From the NCBI RefSeq assembly GCF_044704955.1, contig NC_091993.1, positions 116,994,001-117,058,000 of the forward strand: a DNA stretch of 64,000 bases, given 5' to 3'. The notes under the pieces are model-generated. The model saw nothing but the letters and a program-made list of their open reading frames with translations. It was not told the DNA's origin and did not search any database. A program made the position numbers and the translations under genes. This document shows positions 1 through 64,000 of this stretch, piece after piece (the stretch's first letter is position 1; every line of letters begins with the position of its first letter). The DNA comes from Pristiophorus japonicus (taxonomy: Eukaryota).

Positions 1-108
1 ACCCCTGGTTCTGGACTTCCCCAACATTGGGAACATTCTTCCTGCATCTAACCTGTCTAAACACGTCAGAATTTTAAACGTTTCTATGAGGTCCCCTCTC
101 ATTCTTCT
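1..108 (-). mobile_element. CR1 3' ORF2 fragment (same family as 19811-22736), cut by the window edge
   Basis: Nearly identical to about 20115-20222. Confidence 0.85.
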
Positions 109-340
109 GTACGCTTGGCACGAATCAATATTACCCGCCGCATCTGGCAGAACACAAATAACAAAGGCAAAGGGGTTCACATGGGGACAAACAAAGGAAA
201 CCGATCAGGGAAGTGACGTGCCTCTACTGAGTAGACCATCTAGGAAGCTCAACGATCAAATGATGCTTGATTAAATGAACAGACTATCAGTAAACGATAT
301 GTTAAACAGCTTGAAATTTAACAACACGATATTCATATAC

Positions 341-389
341 ACTTTGTGTTCCACACGAGTTGTAAGTTTATCTTCACTATTGGAGAAAC
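341..389 (-). CDS. Candidate exon 2 of the second gene (SFSNSEDKLTTRVEHK..); donor uncertain
   Basis: Good acceptor TTCTCTGTCCTCAG|GT, phase-1 compatible with the 4939 donor; no strong donor identified. Confidence 0.3.
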
Positions 390-769
390 CTGAGGACAGA
401 GAACATTTTTTGTCCTGTTAATCTCCAAATAATAAATTTTGATGAAGCGCATAAACCTAAAATATTAACCTGTCTGACGCCGATTGCCGCTGGGCCAAAT
501 TGGCACTGAGGGGTTGTTACCGCTCCTTAATGCCGACACTCCGGCTGCCACCATTTTTAAAGGGGCCTTCTCTCGGGTGGCCGGAGCAACCGCCTGTTTG
601 GTACAGTCGGCCTCTTGATTATGCAAATCGTACTCACCTGTTCATATCCCTGTAATGTCCCGCAATATCCTTCTGTCCCCCTCCCTGAGAGAACATTCCA
701 TTCCTCTGACTCAAGCTTCTTCTGCATTGTCTCCTCCCTCTGCCCCACCATTGATAGTTGAACACAAGA

Positions 770-3700
770 ACATAAGAAGATAAGAAATAGGATCAGGAGT
801 AGGCCATATGGCCCCTCACGCCTGCTCCGCATTCAATAAGATCACGGCTGATCTGATCATGGACTCAGCTCCACTTCCCTGCCCGCTCCCCATAACATTT
901 TACTTCCTTATCGCTCAAAAATCTGTCTATCTCCACCTTAAATATATTCAACGACCCAGCCTCCACAGTTCTCTGGGACAGAGAATTCCATAGATTTACA
1001 ACTCTCTGAAAGAAGAAATATCTCCTCATCTCAGTTTTAAATGGCCGGCCCCTTATTCTGAGACTATGTCCCCCAGTTTTAGTTTTCCCTATGAGTGGAA
1101 ATATCCTCTCTGCATCCACCTTGTCGAGCCCCCTCATTATCTTATAAATTTCAATAAGATCACCTCTCATCCTTCTAAACTCTAATGAGTAGAGGCCCAA
1201 CCTACTCAACCTATCTTCGTAAGTCAACCCCCTCATCTCCGGAATCAACCTAGTGGACCTTCTCTGAACAGCCTCCGATGCAAATATATCCTTCCTTAAA
1301 TACGGATACCAAAACTGTACGCAGTACTCCAGGTGTGGCCTCACCAATACCCTGCACAGTTGTAGCAGCACTTCTCTGCTTTTATACTCTACCCCCCTTG
1401 CAATAAAAGCCAACATTCCATTTGCCCTCCTGATTACTTGCTGTACCTGCATACTAACTTTTTGTGTTTCATGCACAAGGACCCCCAGGTCCCTCTGTAC
1501 TGCAGCACTTTGCAATTTTTCTCCATTTAAATTAAAATTTGCTTTTCTATTATTTCTGCCAAAGTGGATAACCTCACATTTTCCCACATTATACTTCATC
1601 TGCCAAATGTTTGCCCACTCACTTAGCCTGTCTATATCCCTTTGCTGATTTTTTGTGTCCTCCTCACAATTTGCTTTCCCACCCATCTTTGTATCATCAG
1701 CAAACTTGGCTACATTATACTCGGTCCCTTCATGCAAGTCATTGATATAGATTGTAAATAATTGAGAGCCCAGCACCGATCCCTGTGGCACCCCACTAGC
1801 CAGTGTTTGCCAACCGGAAAATGACCCATTTATCCCAACTCTCTGTTTTCTGTTAGTTAGCCAATCTTTTATCCATGCTAATATATTACCCCCAACCCCA
1901 TGAGCATTTATCAGTTTGCAGTGATTGTGACCATCTTTAAAAAAGGGGACAAGTCCGACTGCGGCAACTACAGAGGAAGCTCCCTGCTATCAGCCACTGG
2001 GAAGGTCGTCACTAGAGTCCTCCTCAATCGTCTTCTCCCTGTGGCCGAGGAGCTCCTCCTGGAGTCGCAGTGCGGATTTCGTCCCCTCCGGGGCACAACG
2101 AACCTGATTTTTGCAGCGTGACAGCTGGAGGAAAAATGCAGGGAACAGCGCCAACCCTTATAAACGGCCTTCTTCAACCTTACAAAGGCCTTTGACACTG
2201 TCAACTGCGAGGGTCTATGGAGCGCCCTCCTCCGTTTCGGATGCCCCCAAAAGTACGTCACCATCCTCCGCCTGCTCCACGACGACATGCAGGCCGTGAT
2301 CCTGACCAACGGATCCATCACAGACCCAATCCAGGTCCGGACTGGGGGTCAAGCAGGGCTGCATCATCACCCCAACCCTCTTCTCAATCTTCCTCGCTGC
2401 CATGCTCCACCTCACAGTTGACAAGCTCCCCGTTGGAGTGGAACTAAACTACAGAACTGGTGGGAAGCTGTTCAACTGTCGTCGACTCCAGGCCAGGTCG
2501 AAGACCACTACAACCTCTGTCGTCGAGCTGCAGTATGCCTGCGTCTGTGCACACACAGAGGCTGAACTCCAGGACATAGTCAACGTATTTAATGAGGCGT
2601 ATGAAAGCATGGGCCTTACGCTAAACATCAGTAAGACAAAGGTCCTCCACAAGCCTGTCCTCGCCGCACAGAACTGCCCCCCCAGACATCAAGATCCACG
2701 GGGCAACCCTGGACAACGTGGATAATTTCCCTTATCTAGGGAGCCTCTTATCAACAAGAGCGGGCATTGACGACGAGATCCAACACCGCCTCCAGTGCGC
2801 CAGTGCAGCCTTCGGCTGCCTGAGGAAAAGAGTGTTTGAAGACCAGGCCCTCAAAACTGTCACCAAGCTCACAGGGCCGTAGTAATACCCGCCCCTCCTG
2901 TATGGCTCAGAGATGTGGATCATGTACAGTAGACACCTCAGTTCGCTGGAGAAAAACCAACAATGATGTCACCGCAAGATCTTACAAATCCCCTGGGAGG
3001 ACAGACGCACCAACATTAGTGTCCAGGCCAACATCCCCAGCATTGAAGCACAGACCACACTTGATCAGCTCCGCTGGGCAGGCCACATAGTTCGCATGCC
3101 AGACACGAGACTCCCAAAGCAAGCGCTCTACTCGGAACTCGTCCATGGCAAACGAGCCAAATGTGGGCAGAGGAAACGTTACAATGACACCTTCAAAGCT
3201 TCCCTGATAAAGTGCGACATCCCCACTGACACCTGGGAGTCCCTGGCCACAGACCGCCCTAAGAGAAGGAAGTGCATTCGGGAGGACGCTGAGCACCTCG
3301 AGTATTGTCGCCGCGAGCAGGTAGAAATCAAGCGCAGGCGGTGGACGGGCGTGCAGCAAGCCAGGCTCCCAGCCCACCCTTTCTTTCAACCACTGTCTGT
3401 CCCACCTGTGACAGAGACAGTGGTTCTCGTATTGGACTGTACAGCCACCTAAGAACTCATGCTAAGAGTGGAAGCAAGTTTTCCTTGATTCCGAGGGACT
3501 GCCTATGATGATGATGATCTTGTGCAGTAACCTCTTATGTGGCACCTTATCAAATGCCTCCTGGAAATCCAAATACACCACATCCACTGGTTCCCCCTTA
3601 TCCACTCTGCTCATTACATCCTCAAAGAACTCCAGCAAATTTGTCAAACATGATTTCCCTTTCATAAAACCATGCTGACTCTGCTTGATTGAATCATGCT

Positions 3701-4690
3701 TTTTCAAATGTCCCAGTGCTGCTTACTTAATAATGGACTCCAGCATTTTCCCAACGACAGTTGATAGGCTAACTGCTCTATAGTTTCCTGCTTTTTGTCT
3801 GCCTCCTTTTTTAAATAGGGGCATTACATTTGCGGTTTTCCAATCCGCTGGGACCGCTCCAGAATCCAGGGAATTTTGGTAAATTACAACCAATGCATCC
3901 ATTCTCTCTGCAGCCACTTCTCTTAAGACCCTAGGATGTAGGCCATCAGGTGCAGGGGACTTGTCCGCCTTTAGTCCCATTATTTTGCCTAGTACTACTT
4001 CATTAGTGATAGCGATTGTATTAAGTTCCTCCCTATAGCCCCTTGATTATCCACTATTGGGATGTTTTTAGTGTCTTCTACCATGAAGACCGATACAAAC
4101 TATTTGTTCAACGTCTCTACCATTTCCCTGTTCTCCATTATTAATTCCCCAATCTCATCCTCTAGGGGGCCAACATTTACTTTTAATGTACCTCTAGAAA
4201 TTCTTACTATCTGTTTTTATATTTCGTGCTAGTTTACTTTCATAATCTATCTTCCCTCTCTATCATTTTTTTAGTCATTCTTTGCTGGCTTTTAAAAATT
4301 TCCCAATTCTCTGGCCTCTCACTAGTCTTGGCCACATTGTATGCCTTTGTTTTCAATTTGATACCCTCCCTTATTTCCTTAGTTAGCCACAGATGGTTAT
4401 CCCTTCTCTTTCAGTTTTTCTTTCTCATTGGGATATATTTTGTTGCGAGTTATGAAATATTTCCTTAAATGCCACTGCTCATCAACCGTCCCGTACTTTA
4501 GTCTATTTTCCCAGCCCACTTTAGCCAACTCTGCCCTCATACCTTTGTAGTCTCCTTTATTTAAGCTTAAAACTTTCTTTCTTTCCAAGTGAATTTTAAA
4601 CTCAACCATATTATGGTCATGCATTCCTAGAGGATCTTTTATTATGAGATTATTTATTAATCCTGCCTCATCACACAGTACTAGATCTAA
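770..4690 (-). mobile_element. Decayed CR1 LINE (TAAGAACA-tail family) split by an RTE insertion
   Basis: RT ORF pieces 865-1791, 3519-3707, 3723-3980, 4397-4690; CR1 sequence resumes across 1912/3517. Confidence 0.9.
1913..3516 (+). mobile_element. RTE-clade LINE, 5'-truncated and frameshifted
   Basis: GDKSDCGNYRG.SLLS, RLPKQALYSEL, C-terminal CPTC..H.RTH knuckle, (GAT)n tail. Confidence 0.9.
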
Positions 4691-4938
4691 GTCTTCACTT
4701 AGGTCCAACTCTCTGGAATTCGATTGCTAGACCCCATCCTGCTCTCCAACTCCCACTCCTCTTTTAAGACCCTCTTTAAGACCTATCTCTTTGACCAAGC
4801 CCCTCCCAATCTGTCGTTCTTTGGCTCAGTATCTGTTTCCTCACACTGCTGTGAAGCGCTTTGAGCCATTTTTTCGATGTTAAAAGCACTATGTAGGTGC
4901 GAGCTGTTGCTCCTAAATATACAATTGGAGAATCTTAC

Positions 4939-4978
4939 TTGATGTCAACGTGAGGAACAGCAGAGCAGCGACCTTCAT
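4939..4978 (-). CDS. Signal-peptide exon of a second, probably paralogous receptor gene (MKVAALLFLTLTS)
   Basis: Same 40-nt length, phase and TCA A|GTAAG ending as exon 1 at 45123-45162; lies in non-repetitive DNA. Confidence 0.65.
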
Positions 4979-5414
4979 CCTTCCAGTGAAGTTTTCAGTA
5001 AAAATGTTTCTGTGTGCTGGTTAAAAAATCTATGCGGAATTTTCACATCCTCGTAGAATTACAAATACTTTCGCAATATGACATTTGATCAGAGATATTG
5101 CCAAATCTTCCTTTTTCCTAACTCGCTGTGTGTGTATACGTCAACAGTTGCAGTTTGGAAACATTTTCCTTTTGTGACTAACCATCTGCGCAAATTGGCT
5201 GCCGTGTTTCCTACATTACAACAGTGACTATACCATTGGCTGAAAAGCGCTTTGGGATGTCCTTGAGGTCATGAAAAGTGCTATAGGCGTGCAAGTCTTT
5301 CTTTTAATGTTCTTTTTTTGGAGCAGGTGGACCTGCTGTACGTTGCCAGCGTCTTGTGTTTTAATTCAAACCTGATCCCCAGGTTTTCTGTTTTTCATTT
5401 TCTCCCATTACCTT

Positions 5415-5615
5415 AGAATCATAGCGTGCTACAGCAGAGAAGGAGGCCATTCGGCCCATCGAGTCTGCACCGGTTCCTTCATCTAGCAGTCGTTGCATAA
5501 AAAGGTTTTCTCTCAAATTGCCTCTGGTTCTTTTGCCAATCACCTTAGATCTGTGTCCTCTCGTTATCGACCCTTCGGCTATTGGAAACAAGTTCTCTTT
5601 ACTTACTCTATCTAA
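5415..5615 (-). mobile_element. Old CR1 3' fragment
   Basis: LDRVSKENLFP..SITRGH..K translation plus CR1 3' hairpin. Confidence 0.65.
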
Positions 5616-6074
5616 ATCCTTAGGCCAGTGAGGAGAGGCATAGAGGTACAGGTGGGCTCCACCGGTGGGGTCCAAGCATGGCATGTGTCGCAGCTCTCTC
5701 CCCCTCCCTCAGGGCAGAACTCGTTTCTAGCAGAGCGGGGCTGGCAGTCGCCAGAGGTGCCCCCGCAATGGCACTTCTGCCCACCTGCCCCATCCTAATG
5801 CAGTGCCCTACTGACCGGAGCACATTCAAGGCCTTCCGCTTTATTATTATTTTTATATTACTATTTAAACTCGATGCTGACCATTCGTTCTCCCCACAGA
5901 TGCTGACTGTGTGTTTCCAGCTTTTTCTGGTGCTGTTTTCGATGTGCAGCATTATTAACATTTTTATTGAAATCAGTAAAACGTGTTGGTCATTTATTGC
6001 AAGTGGAGTTGTGCCTTGTTTGAAAATTCAATGGTGCTCCGATTGCAACACTGCTGTCGTTGTATCATGTGACT

Positions 6075-6190
6075 CATCATCAGCTGCAGCACAGGCAGTC
6101 CCTCGAAATCGAGGAAGACTTGCTTCCACTCTAAAAGTGAGCTCTTAGGTGGCTGAACAGTCGAATACGGGAATTACAGTCTCTGTCACA
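6075..6190 (-). mobile_element. RTE 3' end fragment
   Basis: GGCAGTCCCTCGAAATCGAGGAAGACTTGCTTCC terminal motif shared with the other RTE copies. Confidence 0.75.
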
Positions 6191-6589
6191 GAGGGAAAGG
6201 TGAACCAGCTGGACCTCGGTCGTTTTTTAATCTATCAATTCCTCTGTTACTCTTCATGCACAGTAGTCTTGTTAAGTTTTATCTCTGTGTGTCAATCAGC
6301 ATTGTGCAATTTATAGTTAAAATGAAGGACACCCTCCAACATTGCTTTCTGCTTGAAGAAAAGCAACTGTGGTGGAGTGAGCTGGTCTCATGTTAATGAG
6401 TTAACATAATGGGTCACAGACTGGGAGACCAGCTCTGAATCTCAACATTTGCTGGCATCCTCAACTAGGTCTTCTGCAAGATGACAAGCTTTGATCTTGG
6501 ATAGCCAGTCGCTAAAGTCCTGAATGGAGGCAAAAGTGCTCAATTGACAGACTGAGTTTCAATGGTCCATACCCACTGACTAGAAAGAA

Positions 6590-7048
6590 TGAAAGGCTTG
6601 TATTTATATAGCGCCTTTCACAACCACTGGATATCCCAAAGCCCTTTTACAGCCAATTAAGTGCTTTTGAAGTGTAGTCACTGTTGTAATGTAGGGAACC
6701 GTGGTAGGAAATTTGCACACAGCAAGCTCCCACAAACAGCAGTGTGAGAATAACCAGATAATCTGTTTTTTTGTTATGTTGATTGAGGGATAAATATTAG
6801 CCAGGACACTGGGGATAACTCCCCTGCTCTTCTTCAAAATAGTGCCATGGGATCTTTTACATCCATCTGAGAGAGTAGACAGGGCCTTGGTTTAACATCT
6901 CATCCAAAAGACGGCACCTCCGACAGTGCAGCACTCCCTCGGGAGTGTCAGCCAAGATTTTTGTGCTCAAGTCTCTGACGTGGGACTTGAACCCACGACC
7001 TTCTGCCTCGGAGGCGCGAGTGATACCCACTGAGCCATAGCTGACACT
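6590..7048 (-). mobile_element. tRNA-headed Deu-domain SINE (SacSINE1-like), near full length
   Basis: A box TGGCTCAGTGG, B box GTTCAAGTCCC, core GGCACTATTTTGAAGAAGAGCAGGGGAG, tail AAAGGCGCTATATAAAT. Confidence 0.8.
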
Positions 7049-7626
7049 GGTAGAAACAGAGAGACCTTTGGCAATCCTCTCCTCGCTCCGGCTGAGCGGC
7101 TTGTGGGATACAAAGGAGAGATGGCGAGACTGAGAGCTGGAGTGATTGAAATAAAAAATAAAAACAAATTAAAAATGCGCAGTGACCTGGTAACTCGGTG
7201 ATTAAGTGTTTGAATCTTTCCTGCTCAGAATGTTGCAAGTATCGATGCCAAAGTTGCCAGCCGTTCAAGATTTGCTTGGTTTGATTTGCTAGTTCCGAGC
7301 TGCATCAGTAGATGGAGTTCTACACCACAGTAAGATATTCCAAACCTGAATGGAACATTCAACATTGGACCACGACATTCCGAAAATTTTCAGAGGAAAT
7401 GGTTAGACCACAGTTGGAATACGATGTATAGTTTTGAATGCCCGATTATAGAAAGGAAATTGAAACCATGGGGATTATTATGATGTGCACTTCCCCAGCA
7501 GAGGAGAGGCAGAGTTCATCGATGAGTTTCTCCTGTGCTCCTGTTATGCATCTCTTGGCAGTTGGTGTTGGAGTGCCATTGACAGACTCCGAGCACACAG
7601 TTCGATGGCCCGAATTTTGCGGTGGG

Positions 7627-8630
7627 TAATCATCATCATTATAGGCAGTCCCTCGAAATCGAGGAAGGCTTGCTTCCACTCTAAAAGTGAGTTCTCAGGT
7701 GAATGTACAGTTCAATATGGGAATTACAGTCTCTGTCGCAGGTGGGCCAGATAATGGTTGAAGGAAAGGGTGGGCGGGAAGTCTGGTTTGCCGCACGCTC
7801 CTTGGGGATCAAGGGGTATGGCGAGAAAGCAGGAATGGGGTACTGAAGTTGCATGTTCAGCCATGAATTCATTGAATGGCGGTGCAAGCTCGAAGGGCCG
7901 AATGGCCTACTCCTGCGCCTATTTTCTATGTTTCTAGGTTTCTATGTTTCTGCTGCCCGCGCTTGGTTTCTGCATGCTCTCGGTGACGAGACTCGAGGTG
8001 CTCAGCGCCCTCCCGGATGCACTTTCTCCACTTAGGGCGGTCTTAGACCAGGGATTCCCAGGTGCAGTTGGGAATGCTGCACTTTATCAAGGAGGCTTTG
8101 AGGGTGTCCTTGAAATGTTTCCTCTGCCCAGCTGGGGATTGCCTGCCATGTAGGAGTTCCGAGTAAAGCGCTTGCTTTAGGAGTCTTGTGTCAGGTATGC
8201 AGCACTGCCCACGGTCATTAAAATCCACGGCGCGGCCTTGGACAACGTGGACCACTTTCCATACCTCAGGAGCCTACTATCAGCAAAGGCAGACATCGAT
8301 GATGAGGTCCAACACTGCCTCCAGTGCGCCAGCGCAGCCTTCGGTTGCCTGAAGAAGAGAGTGTTCGAAGACCAGGACCTCAAGTCTGGCACCAAGCTTA
8401 TGGTCTACAAGGCTATAGTGATACCCGCCCTCCTGTATGGCTCAGAGACATGGACCATATACAGTAGACACTTCAAATCGCTGGAGAAATACCACCAACA
8501 ATGTCTCCGCAAGATCCTGCAAATCTCCTGGGAGGATAGACGCACCGACGTCAGTGTTCTCGATCAGGCCAACATCCCCAGCATCGAAGCACTGATTACA
8601 TTCGATCAACTCCATTGGGCGGGCCACATT
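7627..8630. mobile_element. RTE LINE with 5' inversion (minus 7627-8200, plus 8200-8630), containing a CR1 tail at 7803-7950
   Basis: Opposite-strand RTE ORF pieces that are adjacent in the element (..WAGHI / IPDTRL..). Confidence 0.8.
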
Positions 8631-9449
8631 GCAATGGGTAATAATGGCGAACTGTCAGCGTTCATCGTCATTACCCTTCTGACCCTGACCGCCACTTCAG
8701 GATTTGGCGCATGTGCATCTAAATGCGGAAATCCTGAAGTTGCGGTCAGTCATTTACTGCACCAACACTGGCTACGTTGTGGCCCATCCCATCCCCCCAT
8801 AGCCGCCAATCAGTGTAATCAGTGAAATCCGTGAAACGGATGAAAACTTGGGCTTTTCCACGCTAATATCGCTGCTAAATACCCCATTAAAAGTTAGACC
8901 TTGTTGGAATAAGTGGGGATTTAATAGCTTATTGACTGCTAAGCAACCATTTTGGCCCTGAAAAAATAATTTTTATACTTGTGGCGTATCAAATTTCTCC
9001 ATTATGATGAAAATTACAATTGTTTAAAAACTTAAAAGAAGAATTTTAAAGTTTGTTCATGATATTTTGGCTTTTACCTTATCCCCATGTGAAAGTCCAA
9101 TCTTTATTTCGCTCTCTGCAACTTTTTTAAAAAGTCTGGATAAAGGCAACTTTTTATTTCTTGGTTTGCTGTCTGTGAGAATTCTGCAATGTGATTGGCT
9201 GCTAAGACAGCTGGTTGACGTCACTGCAGCTCTTAACTGGGAATCTCCATGGCAGAGTGCTGCAATCAAATGCACGTCGAAAATGGCAAACTTCTCGCCA
9301 CAGAGATCGGGCGATCTCTGTGGGCAGCTTTGTTTGGGGCCAGCAGTGAACGCCTTTGCTTCACCATTGATTGAAAATTCCAGGCCATTATCTTCGCCCA
9401 AGGAATAATGCATGGTGTATAAGGAGATGTCAGAAAGATTCACCAGGTT

Positions 9450-9995
9450 GATCATCATCATCATCATCATCATTATCATCATCATAGGCAGTCCCTCAGA
9501 ATCGAGGAAGACTTGCTTCCACTCTTAGTATGAGTTCTTAGGTAGCTGTACAGTCACAGGTGGGACAGACAGTGGTTGAAGAAAAGGGTGGGTGGGAGTC
9601 TGGTTTGCCGCACGCCCCTTCCACTGCCTGTGCTTGATTTCTGCATGCTCTCAGCGACGAAACTTGAGGAGCTCAGTGCCCTCCTGGATGCACTTCCTCC
9701 ACTTCGGGCGGTCTTTGGCCAGGGACTCCCAGTATGTCAGTGGGATGTCGCACTTTATCAGGGAAGCTTTGAAAGTGTCCTTGTAACGTTTCCGCTGCCC
9801 ACCTTTGGCTCGTTTGCCGTGGACAAGTTCTGAGTAGAGCGCTTGCTTTGGGAGTCTCGTGTCTGGCATGCGAACTATGTGGCCTGCCCAGCGGAGCTGA
9901 TCAAGTGTGGTCAGAGCTTCAATGCTGGGGATGTTGGCCTGGTCGAGGACGCTAATGTTGGTGCATCTATCCTCCCAGGGGATTTGTAGGATTTT
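9450..9995 (-). mobile_element. RTE 3' fragment with expanded (ATC)n tail
   Basis: ORF 9651-9869; microsatellite 9450-9485. Confidence 0.85.
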
Positions 9996-10511
9996 GCAAA
10001 GTATAGTTATGAGGAGTGACGTGATATTTCCTCAGGAGCAGAGAAGGTTAAACGATTGATAATAGAGGTTTTTAAAATGATGAAGGGTTTTGATAGACTG
10101 AATAGAGGAAAACTATTTCTTCCGGTTGGCATGTCAGTAACAAGGGATCATCGATTCAAAATTGTCATTGTCAGACTGAGGAGAAATGATTAGGAGACAT
10201 TTATTTACGCAAAGAAATGTCGGAGTACAGAATGCTTTGCCACAGTATCTTTTAAGGGATAATTGGGTGGGCACTTATTGCATCTAATAGGATTTCTCTA
10301 TCCAACTCATTCAAAAACTAAATTGATCTTTGAGAATTGGTAGAGTGATTCAATTGAAATTAAGAGAATCATTTTGTATTAATGGTCTGGGCAGTTTCTC
10401 TATCAAACAATAGAAAACGTACAAATGTATAATGTATATCTGTTTTGCCAAAGACCTGTTTAATGTTAAATAAATAGATTGTTTTTGAATTTCACTAATT
10501 GTTATACAAGG

Positions 10512-10900
10512 ACAACAACAACTTGTATTTATATAGCGCCTTTAATGCAGTAAAACGTCCCAAGGCGCTTCGCAGGAGCATTATGCGCTAAAAATTTGAC
10601 ACCGAGCCGCATACGTAGAAATTAACGCAGGTGACTGGTCACAGAGGTAGGTTTTAAGGAGCATCTTGAAGGAAGAAAGAGAGGTAGAGAGACAAAGAGG
10701 TTTAGGCAGCGAGTTCCAAAGCTTGGGGCCTAAGCAGCTGAAGGCACGGCCACCAATGGTTGAGCGATTATAATCAGGAATGCTCAAGAGGACAGACTTA
10801 GAGGAGCGCAGACATCTTGGGGGGTTGTGGAGCTGGAGGAGATTACAGAGATAGGGAGGGGCGAGCCATGGAGGGATTTGAAAGTAAGGATGGGAATGAC
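10512..10900 (-). mobile_element. L2-clade LINE 3' fragment
   Basis: TIGGRAFSCLGPKLWNSLP..SFK.LLKTYL C-terminus; similar pieces at 4700-4910(+), 17625-17860(-), 63720-63980(-). Confidence 0.75.
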
Positions 10901-10972
10901 ATATATTAAGTTACGATGTCCATGTCCTTTGCAAATTCTGATGGAGCGTACTTGGACAAGTTAAAAAATTCT

Positions 10973-11706
10973 ATGGCCCAGAAATCCCGGCCTCCCCAGG
11001 CCCGTACGGAGTGTGTACAGATCCAGGAAGGCATCGCAAGAGCCAGTTTTCAGCAAACAATGCGCATGTGCTGAAAACCGGCTTTTCCGATCTGCCAAGC
11101 TCTGGATTGATTGATCTTCCGTACCCCCACAGCCAGGACATTCGCATGGGCAAGATTACGGTATTAACCCATCTCTTGCCCAGCGGATATTCTGAAAACT
11201 CTTGCGCCTGGTAAAAAGCAGGCGCATTGCCTACTTTTACCAGCTTAAAAGTTTTAAAATATACAAAAACAGATAAAAATAAAATTTAAAAAGCACGTTT
11301 TAATGTTAAAAGCCTTGCCCACTAAGGTAAGTTTATTTTAAGCCATAATTAAAAAACAAAAAAAAAATTAATCTTAAATATGTGATGTATTTTTTCTATT
11401 TTTTTATTGATGTTTGGGGGGGGGGGGCGGGGTGTTTCTCAATCATAATAACGAGAACTCCTACTTACAGAGTTCCCATTATTATGAATGAGCAAATACT
11501 GTACCTGGATTGGCTGCCCAGTGCCATGTGACTCCAGCTCCAGCATACGGACGTCCTGATGTGCATGCTCACCGATGCGCAGGGAGAGGAGGCCTCAGTA
11601 CTGGGATCGCTGGTGGGCGCAGCAAGGAACAGGTCGGCGTGCATCTTTTTGACCATTTTCTGGTCGAGTGCCCGCGGGAAGCGGTGGAGTGGAATTTTAG
11701 GACCAT
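10973..11706. mobile_element. Non-autonomous DNA transposon (Harbinger-like MITE)
   Basis: Imperfect TIRs ATGGCCCAGAAATC / GAATTTTAGGACCAT. Confidence 0.45.
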
Positions 11707-12079
11707 ATAACTTGAACAAACCTGCTGTTTTGAAGCGTAGGAATATGCCCGGATTTTGCGGTGGGTGCGATTCTGCAGACCCGGAGTCGGCCGTTGAAAT
11801 CCATGGCAAGTTGTAGATTTCTGCATGCACTTGTGCGTGCGCTGAATCCCGAGCTTGCCGTCCATCAATGTACGCGTTGACAGGCCGTCCGCACTGCCAC
11901 CGAAAACCCAATTGCTGGCGCAGAGTTGGGCTACTTGCCCACCAACAGCCCAGCAATTATGTACTGAAATTTTACGGCTGGTGGGAACATCCACAGCGTA
12001 TGCGGATACCCAAAATGAAAATAAATCTTTTTGTTTTAAATGAAGTGACAATTATTTTAATAGAAACTTTAAATTAAGT

Positions 12080-12476
12080 GCCTCCTTTTGGCACCAGAAC
12101 CCACAAATGAACACTTTAAAACTGTAACGAAAACCTTTAATCAAATTAGAATTTGGTTGCCGAGGGTGATGATGCACTCCAGTCCCTCCGGCGCCCACCT
12201 CTCGCGGGAGGCCGCGAGCGTACCGGTGGACACCGCGTGCTCCATCTCTAGGGACACCCTGGCCCGGATGTAGGCGCGGAAGAGAGGCAGACAGTCAGGC
12301 TGAACGACCCCCTCGACCGCCCGCTGCCTGGACCGGCTGATGGCCCCCTTGGCCCTGCCCAGGAGCAGTCCTACGAGGAGGCCTTCCGACCTGCCCGCTC
12401 CCCTCCGCACAGGGCGCCCAAAGATCAGGAGCGTGGGACTGAAGTGCAGCCAGAATTTGAGGAGCAGCCCCGTCAA
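12080..12476 (-). mobile_element. Tx1/L1-clade ORF2 C-terminal fragment and 3' UTR
   Basis: LLLKFWLHFSPTLLIFG..LLVGLLLG.AK.AI.RSR..RARVSLEMEHA..RERW resembles Tx1 ORF2 C-termini (recognised from memory). Confidence 0.6.
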
Positions 12477-14059
12477 ATTTTAAGTGACATCCGGGAACAT
12501 TAAAAGTGTTAATGAGAAGCAATCCTCGTGCATGTTAAAGCTGCAGGATTAAAAAAAATAGCCTTTACATTTCAAGGGGTGGATTTTCCGATCTTCTGCT
12601 CTGCGGTTTCGCCCTGGAGCGGCGGCAATGGCGGCGGTGAGGTGTTCCGGGCGGGCGGTCAGCCTCCAACGCCCCGCAGCGATCCTTGGATCCGGTTCAG
12701 CGGCGGCATGGAGCAGCGCCACCCGGAACAACTGCTGGTTGCGACACTGGCGTGAGTTTGAGCGACCTGTCCGCCTGGAATCGCGCCTTGCAATTAACCC
12801 CCGGGAAATCACGGTGGTCCAACCACCCCGTCGGCGAAGAGGTGAGTAATGGAATCCGAAGGTTAAGTGTGGATTGTTTTCTCTTTTAATTTTGGTCGCG
12901 ATTTGTGTTGTGGTGGCGTGGGCAATGTTTTGGGAATATTTTTGTGGGTTTTCTTTAGGTACCACCCCCACCCCCCCAGGCCTCTCTCGGAGCACTCCTG
13001 GCCCGACTCTTTAGCTCGGGAGTTTCCCAACCTTGCGCCAAGAGAGGTGTACAACGCCTCCCTTAGCGCTGTGCCTCTCCCCCGACGCAGGGCCCAGATG
13101 TCCAAACTTACCGACTGAGGCGCAAACTATTCCCGGCCACTAACTTTCCCACCCCACTGCCATTATCACCCCAAAAACATCAAAGCCTAAAAGCCTAAAA
13201 GCGCAGTGCAAAGTAATTGATTGAAAGTGGGAATTATGCGCAATGAATTGGATTCCACCATAAAAGCAAAATCTGTGCGTATTTTAAAGGCTGCCGTAAT
13301 GAAGTAATGTAGTCATTTAAAAGAATGAAAAGCGATCCATTTTCTGATTGGAGGACCAGGCCCACGTGATCCCAGGTAGGCCTCCGCACAGACTGTGCCC
13401 CTGGGATCCGTGGGCCATTTCGCTGCCCTCCAGCGCACAGCATGAGAGCGCAGTAGGGCCGCCATCAGGTTGGTGAGTATTCTTTGTGCGGGTTGGTGGC
13501 GTACTCCGGTGGTACGTCACCGACCACAATTTTTGTCCCAATATACCTGATTATTTTTGCAGTGACTAAAAGATGTTGCCACAAATTGCTAAATATTTAC
13601 ACTCGCATATGAGGTGGTGCAGTATGTTGTTGGTGTGCGAGCGAACATATTGCAGCGCTGGCTGGTTGTGTGTTAGTTTGCGTTAGTGATTCCCAACTAG
13701 GCCAATGGCCTGTCTTGCTGGTGTGACTGAGAAGGTGGGCTACTTGTGTCTGGTGCCCTGCTGTAGGCTTGAGAATCAACTCTTCTACATTGCAACAGTG
13801 ACTACACTCAAAAGCACTGCATTCTAAAGCCCTTTAGGACATCCTGGGGTCACAAAAGGCGCTATAGAAATGGAAGCCTTTCTTTCCAAGGAAATGTCAA
13901 GTTTAGAGAAATGGGTGATTTGTTCATGTAACATTGTAGAAAGCGGACTTGTGGTGATGATGGAATAGCTCCCATATTAAATGCATGAACTAAGACAAAT
14001 TTTTTTGTATTAATGCTGCATATCTTGTATATCTGGTTTCAAATAATAGTCAATATTTG

Positions 14060-14160
14060 TTCTGACGAAGGGTCATATACCTGAAACGTTAACTCTGTTT
14101 CTCTCTCCACAGATGCTGCCCGACCCACTGAGTATTTCCAGCATTGTCTGTTTTTGTTTC
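14060..14160 (+). mobile_element. Penelope-like terminal-repeat remnant with a hammerhead-like core
   Basis: CTGACGA-stem-GAAACGTTA at 14062-14091, followed by sequence shared with 44235-44290. Confidence 0.5.
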
Positions 14161-14554
14161 GGTCAATATTTGTGATTTTATTTTCCATTCACAAGCTCTA
14201 CATAAACTATACTGCATGCGTACATGTATAATAAACAAAACTGGCATCTTCAAACCATTACCAACAATTGACAAAGTTACAATCTCTACAATAATAAAAC
14301 CGTATGCTTCGCGAACATTTCCTGATCTTCACAATTCCGTTTGCTAGCTGCCACAATTCATGCATCACATTTTTTTTTTAAAAGGAAGGCAATGAAAGCA
14401 ATCCTTGAGAATGTACAGCAAAATGCTCCAGGAACAAAAGAAAACAGACACATACTAGAACAACAAATGAATATTCAACGGATCAAATCTGTGTTGATGA
14501 CCAAAGCTGTAATTTTTCAATAAAAACAAGTGACAGGACAGTTACTCAGTAGAT

Positions 14555-14910
14555 CAAACGAGCCAAAGGTGGGCACAGGAAACGTTACATGGACACCCTC
14601 TAAGCCTCCCTGATAAAGTGCAACATCCCCACTGATACCTGGGAGTCCCTGGCCAAAGACCGCCCTAAGAGCATCCGGGAGGGCGCTGAGCACCTCGAGT
14701 CTCATCGCCGAGAGCATGCAGAAACCAAGCGCAGGCAGCGGAAAGAGCGTGCGGCAAACCTGTCCCACCCACCCCCTCTCTCAACGACTATCTGTCCCAC
14801 TTGTGACAGAGACCGTGGTTCTCGTATTGGACTGTTCAGCCACCTAAGAACTCATTTTAAGAGTGGAAGCAAGTCTTCCTCGATTCCAAGGGATTGCCTA
14901 TGATGATGAG
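14555..14910 (+). mobile_element. RTE 3' fragment, in the probable 3' UTR of the receptor gene
   Basis: Matches the other RTE 3' ends; ATGATGATG tail. Confidence 0.85.
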
Positions 14911-15060
14911 ATCTGTAGAAAAAAATAGCTTTAAAACATATCTAAGTTCACAGGGACAGTCTTCTTGAGAAACACTGTAAGAGGAGATGGTTCTATTGAA
15001 GCCGTGTTCCTGGAGTTGTACAGAGGAGGACTCGTGCTGTTCCTCTTGTGGTTGATTTCA

Positions 15061-15225
15061 TTATGATCTGAAAAGCAGTGTTGAATATTCTACAGTTTCC
15101 GAAGCATCCTGGCCATTGGCTGTTCCTTCTTTAAGATCCTGAACATTACAGTAAATATTTTCCACTTCAGCTTTCGGGAGGATCTTCACATTGGAATATG
15201 TCACTTCCTTATCTTCCTTAGAAAA
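15061..15225 (-). CDS. CD300/pIgR-like receptor, exon 6 (cytoplasmic tail with ITIMs VTYSNV and VEYSTL, plus NIYCNV; stop TAA)
   Basis: CTCAG acceptor, phase 0; three Tyr motifs typical of inhibitory Ig receptors. Confidence 0.87.
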   Translation of the reverse strand, partial: FSKEDKEVTYSNVKILPKAEVENIYCNVQDLKEGTANGQDASETVEYSTLLFRS

Positions 15226-16369
15226 CTGAGACAAATGCAAAACCGTCACCACAATAGCGACACAACGTTATCCAAACTCACAGCTTTTATCATAACCAAT
15301 AAATATTAAAGTTGCAAATTCCGTTCTGTGTTATTGTCTACTTTACCCATTATATACATATTTACAGGAACCCAATGTTCCCTCATTCGTTTCTGTGAGA
15401 GACATTTTTTTTTTGAAGTCGAGAAACTTGGACGAAGGGCCAAGGTTCAGAATGGAGGACATCAGCAAGGTCGTTAGAGAAGCTGAGGTAAGTCAGAAAG
15501 TAAAGGAAGAAGAAACTTGCATAATGTGGGGTCTTTCATGACTTCAGGACGTCCCAAACCATTATACAATTAAGGCCCTCGTGACCCCCAGCCCTCATAC
15601 CGCCAACCCTCGAACCCCCGACTCTCGCATCCCCCAACACTCATGTCCCTGACCCTTGCACCCCCGACTCTCGCCCCCACTTTTGCCCCCTGACACTTGC
15701 AAACACCCACCCCCATCTCTCCCGCCTCCCCGGACTCCAGCTCCTCCCCCAATCAATAATTATTTCCCACTCTCGTGCCACCCAATTCTTGTGCCATCCA
15801 TCTCTCTCGGCCCCAGGACTTTAGCTCCCCCACGATTCCCCCCCCCTCCCCCCACCAAAATTGCTTCCGGCACTGCAGCCGGTCCTGGCTCTCTGCTGGG
15901 CTGCGAGTTGCTGCTATGGCCTCAAAATGTAGATCACTTGGGCACTGTTACAGGTCCTATTCTGGGAGTCCCCAGGGCAATCCAGGTGCCTTGGCAGTCT
16001 GTAAGAACTGCCCCGAGCACTGAACCTACTGCCCTTTGTGGCGATCTCTCGGTTTGCTGCAGATCGGCCTGCACCGGCCATTTTTGACGTGCGAAGCTCG
16101 AGTACGCAGCGGCTCTGACTGAGGTTCCCAGTTCAGTGTCGTCACCTTCACACAGAACCAGAGTCCAAGGAGATAGGGAGAGAGATTGGGCCTGTTCAAA
16201 GTGACATCGACTGGAGTGCCTGAACGCACCTTGTGCATTGCAGGGGGATGCCAGCTGTAGTTTCGGGGTGAGTATCAGTGCGTTATAGGATTACCATTAT
16301 TTATAGGTAAGATATTGTGGCCCTATTCATACCAATTACATATAAACTCTCAGAGTGACTTAATCTATT

Positions 16370-16815
16370 ACTTTCACCCTCGCCTCAGAGTCAGAAGGTT
16401 GTGGGTTCAAGCCCCACTCCAGAGATTTGAGCACAAGAATCTAGGCTGACACTCCCAGTGCAGTGCTGAGGGAGTGCTGCACTGTCGAAGGTGCCGTCTT
16501 TCGGATGAGACGTTAAACTGAAGCCCCGTCTGCTCTCTCAGGTGGACATAAAAGATCCCATGACACTAATTCAAAGAAGAGCAGGAATGTGATCCCCACT
16601 GTCCTGGCCAATATTTATCCATCATACAACATCACCAGAACAAATTATCTGGTCATTATCACATTGCTGTTTGTGGGAGCTTGCTGTGCGGAAATTAGCA
16701 CGTGTTTCCTACATTACAACAGTGACTACACTCCAAAAGTACTTCATTGGCTGTAAAGCGCTTTGGGACATCTGGTGGTCGTGAAAGATGCTATATAAAT
16801 GCAAGTCTTTCTTTT
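16370..16815 (+). mobile_element. Deu-domain SINE copy
   Basis: Homologous to 6590-7048; partial copies also at 5185-5305, 13780-13885, 23620-23935. Confidence 0.8.
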
Positions 16816-17281
16816 TATGTGGGAAGCCTGAGTGTTACCAATATTACTATTAATTATCAGCGCTATTTCGGAGAGTCACTCTTAGTCACTGGTGGAATCA
16901 AAGTTACTCCCACCTGGCTTCCGCTCGACGAATCGCTCCCCCAGCTTCGATTTCTACTCCTCCCCGCTCTCTGTTTCCCCCCCTTTGCTTGCTCACAGGA
17001 GGTCGCCTGGCCTTGGAACCTCTCGCACGACAGCTGCAGGTTTGAACCCATGAGCAACAATACTCTACTGCAGGAGACCCAACCATTATAAGCTAAGTGC
17101 AATAAAATCTGCAGCTCTCGCACAATCAGACGTCACGTGATCGGAGGTCATGTGATCGAGTGTAGCGTGGCCAGAATGCCACGTGATCAAACCTTCAGGA
17201 GTGCATCCAATCAGAGTTGGCAACCCTCTCCTGAGGCTGACCATCTTCCGCATTGGTGGGTCTGATGTGGCATTATCTTAC

Positions 17282-17334
17282 CTTGCAGGTTACTGCAGAT
17301 TTTTCCACCCCAGTCACATTCTGTTCATTTGTGC
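17282..17334 (-). CDS. CD300/pIgR-like receptor, exon 5 (cytoplasmic GTNEQNVTGVEKSAVTCK)
   Basis: TTTTATAG acceptor, AAG|GTAAGA donor; phase 1-0 bridges exons 4 and 6 in frame. Confidence 0.75.
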
Positions 17335-18751
17335 CTATAAAATAAAATTATAATTAAAACATCATTTTATGATAAGAACTTTATTGAGCTCAAATATGCA
17401 ATGATTCCTGGTGGGTTGTATTCATTTAAGCAATATGTGATCAGTGTTTTAAGGAAAACATGATAAACACAATCTATCATAAGTTTTGTAGAAATGTTAC
17501 TCGTCTGAAAGATAGAAGAAGGAATTTATGTTTATGCATTTATGTAGTGCCTTCTCTCATCCTTAGGTGGTCCCAATGGCTTACAGAATACATTGGTTGC
17601 TAAAGAATATGATTCATAAATTACAACAACTTGTATTAATATAGCGTTCTTAACATTGTAAAACATTCCAAGGCACTTCAGAGGAGTGTTATATGACAAA
17701 ATATTTGACACCAAGCCACATAAGAAATTAGGGCGATGATTAAAGACTTGGTCAAAGAGGTAGGTTCTAAGGAGCGTCTTAAAGGAGGAAAGAAAGGTGG
17801 AGAGGTTTAGGGAGGGAGTTCCATAGCTTAGGGCCGAGGCAGTTGAAGGCAGGACCTCCAACTAGTCTATTGCAGCACCATACTAAGCCTCTTGAAAAAA
17901 TTCAAAGTGCACTGGAAAGGCACAAAGGAGGCAATTTTCCTGTTCCTGCATGAATTGAAACAAACATAGTTTCTCACTGGTGAGAGGCAGGAGTATAACA
18001 TCACTGGAGGGAGCCTGATTGCTTTCACTTGTGAATACCCCATTCTTTGTTTTCCTTTGAGACTTTTTCTTTTGTTAATTTGCCCCCTGCTTACCCCCTT
18101 GTCTTCTGCAGGTGTTGACTTTCACTGGCCTACAGTTACACCACTACCAGCTATCCCCTGATACCTTGCTCAAGTGCCCATTCAAAGTGAGTGAACCTGG
18201 GCAATGATTGCGGTTCAATTGTGGAAGACATCACAGTCATGCGCGATCCAATCCTCTCCACAAGCACACAACACTAGAAAAAGGAGAAGGAGTGGGCCAT
18301 TTGGCCTCTCGAGCCCGCTCCACCATTTAATAAGGTCATGGCTAATCTGATCTTGGGCTCAGCTCCACTTCCCTGCCCGCTCCCCATAACCCTTCACTCC
18401 CTTATCGCTCAAAAACCTGTCCACCTTAAATATATTCAATGACCCAGCCTCCACAGCTTTCTGGGACAGAGAATTCCACAGAGTTACAACCCTTTGAGAG
18501 AAGAAATTTCTCCTCATCTCAGTTCAAAATGGGCGACCCCTTATTCTGAAACTATGCCCCTTAGTTCTAGATTCCCCCACGAGGAGAAACATTCTCTCTG
18601 CATCTACCTTGTCGAGCCCCCTCTTATATGTTTCAATAAGATCACCTCTCATTCTTCTAAATTCCAATAAGTATAGGCCCAATCTGCTCAATCTTTCTTC
18701 ATAAGTCAACCGCTTCATCTCAGGAATCAACCTTGTGAACTTTCTCTGGAC

Positions 18752-19034
18752 TTTTTTTTTTATTCGTTGCCAATCTTTCCAATTCTTTGTCAAATCACAA
18801 ACGCCAGAGGTCACCTTGCACACATCAAGGATCACTCTGCGCCAAAGCTCTTAGCCAAAAGGCCGAGAGCCACTGCACCGTTCCTGGAAGTACTGCAATA
18901 CCAGGTTCGTGCCATGGAGGTGGATGGGTCAGGCCTCCCACACCTCCGTGGAGATGGATGGGTCAAGCCACCCCACCCACCTCCTATTTCCAAAAAGCAT
19001 AGGAGAATCACCTTCCTGATTCAGGGAGAACCAC
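18752..19034 (-). mobile_element. snRNA-derived SINEU-like retroposon, second tandem 5'-truncated copy
   Basis: Near-identical to 19036-19322; ends in AAT(A)10. Confidence 0.85.
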
Positions 19035-19035
19035 G

Positions 19036-19382
19036 TTTTTTTTAAAAATTCGTAGCCAATCTTTCCAATTCTTTGTCAAATCACAAACGCCAGAGGTCAC
19101 CTTGCACACATCAAGGATCACTCTGCGCCAATGCTCTTAGCCAAAAGGCCGAGAGCCACTGCACCGTTCCTGGAAGTACTGCAATACCAGGTTCGTGCCA
19201 TGGAGGTGGATGAGTCAGGTCCCCCACACACCTCCGTGGAGGTGGATGGGTCAAGCCACCCCACCCACCTCCTATTTACAAAAAGCATAGGAGAACCACC
19301 TTCCTGATCCAGGGAGAACCACTTTGGGGTCATGGTTACTCCCCTGTCAGGTCAGTTACGCATGATCTTAGCCAAAAGGCCG
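19036..19382 (-). mobile_element. snRNA-derived (U2/U1 chimeric) SINEU-like retroposon, longer copy
   Basis: Minus strand reads: U2 nt10-29 (19382-19363); U1 5'/stem-loop I-like (19358-19309); second U1 piece (19309-19285); U2 3' half from the Sm region to SL IV (19284-19160); U2 5' again (19156-19135); unique tail; A-tract. Confidence 0.85.
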
Positions 19383-19810
19383 CCGTCAATGCAAGTATAT
19401 CCCTCCTTAAATAAGGTGACCAAAACTATATGCAGTACTTTAGGTATGGCGTCGCCAATACCCTGTACAGTTGTAACATTTCACAACTCTCAAGAAAAAT
19501 ATATTCCAGTGAGGAGGAAAGGGTGTAAAAGAAAAGATAGCCATCTGTGGCTAACTAAAGAAATAAAGGACAGTATCCAATTAAAAACAAGGGCTCTCAA
19601 AGTGGCCAAAACTAGTGGGAGGACAGCTACGTTTGCATAGGCTGGGGTGATCGGACCCAGGTCTTCTGGTTTCTATGCCTTAAAACTACTGCGAGGCAGC
19701 TCATACTGACTCCTACTAGCAAAGGTTTGTATCTTCAATGATAATGATAATGACATTGGGTTGGTGAATTTCTGAGTTTCATTCCCTCATAGATAGTTCC
19801 TCCTCTCTGC

Positions 19811-22736
19811 CATAGAAACATAGAAACATAGAAAATAGGTGCAGGAGTAGGCCATTCGGCCCTTCTAGCCTGCACCGCCATTCAATGAGTTCATGGCTGA
19901 ACATTCAACTTCAGTACCCCATTCCTGCTTTCTCGCCATACCCCTTGATCCCCCTAGCAGTAAGGACCTCATCTAACTCCTTTTTGAATATATTTAGTGA
20001 ATTGGCCTCAACAACTTTCTGTGGTAGAGAATTCCACAGGTTCACCACTCTCTGGGTGAAGAAGTTCCTCCGCATCTCGGTCCTAAATGGCTTACCCCTT
20101 ATCCTTAGACTGTGACCCCTGGTTCTGGACTTCCCCAACATTGGGAACATTCTTCCTGCATCTAACCTGTCTAACCCCGTCAGAATTTTATATGTTTCTA
20201 TGAGGTCCCCTCTCATTCTTCTGAACTCCAGTGAATACAAGCCCAGTTGATCCAGTCTTTCTTGATAGGTCAGTCCCGCCATCCCGGGAATCAGTCTGGT
20301 GAACCTTCGCTGCACTCCCTCAATAGCAAGAATGTCCTTCCTCAGGTTAGGAGACCAAAACTGTACACAATACTCCAGGTGTGGCCTCACCAATGCCCTG
20401 TACAACTGTAGCAACACCTCCCTGCCCCTGTACTCAAATCCCCTTGCTATGAAGGCCAACATGCCATTTGCTTTCTTAACCGCCTGCTGCACCTGCATGC
20501 CAACCTTCAATGACTGATGTACCATGACACCCAGGTCTCTTTGCACCTCCCCTTTTCCTAATCTGTCACCATTCAGATAATAGTCTGTCTCTCTGTTTTT
20601 ACCACCAAAGTGGATAACCTCACATTTATCCACATTATACTTCATCTGCCATGCATTTGCCCACTCACCTAACCTATCCAAGTCGCTCTGCAGCCTCACA
20701 GCATCCTCCTCGCAGCTCACACTGCCACCCAACTTAGTGTCATCCGCAAATTTGGAGATACTACATTTAATCCCCTCATCTAAATCATTAATGTACAGTG
20801 TAAACAGCTGGGGCCCCAGCACAGAACCTTGCGGTACCCCACTAGTCACTGCCTGCCATTCTGAAAAGTACCCATTTACTCCTACTCTTTGCTTCCTGTC
20901 TGACAACCAGTTCTCAATCCATGTCAGTACACTACCCCCAATCCCATGTGCTCTAACTTTGCACATCAATCTCTTGTGTGGGACCTTGTCGAACGCCTTC
21001 TGAAAGTCCAAATATACCACATCAACTGGTTCTCCCTTATCCACTCTACTGGAAACATCCTCAAAAAATTCCAGAAGATTTGTCAAGCATGATTTCCCTT
21101 TCACAAATCCATGCTGACTTGGACCTATCATGTCACCTCTTTCCAAATGCACTGCTATGACATCCTTAATAATTGATTCCATCATTTTACCCACTACCGA
21201 TGTCAGGCTGACCGGTCTATAATTCCCTGTTTTCTCTCTCCCTCCTTTTTTAAAAAGTGGGGTTACATTGGCTACCCTCCACTCCATAGGAACTGATCCA
21301 GAGTCAATGGAATGTTGGAAAATGACTGTCAACGCATCCACTATTTCCAAGGCCACCTCCTTAAGTACTCTGGGATGCAGTCCATCAGGCCCTGGGGATT
21401 TATCGGCCTTCAATCCCATCAATTTCCCCAACACAATTTCCCGGCTAATAAGGATTTCCCTCAGTTCCTCCTCCTTACTAGACCCCCCGACCCCTTTTAT
21501 AACCGGAAGGTTGTTCGTGTCCTCCTTCGTGAATACCGAACCAAAGTACTTGTTCAATTGGTCCGCCATTTCTTTGTTCCCCGTTATGACTTCCCCTGAT
21601 TCCGACTGCAGGGGACCTACATTTGTCTTTACTAACCTTTTTCTCTTTACATATCTATAGAAACCTTTGCAATCCGTCTTAATGTTCCCTGCAAGCTTCT
21701 TCTCATACTCCATTTTCCCTGCCCTAATCAAACCCTTTGTCCTCCTCTGCTGAGTTCTAAATTTCTCCCAGTCCCCAGGTTCGCTGCTATTTCTGGCCAA
21801 TTTGTATGCCACTTCCTTGGCTTTAATACTATCCCTGATTTCCCTTGATAGCCACGGTTGAGCCACCTTCCCTTTTTTATTTCTATGCCAGACAGGAATG
21901 TACAATTGTTGTAGTTCATCCATGCGGTCTCTAAATGTCTGCCATTGCCCATCCACAGTCAACCCCTTAAGTATCATTCGCCAATCCATCTCAGCCAATT
22001 CACGCCTCATACCTTCAAAGTTAGCCTTCTTTAAGTTCTGGACCATGGTCTCTGAATTAACTGTTTCATTCTCCATCCTAATGCAGAATTCCACCATATT
22101 ATGGTCACTCTTCCCCAAGGGGCCTCGCACAACGAGATTGCTAATTAATCCTTTCTCATTACATAACACCCAGTCTAAGATGGCCTCCCCCCTAGTTGGT
22201 TCCTCGACATATTGGTCTAAAAAACCATCCCTTATGCACTCCAGAAAATCCTCCTCCACCGTATTGCTTCCAGTTTGGTTAGCCCAATCTATGTGCATAT
22301 TAAAGTCACCCATTATAACTGCTGCACCTTTATTGCACGCACCCCTAATTTCCTGTTTGATGCCCTCCCCAACATCACTACTACTGTTTGGAGGTCTGTA
22401 CACAACTCCCACTAACGTTTTTTGCCCTTTGGTGTTCTGCAGCTCTACCCATATAGATTCCACATCATCCAAGCTAATGTCCTTCCTAACTATTGCCTTA
22501 ATCTCCTCCTTAACCAGCAATGCTACCCCACCTCCTTTTCCTTTTATTCTATCCTTCCTGAATGTTGAATACCCCTGGATGTTGAGTTCCCAGCCCTGCT
22601 CATCCTGGAGCCACGTCTCCGTAATCCCAATCACATCATATTTGTTAACATCTATTTGCACAGTTAATTCATCCACCTTATTGCGGATACTCCTTGCATT
22701 AAGACACAAAGCCTTTAGGCTTGTTTTTTTAACACC
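19811..22736 (-). mobile_element. Young 5'-truncated CR1 LINE with intact ORF2
   Basis: (TTTCTATG)n 3' tail at 19811-19835; CTCTGC target-site duplication at 19805-19810 and 22737-22742. Confidence 0.95.
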
Positions 22737-22757
22737 CTCTGCACTGCTCCCCAACAT
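19911..22757 (-). CDS. CR1 ORF2: APE endonuclease + reverse transcriptase, 948 aa, uninterrupted
   Basis: EN motifs NARS, ETW, YRPP, GDFN, SDH; RT motifs YLDFQKAFDKV, GVPQGSVLGP, FADD. Confidence 0.93.
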   Translation of the reverse strand: MLGSSAEGVKKTSLKALCLNARSIRNKVDELTVQIDVNKYDVIGITETWLQDEQGWELNIQGYSTFRKDRIKGKGGGVALLVKEEIKAIVRKDISLDDVESIWVELQNTKGQKTLVGVVYRPPNSSSDVGEGIKQEIRGACNKGAAVIMGDFNMHIDWANQTGSNTVEEDFLECIRDGFLDQYVEEPTRGEAILDWVLCNEKGLISNLVVRGPLGKSDHNMVEFCIRMENETVNSETMVQNLKKANFEGMRRELAEMDWRMILKGLTVDGQWQTFRDRMDELQQLYIPVWHRNKKGKVAQPWLSREIRDSIKAKEVAYKLARNSSEPGDWEKFRTQQRRTKGLIRAGKMEYEKKLAGNIKTDCKGFYRYVKRKRLVKTNVGPLQSESGEVITGNKEMADQLNKYFGSVFTKEDTNNLPVIKGVGGSSKEEELREILISREIVLGKLMGLKADKSPGPDGLHPRVLKEVALEIVDALTVIFQHSIDSGSVPMEWRVANVTPLFKKGGREKTGNYRPVSLTSVVGKMMESIIKDVIAVHLERGDMIGPSQHGFVKGKSCLTNLLEFFEDVSSRVDKGEPVDVVYLDFQKAFDKVPHKRLMCKVRAHGIGGSVLTWIENWLSDRKQRVGVNGYFSEWQAVTSGVPQGSVLGPQLFTLYINDLDEGIKCSISKFADDTKLGGSVSCEEDAVRLQSDLDRLGEWANAWQMKYNVDKCEVIHFGGKNRETDYYLNGDRLGKGEVQRDLGVMVHQSLKVGMQVQQAVKKANGMLAFIARGFEYRGREVLLQLYRALVRPHLEYCVQFWSPNLRKDILAIEGVQRRFTRLIPGMAGLTYQERLDQLGLYSLEFRRMRGDLIETYKILTGLDRLDAGRMFPMLGKSRTRGHSLRIRGKPFRTEMRRNFFTQRVVNLWNSLPQKVVEANSLNIFKKELDEVLTARGIKGYGEKAGMGY

Positions 22758-22999
22758 CCCAGCTTAACTGTGACCTCACCATGCAGGGAATTGCACAGGT
22801 GAGTCTGGGTACAACCAGTTCTGGCCCCTTATCCGAGATCTCAGTTTTCACGTAAGAATTTTTATCCCAATGGAGTATGACTAAATCTTGAAATATTAAA
22901 TTGTGTTTAAAACTACTTCAGATATATTGAATTTAATTCTTGTTGTATGTTCCTGACATGCTGTGCTTTGCTATTTTTTTCCGAGAAGTGCGTTGGTGC

Positions 23000-23542
23000 G
23001 ATGACGCAGCCCCTGTCCGGACATGGATTGGGTCTGTGGTGGATCAGTTGGTCAGAATCACGGCTTGCATGTAGTCAGGGAGCAGGCGGAGGATGGTGAC
23101 AAGCTTTTGGGGGCAGCCGAAACAGAGGAGGACACTCCATAGTCCCTCATGGTTGACTGTGTCAAAGACCTTTGTAAGGTCAAAGAAGACCAGGGTTGGT
23201 GCTGTTCCCTGCATTTCTCTTGTAGTTGTCGCGCGGTGAAGATCATCGCCACTGATACCTGGGAGTCCCTGGCCTACGTCCCCCCAAAGTGGAGGAAGAG
23301 CATCCGGGAGGGCGCTGAGCACCTCGAGTCTTGTCGCCGAGAGCATGCAGAAAACAAGCGCAGGCAGCGGAAGGAGTGTGCAGCAAACCAGACTCCCCAC
23401 CCACCCTTTCCTTCAACCACGGTCTGTCCCACCTGTGACAGATACTGTAATTCCTGCATTGGACTGTACAGTCACCTGAGAACTCACTTTTAGAGTGGAA
23501 GCAAGTCTTCCTCGATTTCGAGGGGCTGCCTATGATAATGAT
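23000..23542. mobile_element. RTE LINE with inverted 5' part (minus 23000-23248, plus 23248-23542)
   Basis: MIFTARQLQEKC on minus, TDTWESLA..CPTC..HLRTHF on plus. Confidence 0.8.
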
Positions 23543-24011
23543 TTTTTTTAAAATAGTTTAATATTCTTTGCAGATTTATAAGCATGAAATAATCAGAAAA
23601 TGCTGGAAACTTTTTTTGTTTGGATGAGCTGTTAAATCAATGCCCCGTCTGCCCTCTCAGCTAGACATAAAAGATCCCATGGCACTATTTCGAAGAAGAG
23701 CAGGGGAGTTATCCCCACTGTCATGACCAATATTTATCCCACAACTCACATCACTAAAACAAATTATCTGGTGATTTATCTCATTGCTGTTTGTGGGATC
23801 ATGCTGCTTGCAAATTGGATGCGGTCTTTCCCTATATTACAACAGGGACTGCACTTCAATATATTTAATTGGCTGGAAAACAATTCGGGAATGTTCGGAG
23901 GTCGTGCAAAGATGCTTCATAAATGCAAGTTCTTCTTTGTAGATATTTTAAATATGGTCGCTCTTGATTTCTAATTTTTGTTGCATTTATAATGTATTGG
24001 ACTGAACTTAC

Positions 24012-24124
24012 CATATTTCTTCCACTGTTTTATTTTTAAACAAAAAATAACAGCAACAATGAGCAGTAGGAAGATGATCACCACGACCACTGAAAGAATG
24101 ACATGTTTCAGAAACGAACCTTTC
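24012..24124 (-). CDS. CD300/pIgR-like receptor, exon 4 (transmembrane KGSFLKHVILSVVVVIIFLLLIVAVIFCLKIKQWKKY)
   Basis: TGCAG acceptor, G|GTAAGT donor, phase 2-1; about 22 uncharged hydrophobic residues followed by a basic stop-transfer segment. Confidence 0.88.
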
Positions 24125-24184
24125 CTGCAGCAAAATACAGGTGAGATATATGGAGCATGAGATGGGCAGAGCTGAGGTAATTAG

Positions 24185-25050
24185 AACATAAGAACATAAG
24201 AAACAAGAGCAAGAGCAGGCCATATGGCCCCTTGAGCCTGCTCCGCCATTCAATGAGATCATGGCTGACCTTCGACCTCAACACAACTTTCCTGTCCGAT
24301 CTCCATATACCTCAATTCCCTTAGAGTACAAAGTCTATCTATCTCATCCTTGATTATACTCAAAGACTCAGCATCCACAGGCCTCTGTGGCAGAGAATTC
24401 CAAAGATTCGCAACCCTCTGAGTGAAGAACGTCCTCCTCATCGCGGTCTTAAATGGTCAACCTCTTATCCTGAGACTGTGGCCTTAGTTCCAGACTCCCC
24501 CAGCTAAGGGAAACATCCTCTCTGCATTTACCCTGTCAATCCCCTTCAGAATCTTATATAAGAACATAAGAAATAGGAGCAGGAGAAGGCCATTTGGTCC
24601 CTCGAGCCTGCTCTGCCATTTAATAAGATCATGGCTGATTTGATCATGGACTCAGCTCCACTTCCCTGCCTGCTCCCCATAACACTTTATTCCCTTATCA
24701 CTCAAAAATCTGTCTATCTCCACCTTAAATATATTCAATGACCCAGCCTCCACAGCTCTCTGGGGCAGACAATTCCATAGATTTACAACCCTCTGAGAGA
24801 AGAAATTCCTCTCATCTGTTTTAAATGGGCGGCCCCCTATTCTCAGACTATATCCCCTAGTTTTAGTTTCCCCTATGAGTGGAAATATCCTCTCTGCATC
24901 CACCTTGTTGAGCCCCCTCATTACTTTATGTGTTTCGATTAGATCACCTCATTCTTCTGAACTCCAATGAGTATAGGCCCAATCTGCTCAACCTATCTTC
25001 AGAAGTCATATGTTTCAATGAGATCACCTCTCACTCTTCTAAACTCTAGT
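24185..25050 (-). mobile_element. Two stacked CR1 3' fragments
   Basis: TAAGAACA tails at about 24185 and 24557; ORF pieces 24259-24441 and 24652-24921. Confidence 0.8.
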
Positions 25051-25275
25051 TACATAATTACATAACAAAAACAACTTTATTCCTCATCAGTCTTGTTCAT
25101 TGTGCTTCAATCTGTTCTCATATAACTGAAAAATACTTATAGTTGCTATAGCTGTAAAAAAAAAGTTTACATTTATACAAAGCCTTTCACGATCACTGGA
25201 CGTCCCAAATGAAGTCCTTTTTTGAAGTATAGTCACTGATGTAATATAGGAAATGCGGCAGCCAAGTTACGCAGC

Positions 25276-28200
25276 TGTTGTGTATGTGTAAAGCATGCAC
25301 TCCCATGTTCCGCCACCAGGGAGTGCATCCCCTGAAGTCCCAAGGGATGCTGGGATCCCTTGGGAGCACTGTATATAAGCCGGCCCCTAAGGCCTGTTCC
25401 TCACTCTGGAGTGTCTTAATAAAGACTGAGGTCACTGTTACTTTAACCTCCCTGTGTGCAATCTCATCTGTGTTAGGAACACAATAACTGGCGACGAGTG
25501 TATGAATCCAACGCAAAGATGCAGCAAACTGTGGGCATCCTGGAGAAGTTCTCGGAGGGTGAGGACTGGGAAGCCTATGTCGAACAGCTAGACCAGTACT
25601 TTGTAGTCAACGAGCTGGACGGAGAAGGAAGCGCTGCAAAAAGGAGAGCGGTCCTCCTCACGGTCTGCGGGGCACCGACCTACAGCCTTATGAAGAATCT
25701 TCTGGCTCTGGTGAAACCCACAGACAAGTCGTATGAGGAGCTGTGTACACTGGTTCGGGAGCATCTTAACCCGAGGGAGAGCGTGCTGATGACAAGGTAT
25801 CGGTTCTTCAAGTGCCAGCGATCTGAAGGTCAGGAAGTGACGAGCTATGTTGCCGAGCTAAGGCGACTTGCAGGACAATGTGAGTTTGATGGCTACCTGG
25901 AGCAAATGCTCAGAGACCTTTTTGTACTGGGCATTGGCCACGAGATCATCCTACGAAAACTTTTGACTGTAGAGACACTGACCCTCAGTAAGGCCATTGC
26001 GATAGCACAGACGTTTATGTCCACCAGTGATAACATCAAACAAATCTCTCAGCACACAAGTGCGAGCAATGTTCAGAAATTAACTGGAACCGTGTTTGCG
26101 AGTTGAAATGTACAGGGCAGAAACCACGAGTCTGCAACTGCCAGCAGGCCTCAGGTGAGCCAGATGACTCAGAGTCCGCAACAAAGATGAATGCAAGGCA
26201 ATTCACATCTTGTTGGCGTTGTGGAGGCTTCTATTCAGCCTATTCATGCCGCTTCAAAGGGTATGTTTGCAAGAGCTGCAAGCTCTGCAAAACCTACTAA
26301 CCACCACGTGGCAGAGGAAGATCGGTCCATGGTGGATCAAAGCAATTTCGAGCCTCAGAGAGAGGAGGCAGATGCTGAAGTACACGGGGTGCACACATTG
26401 TCGACGAAATGTCCACCTATAATGCTAAATGTAAAATTGAATGGCTTACCCGTAGCCATGGAACTGGACACTGGCGCTAGCCAATCCATCATGAGTAAAA
26501 AGATGTTTGAGGGACTGTGGTGCAACAAGGCACTCAGACCAGCCCTGAGCCCCATCCACACGAAACTGAGAACGTACACCAAAGAGCTCATCACTGTCCT
26601 GGGCAGTGCCATGGTCAAGGTCACCTACGAGGGGACGGTGCACAGATTGTCCCAGTCGATGGCCCCACACTGCTTGGAAGGAGCTGGCTGGGCAAAATCC
26701 GCTGGAACTGGGGATGACATCCGAGCGCTGTCACATGTCGATCAGGCCTCATGTACCCAGGTTCTTAACAAATTTCCTTCCCTTTTTGAGCCAGGCACTG
26801 GAAGCTTTTCCGGGGCGAAGGTGCGCATCCACTTGGTCCCAGAGGCACGATCCATTCACCACAAGGCGCGAGCAGTACCTCACATGATGAGAGAGACAGT
26901 GGAAATCGAGCTGGACAGGCTGCAACGCGAGGGCATCATTTCCCTAGTGGAATTCAGCGAGTGGGCCAGCCCGATTGTTCCAGTGCTCAAAAGTGATGGC
27001 ACGGTCAGGATTTGCGGCGATTATAAAGTAACTATTAATCGTTTCTCGCTACAGGACCAATACCCGCTACCTAAGGCAGACGACCTATTTGCGACGCTGG
27101 CAGGAGGCAAGACATTCACTAAGCTCGACCTGACTTCGGCCTACATGACGCAGGAGCTAGAGGAGTCTTCGAAGGGCCTCACCTGCATCAACACGCACAA
27201 GGGACTGTTCATCTACAACAAATGCCCGTTTGGAATTCGGTCGGCTGCAGCGATCTTCTAAAGAAACATGGAGAGCCTATTCAAGTCGGTACCACGCACG
27301 GTGGTTTTTCAGGACGACATATTGGTCACGGGTCAGGACACCGTCGAGCACCTACAAAACCTGGAGGAGGTCCTCCAGCGACTGGATCGCATAGAGCTGT
27401 GGCTGAAGAGGTCGAAATGCGTCTTCATGGCAACAGAAGTGGAGTTTTTGGGGAGAAAGATCACGGCGGATGGCATTCGGCCCACAGACGCCAAGACAGA
27501 GGCTATCAGGAACGCGCCCAGGCCACAGAACATCATGGAGCTGCGGTCGTTCCTGGGTCTCCTCAACTATTTTGGTAACATCCTACCGGGGTTAAGCACC
27601 CTCTTAGAGCCCCTACATGTGTTATTGCGTAAAGGTGAGATCTAGGTATGGGGAAAAAAACAAGTAATTGCTTTTGAGAAAGCCAGAAGCATTTTATGCT
27701 CCAACAAGCTGCTTGTATTGTATAACCCGTGTAAAAGACTTGTGCTAGCATGTGATGTGTTGTCGTACGGAGTCGGGTGTGTATTACAACAAGCTAACGT
27801 TGCGGGGAAGTTGCAAACTGTCGCCTATGCCTTCAGGAGCTTGTCTAAGGCCGAGAGGACCTATAGCATGATTGAGAAAGAGGCATTAGCGTGTGTGTTC
27901 GGGGTAAAGAAAATGCATCAGTACCCGTTTGGCCTCAAATTTGAGCTGGAAACCAATCACAAGCCCTTCATATCCCTGTTCGCTGAAAACAAGGGGATAA
28001 ATACTAATGCCTCAGCCCGCATACAAAGGTGGGCACAGGTGCTATCAGCATATAACTATACCATCCGTCACAGGCCAGGCACCGAGAACTGTGCGGATGC
28101 TCTCAGTCGGCTACCATTGCCCACCACGGGGGTGGAAATGGCGCAGCCTGCAAACTTGTTGATGGTGGCGCAGCCCGCAGACTTGTTGATGGTCATGGAA

Positions 28201-29795
28201 GCATTTGAAAATGATAAATCACTGTCACGGCCCGTCAGATTAGGACTTGGACCAGCCAAGATCCTCTGCTATCCCTAGTAAAAAACTGTGCCAGCATCCC
28301 CGTTGAAATGCAAGAGCTAATCAAGCCATTCCAGCAGCGAAAGGACAAGCTGTCCATTCAGGCAGACTGCCTGTTGTGGGGTAACTGTGTAGTGCTACCC
28401 AAAAAGGGCAGGGAGACGTTCATCCACAGCACACACCCGGGTATAGTAATGATGAAAGCGATAGCCAGATCCCATGTGTGGTGGCCCGGTATCGACTCTG
28501 ACTTAGAGCCCTGTGTACGGCAATGCAGCGTGTGTGCTCAGTTGAGCAACACGCCCAGAGAGGCACCACTAAGTTTGTGGTCCTGGCCCTCCAGACCATG
28601 GTCGAGGATCCATGTCGACTATGCGGGCCCGTTTCTCAGTAAAATGTTCCTGGTGGTGGTGGATGCTTTTTCAAAATGGATTGAATGTGAAATAATGTCG
28701 GGAAGCACCGCCACCATCACCATTGAAAGCCTGAAGGCCATGTTTGCCACCCATGGCCTGCCTGACATACTGGTCAGTGACAACGGGCCATGTTTCACCA
28801 GTGCCGAATTTAAAGAATTCATGACCCGCAATGGGATCAAACATGTCACCTCGGCCCCGTTTAAACCAGCCTCCAATGGGCAGGCAGAGCGGGCAGTACA
28901 AACAATCAGACCCTTAAATGAGTCACGGAAGGCTCACTCCAAACCCACCTGTCCCGAGTACTGCTCAGCTACTGCACGAGACCCCATTCGCTCACAGGGG
29001 TGCCCCCGGCTGAGCTACTCATGAAAAGGACACTTAAAACCAGACTCTCGCTGGTTCACCCCAACCTGCATGATCAGGTAGAGAGCAGGCGGCAGCAACA
29101 AAATGTAAACAATGGTCACGGCACTGTGTCACGGGAAATTGATCTGTATGACCCTGTGTATGTGCTAAACTATGGACATAGTCCCAAGTGGATCGTGGGC
29201 ACGGTGATAGCTAAAGAAGGGAGTAGGGTGTTTGTAGTCAAACTAGACAATGGACAAATTTGCAGAAAGCACCTGGACCAAATGAGGCTGCGGTTCACAG
29301 ACTGCCCTGAACAACCCACAGCAGACACCATCTTTTTCGAGCCCACAACACACAGCCAAAGGATCAATGACACCATCCTGGAAATCAAACCCATCACGCC
29401 CAACAGCCCAGCAAGGCCATGCTCACCCAGCAGCCCTGCAGGGCCAACAATACGCCAGCCCAGCGAGGGCACAGCCAACACACCAGAACAGACATTTGTA
29501 CCGAGGCAGTCCACCAGGGAAAGAAAGGCTCCCAACCACCTCACCTTGTAAATAGTTTTCACTTTGACTTTGGGGGGGGAGTGATGTTGTGTATCTGTAA
29601 AGCATGCACTCCCATGTTCCGCCACCAGGGAGTGCATCCCCTGAAGTCCCAAGGGATCCCAGCATCCCTTGGGAGCACTGTATATAAGCCGGCCCCTAAG
29701 GCCTGTTCCTCACTCTGGAGTGTCTTAAGAAAGACTGAGGTCACTGTTACTTTAACCTCCCTGTGTGCAGTCTCATCTGTGTTAAGAACACAATA
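25276..29795 (+). mobile_element. Full-length decayed Ty3/Gypsy LTR retrotransposon inserted in a SINE
   Basis: 211-bp LTRs 25276-25486 and 29585-29795; GCAGC TSD; PBS TGGCGACGAG 25489-25498; PPT 29572-29584. Confidence 0.96.
25519..29551 (+). pseudogene. Gypsy gag-pol (Gag, LDTGA protease, FQDD RT, RNase H, integrase with HPG/VDYAGP/SDNG) with several stops and frameshifts
   Basis: ORF pieces 25498-26106, 26191-27261, 27268-27645, 27718-28278, 28308-29024, 29000-29551 in PR-RT-RH-IN order. Confidence 0.93.
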
Positions 29796-30364
29796 GCAGC
29801 AAACTCCCACAAACAACAACGAGAAGGTTGCAAGGCCTCCTGTTGGTGGCCCGGTCGAATTTGTGGGCATAATTGTCTGCCTGACATCATGGCACTTGGT
29901 CGACAGTAAATAAATAAGCAGGAGTTGCCGGCAGCGCGACCACACCTCTGAGGGTGGATGTGCTGCCCAGCCACAGACAGCGCCCCACCGCGGCAGTTCC
30001 ACGAGGGGGGTCGTCGCCAGATGATAAGTGGTCGGTGCGTGCCCGACGCGGTGGGAATACAGGCCGAGCAGAAACCCGTTCCCGTCAGTCCCAGCCTGGG
30101 AGCAATTTTGAACGGGTCGTCCCATTTGTCTTCCCCCCATCGGTGAGGCCTCCCCACACCATTCCCGCCTCTTATGGAGCTTACGGAGAGGGTGGTAATT
30201 TCAGCCCCAGAAGGTTGTGAATTCAGGTCTCACTACGGACATAGCACTGTAGTGCCCAGAGGTGCTTTGTTTTGGAGGAAAGGCTCTATCTGCCTACTTA
30301 TGTGGATGTCAAAAGATCCCATAATAAAACAGGTAGCAGGCAGTTCTTCTCATGAGCTGTCTAC

Positions 30365-30780
30365 CCCACCCCTTGAGCCTGCTCCGCCATTTAATACGAT
30401 CATGGCTGAACCGATCATGGGCTCAGGTCCACTTCTCTGCCCACTCCCCATAACCCCTTATTCCCTTGTTGGTTAAAAAACTGTCTATCTCTGTCTTAAA
30501 CTTATTCAATGACCCAACTTCCACAGCTCTCTGAGACAGTGAATTCCACAGATTTACACACCTCTGTCAGAAGAAATTCTTCTTCATCTCAGTTTTAAAT
30601 GGGCGGCCCCTTATTCTAAGATTATGCCTTCTAGTTCTAGTCTCCCCTATCAGTGGAAACATCCTCTCTGCATCCACCTTGTCAAGCCCCCACATAATCT
30701 TATATGTTTCGATAAGATCATCCCTCAATCTTCTGAATTCCAATGAGTAGAGGCCCAACCTACTCAACTTTTCCTCATAT
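30365..30780 (-). mobile_element. CR1 3' fragment
   Basis: ORF 30567-30794 YEEKLSRLGLYSLEFRR. Confidence 0.85.
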
Positions 30781-31935
30781 GCTGGCATTGTCAAATTAGG
30801 TTTTTATTTTAGACTTTTTGAATCAAAGATGGTTTTGCTACCTCAGGACGTGTTGCAGAATACTTTTAGTCTTGGCAGCATATTGTGACGCCACTATGCC
30901 CATCCAGAATGGAGATGGTTGGGTAATTCCCCATCAATCACGCCTGGAGTCTGCACTGCTGTAAGTGGCTAGGTTTGGTGTTACACAGTTCAGTTTGTTG
31001 TCGTTGGTCGAGAATCTTTTTAAATAGATTCGGTAAAGAATCTTTGTTTGCTTTGCTGTGTGCTCTCTTTGCTGTAAGTGGTATTAAAGGGACGGCAGTA
31101 ACTTGTCTACGAAATTGGCTAAGGGATAGGGGGCAGAGAGTAGTGAGGAATGGGACGAAATAGGACAGCTCCTTCAAAGAGCTGGCACAGGCACGATGGG
31201 CCGAATGGCCTCCTTCTGCCAGAATGAGGGGATTGGGTAATTCTCCCACCAATCACGCCTGGACCAAATAAATCATCGGCAGTCCCTTTGAATCGAGGAA
31301 GACTTGCTTCCACTCTTAAAACGAGTCCTTGAGTGGCTGAACAGTCCAATACGAGAACCACAGTCCCCGTGCTGACTGTGAGGTGGAGCATGCCCAGACA
31401 CCGCACTGCTGCAAGTGACTGGGATTGATGTTACGTCTACCAACACCTGTTATTCCCTTTACTGAACCTTTCCACACCTACTGCTGAGGCCCCGGAGGAA
31501 GATTGAATGCTGAAGATGTCAGTGAAGCACAGCCCACTTCTGGAGTGCTCTGCAATAATTGCTCGCGCCCTGCACCAGGAGAGGAAGATCAGCCCCCGGA
31601 GATCTGACAGAAACTACGTGTCGGACATCTCAACAGGGCACTGTGCAAAAGAAAGGAGAAAAATGTAATGCTTACCTCGTCAAGCTCCTTAAAAAGAAAG
31701 GATACGGGTTTTCAGAAATTCTTGAAACCTGCTCTATTCAATGCAAAGTACCAAAGCCAAAACCATATGATCTATTATAAGTTTCACCAAAGATTGCCAA
31801 GGATAGTGAAGCGCCATATTGTATTTTTCCCTCCAGTTCAGCATTTTAAAAAAGCATCTGCGAGCTATTTGCAGAATACTATCACACTTATGGTAAAGAT
31901 GCACAATAGTGATTTTGACCTTTTGAGACACTAAC

Positions 31936-32035
31936 CTGTCTCTCCTCGAGCTGGGAAAAGAAGTGGTGAGAGCTGTAGTGACAGAAACCTCAAACGTTCT
32001 TGTCCTTGTGGTTGGACGCATTGTTGGCCTGTGTG
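31936..32035 (-). CDS. CD300/pIgR-like receptor, exon 3 (Thr/Ser/Pro-rich stalk AHRPTMRPTTRTRTFEVSVTTALTTSFPSSRRDR)
   Basis: Pyrimidine tract + CAG acceptor, AG|GTTAGT donor, phase 1-2, mucin-like composition. Confidence 0.8.
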
Positions 32036-33328
32036 CTGGAGATAAAATAGAGGAACATGCTGAACATCTTAGTCTAGAAATTGGGTATCGTCCTATTTGC
32101 AGGCAGTGACGCTTGGGAGGCACAAGACCAGGTGCAGAAGTCTCGCCTCTCGCGATAGATTTGGAGGACCACTCCCGGAAGGAAGTGGAGCACTAAATCG
32201 AGCGCTCCACTTCCTTCCTGGGGCGGTAGCAAGGCACACAAGGCTGAGCAGCGCTTTGCACTGGGCCGTGTAATGATGCCGCGTACGAGGGGCTCTTCCC
32301 CGAATTAAAGAGAAGGGAACCACCGACCTGGACCACCCAGGCAGAGTGCTGGGCTGAGCAATCGCGGCACAGACCCCGCGGAACAAACCCGCACTGGTGC
32401 GGGAATCAAAGCGCCGTGTGTTTTACTCAGCAGCAGCTGGCCATCTCCCCTTTAAATTTCCACTGGGTAGCAGCTGGCCGCTCGGTACGCGCCCCCCTGG
32501 AGCTGTCGCTGTCATCGCCCGGCACAGCTTCAGGGGGCAAAACCCAATTTAGAGACCAGGGTGCTAATGGGGCGCTGTGCGCGGCAATGACGACAGTGGG
32601 GCGCAACGCCGTAGCGTCACCGCTAACCTCCCGACTAATTTAGCGGGAGTCATTAACGGCACCATGCCCGGCCGCATGCGCATCCAATTTATCTCCCTTT
32701 ATCACTAAAAGTACTTTTTGCGTACAGTTTACTCCTCTTAATTGAGGTACTTAAATAATTCAATCAGTCAATAGTTTAGCATTACATTCCCTCTTTGTAT
32801 TGCTTGAGTAGCTTAATTCAAATGATGAGACCATTCCATTATATATAAGGGGAAAAAATTAATGGAATTAGCATTGACTGAGGCCCGGAAGGAAGAAATC
32901 AGAGGCAACTACAACAAAACACATGACGAGTGAATTTGACCTTTTGGTGCCTACTGGGTGCAGATACAGTGCTGACGTCCCTCCTCCTGTGTGAGTTGGC
33001 AGAGGTTCTGATCTCAGAGTGATTGGCAGCTAAAACCTTTCAGTAGGGACATTATTTTGCAAGTTCATTCCCCTTCCACGCACCCCCTCCCCCCACCCCG
33101 CAGCGACTCATCACCATTCCTGATGGTGGCGAGATGTTGTTCTGGAAATCCAATGGCCCCCATGGGCTGGGCACCCCAGTAACTGGGTGCCCACCCCTTT
33201 TATGCAAATGAACGTTTCCCCGGGATTTGACACAGAGTCACTGTCAGAACAGACAGGTGGGAATTTGTTGGCTCAAATGTTTACATTTGGGTAGCATAAA
33301 CTAAATAGAAATACATTTGTCTTCTTAC

Positions 33329-33652
33329 CTTCAGAAACTTTCAATTCGATCGAAAACTTTTCATTTGCTTGAAATGTTGGTTGTACTATCACACACCAGT
33401 ATGTTCCTTCATCACTCTTTGTTAGGTGGTCCATGGTTACTGAAAATATCCCTTGTGTTTTGTTATCAGTCAGTGATACTCCTCCTTTTTCTGGTTGATC
33501 AGTAGAAACCACAACAGAGCTGCTCAAGTAATATTTACCTTTACACCATTGTTTATCATTGTCCTTATAACTCATATCATACCGACAGTCCACAGTGACC
33601 GATCCTCCCAATTCTGCGACAACATTCTTAGGTCCAGATAATTGACATGAAC
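33329..33652 (-). CDS. CD300/pIgR-like receptor, exon 2 (Ig V-set domain)
   Basis: GPKNV..GGSVTVDCRY..KQWCKG..VSLTDNKTQGIFSVTMDHLTKSDEGTYWC is the CD300/pIgR/TREM-type V domain pattern; CAG acceptor, GTAAGA donor, phase 1-1, 324 nt. Confidence 0.93.
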
Positions 33653-34024
33653 CTGCTGGCATATTAATGATGAAAGATTATTGACTGCTCTATCAGAATC
33701 AACATAACCAGCATTTAACCAAACAAACACTGCTGATCCACTGGAATTGCAGTCTCGTTGTTTGCAATTATAGGTCCAATTCAATTTTTAATATCACATT
33801 CCATGTGCTGACCTCACATTGCTAACATTGTTACTGAAATTACTGAGTACGCTCAGTTTTTGGGCCTGATTTTCCCAATATGCGGGCCTGTGATTTCCTG
33901 TTGTGAGGCCCAATTCCCTCCTGATTGTGCATTCTGAGAAAATTATCTCCGTCATCGATTGATATTCTCTATTTACACTGATCATGGCTGTTAAGTGAGA
34001 CTAAAAAGCTTGCTAAAAAACCTA

Positions 34025-36483
34025 GGGGGCGAAATTGCTCCGCGCCCCATTTGAAGGCGGTAACCTTCCGAGGCCGGGACGTTTATCGATCGGCCTGGAG
34101 TTTCCGCCCCTGGTGCGGAATTCGGCCGTTCCGCCCCTCAACGGAGGCGGAGCGCTATTGGAGGCGCTCAGCTTCCGTGGAGGAGCGCTCCCGGATGCTC
34201 CATGTAGCGCTGACGTGGCAGAACGCCCAACCCCTTCAATTAAAGGGGAGGGCTGATGAGCGCTCTACAGCCCCTTTGGCGGCCGCCACTGGGCCACCAG
34301 GGCCAGCAGCCCGGCACTCAAAACGGAGTGCTGGGCTGCAGGATGGCGGCCAGAAGAGTCGGCCAACAGAAAAATATGGCAGCCCATGGCGCAAACGGCC
34401 TCTGCTTCAAGGGGCACCTCGGCGGCGGATATCCGCGACCAGCGAAGCTGGCGGTGACATCGGCCGGTGCCATTCTTGCCACTTGCGGGGCATTCCCCCC
34501 CCCCCCCCCATGGGGCGGTGAGGGGTCAGCGTACACGGCGATCACCGTGCCTGCGCCAGCCCAGGGTGAAAATCGCGAGGCGTGACACTAACGACACAAT
34601 GCCCTCCCCCCCCCCCCCCCAACCTCCGGGGCAATTTCCCCCCATGGGGCGGTGAAGGGTTGGCATGCACAGTGATGACGTCATCGCCATGTGTAGGGGG
34701 TGGTTTGTGGGGAGGTCAGCTTTCCCTTCTGACCTCACTGAGTGGTTTCGAAGCACTCCCACACCCTGGGTTCTCGATTCTAGACTTATTTGGGGGAAGT
34801 GACGAACTGATGACAGATGATTGGTTTCAAGGTAAGGAGCAGGTATGGTTTTATTACATTCAAGACAAATTACAGAACGCACCTTTAAATAATACTAACA
34901 ATTCACACCAGATAAGAATTATACAGCTTATTACTTTAAAGGGGAAGAAAAACAGAGGATAAACATATCCTAAACAATGTTCCCTTAACCCCCTCCCAAT
35001 ACCCCTATCTAACTAAGTCAGAACTCTGGGGCTTCAGGGACTATGCTCACCTCTCTGTTGGACAGTTGCTGCTGGAACACGGTTTTGGGGTTCACTGGAC
35101 TTTGTCGTTTAGGTGAGCCGTACCCCGGATGGAGGAGTGGACTTCAGACTGCGTGGTCTTCAGTTGGGGTGAGTCTGCTGATGCGGTTGGGCGTGTTAGG
35201 ATCTACGGGGTGAGTATCCACTTTCTTTGGTTAGGGATAGTTTTTGTCAGTCTCTTTAAATAAAATCTCACCCGTTGATCGTGCAGGAGTAGATTGTAGA
35301 ATGGAAACTATATTGATTTTTCGGTTTTTGCAGAGTTGATTCCGGCTGGTCGTTTCGTTGGTTGCGATGGCCCAGCTTACCAATTCGGTTTCTGGTAATC
35401 TTCCGTTGGTCATTTCGTGGGCCTCTTGTTGTTGCGGCGTGTTTGGTCGGTCCTTGCAGGTTTCTTGTCGATTTTTCTGGTCGGTCTTCTGGAGTCCACG
35501 GAACAGGTAGAGGGCTTGTGCGATGAGAACTGCTCCGGAGAGTGTCTCTAAAAACGCGCACACACACCCACACACCTACTTCCCTTTGGAAAAAGGTATA
35601 TTTATACCCCCAAAAAGCTTCCTTATCTTCACGCCAAAACTAGCTCAGCCTTTTTTCTTGATGCAGCTGTCCATTCGTTTTAAAAACCATCTTTTGTCGA
35701 GTTTTGGCGGGCTAGTTTAGTATTGATTTGATTAAGATGTGATAATGTGGAAATCAATGGCTTTGCATTGTTGTAAGAGTGTTTAAACTCTTGGGCCGTT
35801 TGGCTGGGCCCGTGATTTCTATAGGGCTATTTGCACATGCATGCAAATAATGGTCTCCGGTGATTAGCCTGATAGCTCTTGATGCGTTTATGTCCTAGGG
35901 AGCAAATTTTTATGCCCCACAGTTCTCGTTAGTTATCGATTGACTCATTCTCCCAGACAAATTGAATTAGCTCCAATATCCAATTCCGAGTGAAGTCCCA
36001 CCCTCTGTTCTTGCAGTCTGTTTTAACATGTCCTTTTAAAATTCTAAACTTGTTAAACTCTTAGGTTTCTTCCTCAGAGTTTTTACTAGGATACCAAAAT
36101 GTTCATCGAGTTCCAAATTGTATTCCCTTTCCTTTGAGTCCAAACACTGTGGGGGGGGGGGTCTCCATGAATGCATGAATGCATCCCCTTTATCTCTCGC
36201 AGGCCTCGTCTGCCTTTCAAAACTCATTTGTGTCCCGAAGTTTTCCTTCCATTTTAAAAGTTCAAAAAGGGATTCTTCCTTTTCAGGGGAATAGTACAAG
36301 GAATCTTTGCGAAATATTGGAAAATATTGCACGTGTGTGCGCCAGCAAAGGTGCTAATGACACAACGCCCACAAACCTCCGGGGCAATTTCCACGGAGGC
36401 GCTATCGACCATAACCTCATTGCGCCTCACGAGCACCACCCGGAAGCGCTAATGGGGCTATAAAAAAGACCAATTTTGCCCCC
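34025..36483. mobile_element. PIF/Harbinger-like MITE interrupted by a solo LTR
   Basis: TIRs GGGGGCGAAATTG / CAATTTTGCCCCC; 3-bp CTA duplication. Confidence 0.7.
34692..36331 (-). mobile_element. Long (1640 bp) solo LTR, ERV- or Gypsy-like
   Basis: TG...CA ends; CATG/CGTG 4-bp TSD; minus-strand TATAAA about 35600 and AATAAA about 34850; related to 51992-53510. Confidence 0.7.
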
Positions 36484-36599
36484 CTAATTCTTTCATTCTT
36501 TCTAACAGGTTCTCCCAGACTGCCCATTTCTAAGCCCAGTTATTTTATTTCACTTTCTACAGTCAAGTTCCCTGGACCTAAACTGCCTTTGTCGGTTCA

Positions 36600-38490
36600 C
36601 AGGAACAGAGAGACATTAGGAGCAGGTGCAGGCCATTTTCCTGCCTTAACACCGTATCCCTCGATACACTTACATTAATATAATCTTTTTTTTTAAATTG
36701 ATCTCAGTCTTGACAGCTCAACTTGTCCCAGCAACCACAGTCTTTTGGGAGAGAGAGTTAAAAATTACTACTACCCTTTGTGTTTAAAAGTGCTTCCTGA
36801 TTTCGCTCCTGAATGGCCAAGCTCTAATTTTAAGATTATGACTCCTTGTTCTTGATTCCCCCACCAGAGGAAATAATCTCTCCACATCTACCCCATCAAA
36901 TCCTTTTAACATTTTAATCACCTTGATTAGATAACCTATCAATCTCCTGCACTGTAGGGAATACAAGCCAGGTTTACGCAACCTGTCCTCATAATAATTA
37001 CCCTCTCAGCCCTGGAATCATTCTGGAGATTTACGCTGCAACTCCTCCAAGGCCAATGTATTCTTCCCGAGGCACGGGGCCCGACACTGAATGCAATACT
37101 CCAGAAGGAGTGTGACCAAAGCTCTATAATACCTGCCCTCCTGTATGGCTCAAAGACGTGGCCCATATACAGCAGGCATCTCAAATCGCTGGAGAAATAC
37201 CACCAACGATGTCTCCGCAAGATCCTGCAAATCCGCTGGGAGGACAGATGCACCAACGTTAATGTCCTCAATCAGGCCAACATCCCCAGCATTGAAGCAC
37301 TGACCACACTCGACCAGTTCCGTTGGGCAGGCCACATTTCCGCATGCCTGACACAAGACTCCCAAAGCAAGCGCTGTACTTGGACTCCTAAACGGCAAGT
37401 GAGACCCAGGTGGGCAGAGGAGGCGTTTTGGGGACACCCTCGAAGCCTTCTCGAAAGGGTGTGGCATCCCCATCGACACCTGGGAATGCCTGGCCAAAGA
37501 CCGCCCTAGGTGGGGGAAGAGTATTCGGGAGGGCGCTAAGCACCTCGAGTATCGTCGCCGAAAGCATGCGGAAAACAGGCGCAGACAGCGGAGGGAGCGG
37601 CAAATCAGTCCCACCCCTCCTTTGCTGAAACGCCTATCGGTTCCACCTGTGACAGAGACTGTAATTCCCGTATTGGACTGTACAGTCCCCTGAGGACTCA
37701 CTTTTAGAATGGAAGCAAGTCTTCCTCGATTTCGAGGGACTGCCTATGATGATGATGATTATACTGAAGCAGAACTTCCTCCCCTTTGTAATGCACCGCC
37801 CTTGAGATAAAGACCAACATTCAATTTGCCTTTTTGATTGCTTTTTTACCTGAGTCCCTAGTTTCTAACTATTTAGAAATACTCTGATGTATCTTGCTTG
37901 GGTCCAAAGTAGATTACTTCATATTTGCCCACGTTGAACTCCATTTGCCATAGTTTTGGCCAGTAACCATCTGCCTATGGCCCTTTGGAATTTTCTGTCA
38001 CTCCTAACTTAATGTCACCTGAAACTTTGGATACACAACTCTCTATTTCTTCATGCAAAACATTAATGTTATGTATTAATGCTTGGGGGTCACAGACACC
38101 AGAGGGCGCTACGGTCGGAGGTCATCGGGCTGTATGCATGTGGCATGTGTGCTTGGTCACCTGTATATAAGCTGTGTGTCTTTGTCAAGCTGGCACTCTT
38201 GGACTGGAATAAAGATGGATCAGGTTTCACCTGAGTAAGTTTACAGTAACCAGACTCTTGAGTCATTACAATTAATAAATATGGTAAAAAGTTGAGGCCC
38301 CAGCACAGATCCCCGGGGATCACCGCTAGACACACCCTGCCAACCTGAGCACCCCTACCCCATGTCCCCCTCTCTGTCTCCTACCTCCCAACTAATTGTC
38401 AACCCAAAGCTACCTCTATTTTCGTGCATTCTCATTTTTGCCAATAATCTCATGTGTGGCACCTTGCCGAATGCCTTCTGGATCTAAACC
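36600..38490 (-). mobile_element. Old CR1 remnants interrupted by an RTE (37127-37760, +) and a solo LTR
   Basis: ORF 36784-36981 is CR1 C-terminus; RTE (GAT)n tail at about 37745-37760. Confidence 0.7.
38067..38270 (+). mobile_element. Solo LTR (204 bp)
   Basis: TGTTA...TTACA ends; ATTAA 5-bp TSD; TATATAA and AATAAA inside. Confidence 0.85.
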
Positions 38491-39199
38491 GATTACATCA
38501 AATATTTAGATTACACTGATTTGATTGAAATGAAAATTCTCTCTCATTAGATGTTCCTATTAACCAATCCTTGTATGAGAGGATAGGCAGTGGACCTGAT
38601 TAGGGGCTGGTGGCAATAATTTTCGATAAGTGACTGCTAGGAACTACAGGCAATATTTGGGCATCCTGTCGTTGGTAACAATATGCAGTTCGTGTGTATA
38701 TCGCAAATTGCTGACCTCAAAGTATCTTGTGAAGTTGCTTATTCAAATATTATTCATGAATTCCCTGTATGGACCGGGCACAATTCAGGGGACATAATGT
38801 CTGACCGGAATGATATCCGACACAGCAGCAGATTTAAAGGGATGTTGTACCAGTATTTAATGTACCCATTTAATTGAGCTGCCAAACTACCCTACATAGA
38901 AACATAGAAAGATAGAAAATAGATATAGGAGTAGGCCATTCAGCCCTTCGAGCCTGCATCATCATTCAATATGATCATGGCTGATCATGCAACTTCAGTA
39001 TCCCATTCCTGCTTTCTCTGCTCCTCTGAAGCCCTCACAAGAAGCAGAATACAGCCAGAGCCAGGATGTGAGTGACCACTTTACAGGCACACCAAACGTG
39101 GACAACACAGGAAAATTGGTTCCCTTTTGGTGCAGGATAGCAATGAGGAATAAATGCAACATGAAGATAGGAGGGTTAAGTCACTTTCTTTGTCGTACT

Positions 39200-41047
39200 G
39201 GTTATGTTTTCGGTATGACCGTACGAACTCACAGGCTTTAAAATGGCTGCTAACTTCAGGAATGTTCTCTCCCGAGTAGCCTCGCAACTCTATCTTGGAT
39301 TGCTCCAGTGGGAAATCATGCAATTTATTGAGGAATAGCAATTCCGGTGCTACACTCACGGATGCACCAGTGTCGATTTCCATGGGTATCTTGGTTCCTG
39401 CAACATCTACATGGCTGTTGATACATTTTGAATCGCTGTTAGATACCCTCATGCTCCTGATAATGTGTAGCTCTAAAACCTCCTCGTCCTGTTGTTTTTC
39501 TTCCATGCTATGTAGTCTCTGGGGATTTCTACTTATAGCTTTGAAAGTTGGTTTACTCTTCAGTCGGCATGCCTTCGCAGGATGCCCAGTTTTCCTGCAG
39601 AAGAAACACTCTTCCTTCACATATGGACAACTTTGAGCAATGGGTTGTCCCAGGCATCGATAGCAGGACTTCAATGCTCTGTTACCCTTGCCAGTTGCTG
39701 AAACCTTAGGGCCCAACTGCCTTTTACTTTTAACCTGCAGGCGATTCACCTCGGTTGTCTGACCACCGAAAATAGTATGAAATTCTCGGGAACATTGGTT
39801 GACCATGTCCATTGACATAGCTGTCTGACACGCTAATCAAAAGTCAAGTTAGGCGATGTCAATAACTTTCTTCTGATCGCATCATTTTTCATCCCACAAA
39901 CAAAGCGGTCACGCAATGCTCGGTCCTGAAAGTTTCCAAAATTACTGTGAATAGATAGCTTCTTTAATGTTACAATGTACTCACTGATACTTTCTTCGGT
40001 TAACTGATCTCGTATTCCGAAATGATAACTTTCAGCAATTTCCAGGGGCTCAGGACTGTAGTGCTGTTCTAACCTAGTTGATGTGTTCTTTGGCTTGACG
40101 GGCACAGGCAAATTTTCAGGGTTTACATAGAAACAGAGAAACATAGAAAATAGGTGCAGGAGTGGGCCATTCGGCCCTTCGAGCCTGCACCACCATTCAA
40201 TATGATCATGGCTGATTATTTTTGCAATTTCAGTCTTCCATTTCTGCTTTCTCTCCTTACCCCTTGATCCCTTTAGCCGTAAGGGCCACATCTAGCTCCC
40301 TTTTGAATATATCTAACGAACTGGCCTCAACAACTTTCTGCGATAGAGAATTCCACAGGTTCACAATTCTCTGAGTGAAGAAGTTTCTTCTCGTCTCGGT
40401 CCTAAATGGCTTACCCCTTATCCTTAGACTGTGACTCCTGGTTCTGGACTTCCCCAACATCGGGAACATTTTTCCTGCATCTAACCTGTCCAATCCTGTC
40501 AGAATTTTATATGTTTCTATGAGATCCCTCTTCATACACCTCGGGCCCTGCTTCAGTTAAAAAAATAGCCCGTGGTCTTTCTAACACCACCCGGTTATGG
40601 TTTTCATCATTTGGGACTTTGATGATATTATTTGCAGTGATAAACATTTCTAGCCACTCCACAAATGCTCCGAAACTTTCATGGTTGCATTGAAACTTCC
40701 CCAAGCGCCCTATTATTCCCATAGGCACGGCCATCTGAACTCTGGCAGTTCAGCCAAGTGTGCTTGTAATTTTCCTTGGATTTTTAGCTGTTAATCAAAA
40801 CAGAGAAGCTCTCAAAGTCTCTCTGTCAGATGGCTGAATCAGCCACCAACAAAAATTTCAGCTAGGTTATCCTATTATCCCATCCTCATCGCCAATGTTA
40901 TGTTTTCAGTTTGACATCACAAACACGCAGATGTAAGATGGCTGATAGCTTCAGGAAGCCTGTCAGGTGACCTGACCTGTTTATTCTTGTAAACAGCACT
41001 GGCTGCAATGCCACAGTAGTCCACTGGGTGGAGCTATATCTATTACA
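39200..41047 (-). mobile_element. Internally deleted Gypsy element (LTR 40896-41047, PBS, gag, protease) with a CR1 3' fragment at about 40125-40530 inserted in gag
   Basis: PBS TGGCGATGAGG; LRDRFVCG; CFFCRKTGHPAKAC knuckle; IDTGA protease; partial diverged LTR-like piece 39200-39262. Confidence 0.85.
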
Positions 41048-41279
41048 GTACAGATGCAGCGTCCCAAATCCGGAACCCTCTGGACCGAGGCCGTTTCAGA
41101 TTTTGCGTTTTTCTGGGCTTTGGAACATCTTTCTGACGTCACAAATCTGGAAACACCTGAGCCCGGGTTTGGACATTTCCGGATTTCGGAATGTTAGAAA
41201 GGTGGGGGTTGCTCTCCGAAGAGCTGTTTGGGTCGCCGACCCATCCAGGAGGACGTCGGGCGGGGCTCAGCCGCCGAGG

Positions 41280-42215
41280 AGTTGTTCGGGCGGACCCCGC
41301 CGCCATGGTGATATTTGGGCAGGCCCCACTGACAAGGAGGTGTTCGGGCGGGCCCCGTCGAGGTGGTGATGTTTGGGTGGGCCCCCGTCGCCATGGTGAT
41401 ATTTGGGCAGGCCCCACTGACAAGGAGGTGTTCGGGCGGGCCCCGTCGAGGTGGTGATGTTTGGGTGGGCCCCCGTCGCCATGGTGATATTTGGGCAGGC
41501 CCCACTGACAAGGAGGTGTTCGGGCGGGCCCCGTCGAGGTGGTGATGTTTGGGTGGGCCCCCGTCGCCATGGTGATATTTGGGCAGGCCCCACTGACAAG
41601 GAGGTGTTCGGGCGGGCCCCGTCGAGGTGGTGATGTTTGGGTGGGCCCCCGTCGCCATGGTGATATTTGGGCAGGCCCCACTGACAAGGAGGTGTTTGGG
41701 CGGGCCCCGCCGAGGAGGAGGTGTCAGGCGGGCCCCGCCGAGGAGGAGGTGTCGGGCGGGCCCCATCGAGGTGGAGGTGTTTGGGCGGGCCCCGCCGAGG
41801 AGGAGGTGTCGGGTGGGCCCCATCGAGGTGGAGGTGTCGGGCGGGCCCTGCCGAGGAGGAGGTGTCGGGCGGGCCCCGCCGAGGAGGAGGTGTCGGGCGG
41901 GACCCACCGAGGTGGAGGTGTCGGGCGGGCCCCGCCGAGGTGGAGGTGTCGGGCGGGCCCCATCGAGGTGGAGGTGTCGGGCGGGCCCCGCCGAGGAGGA
42001 GGTGTCGGGCAGCCCCGCCGAGGAGGAGGTGTCGGGCGGGCCCCGCCGAGGAGGAGGTGTCGGGCGGGCCCTGCCGAGGTGGAGGTGTCGGGCAGGCCCC
42101 GCCGAGGAGGAGGTGTCGGGCAGGCCCCGCCGAGGAGGAGGTGTCGGGCAGGCCCCGCCGAGGAGGAGGTGTCGGGCAGGCCCCGCCGAGGAGGAGGTGT
42201 CGGGCGGGCCCCGTC
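41280..42215 (+). repeat. GC-rich minisatellite: about 4.7 x 88-bp higher-order units, then about 18 x 28-bp monomers
   Basis: Period 88 (41363, 41451, 41539, 41627); monomer GTCGGGCGGGCCCCGCCGAGGAGGAGGT. Confidence 0.95.
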
Positions 42216-42434
42216 GCCAAGGAAGTGTTTGGACTGGCAGGCTCCGTCGCAGAGGAGGTGTTGGGGCCGGCCGATGAGGAGACCCTGAGGTAAGGGCAGC
42301 GGCGGCGGGCGGGGCGAGGATAGTGGAGGCGAGGCCCAAGGTCGGGCAGCAGCGGGGCCCCGAGTTCGACAGGGTTGGCGGGTCCAGATTCCGCAACATT
42401 TTACCGATTCCGGACGAACCTGCCACCAATCAGT

Positions 42435-44048
42435 AAGATAATGGGATTAAAGGCAGATAAATCCCCTGGACCTTATGGGTTGCGTCCTCGGGTCTTAAGA
42501 GCAGTAACAGCAGGGATTGTAGATGCATTGGTTGTAATTTACCAAAATTCCTTGGATTCTGGGGAGGTCCCAGCAGATTGGAAAATGGCAAATGTGACGC
42601 CCCTATTTAAAAAAGGAGGCAGACAAAAAGCAGGAAACTATAGACTAGTTAGCCTAACACCTGTGGTTGGGAAAATGTTGACGTCCATTATTCAAGAAGC
42701 AGTAGCAGGACATTTAGAAAAGCAAAATTCGGTCAGGTAGAGTCAGCATGGATTTATGAAGGGGAAGTCATGTTTGACAAATTTGCTGGAATTCTTTGAG
42801 GATGTAACAAACAGTGTGGATAAAGGAGAACCAGTGGATATGGTGTATTTGGACTTCCAGAAGGTATTTGACAAGGTGCCACATAAAAGGTTATTATACA
42901 AGATAACAGTTCACGGGGTTGGGGGTAATATATTAGCATGGATAGAGGATTGGCTAACTAACAGAGAACAGAGAGTGGGGATAAATGGTTAATTCTCTGG
43001 TTGGCAACCAGTAACTAGTGGGGTGCCTCAAGGATCAGTGATGGGACCCCAACTATTTACAATCTATATTAACGACTTGGAAGAAGAGACTGAGTGTAAC
43101 GTAGCCAAGTTTGATGACGATACAAAGATGGGAGGAAAAGCGATGTGTGAGGAGGACACAAAAAATCTGCACAAGGACATAGACAGGCTAAGTGAGTGGG
43201 CAAAAATTTGACAGATGGAGTATAATGTTGGAAAGTGTGAGGTCAAGCACTTTGGCAGAAAAAAAATCAAAGAGCAAGTTATTATTTAAATGGAGAAAGA
43301 TTGCAAAGTGCCGCAGTACAGCGGGACCTGGGGGTACTTGTGCATGAAACACAAAAGGATAGTATGCAGCTACAGCAAGTGATCAGGAAGGCCAATGGTA
43401 TCTTGGCCTTTATTGTAAAGGGGATGGAATATAAAAGCAGGGAAGTCTTGCTACAACTATACAGGGTATTGGTGAGGCCACACCTGGAATACAGCGTGCA
43501 GTTTTGGTTTCCATATTTACGAAAGGATATACTTTCTTTGGAGGCAGTTCACAGAAGGTTCACTAGGTTGATTCCGGAGATGAGGGGGTTGACTTATGAG
43601 GAAAGGTTGAGTAGGTTGGGCCTCTACTCATTGGAATTCAGAACAATGAGAGGTGATCTTATCGAAATGTATCAGATTATGAGGGGGCTTGACAAGGTGG
43701 ATGCAGAGAGGATGTTTCCACTGATGGGGGAGACTAGAACTAGAGGGCATGATCTTAGAATAAGGCGCCGCCCATTTAAAATAGAGATGAGGAGAAATTT
43801 CTTCTCTCAGAGGGTTGCAAATCTGTGGAATTTGCTGCCTCAGAGAGCTGTGGAAGCTGGGACATTGAATAAATTTAAGACATAAATAAACAGTTTCTTA
43901 AACGATAAGTGGATAAGGGGTTATGGGGAGCGGGCAGGGAGGTGGAGTTGAGTCCATGATCAGATCAGCCACGATCTTATTGAATGGTGGAGCAGGCTCG
44001 AGGGGCCGAATGGCCTCCTCCTGTTCCTATTTCTTATGTTCCTATGTT
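42435..44048 (+). mobile_element. CR1 LINE, 5'-truncated and decayed
   Basis: RT ORF pieces 42440-43885; TTCTTATG tail; CAATC(A/G)GT TSD. Confidence 0.9.
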
Positions 44049-44116
44049 CAATCGGTCCGGATTCCAGTATATTCCGGATTCCGGAGCTCTGGATTTTGGA
44101 CGCTCAACCTGTATTA

Positions 44117-44290
44117 CAAAAGCAAAATACTGCAGATGCTGGAATCTGGAATAAAAACAGAAAATGCTGGAAATTGCAGTAGGTCAGGCAGCATCTGTGG
44201 AGAGAAAGCAGAGTCATCGGCCCGAAACGTTAAGTCTGCTTTCTCTCTCCACAGATGCTGCCTGACCTGCTGAGATTTCCAGCATTTTCT
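44117..44290. repeat. Fold-back Penelope-like element with about 55-bp inverted arms
   Basis: 44159-44212 is the reverse complement of 44235-44290; loop contains CCCGAAACGTTAA. Confidence 0.65.
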
Positions 44291-45122
44291 ATATTACAGT
44301 ACTGTCGGTTTGTCAACTAAGTTAAAGGTGTGATCTGTGCACACTGGTGTCACTGGGGAATTGGGAAATCTTCATAGAGGGGTTGTAGGGATAGTCATGA
44401 AAAAAAGCCCAGGTGGAGAATCATCAGCTCTGAGCTGGCACTGAGAAATATGATCATATAAATCCAAGTAAACTCACAAGTCACAACGTAAATGGTATAA
44501 AAAAACAATTCAATTATTTGAGCTTCAGAATCTGGGTGAAGCGCAAGGTGGAGACATACCCGAGATTCTGATGCAATTCATTTCTTGGTAGCATCTGACC
44601 TTTTAGAAGAGTGAGATATTTTTTATATTTAAATATAGTTGAACTGAAATAACGGCTGTGGCTATTTTTTTTTCAAAAGTGCTTCTGATCTACACACTGA
44701 TATTTCACACAGTTTGCATTTTAAGAGGCAAATGACGTCTAGGTTCAACTTTTTTCGACGCAGTCTGTAGAGGGAATCCCTGTGACACTCCTCTGGTTTG
44801 TTTTACTAAGCTAAAGCAGCTATATTAAATTGTTGCTGTAACCCTAAGAGAAATGCAGCTAGTCTCTTGGCATTGATGAGGAGCTAGAGTTTCTGGTAGG
44901 ATGGAGCAGCAACAGGGCAGAAAGAATCAGATGCAGTGGGAAAGGTCAGAGAGAAGGAAAGGCGGATTGCAGAAGCTCATGGTATTGCAACAACTTGCAA
45001 GACTGTGAGTGGTTTATCCGTAGCTCAGCACGTCCAACGGCAGGTTGCTCAGTCAGTAGAAGCTGCTGATTACAAAAGTACTTCTTAAACACTGAAGAAC
45101 GAGATTGAAAAAGAAGACTTAC

Positions 45123-45162
45123 TTGATACAGACGTAAGAATCAAAAGAGCAATTAATTCCAT
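45123..45162 (-). CDS. CD300/pIgR-like receptor, exon 1 (signal peptide MELIALLILTSVS)
   Basis: ATG at 45162; 13 hydrophobic codons +1 nt; GTAAGT donor at 45122-45117; phase 1 joins the Ig exon (A+GT=Ser). Confidence 0.8.
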
Positions 45163-45260
45163 CGTCCTGGCCTGTTTCTGGTGGGTGAATTCGCCATGCG
45201 CAGACATCGCAAATCAACTGTGCTGTGTTTGAGACGGTTGTTTCCTATATGGTATTTGCG

Positions 45261-45312
45261 TAGGTCACTTCCTTATTCACAGAGCAGTCTGCTAGAACAC
45301 TTCCTGTTTCCC
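45261..45312 (-). promoter_or_regulatory. Candidate ETS/PU.1 sites upstream of exon 1
   Basis: Two GGAAGTG cores (45266-45274, 45298-45306) 100-145 bp upstream of the ATG; motif match only. Confidence 0.4.
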
Positions 45313-45743
45313 AAATTTCATTATATGCAGAGGTCTGGGGCCTACAGGAGGAACCGAATCTGCCCAGCCCAGCCATCTAAAGGACTGGGTTATTATTCTC
45401 AGTGGTTTGGGCCACTTTCCATAACATTCAGAGATTTAGATGTAAAGTGGTGCGAACTGTTTCATTTTCAGGCTTATTTATGGAAAACGACAATACACTG
45501 CGCTCTCCAACATTTGCCCACAGATTCCGTTTAAAGTCTCCCAATTTATTGTGTCATCCACAAGGCATTGCCCCAAACAGCCCCTGGAAAGGCTGAAGTA
45601 TATACGTTTTGAATATATCCAGTATATTTTAAAGGCTAACAATATGTTTGCCCCGTTTAAATAACTGTTAGCTATTGGACCCGTCACATGCACATCCTGG
45701 GCCATGTGGGAGCCCCAGAACACTTTGCGGGTCCTGAAGAACC

Positions 45744-46512
45744 ATCATCATAGGCAGTCCCTCGGAATCGAGGAAGACTTGCTTCCATTCTAAAAATGAC
45801 TCCTTAGGTTGCTGAACAGTCCAATACAAGAACCACAGTCCCTGTCACAGGTGGGACAGATAGTCATTGAGGGCAAGGGTGGGTGGGACAGGTTTGCCGC
45901 ACGCTCTTTCCACTGCCTGCTCTCGGCGATGAGACTCGAGGTGCTCAGCGCCCTCCCGGATGCTCTTCCTCCACTTAGGGCGGCCTTTGGCCAGGAATTC
46001 CCAGGTGCCAGTGGGGATCTTGCACTTGATCAGGGAGGCTTTGAGGGTGTCCTTGTAACGTTTCCTCTGCTCACCTTTGGCTCGTTTGCCATGAAGGAGT
46101 TCCGAGTAGAGCGCTTGCTTTAGGAGTCTCGTGTCTGGCATGCGAACCATATGGCCTGCCCAGCGGAGCTGATCGAGTGTGTCGCCGCACAGCATTGCCC
46201 CCCAGTCATCAAGATCCACGGCGCGGCCCTGGACAACGTGGACCATTTCCCATACCTCGGGAGCCTCTTACCAACAAGAGCAGACACTGACAACGAGATT
46301 CAACACTGCCTCCAGTGCGCCAGTGCAGCCTTCAGCCGCTTGAGGAAAAGAGTGTTTGAAGACCAGGCCCTCAAATCTGCTATCATACTCATGGTCTACA
46401 GGGCTGTAGTAATACCCGCCCTCCTGTATGGCTCAGAGACATGGACCATGTACAGTAGACACCTCAAGTCGCTGGAGAAATACCACCAACGATGTCTCCA
46501 CAAGATCCTGAA
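45744..46512. mobile_element. RTE LINE with 5' inversion (minus 45744-46178, plus 46180-46512)
   Basis: (CAT)n tail at left; opposite-strand RTE ORF pieces. Confidence 0.8.
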
Positions 46513-46514
46513 AA

Positions 46515-46765
46515 ACCACATCGACAGGAGGTGGCACCGACTGCTTGGGTTTCTGAGCTTGAGGGGCGGCTGGCTTTGTGACAGGGCATGCGGGAAGCTG
46601 AGTGTTTTGAGGATAGCACATCTCAGGATGATGGTCGTCCCGCAGATGCAGAGAGCTCAGGAGAGGGAGTGGGCGATTAGCAGGGAGACTAGGAGGATCA
46701 GGCAGGCAGTGTAGGAATCCCCTGGGAGTGTGTCACTCAGAACCTGGTATTCAGTGTTGAATACC
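46515..46765 (+). mobile_element. Degenerate CR1 ORF1 fragment
   Basis: VSELEGRL, QEREW, SLRTWYSVLNT resemble the ORF1 at 51500-51904. Confidence 0.5.
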
Positions 46766-47204
46766 AGTCAGGGTCACCCAGTTGCCCACTTCAAAATCGT
46801 CGTACACTTGGAACAGCTCGCGCTGGAAGCTGCAGTGTTATGCTCCAGCTCTTTTATAACCCGCCCTGCGGAGGTGTTAAGAGCTGGAATGTATAAGCAG
46901 GTCAACAACAGCAGTGATTTTGCATGGCGGAGGTGAGGTGAATGTTTGTGGTGGAGGAGCCGCGAGAGATCGTGGCGGAGCTGCGGCAAATGAGGGTACA
47001 GGGCCCAGAAGAGCCGAGGGCCCAGGGGCAGAACGGGTCTGCCAACACTGCAATATGTGTGCGCACTAGCTCCATGCAGCAGAGCAGGCCTCCAGTCATC
47101 CTGGTTTACCCTTGCCACTGGATAAAGGCCTAGCTCTGTCAAGCCCGTGTGGTGACTGGTGTGCAACGGTCACCACACGTGAAAAATATCCACGCACAGG
47201 CTAT

Positions 47205-50200
47205 TGTGCTCTGGCTTAGCTCTCCCCATACTTAAGTGCCAATAGCCCTTGCACCTTGGCTGTGCTTTGGCTTGGCTCTCTCCCTGTTAACCCCCAAGTC
47301 CTTTTGCCACAACGTTGGGTAGTGGTTACCAGTTTGGATGGTTCGATGATGCAATGGAGGTTCCAGTGAGTTCTGGGTGTGATCCATGTGTGTGTCTATG
47401 GCTACATACATCCATCCCCCGTCACCCCCCCACACCCCCACAGCAAGATCATGCAGCTGGCCCATTACATTAACATACAGGTTCAGACACAGTGCAAGTA
47501 CAAAGAAAGGACATTTGTTTTTTTTTATTTCAAAATATACTTTATTCATATAAAAATTTGTACAGTTCATTCAAAAGCAGTTCAGTACATTTAGCTGCGG
47601 TCAGCAATCCCATACACTACATTTGGGTGCTGACGGCAGTTCCGTTCGATACATTTCCTTGCTTTTCATTTCAAGTACAATTCGATACAATACGGGATAC
47701 ATTGTAGTACATTCAACAAATGACATTACATGTGTCACTACACAGTACACGGAATGGGTGACGGTACATTTACATTTTTTCTTTTCAACGTGCATTACGA
47801 AAAGAAAGGACATTTGTTATCATGACACCTTAGTTCAGGGAATTACATTTGTTACGTTTTATGGTCCTGCGCCAGGATTGGGTAGATTGCATTCATGGTT
47901 CAGTCATGGTCAGTACTGAGGTAGCAGTACAGGTATGCCAGGATGCTGGTTCCAGAGTAACCGGACGGGGTCCTACTCGTCTGATGGCGGCGCTGCGCCC
48001 CCTGCTGGCGGGATGGGCTTGGTTCGCTCACCTTGCCAGGACTCGGGGCCTTTGCCGTTGCCTAGTGGTGGGCAGAGCCACAGATGTGTGTGGCCTCCCT
48101 GTCCTCCTTTGAGGGCTGCAGAATCTTCTGCCTGCTCTCCAATGGTGTTGGGAACCTGACTGTTCCAGGTCCCGTTTGGGGAACTCGTTGGTTCTGACCT
48201 TTCGCTCCCAGATATGGCCGAGGTAGTGACTGGGTCTGGGGGCTGCGCCATCTCCACCCGGGTGGTGGGTAACGGCGGGCAACTACGAGTATTGGCGCCA
48301 TTTTCGTTTCCAGGTCCGTGGCGAATAGTGCCATCGGGTGCCTGCAGCGTGGGATAGACCTGGGGTAGAGTATCAGGATCAGTGCATTCACCCTCCTGAG
48401 GTCGCTGGCCTATAACTTGTGGGGACACCTGGGGCAGGGCATCAGGATCAGCGCCTTTACTCTCCCGAATTCACTCGCTTGCTACTCTTGGGGCACTCTA
48501 TGCACGACATCTCGCAACAACGTTTTGTTCTTTACATTAGGAATAGTACCGACATCTCACAACAACATTTTGTTCACAATCTTAATCGGTTTGTTACATT
48601 GATTGCCATGCATGCAATGTCTCTTTAACTTCAGTTGGTTGCAGGTCTCCTTTAAGAGAACCCTGATGGCTTTACCCCAATCAAATCCTTTGTTAGACAC
48701 CACGTGTTGGTCCCTCAGCTTTGCACCTCGTGGTATTACCGCGGACATCTTTTTTTTCAGCCACGCTGCAACTCGCTGCAGCAGGGACGCCATCTTGCCT
48801 CTGTCCTCGAGGTCGACTGCCTTGATCTTTCTCTCCCGCGATTCTGCCACAAAAGCTGGAAAAGTGCCTGTGAATTCGACCTTCCTCCCCAGGAGTCCTG
48901 CCACTGGAGCCGGGGAGGTACTTTTAGGTCGTTCCGGCCGGATCATTGCCACACAGTCGTGATGGATGGTCTGTGCCTCAGGTGCTGCGCTGGTCTGTTC
49001 TCTGGTGCCTGGCCCAAGAGAAGGTGAGGTGCCTCTGAGCACGGGGGACAGGATCTTCCCCATCCACTTTCTTCCGAGTAGTGTTGGACCATCACCTGCA
49101 ACAATCCACAAAGGTAACTTGTGCAAGATTCCATTATGGATTACATTTACATCTGCACTACCAAGTGCACAACTTTTCCTGTACTGGAACCAGCTCGGGT
49201 CGTTTTTTGTTCCATAGCCTCTCAAAGGCATCCTGGCTCATCACTGACTGGCTCGCTCCCGTGTCCACTCCCATGAAGACTGGAACGCCGTTTATCTCGA
49301 CTTCCATCTTCACTGGAGGACAATCGGTGGTGCAGGTATACACTCCATACACTTCTTCTTGGGGCTGAGCTGCCTCTCTGGCCATATCATCATACTCCCC
49401 GCTGGATTCAAAGTCATCTGACGACTCCTCTGCTAGACGGTGAGTCGTATTTCTTTTACACATAGGCTAGAAGTGTCTCTTCATGTTACAAGCTTTGCAT
49501 ACATACTCAGCAAACCGACACTGGTGAGCCCTATGGTTTCCTCCGCAACGCCAGTATGGTGCTACTCGATTAGCACCCCTCGGCGGATTCTGAGTTCTGG
49601 AACCCTGAGGTCTGTGCTATCTGCCCTGGGCAGAGCCATGTTCTACAGTCTTGCCTGTGAAAGGCACCATTCTGTGTACAGTACTTGTTGGGTTTGAGTC
49701 CACAGGATGAATAATTTGCTTGGTGCTGCAGGTTGAGGTCAGGAATGCCTGACTGATGCTGATGGCCTTCTGCAGGTGGACTGTGGTGTTGGCAGATAAT
49801 AGCTTGTGAAGGAGGCCCTCGTCGCCAATTCCTATAACGAAGATGTCTCGCAATGCTTCGTTGAGGTGCGTGCTGAAATCACACGGTGCCGCAAGTCTCC
49901 TGAGGTCAGCAGCACATTTTGCAATCTCCTGGCCCTCAGGTCTGCGGTGAGTGTAGAATCTGTGCCTGGCCGTGAGGATGCTCTCTTTTGGTTTTAGTTG
50001 GTCGCGAATTAGTTCAGTCAGTTCATCGCATGTCTTATCCTTGGCCTTCGTGGGTGCCAGCAAGTCCCTGACGAGACGGTAGACCTCAGGCCCACAACTG
50101 GTCAGCAGTATAGCCTTGTGCTTCTCCACCAATGCGTCCGTCTCCCCTGCCAGGTCGTTTGCCACAAAATATTGCTCGAGTCTTTCCGTGAAGGCATCCC

Positions 50201-50577
50201 AATCATCACTCTCTGCGAAGTCTTTTAGTGTGCCAAAGTTAGTCATAATCACGTGAAAGTCCATATACTCATCGGCAGTTGTTATGTATGGAATGCACTT
50301 ATGAATGACTCTACGAGGCAATGTGTTGTACTCAAACTGTAGTGACCTTGGTCCTTTATTCGTAACTCCAGAGTGAGCTAGCCACATGGTGGCTACCCTT
50401 TTATACAGCCTCTGCCACCAGGGCAGGAAACACCAGTCTCCACCAGTTGCACCCTCTAGTGGTGCCAGCATAGTATATACACAGTGTAAACCTTATTGAT
50501 AGTACATCAGCTAGTCCATCTTATGCAACTATACAGTGATTACATAGAGAGTATATCTATAGTCTGCATATATAACA
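47205..50577 (-). mobile_element. Non-autonomous Gypsy derivative (LTR 50280-50577, gag, Zn knuckle, protease; no RT/IN)
   Basis: TG..CA LTR; degenerate PBS; Gag homologous to 25519-26106; VDTGA protease; left boundary uncertain and no second LTR seen. Confidence 0.8.
47520..47800 (-). mobile_element. Short poly(A)-tailed L1/Tx1-type insertion
   Basis: 18-bp TSD AAAGAAAGGACATTTGTT (47502-47519, 47801-47818); AATAAA plus A-tract on minus. Confidence 0.8.
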
Positions 50578-53500
50578 GTTACCTCCTCAAAAAATTCAAT
50601 TAGGTTAGTCAAACATGATCTTCCCTTAACAAATCCGCACTGACTGTCCCTGATTAATCCTTGCCTTTCTAAATGTAGATTTATCCTGTCCTTCATGATT
50701 TTTTCCAATAATTTTCCCACCACTGAGGTTGGGCTGACAGACCTGTAATTACTCAGCTTATCCATTTTTCCCTTCTTAAACAAGCGTACCACATTAGCAG
50801 TCCTCCAGTCCTCAGGCATCATGCCTGAATCCAAAAAAAACTCGAAAATGATGGTCAAGGCCTCTGCTATTTCTTCTTTTATTTCACTCAACAGCCTGGG
50901 ATGCATTTCATTCGGGCCTGGGGACTTAGCCACTTTCAAAGCCATTAAACCCTTTAATACCTCCTCTCTCACTATGTTTATTTCATCCAAAATTTCACAC
51001 TCCTCCTCGATAGCAGTATCTGCATTGCCCCTTTCCTTTGTGAAAACAGACCCCAGAAGCGGTCCCAATACCTCAGGAATTTTAAAGCCCTCATTCCTGC
51101 ACCAACTCTCCATTCACGGGTTCATCCTTTCTATCCTTCTATTCTTGCACTCATTAGTACTTGTGGCACCGGTAGTAACCCAGAGATTATTACCTTTGAG
51201 GTCCTACCCTTTAATTTTTCTCCTAGCTCCCTAAATTCTGCCTGCAGGACCTCATCCCTCTTTCTAGCTATGTAATTGGTCCCAATATGGACCACAACCT
51301 CTAGCTGTTCACCCTCTCCCCCCCAGAATGCCCTGCGTCCGCTCTGTGACATCTTTGACCCTGGCATCAGGGAGGCACCATACCATCCTGGAATCACGTC
51401 TATGGCCGCAGAAACGCCGCTCTATTCCCTTAACTATTGAATCCCCTACCACTACAGTCCTTTTATTTTTTGTTCCTCCCCCATGTGCAGCTGAGCCACC
51501 CATGGTGCCTTGGACTTGGCTCTGACTGCACTCCCCAGAGGCACCATCGCCCTCACGGCGCTCAGGAGAAAATATCGGTTGGAAAGCGAGATGGACTTGG
51601 GGGGGGGACTCCTGCACTACCTGCCTAGCATTCTTCCTCTATCTGGTGTTCACCCTCTGCCCCTCTGCCTGCATGCTTTAAGCTGCGGGGTGACCACCAC
51701 CTGAAATGTGCTATCCACATAGCTCTCAGCCTTGTGGATGCACCGTGGTGACTCCAGCCTCTGCTCAAGCTCCGAAACACGGAGCCCGACTAGTTGAAGC
51801 TGGAGATAACGCCTGCACACATGGTTGTCTCGGCCGCACGAAATGTCCAGGACTTCCCACATGCCACAGGATGTGCAGTCCACAGGACTGAGCTGCCCTG
51901 CCATTCCTCTAATTAGACTTATCTGATTATAAAAGAGAAAGAGAAAGAGAGGTACTTTCCAATCAAACAGCCAATCACTTACCTGCCCGGATGTAAGGGG
52001 GTGGTCTCTATGAGGGGGTCAGGTTCCTTTCTGACCAACTTGAGCGGTTCGAATCGCTCCCACTCCCTTGGGTTCTAAACTCTGGATTTATTTGGGGGGG
52101 GGGGGGGTGTGACAAAAGTGCAAAGGACACTGGTTTGATGCAAAAGAACTTTGTTTTTATTACAGTCAAGGAAATACAAGCTTATTACTCTAGTAAGAGA
52201 ATACAAGGCCAAACTTACAATCGTTCTAATAAGGGACAATACAAGGAAAGGTACAAGGTCAAACTTATAATCACTCTAATAAAGAACCATACACTACACA
52301 TTCAAAGAGGGTTACAGTAAAATTACACCTCACACCTCCCAATTCCTAATTCTAGCTAGGTTGGGCTCCAGGGCAGGCAGGGACTATGCTTCCCAATCCT
52401 TTTGACAGTTATCGGTAGATTGTGGTTTCGGGGTTCGCTGGATGTGGTAGGGTCTGCTTGCCGTACCCCGCACGTCGGAGAAGACTTCTTGCTGTGCAAT
52501 CTTCAGTTGGGTTAAGTCCGCTGATGCGGTAAAGTGTGTTTTGGATCTGTGGGGTAAGTACCTGTTTTCTTTGGCTAGAAATAGGTTTCTACAGTCTGTT
52601 AGGTAATGTTTTACCCGTTGGTACATCAGGATTAGATTGTAGAGTGGAAACTTTTCGATTCTTCGTTTTTTTCCCGTTGGAGTTTTGTTCGAGTTTGGTC
52701 GCTCGCGGTGGGTTTTCCGTTGATACCACTTTGGCTGTGGTCGGTTGCTGCCGCGATGGTGATGTTCTTCCTTCCTTCAGGACTTCAGAACTTCAAGGCT
52801 GGAGAAGTTAGTTTACAACTGTTGCGTTGGTTTCTCTCCTTGTCGTGATGACACAGCGTAGTGTGGTACTAGTCTGTCAGTCAAAGTGCGTCAATCCCTC
52901 TGTTGAAAACACGGGCCAGTTATACGATTTCAGTGGTTCTAATCTTGGCGCCAAATCAGTTCAAAATCCTTTGTATAAATTTGGCGGGCTTGGCTCTTCT
53001 TTGTAATATTTTGGCGGGCTCGTTAAAAGTTGATATGTTTTGGGTGAGTTGATGTTCAAAAACTGTTTCCTGATGGAAATATTAGTTTGGTAATTGCAAT
53101 GTCCTTTTGTACTTAGTTTTTGCATACAGGTTGGATTGGGCCTCTTTGTGATGTATATGCTGAAAGGGTTTTCCAGATCCATGTTGATGGGTAGCTAAGT
53201 CTGGGTGATTTTGTGATGTTAATGTCTCTTGTGGAGAAGGATTCTCGAACACTCATTCCTCCAGACAGGTTAACTTAGTCCTCACACCCAGGTAGCCTCA
53301 CTTAATCAGGTTGTCTCCTGCCAGTTCCTTAGGCCCACCCACAGCCTTGAATTTGTCTTTTAAAAATCCAAAATTCTATTAAAGTTTGTAGTTTCTTCCA
53401 TAAGCACTTTAGAGTTCCAAACTTTTCAGTAGATAGTCCCAAATTAAATTTCCTTTCGAATGAGCCCAAACACGGGGTGGGAGGGTTCTTGTGAATTTTG

Positions 53501-53650
53501 CGTCCCTTCACGGATGAGGGCTGTGAGCTCCTCACCAGAAGTGAACTCCTCGCCGACCTCTGGGCCTCCTGCTCTTCGAACTCGGGAACTCTCAGATCTT
53601 TGGGCCTCCCGAACTCTCAGAACTCCCGAATCTCCCAAACTCTCGGGCCT
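50578..53650 (-). mobile_element. CR1 5' part: 5' UTR, ORF1 (Zn finger/zipper + SGNH esterase) joined by deletion to ORF2 RT; split by a solo LTR
   Basis: CTSCGMWE, VVVGDSIV, VHIGTN motifs, then KSPGP..HPRLL..CLTNLIEFFEEVT. Confidence 0.85.
51992..53510 (-). mobile_element. Long (1519 bp) solo LTR
   Basis: TGTAA...TTCA ends; CGGA 4-bp TSD; related to 34692-36331. Confidence 0.8.
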
Positions 53651-54525
53651 CAAGAGGGCAGAATTAGAGGAGCATAGACATCTCGGGGGGTTAAGAACAT
53701 AAGAACATAAGAATTAGGAACAGGAGTAGGCCATCTAGCCCCTTGAACCTGCTCTGCCATTCAACAAGATCATGGCTGATCTGCATGGGGCTGGAGGAGA
53801 TTACAGAGATAGGGAGGGGCGAGGCCATGGAGGAATTTGAAAATAAGGATGAGAATTTGAGGCGTTGTTTAACCGGGAGCTAATGTAGGTCAGCAAGCAC
53901 AGGGATGATGGGTGAGCGGGACTTGGTGCGAGTTAGGACATGGGCTGCTGAGTTTTGGATCACCTCTAGTTTATGTGGGGTAGAATGTGGGAGGAGTGCA
54001 TTGGAATAGTCAAGTGTGGCGGTAATAAAAGCATGGATGAGGGCTTCAGCAGTGGATGAGCTGAGGTAAGGGCGGAGGCGGGCGATATTATGCAGGTAGA
54101 AATAAGTGGTCTTAGTTATGCTGTGGATATGTGGTCAAAAGCTCATTTTGGGATCAAATATAACACCACCTTGAACAGTCTGGTTCAGCTTCAGACAGAA
54201 GTTGGGGAGAGGGATGAAGTCAGTTGCTAGGGAACAGAGCTTGTGGCGGGGACCAAAAACAATGGCTTCAGTCTTCCCAATATTCAATTGGAGAAAATTT
54301 CTGCTCATCCAGAACTGGATGTTGGACAAGCAGCCTGACAATTTAGAGACCGAGGAGGGGTCGCGAGAAGTGGTAGTGAGGTAGAGCTGGGTGTCGTCAG
54401 CGTACATGTGGAAACTGACGCTGCGTTTTCAGATGACGTCGTCAAGCCGCAACATGTAGATGAGAAATAGGAGGGGATGAAGGATGGATCCTTGGGGGAC
54501 ACCAGAGGTAATGATGCGAGGGAAG
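53651..54525 (-). mobile_element. L2-clade LINE RT fragment (with a CR1 tail at about 53691-53785)
   Basis: GVPQGSIL.PLLF..YADDTQLY..WMSRNFLQLNIGKTE. Confidence 0.85.
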
Positions 54526-55165
54526 GAATGGAAAGGGCTACTGTTTCATGAATTTGCGACCACAAATTATGGTTATTACCCTAGCAGCTCCTATTATTCA
54601 GTCACCCTAAGCCATTTCACGGTACTGGTACTATTTGAAGAACCACAAAGATTACAGGAATAGCTGCATGGAGATGAAGGACATAGACTGCATCCATGAC
54701 CGATGGCACCGTTGTGAAACACAAGGAAAATGCTGTATACGCTTTCACCAGTGCACTGTATTTGCTTCAAGGGCTCTTTGCTTAAGAATTCATAGCAACA
54801 CATTGCTATTTAGAACTAGTTGGTTTATTAGCAACAGGTTTAACAATCACACTACACATTACCAGTTCACAACCACCTGCCCCATTGTGGATCCCCTGAA
54901 CCCAACTGGCTGGGGTTTTATTGAGTCTCATGAACATCACGCGACTGGCTAAGCCACTCCCAACTCAACAGCTCTACAAACCTGTGAAAATACTCACAGA
55001 TGCATAAATTGCAACCAGGGTTTTAGTTTAAAACATCAATACTGTCCCAAAGCAGTGCTTTAGCAGCCCGGTCAGTTCTTGGCGTACTGCTGCGATACAA
55101 TCTGGCCAAGGTGGCAAAGAGTTTTGTGGCCTGCTGTGTCCTGCAGAACTTTGCCCTACGCAGCT
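54525..55165 (+). pseudogene. PIF/Harbinger (HARBI1-like) DDE transposase fossil split by a solo LTR
   Basis: Hand translation: NGKGYCFMN..YPSSS..LHGDEGHRLHP*PMAPL..KQCF..RYNLAKVAKSFVACCVLQNFAL. Confidence 0.7.
54752..55013 (-). mobile_element. Solo LTR (262 bp)
   Basis: TGCA...TGCA ends; ACCAG 5-bp TSD; homologous to 63283-63543. Confidence 0.8.
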
Positions 55166-55486
55166 AAGAAGCAGGCACTTCCTGCTCACAACGAGCATTC
55201 ACTTCCTGCCCGCGATATTGGAGGCTTTGCACCTGAAAAATGTGCTCAGCACTATTGAGTTTCTAGGCCGATGTCTGAACACATGTCTTAAAACAACAAA
55301 AGTCTCTATGCACTGTCACTATGCACTGTCTTGATGTGTACTTTTAAATAGCGTATTTTGTGAGAACAGGAATGGTTGTGCAGTGTGATAGCAAATATCT
55401 TCACACTTCTTGATCTCTTGAACCTTCTTGTATAGAAAAGCAGAAGTGTGGTTATGGATGCCAGTAACTTGCTAGCAAACTGGTAA

Positions 55487-56182
55487 GTGTTTGAAGACCA
55501 GGCCCTCAAAACTGCCACCAAGCTTATGGTCTATAGGGTTGTAGTAATACCCGCCCTCCTGTATGGCTCAGAGTCATGGACCATGTACAGTAGACACCTC
55601 AAGTTGCTGGAGAAATACCACCAACGATGTCTCCGCAAGATCCAACAAATCCCTTGGGAGGACAGACGCACCAACGTTAGTGTCCTCGACCAGGCCAACA
55701 TCCCCAGCATTGAAGCACTGACCAGACTTGATCAGCTCCGCTGGGCAGGCCACATAGTTCGCATGCCAAACACGAGACACCCAAAGCAAGTGCTCTGCTC
55801 AGAGCTCCTTCACGGCAAACGAGCCAAAAGTGGGCAGCGGAAACGTTACAGGGATACCCTCAAAGCCTCCCTGATAAAGTGCAACATCCCCACTGACACC
55901 TGGGAGTCCCTGGCCCAAGACCGCCCTAAGTTAAGGAAGTGCATCTGGGAAGGCGCTGAGCACCTCAAGTCTCAACGCCGAGAGCATGCAGAAATCAAGC
56001 GCAGGCTGCAGAAAGAGCGTGCGGCAAACCAGTCCCACCCACCCCTCCCCTCAACGACTATCTGTCCCACCTGTGACAGAGTCTGTGGCTCTCGTATTGG
56101 ACTGTTCAGCCACCAAAGAACTCACTTCAGGAGTGCAAGCAAGTCTTCCTTGATTCCGAGGGACTGCCTATGATGATGATGA
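55487..56182 (+). mobile_element. RTE 3' fragment with an open 228-aa C-terminal frame
   Basis: VIPALLYGSESW...CPTCDRVC; (GAT)n tail. Confidence 0.9.
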
Positions 56183-56587
56183 ATTCTATTTGTTCTAAAA
56201 ACTAAAAGAGGTAAAAGGGGTCAGAATAAGGGGCCGCCCATTAGGACGAAGATGAGGAGAAATTTCTTCTCTCAGACGGTCAAGAATCTTTGGAATTCTC
56301 CACCCCAGAGTGCTGTGGAGGCTTGGTCATTGAATATATTAAAGGCGGAGATAGACAGATTCTTGACCTATAGAGGAGTCAAGGGTTATAGGGAACAGGC
56401 AGGAAAGTGGAGTTGAGAGCGGGTTTGAAGTGCCGTATGGTCTGGTCCATCTCCTATTTCTTATGTTGTTATAACTAATTTGCCCCTTGACCACTATCGT
56501 ATAAAGGCAGTTGATTTTCATGTCATAAAAACAGAATAAAAGAAAGTTTTGTGTTAAAAGCTAACCTGGCTCTGTGCTGACCGAGGT

Positions 56588-59500
56588 TAGAAACATATAA
56601 ACATAGAAAATAGGTGAAGGAGTAGGCCATTCGGCCCTTCAAGCCTGCACCACCATTCGATAAGATCATGGCTGATCATTCCCTCAGTACCCCTTTCCTG
56701 CTCTCTCTCCATACCCTTTGATCCCCTTAGCCGTAAGGGCCATACCTAACTCCCTCTTGAATATATCCAATGAACTGGCAAAAACAACTCTCTGCGGCAG
56801 GGAATTCCACAGGTTAACAACTCTCTGAGTGAAGAAGTTTCTCCTCATCTCAGTCCTCAGACTGTGTCCCCTGGTTCTGGACTTCCCCAACATCAGGAAC
56901 AATCTACCTGCATCTAACCTGTCCCGTCCCGTCAGAATCTTGTATGTTTCTATGAGATCCCCTCTCATCCTTCTAAACTCCAATGTATAAAGGCCCAGTT
57001 GATCCAGTCTTTCCTCATATGTCAGTCCAGCCATTCCGGGAATCAGTCTTGTGAACCTTCGCTGCACTCCCTCAATAGCAAGAATGTCCTTCCTCAGATT
57101 AGGAGACCAAAACTGAACACAATATTCCCGGTGAGGCCTCACCAAGGCCCTGTACAACTGCAGTAAGACCTCCCTGCTCCTATACTCAAATCCACTAGCT
57201 ATGAAGGCCAACATACCATTATCCTTCTTTACCGCCTGCTGTACCTGTATGCCAGCTTTCAATGACTAATGAACCATGACACCCAGGTCTCGTTGCACCT
57301 CCCCTTTTCCTAATCTGCCGCCATTCAGATAATATTCTGTCTTCGCGTTTTTGCCACCGAAGTGGATAACCTCACATTTATCCACATACTGCATCTACCA
57401 TGCATTTGCCCATTCACCTAACCTGTCTAAATCACCTTGTAGCCTCCTAGCATCCTTCTCACAGCTCACACCACCATCCAGTTTAGTGTCATCTGCAAAC
57501 TTGGAGATATTACACTCAATTCCTTCATCCAAATCATAGATGTACATTGTAAAGAGCTGGGGTCCCAGCACTGAGCCCTGCGGCACTCCACTAGTCACTG
57601 CCTGCCATTCTGAAAAGGACCCGTTTATCCCGACTCTCTGCTTCCTGTCTGCCAACCAGTTCTCTATCCACGCCAGTACATTACCCCCAATACCATGCGC
57701 TTTGATTTTGCACACCAATCTCTTGTATTGGACCTTGTCAAAAACCTTTTGAAAGTCCAAATACACCACATCCACTGGTTCTCCCTTGTCCACTCTACTA
57801 GTTACATCCTCAAAAGATTCCAGAAGATTTGTCAAGCATGATTTCCCCTTCATAAATCCCATCCTGACTTGGACCGATCCTGTCACTGCTTTCCAAATGC
57901 GCTGCTATTTCATCCTTAATGATGATTCCAACATTGTCCCCACTACTGATGTCAGGCTAACCGGTCTATAATTACCTGCTTTCTCGCTCCCTCCCTTTTT
58001 AAAAACTGGTGTTACATTAGTCCTTAGGAACTAATCCCAAGTCGATAGACTGTTGGAGAATGATCACCAATGCATCCACTATTTCTAGGGCCACTTCCTT
58101 AAGTCCTCTGGGATGCAGACTATCAGGCCCCGGGGATTTATCGGCCTTCAATCCCATCAATTTCCCTAACACAATTTCCCGCCTATTAAGGATATCCTTC
58201 AGTTCCTCCTTCTCACGAGACCCTCGGAATCCTAGCACTTCCGGAAGGTTATTTGTGTCTTCCTTTGTGAAGACAGAACCAAAGTATTTGTTCAATTGGT
58301 CTGCCATTTCTTTGTTTCCCACTATAAATACACCTGAATCTGACTGCAAGGGACCTACATTTGTCTTCACTAATCTTTTTCTCTTCACATATTCATAAAA
58401 GCTTTTGCAGTCAGTTTTTATGTTTCCGGCAAGCTTCTTCTCATACTCTATTTTACCCCTCTTAATTAAACCCTTTGTCCTCCTCTGCTGAATTCTAAAT
58501 TTCTCCCAGTCCTCAGTTTGCTGCTTTTTCTGGCCAATTTATATGCCTCTTCCTTGGATTTAACGCTATCCTTAATTTCCCTTGTTAGCCACAGTTGAGC
58601 CACCTTCCCCGTTTTATTTTTACTCCAGACAGGGATGTACAATTGTTGAAGTTCATCCATGTGATCTTTAAATGTTTGCCATTGCCTATCCACTGTCAAC
58701 CCTTTAAGTATCATTTGCCAGCCTATTCCAGCCAATTCACACCTCATACCGTCGAAGTTACCTTTCCTTAAGTCCAGGACCCTAGTTTCTGAATTAACTG
58801 TGTCACTCTCCATCCTAATAAAGAATTCTACTATGTTATGGTCACTCTTCCCCAAGGGGTCTCGCACAACAAGATTGCTAATTAGTCCTTTCTCATTACA
58901 CATCACCCAGTCTAGAATGGCCAGCTCCCTGGTTGGTTCCTCGACATATTGGTCTAGAAAACCATCCCTAATACACTCCAGGAAATCCTTCTCCACCGCA
59001 TTGCTACCAGGTTGGTTAGCCCAATCAATATGTAGATTAAAGTCACCCATGATAACTGCTGTAGCTTTATTGCATGCATCCCTAATTTCTTGTTTGATGC
59101 TGTCCCTAACCTTACTTCTACTGTTTGGTGGTCTGTACACAACTCCCACTAGCGTTTTCTGCCCTTTAGTATTCCGTAGCTCCACCCATACTGATTCCGC
59201 ATCATCCAAGCTAATGTCCTTTCTTATTATTGCATTAATTTCCTCTTTAACCAGCAATGCCACCCCGCCTCCTTTTCCTTTCTGTCTATGCTTCGTAAAT
59301 GTTGAATACCCCTGGATGTTGAGTTCCCAGCCTTGGTCACCCTGGAGCCATGTCTCCGTGATGCCAATTACATCATACCCGTTAACTGCTATCTGCGCAG
59401 TTAATTCGTCCATCTTATTCCAAATACTCCTCGCATTGAGGCACAGAGCCTTCAGGCTTGTCTTTCTAACACACTTTACCCCTTTAGAATTTTGCTGTAA

Positions 59501-59705
59501 TGTGGCCCTTTTTGCTTTTTGCCTTAGGTTTCTCTGCCCTCCACTTTTACTTTTCTTCTTTCTATCTTTTGCTTCTTCCCCCATTCTACTTCCCTCTGTC
59601 TCCCTGCCTTCCCCCTGCCATATTAGTTTAACTCCTCCCCAACAGCACTAGCAAACACTCCCCCGAGGATATTGGTTCCGGTCCTGCCCAGGTGCAGGCC
59701 GTTAC
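56588..59705 (-). mobile_element. Decayed CR1 with the end of ORF1 and a near-complete broken ORF2
   Basis: ORF pieces 58466-59584 (EN), 58017-58388, 57395-57886, 56684-57262; LHLGRTGTN ORF1 end at about 59630-59700; older relative of 19811-22736. Confidence 0.92.
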
Positions 59706-59815
59706 TTGTAAACAAGTCACTTATATAAGGTGTACATTGCAAAACACTTGATTAGAACAGACTCGAGAGACAACTGCGTAGTGGCGCCTTTATCTTTTCT
59801 TGGAATCGAAACTAT

Positions 59816-60868
59816 GGGGGTAATTTTAACCTGAAAAAGCGGGTGGATTGCGGTTCGGTGGGAAGTTAAAGCATTAAATATCTGAATCCCTACCAGAACC
59901 TGTCTTCCACCATGCTCACTTCTGGTTTTAATGGAGGTGGGACAGGGCGTGTTGCCCATTTAAATATTATCATGAGGCTGGCGTTCCACAGACTTAACCA
60001 CCATTTTGAATTTAACAGTGGACGGTCGGGTTTCACAGGAATGGTGAAACCCGGCAGCTAATGGAAGGCGAGGACTGTTGGGTCCAGGAGATAAATGCTT
60101 TTTCACTTACCCCCTGGATCCAGTGTCCCTACCTAACCCACACCCCCTGAATGACGATCCCCACCCCTACAACGCCTCGGACCCCCCATGAGGCCTCCTC
60201 TCCCCAATGCTCCTCCGGCCCTCTGATGTCGTCTGACCCCCCCCAGCAACCACCTCCCCCCCCCCCCCCCACCACCCAGCTGCTCCTCCCTGCCCACTCC
60301 ATGCTCTTCCTTGACTGTCGATGATGCTCTGAGCCCCTCCCAACGTCTCCTCCGACCCCTGATCTGGCGCTCTGGGCCCTGTTTGTTGCCGCCCTGCCCC
60401 TGCTGCTCCTTCACCCACCTCTCCTCTGACTCCTCACCCTTCCTCCCCAGCTCCTCAGAATCCCCATCCCCTTCCCCCTGCTCCTCTGACTCCCCACCCC
60501 CTCCCCCTCCACTCCTCTGACCTCCGATCTGCTCCTCCGGCCCCCAATCTTTGCCAACATCTCCCCACTGCTCCTCCGGCTGCCAATCGTTCCCTAACAG
60601 CCCACCCTGCCGGCCGCTGATTATTCGTTAACCCCCCATTGCGCCTCCCAGAGACACTCCGGCCGCACCCCCTGGCCCAAACACGCTCCCTCCCTCCTCC
60701 CTGTGGCCTGCCTGCCCGCAGCCAACCAGGTGCCCAATCTGGCGAGCTACAGGAGAAAAACACAGTTTCCCAGGGCCAAAGGTAAACCCGCTGCTTTGGG
60801 TTTCCCGACCACTTTGCAACCACTCCCCCATCCCACTTCCAACCCGTCTCCCCAATAAAATTCACACC
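59816..60868. mobile_element. Possible Harbinger-like MITE with a C-rich low-complexity interior
   Basis: Imperfect TIRs GGGGTAATTTTA / TAAAATTCACACC. Confidence 0.35.
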
Positions 60869-60967
60869 TAAAAAATTTTAAGCCTCTCAATAATGGCAAC
60901 ATGTTGAATAATTGTTTCCTGACACTATTCCTCCTTTATATTCGCAAATCATAATGTGACACCGTTT

Positions 60968-62985
60968 CATAAGAACATAAGAACTAGGAGCAGGAGTAGG
61001 CCATTTGGCCCCTAGGGCCTGTCCCGCCATTCAATAAGATCATGGTTGATCTGATTATGGACCCAGCTCCACTTCCCTGCCCGCTCCCCATAATCCTTTA
61101 TTCCCTTATCGCTCAAAAATCTGTCTATCTCCTCCTTAAATATATACAATGACCCAGCCTCCACAGCTCTCTGGGGCAGAGAATTCCACAGATTTACAAC
61201 CCTCTGAGAGAAGAAATTCCTCCTCATCTCAGTTTTAAATGGGCTGCCCCTTATTCTAAGACTATGTCCCCTAGCTTTAGTTTCGCCTATGAGTGGAAAT
61301 ATCCTCTTTGCATCCACCTTGTCGAGCCCCCTCATTATTTTATATGTTTCGATAAGATCACCTCTTTTTCTTCTGAACTCCAATGAGTATAGGCCCAATC
61401 TACTCAACCTATCTTCATAAGTCAACCCCCTCATCTCCGGAATCAACCTAGTGAACCTTCTCTGAACAGCATCCAATGCAAGTATATCCCTCCTTAAATA
61501 CGGAGACCAAAATTGCACGCAATACTCCAGGTGTGGCCTCACCAATACCCTGTACATTGGTGCAGGACTTCTCTGCTTTCAGACTCCATCCCCCTTACAA
61601 TAAAGGCCAACATTCAATTTGTCTTCCTGATTACTTGCTGTACCTGCATACTAATGTTTTCATGCAAAATGAACCCCAGGTCCCTCTGTACTGCAACACT
61701 TTGCAATTTTTCTCCATTTAAATTATAATTTGTTTTTCTATTTTTTCTGCCGAACTAACTACTGCTGGTTAATAAATGCTGTGAGTCAGATATTTGCGTG
61801 AATCCCGTCATTTGTGAATATTACAAAGAAACAACATACGAACATATGAATAATGACGGACAGGTAAAGACGCACTGGTCCATCGGCCTGTTACACACAA
61901 TTGTGATACCTTGTGTATCACAGCACATACACTCCACCCCACCCCAAACCATGTGATCTCCTGGGAGAGGCAAAAAAACAGTTATATAAACCCAGGCCAA
62001 TTTGCGATAAAAATATTTGCGAAATTCCTCTCCGACCCATCTAGGCGATTGAAACTAGTCCAGGAGATCACTCTGGCCCTGAATTCCCTGCAGTACCTAC
62101 CTTCTGTAAGAGATGATCTCCACCGCAGCCAGAAACAAATCCAGCTGTCGCTGAAAGGAATTCAGAGAATGAACGTCTGCTGCACGAGACGGCAGCTTGT
62201 TCCAGAGGTCCACTATTCTCTGGGAAAAGAACCACCTCCTAACATCTCACCTAGATCCAGCCTTTACAATTCAAATTTGTGACCCCTGGTCCTGCCTAAC
62301 CTGTTTAATTGGAACAAACTCTCTGCTGGAACAACATCAATTCCCTTCATTATTTTAAAAACCTCAATCAGTCTACTCTTCTCTGAGGTATAGAGTCCTA
62401 ACTCTTTTCGCCTATCTTTATAACTAAGATGCTTTAGACTGGGAATTACACTAGTGGCCCTCCTCTGCATCCTTTCCAAAGCCACAATATCTCCCCTCCC
62501 GCCCCCCCCCCCCCATGTAAGGCAAGGGAGGGAAACATCCAAGTGCTTTATGAAGAAAGGTTGAGCAGGTTGGAGTTTAGAAGAATGAAATGTGATCTTA
62601 TTGAAACATATAAGATTCTGAGGGGGCTTGACAGGGTAGATGCAGAGAGGATATTTCCCCTCATCGGGCAATCCAGAACTAGGGGGCATAGTTTCACAGT
62701 AAGGGGTCACCCATTTAAAATGGAGATGAGGAGGAAATTCTTCTCTCAGAGGGTTGTGAATCTTTGGAAATGGGGTAGAAAGCTGTGGAAGCTGTCATTT
62801 AATATACTTAAGGTGGAGATAGACAGATTCTTGAATGACATGAGTGTCAAGGGTTATGGGGAGCGGGCAGTAAAGTGGAGTTGAGGCCAAGATCAGATCA
62901 GCCATGATCTTATTGAATGGCGGAGCAGGCTCAAGGGGCCAACTGGCCTACCCCTGCTCCTATTTCTTATGCTCTTATGTTCTTA
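60968..62985. mobile_element. Three CR1 3' fragments (60968-61752 -, 61835-62490 -, 62545-62985 +)
   Basis: ORFs 61012-61557, 62264-62490, 62543-62884 with CR1 tails. Confidence 0.85.
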
Positions 62986-63282
62986 TGGTGAAAGTGCAGA
63001 GGTTAGCCTGCCTGTAATCTCTGCCCCTGACATTGTTGGACTTTCTTGGGTTCAGGGGGAGCTTTCTATTTTGCATGCTGATGCCCACAGTATTGGGGCA
63101 TGTCTTGGGTCCCAGGCTGCAAAATGTAACACATTAGCACCTGGTCCAGGAGAGATGTTGGTGCTCACTCCCCTCACCTGTCTCAAGTTCCCCTTCGGGG
63201 TGTAATTTAAATTTTTAAAAACCCGATTATTTTTATTTAGTCTTGGCCGAGACCGCCAGGTTGGTTACCCCAGTTGCTGGCC

Positions 63283-63543
63283 GTAGTGTATTTGCTTCAA
63301 CGGTTCTTTGCTTAAGAATTCATAGCAACACATTGCTGTTAAGAACGAGTTGGTTTATTAGCAAAAGGTTTAACAATCACACTCCACATTACCAGTTCAT
63401 CCACCAGCCTCACAACCACCTGCCTCATTGTGGATCCCCCGAACCCAACTGGCTGGGGTTTTATTGAGTCTTGTAAACACCATGCGACTGGCTAAGCCAC
63501 TCCCAACTCAACAGCTCTACAAACCTATGAGCATACATTACTA
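63283..63543 (-). mobile_element. Solo LTR
   Basis: TGGCC 5-bp TSD; homologous to 54752-55013. Confidence 0.7.
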
Positions 63544-64000
63544 TGGCCTAGTGTTATGCCTGGTCCTTCTTATGGATCCTTCCCAAGCCTCTGGCCTGAT
63601 TGGCAGAGATCCCGTCCCTTTCAAGCTCCACGGAAGTTAATTGATGGATGAGCCTGCACTGCGGCTGCATAGTTTCATGCTACATGTGCCTGATCGATCC
63701 CATGGATTAGTTTTAGCTACAACAGCAATTTTTATTTATATAGCGCCTTTAACATAGTAAACCATCCCAAGGCACTTCACAGGAGTGCTATCAAAAAAAA
63801 AATATTGACACCGAGCCGCAAAAGGAGAAATTAGGGCAGATGCCCAAAAGCTTGGACAAAGAGGTAGGTTTTAAGGAGCGTCTTAAAGGAAGAGAGAGAG
63901 GCAGAGAGGTTTAGGGAGGGAATTCCAGAGCTTTGGGCAACATGGTTAAAAGCACGATTGCCAATGGTGGAGCAATTAAACAAACACTCAGGTGGTATTT

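Follow-up and report, generated by a model that had tools for sequence, protein, structure and literature searches.

snRNA-headed SINEs have been published from one lineage only, the crocodilians. The minus strand of positions 18752–19382 in a 64-kb window, the whole stretch of DNA that was analysed, raises the question of whether such elements have also arisen elsewhere. It carries one element in two copies, head-to-tail, within a CR1 LINE remnant. A second, distant lineage with the layered U1/U2 design would, if true, mark this design as a repeatable product of particular LINE machinery and not an accident, and would offer a second case against which to look for the promoter and the partner LINE. 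Should the element be restricted to a single locus, it would be no more than an unusually complex retropseudogene. The structure of the element and of its insertion site suggests that this is probably a new, independently arisen retroposon of SINEU type in an elasmobranch, short, non-coding and ending in poly(A).

A U2/U1 mosaic in two adjoining copies

The two copies of the element (Table 1) share approximately 94.5% identity over 290 nt, as measured by BLASTN and a repeat finder. The sequence-only reading had placed the element twice in tandem, and the copies do adjoin, each with an A-run; these runs are separate, A8 in copy A and A10 in copy B, and the start of copy B is the first base after the A-run of copy A. 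The letters of 19158–19193 recur identically in copy B at about 18872–18907. Outside this block there are 8 mismatches, mostly transitions in the head, plus a few small gaps. An assembly artefact as the source of the tandem pair was rejected because the copies differ at ~5.5% of positions. No third copy was found elsewhere in the 64-kb window by BLASTN, which leaves one locus there. The coding content of both copies is limited to short chance ORFs. The motif AATAAA closes copy B and touches its A-run; it is not read as a working polyadenylation signal.

Table 1. Coordinates of the element, its component blocks and the CR1 copies in the window.
Feature	Position	Strand	Description
Copy A	19036-19382	minus	347 nt, the longer copy; mosaic, tail and T5A8
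Copy B	18752-19035	minus	284 nt; 5'-truncated in U1 stem-loop I; remainder is the same mosaic and tail; own A10 run at 18752-18761
U2 5' piece 1	19357-19382	minus	U2 nt ~10-35, stem-loop I; U2 model alignment
U1 5' piece	19309-19358	minus	U1 nt 1-~49, 5' end and stem-loop I; Rfam, hairpin in fold
Partial U1 stem-loop I repeat (3' half)	19290-19308	minus	By-eye comparison with U1 consensus
U2 Sm-site region (oligo-U) and stem-loop III	19234-19289	minus	Rfam, fold
Second, diverged U2 stem-loop III (internal duplication)	19194-19233	minus	Rfam, fold
U2 stem-loop IV to mature 3' end	19158-19193	minus	Rfam U2 match only
U2 5' piece 2	19131-19157	minus	U2 nt ~1-30; abuts U2 3' end directly; Rfam
Non-snRNA tail	19049-19130	minus	82 nt; imperfect hairpin; copies A and B identical except for two transversions
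Copy A 3' end, T5A8	19036-19048	minus	Copy B directly next
Interrupted CR1, upstream half	19383-19470	minus	Remnant of ORF2 C-terminal region; sibling alignment
Interrupted CR1, downstream half	18300-18751	minus	Reaches CR1 3' region; sibling alignment
Sibling CR1 copies with site unoccupied	61262-61556 (-), 1064-1367 (-), 43449-43750 (+)		80-84% identical to host CR1

Rfam was run twice, with gathering thresholds over the whole window and in E-value mode on 1 kb and on sub-pieces. The gathering-threshold scan of the whole 64-kb window gave no matches, which excludes real snRNA genes and identifies the pieces as fragments. In E-value mode, a cmscan-type search matched both of the snRNAs that had been named from the sequence, in every case below gathering. 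Across the 1 kb, U2 was matched at 36.2 bits (E=1.8e-5, 18868–19160; gathering 46 bits) and U1 at 26.1 bits (E=2e-4, 19239–19358; gathering 69.5 bits). The head alone (19194–19400) matched U1 with E=4.2e-5 and U2 with 23.5 bits and E=0.004. Both snRNA alignments contain long insertions and are missing functional regions. The second U2 5' piece is identical to positions 7–26 of the U2 model at 20 of 20 positions (19135–19154), and at three places the U2 stem-loop I consensus is matched exactly over 20 nt. Each testable item in the earlier description of the U2 and U1 pieces was found in its place, by Rfam or in the sequence.

No likeness to tRNA, 5S or 7SL was found at E<=10 in the E-value mode search of the 1 kb. 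The earlier account had the snRNA part followed by a non-snRNA tail of roughly 90 nt and then poly(A); the tail measures 82 nt, has no match to any Rfam family at E<=10 in either copy, and is followed by the A-run. A U6 origin of the tail was considered and rejected as unsupported, there being neither U6 nor any other Rfam family at E<=10 in either copy. Sub-threshold matches to Prion_pknot occur on the plus strand at 19198–19249 (27.5 bits) and 18912–18961 (24.6 bits). They fall on the reverse strand of the duplicated U2 stem-loop III and, together with sub-threshold miRNA matches, were set aside as by-products of that duplication.

Read 5' to 3', copy A consists of U2, U1, a second partial U1, U2, a second partial U2, the U2 3' end, a U2 5' piece and the tail. 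The snRNA blocks begin at or beside nt 1 of the source snRNA and each abuts the next, most tellingly where U2 nt ~1 comes straight after the mature U2 3' end. The 5' limit of the first U2 piece is uncertain by 3–5 nt, its GGC possibly being CR1 flank, and this piece overlaps the U1 5' piece on a common GTA. The head folds into the expected snRNA hairpins at -84.7 kcal/mol (z=-3.8), and none of the shuffled sequences folded as well. The tail folds into one imperfect hairpin (z=-1.6). T4 and T5 runs are present in head and tail.

The CR1 host and its insertion site

The three sibling CR1 copies of the window, in which the site is unoccupied, read ...CATTG GAGGC TGT TCAGAGAAGG... across the empty site. 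Against these uninterrupted copies, no target-site duplication (TSD) is present around the element, and the loss of target sequence is at most 1–2 nt. The interruption of the CR1 had been described as clean and without a clear TSD, and the siblings confirm both points.

A neighbouring CR1 copy on the minus strand has an uninterrupted ORF2 of 948 codons (19911–22757) with APE and RT domains, the latter at residues 506–725, and its 3' end extends to about 19815. This copy may have been recently active. The insertion point of the element maps near codon 813 of this ORF2, in the C-terminal coding region and past the RT domain. Among named proteins, those closest to this ORF2 belong to Chiloscyllium punctatum (76% identity across 40% of the query) and Mobula birostris (58%), with bird and turtle CR1 proteins at 41–46%. 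These relatives support an elasmobranch host, in agreement with the earlier view that this was probably a shark genome. The CR1 copies at the locus terminate in a short (TTTCTATG)-type repeat without poly(A), and CR1 is therefore an improbable driver of an element that ends in poly(A).

Other retroelements are present in the window. A more distant CR1-like LINE is located at 56630–59584 on the minus strand, with an APE-domain ORF at 58466–59584 and a 3' region sharing 68% identity with the host CR1. Consecutive ORFs at 26191–29551 on the plus strand hold protease, RT and integrase parts of an LTR retrotransposon, with the Pfam domains gag-asp_proteas, RVT_1, rve and Integrase_H2C2. One database relative of the CR1 ORF2, at 50% identity, is assigned to Carnobacterium maltaromaticum, a bacterium associated with fish, and several JGI records call such proteins 'RPP40'. 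These entries look like cases of host contamination and misannotation among public records.

Proposed assembly and mobilisation, and evidence on copy number

The Rfam matches, the block order and the A-runs uphold the structural part of the sequence-only reading, in which U2 and U1 pieces form a chimeric retroposon with a poly(A) end and the architecture of SINEU. The body was probably assembled by jumps of reverse transcriptase from one template onto abundant spliceosomal RNAs. A U2 3' end abutting U2 nt ~1 is what would result if the enzyme ran to the 5' end of one template and then jumped to another abundant RNA. The oldest module would be U2 nt ~1–30 with the 82-nt tail, and to this the U2 3' half, then the U1 5' piece and then a further U2 5' piece would have been added successively at the 5' end, besides two internal partial duplications, of U1 stem-loop I and U2 stem-loop III.

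Since there is no internal pol III promoter and there are several oligo-U runs, the RNA most likely comes from pol II transcription or from read-through that begins at a flanking promoter, and one or a few loci would be its source. As U2 nt ~1 is where the 3' module begins, the external promoter is possibly of U2 type. Copying would have been in trans, through target-primed reverse transcription. The enzyme would come from a LINE that uses poly(A), most likely a member of the Tx1/L1 group rather than the host CR1. The first landing would have been in the CR1 ORF2 remnant, and the 5'-truncated copy B would then have entered the same junction after the A-run of copy A. Copy B would be the later of the two whether priming took place in the A-run of copy A or a sequence-specific target was used again at the downstream junction. 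The truncation of copy B, its own A-run, its start right after the A-run of copy A and the ~5.5% divergence fit two retrotransposition events of one pre-assembled mosaic RNA. Two observations count against this reading: BLASTN found no LINE sharing the tail in the 64-kb window, and there is no TSD to prove target-primed insertion.

Evidence on copy number comes from the share of sampled words found in sequencing runs. The query was the 801-nt stretch 19036–19836, of which the element makes up 43%, and 78 words were sampled, so that these shares cover the element and its flanks together. In four DNA runs from one organism, 0.65–0.70 of the 78 words were present. Three small runs of 109–165 million letters, from the same organism and another study, contained 0.28–0.37 of them, and these runs could be RNA or targeted libraries; in two other organisms the share was 0.04–0.05. 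A single-copy locus would hardly be assembled from so few letters, and part of the 801-nt stretch is therefore probably high-copy or expressed. For the element itself the small-run shares give a hint of multiplicity, and the reading as a family rests on this hint together with the two separate insertions at the locus. A protein-word search with the 46-aa frame of 19196–19333, for spurious gene calls on other copies, gave no candidate. Exact patterns gave no matches either for a 24-mer of the tail in metagenome and viral contigs or for the U1/U2 junction in metagenome contigs, collections in which shark repeats are not expected.

The same locus could have been generated without any family, as a one-off chimeric retropseudogene. 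A single LINE event would have passed through several template switches (U2, U1, U2, U2 and the 3' end of an mRNA or LINE), with copy B formed later by local tandem duplication of the 3' 290 nt. The pair consists formally of nt 1–347 and nt 58–347, an arrangement that could equally come from one insertion by tandem duplication of its nt 58–347, which also counts against the SINEU-type reading. However, the end of such a duplication must coincide precisely with the final A of the element and its start with a point typical of 5' truncation, and the A-runs are unlike (T5A8 against A10). The 5.5% divergence means that both copies are old or of different sources. Chimeric snRNA retrocopies formed by template switch are well documented in mammals, according to work cited in PMC4494074, yet four or five switches in a single event would be extreme. 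L1-type chimeric retropseudogenes are recognised by a single event and a TSD of 10–20 bp, whereas the present locus lacks a TSD and holds two copies of one mosaic that differ in their 5' ends. A single locus is what is seen directly, while the word shares of the small runs point the other way. Taken as a whole, a one-off origin is unlikely.

It is similarly improbable that the element is a non-autonomous derivative of a target-specific LINE of Tx1/Keno type instead of a SINE proper. U2 nt 1–30 and the tail would then be a deleted LINE that had inserted into a U2 gene and was co-transcribed from the U2 promoter. The 3' end of this LINE would be the tail, and a preference of this LINE for the CR1 ORF2 site would explain the stacking of the copies. 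The 3' module does begin at about U2 nt 1, as a U2-promoter transcript would, and an insertion close to codon 813 of the 948 in ORF2, beyond the RT domain, is in keeping with such a derivative. Keno and Utopia insert in U2 genes (PMC4640811), Keno groups with the crocodilian Tx1-Mar, and U1 or U2 heads are present in some Tx1 families (PMC4494074, PMC4640811). Against this, the junction between U2 and the tail is at about nt 30 and not at the Keno/Utopia site, the 64-kb window contains neither a Tx1 element nor a match to the tail, and the site is vacant in the three sibling CR1 copies. A further reading, that the locus holds working genes for variant snRNAs or for a structured non-coding RNA and not a mobile element, is effectively refuted, despite the retained snRNA hairpins and a head that folds better than its shuffles. 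The scores are far under gathering (36 against 46 bits for U2, 26 against 69.5 bits for U1), the block order fits neither snRNA, the U1 end that pairs with the 5' splice site has two changes and the U2 branch-point region is absent. The A-runs, the 5' truncation and the location in a dead CR1 are marks of a retrocopy.

The SINEU-type reading can be extended, tentatively and with some doubt, to a dispersed, independently evolved elasmobranch family made (almost) entirely of snRNA pieces, which would have an external U2-type promoter and be moved by a sequence-specific Tx1-clade LINE that targets one CR1 ORF2 site, alongside a 5S-headed passenger. If true, this would be a second, convergent partnership of Tx1 and an snRNA-derived SINE, ~450 million years from the crocodilian one, and would imply that capture of U1 and U2 is an inherent tendency of Tx1 reverse transcriptases. 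With a CR1-targeting Tx1 as the partner, the locus would be a natural case of LINE-in-LINE targeting with passengers.

Comparison with known snRNA-linked retroelements

Keno, of the Tx1 clade, and Utopia, of the NeSL clade, are autonomous LINEs found in U2 genes at nt 38/39 (PMC4640811). They share with the present element the physical linkage of U2 sequence to a non-LTR element, and U2 nt 1, at about which the 3' module begins here, would also be the start of any co-transcript made from the U2 promoter. They differ in that the present element is non-coding, 347 nt long and located in a CR1, with its U2/tail junction near nt 30. Template-switch chimeras made by L1, in which U6, U1 or U2 is joined to L1, Alu or an mRNA (Buzdin 2002, Garcia-Perez 2007, as cited in PMC4494074), resemble it in layout, at least as they are represented in that paper: the snRNA lies 5' of the 3' end of another RNA, the junctions are at snRNA ends and the end is poly(A). 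In the same account these chimeras are independent single events with TSDs at L1-type targets, unlike the one mosaic that occurs here twice, with different 5' ends and no TSD.

The closest architecture is that of SINEU-1 and SINEU-2, described in crocodilians only, with recurrent 5' additions and a link to Tx1 (Kojima 2015, Genome Biol Evol 7:1702, PMC4494074); the account of SINEU given in the sequence-only reading agrees with this paper. Template switch is proposed there for both the stepwise growth seen in SINEU-1 and the 5' extensions found in SINEU-2, and the author himself poses as an open question how SINEU comes to be transcribed when it has no internal promoter. No description of SINEU, or of an snRNA-derived SINE, in cartilaginous fishes was found in the set of full-text papers searched.

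Like SINEU (PMC4494074), the element is shorter than 500 bp, non-coding and ends 3' in poly(A), with a 5' part composed of U1 and U2 pieces. As in SINEU-2, the core consists of a U1 5' piece and the U2 3' half joined together, and the module of U2 nt 1–30 and the tail corresponds to the short U2 head on a unique 3' body of SINEU-1J. What appear to be layered 5' additions, and partial duplications within the snRNA parts, are also common to both, as are 5' truncation, tandem insertion, which is frequent in SINEU, and insertion without TSD or alteration of the target. The element also has internal oligo-T runs and lacks a recognisable pol III promoter, again as in SINEU. An origin independent of the crocodilian SINEU is likely, on a comparison with the published architecture. 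The present element differs from SINEU in its elasmobranch host, in the fusion of both SINEU plans in one element, and in its target, which is a CR1 ORF2 remnant here and Mariner-N4_AMi in the crocodilians.
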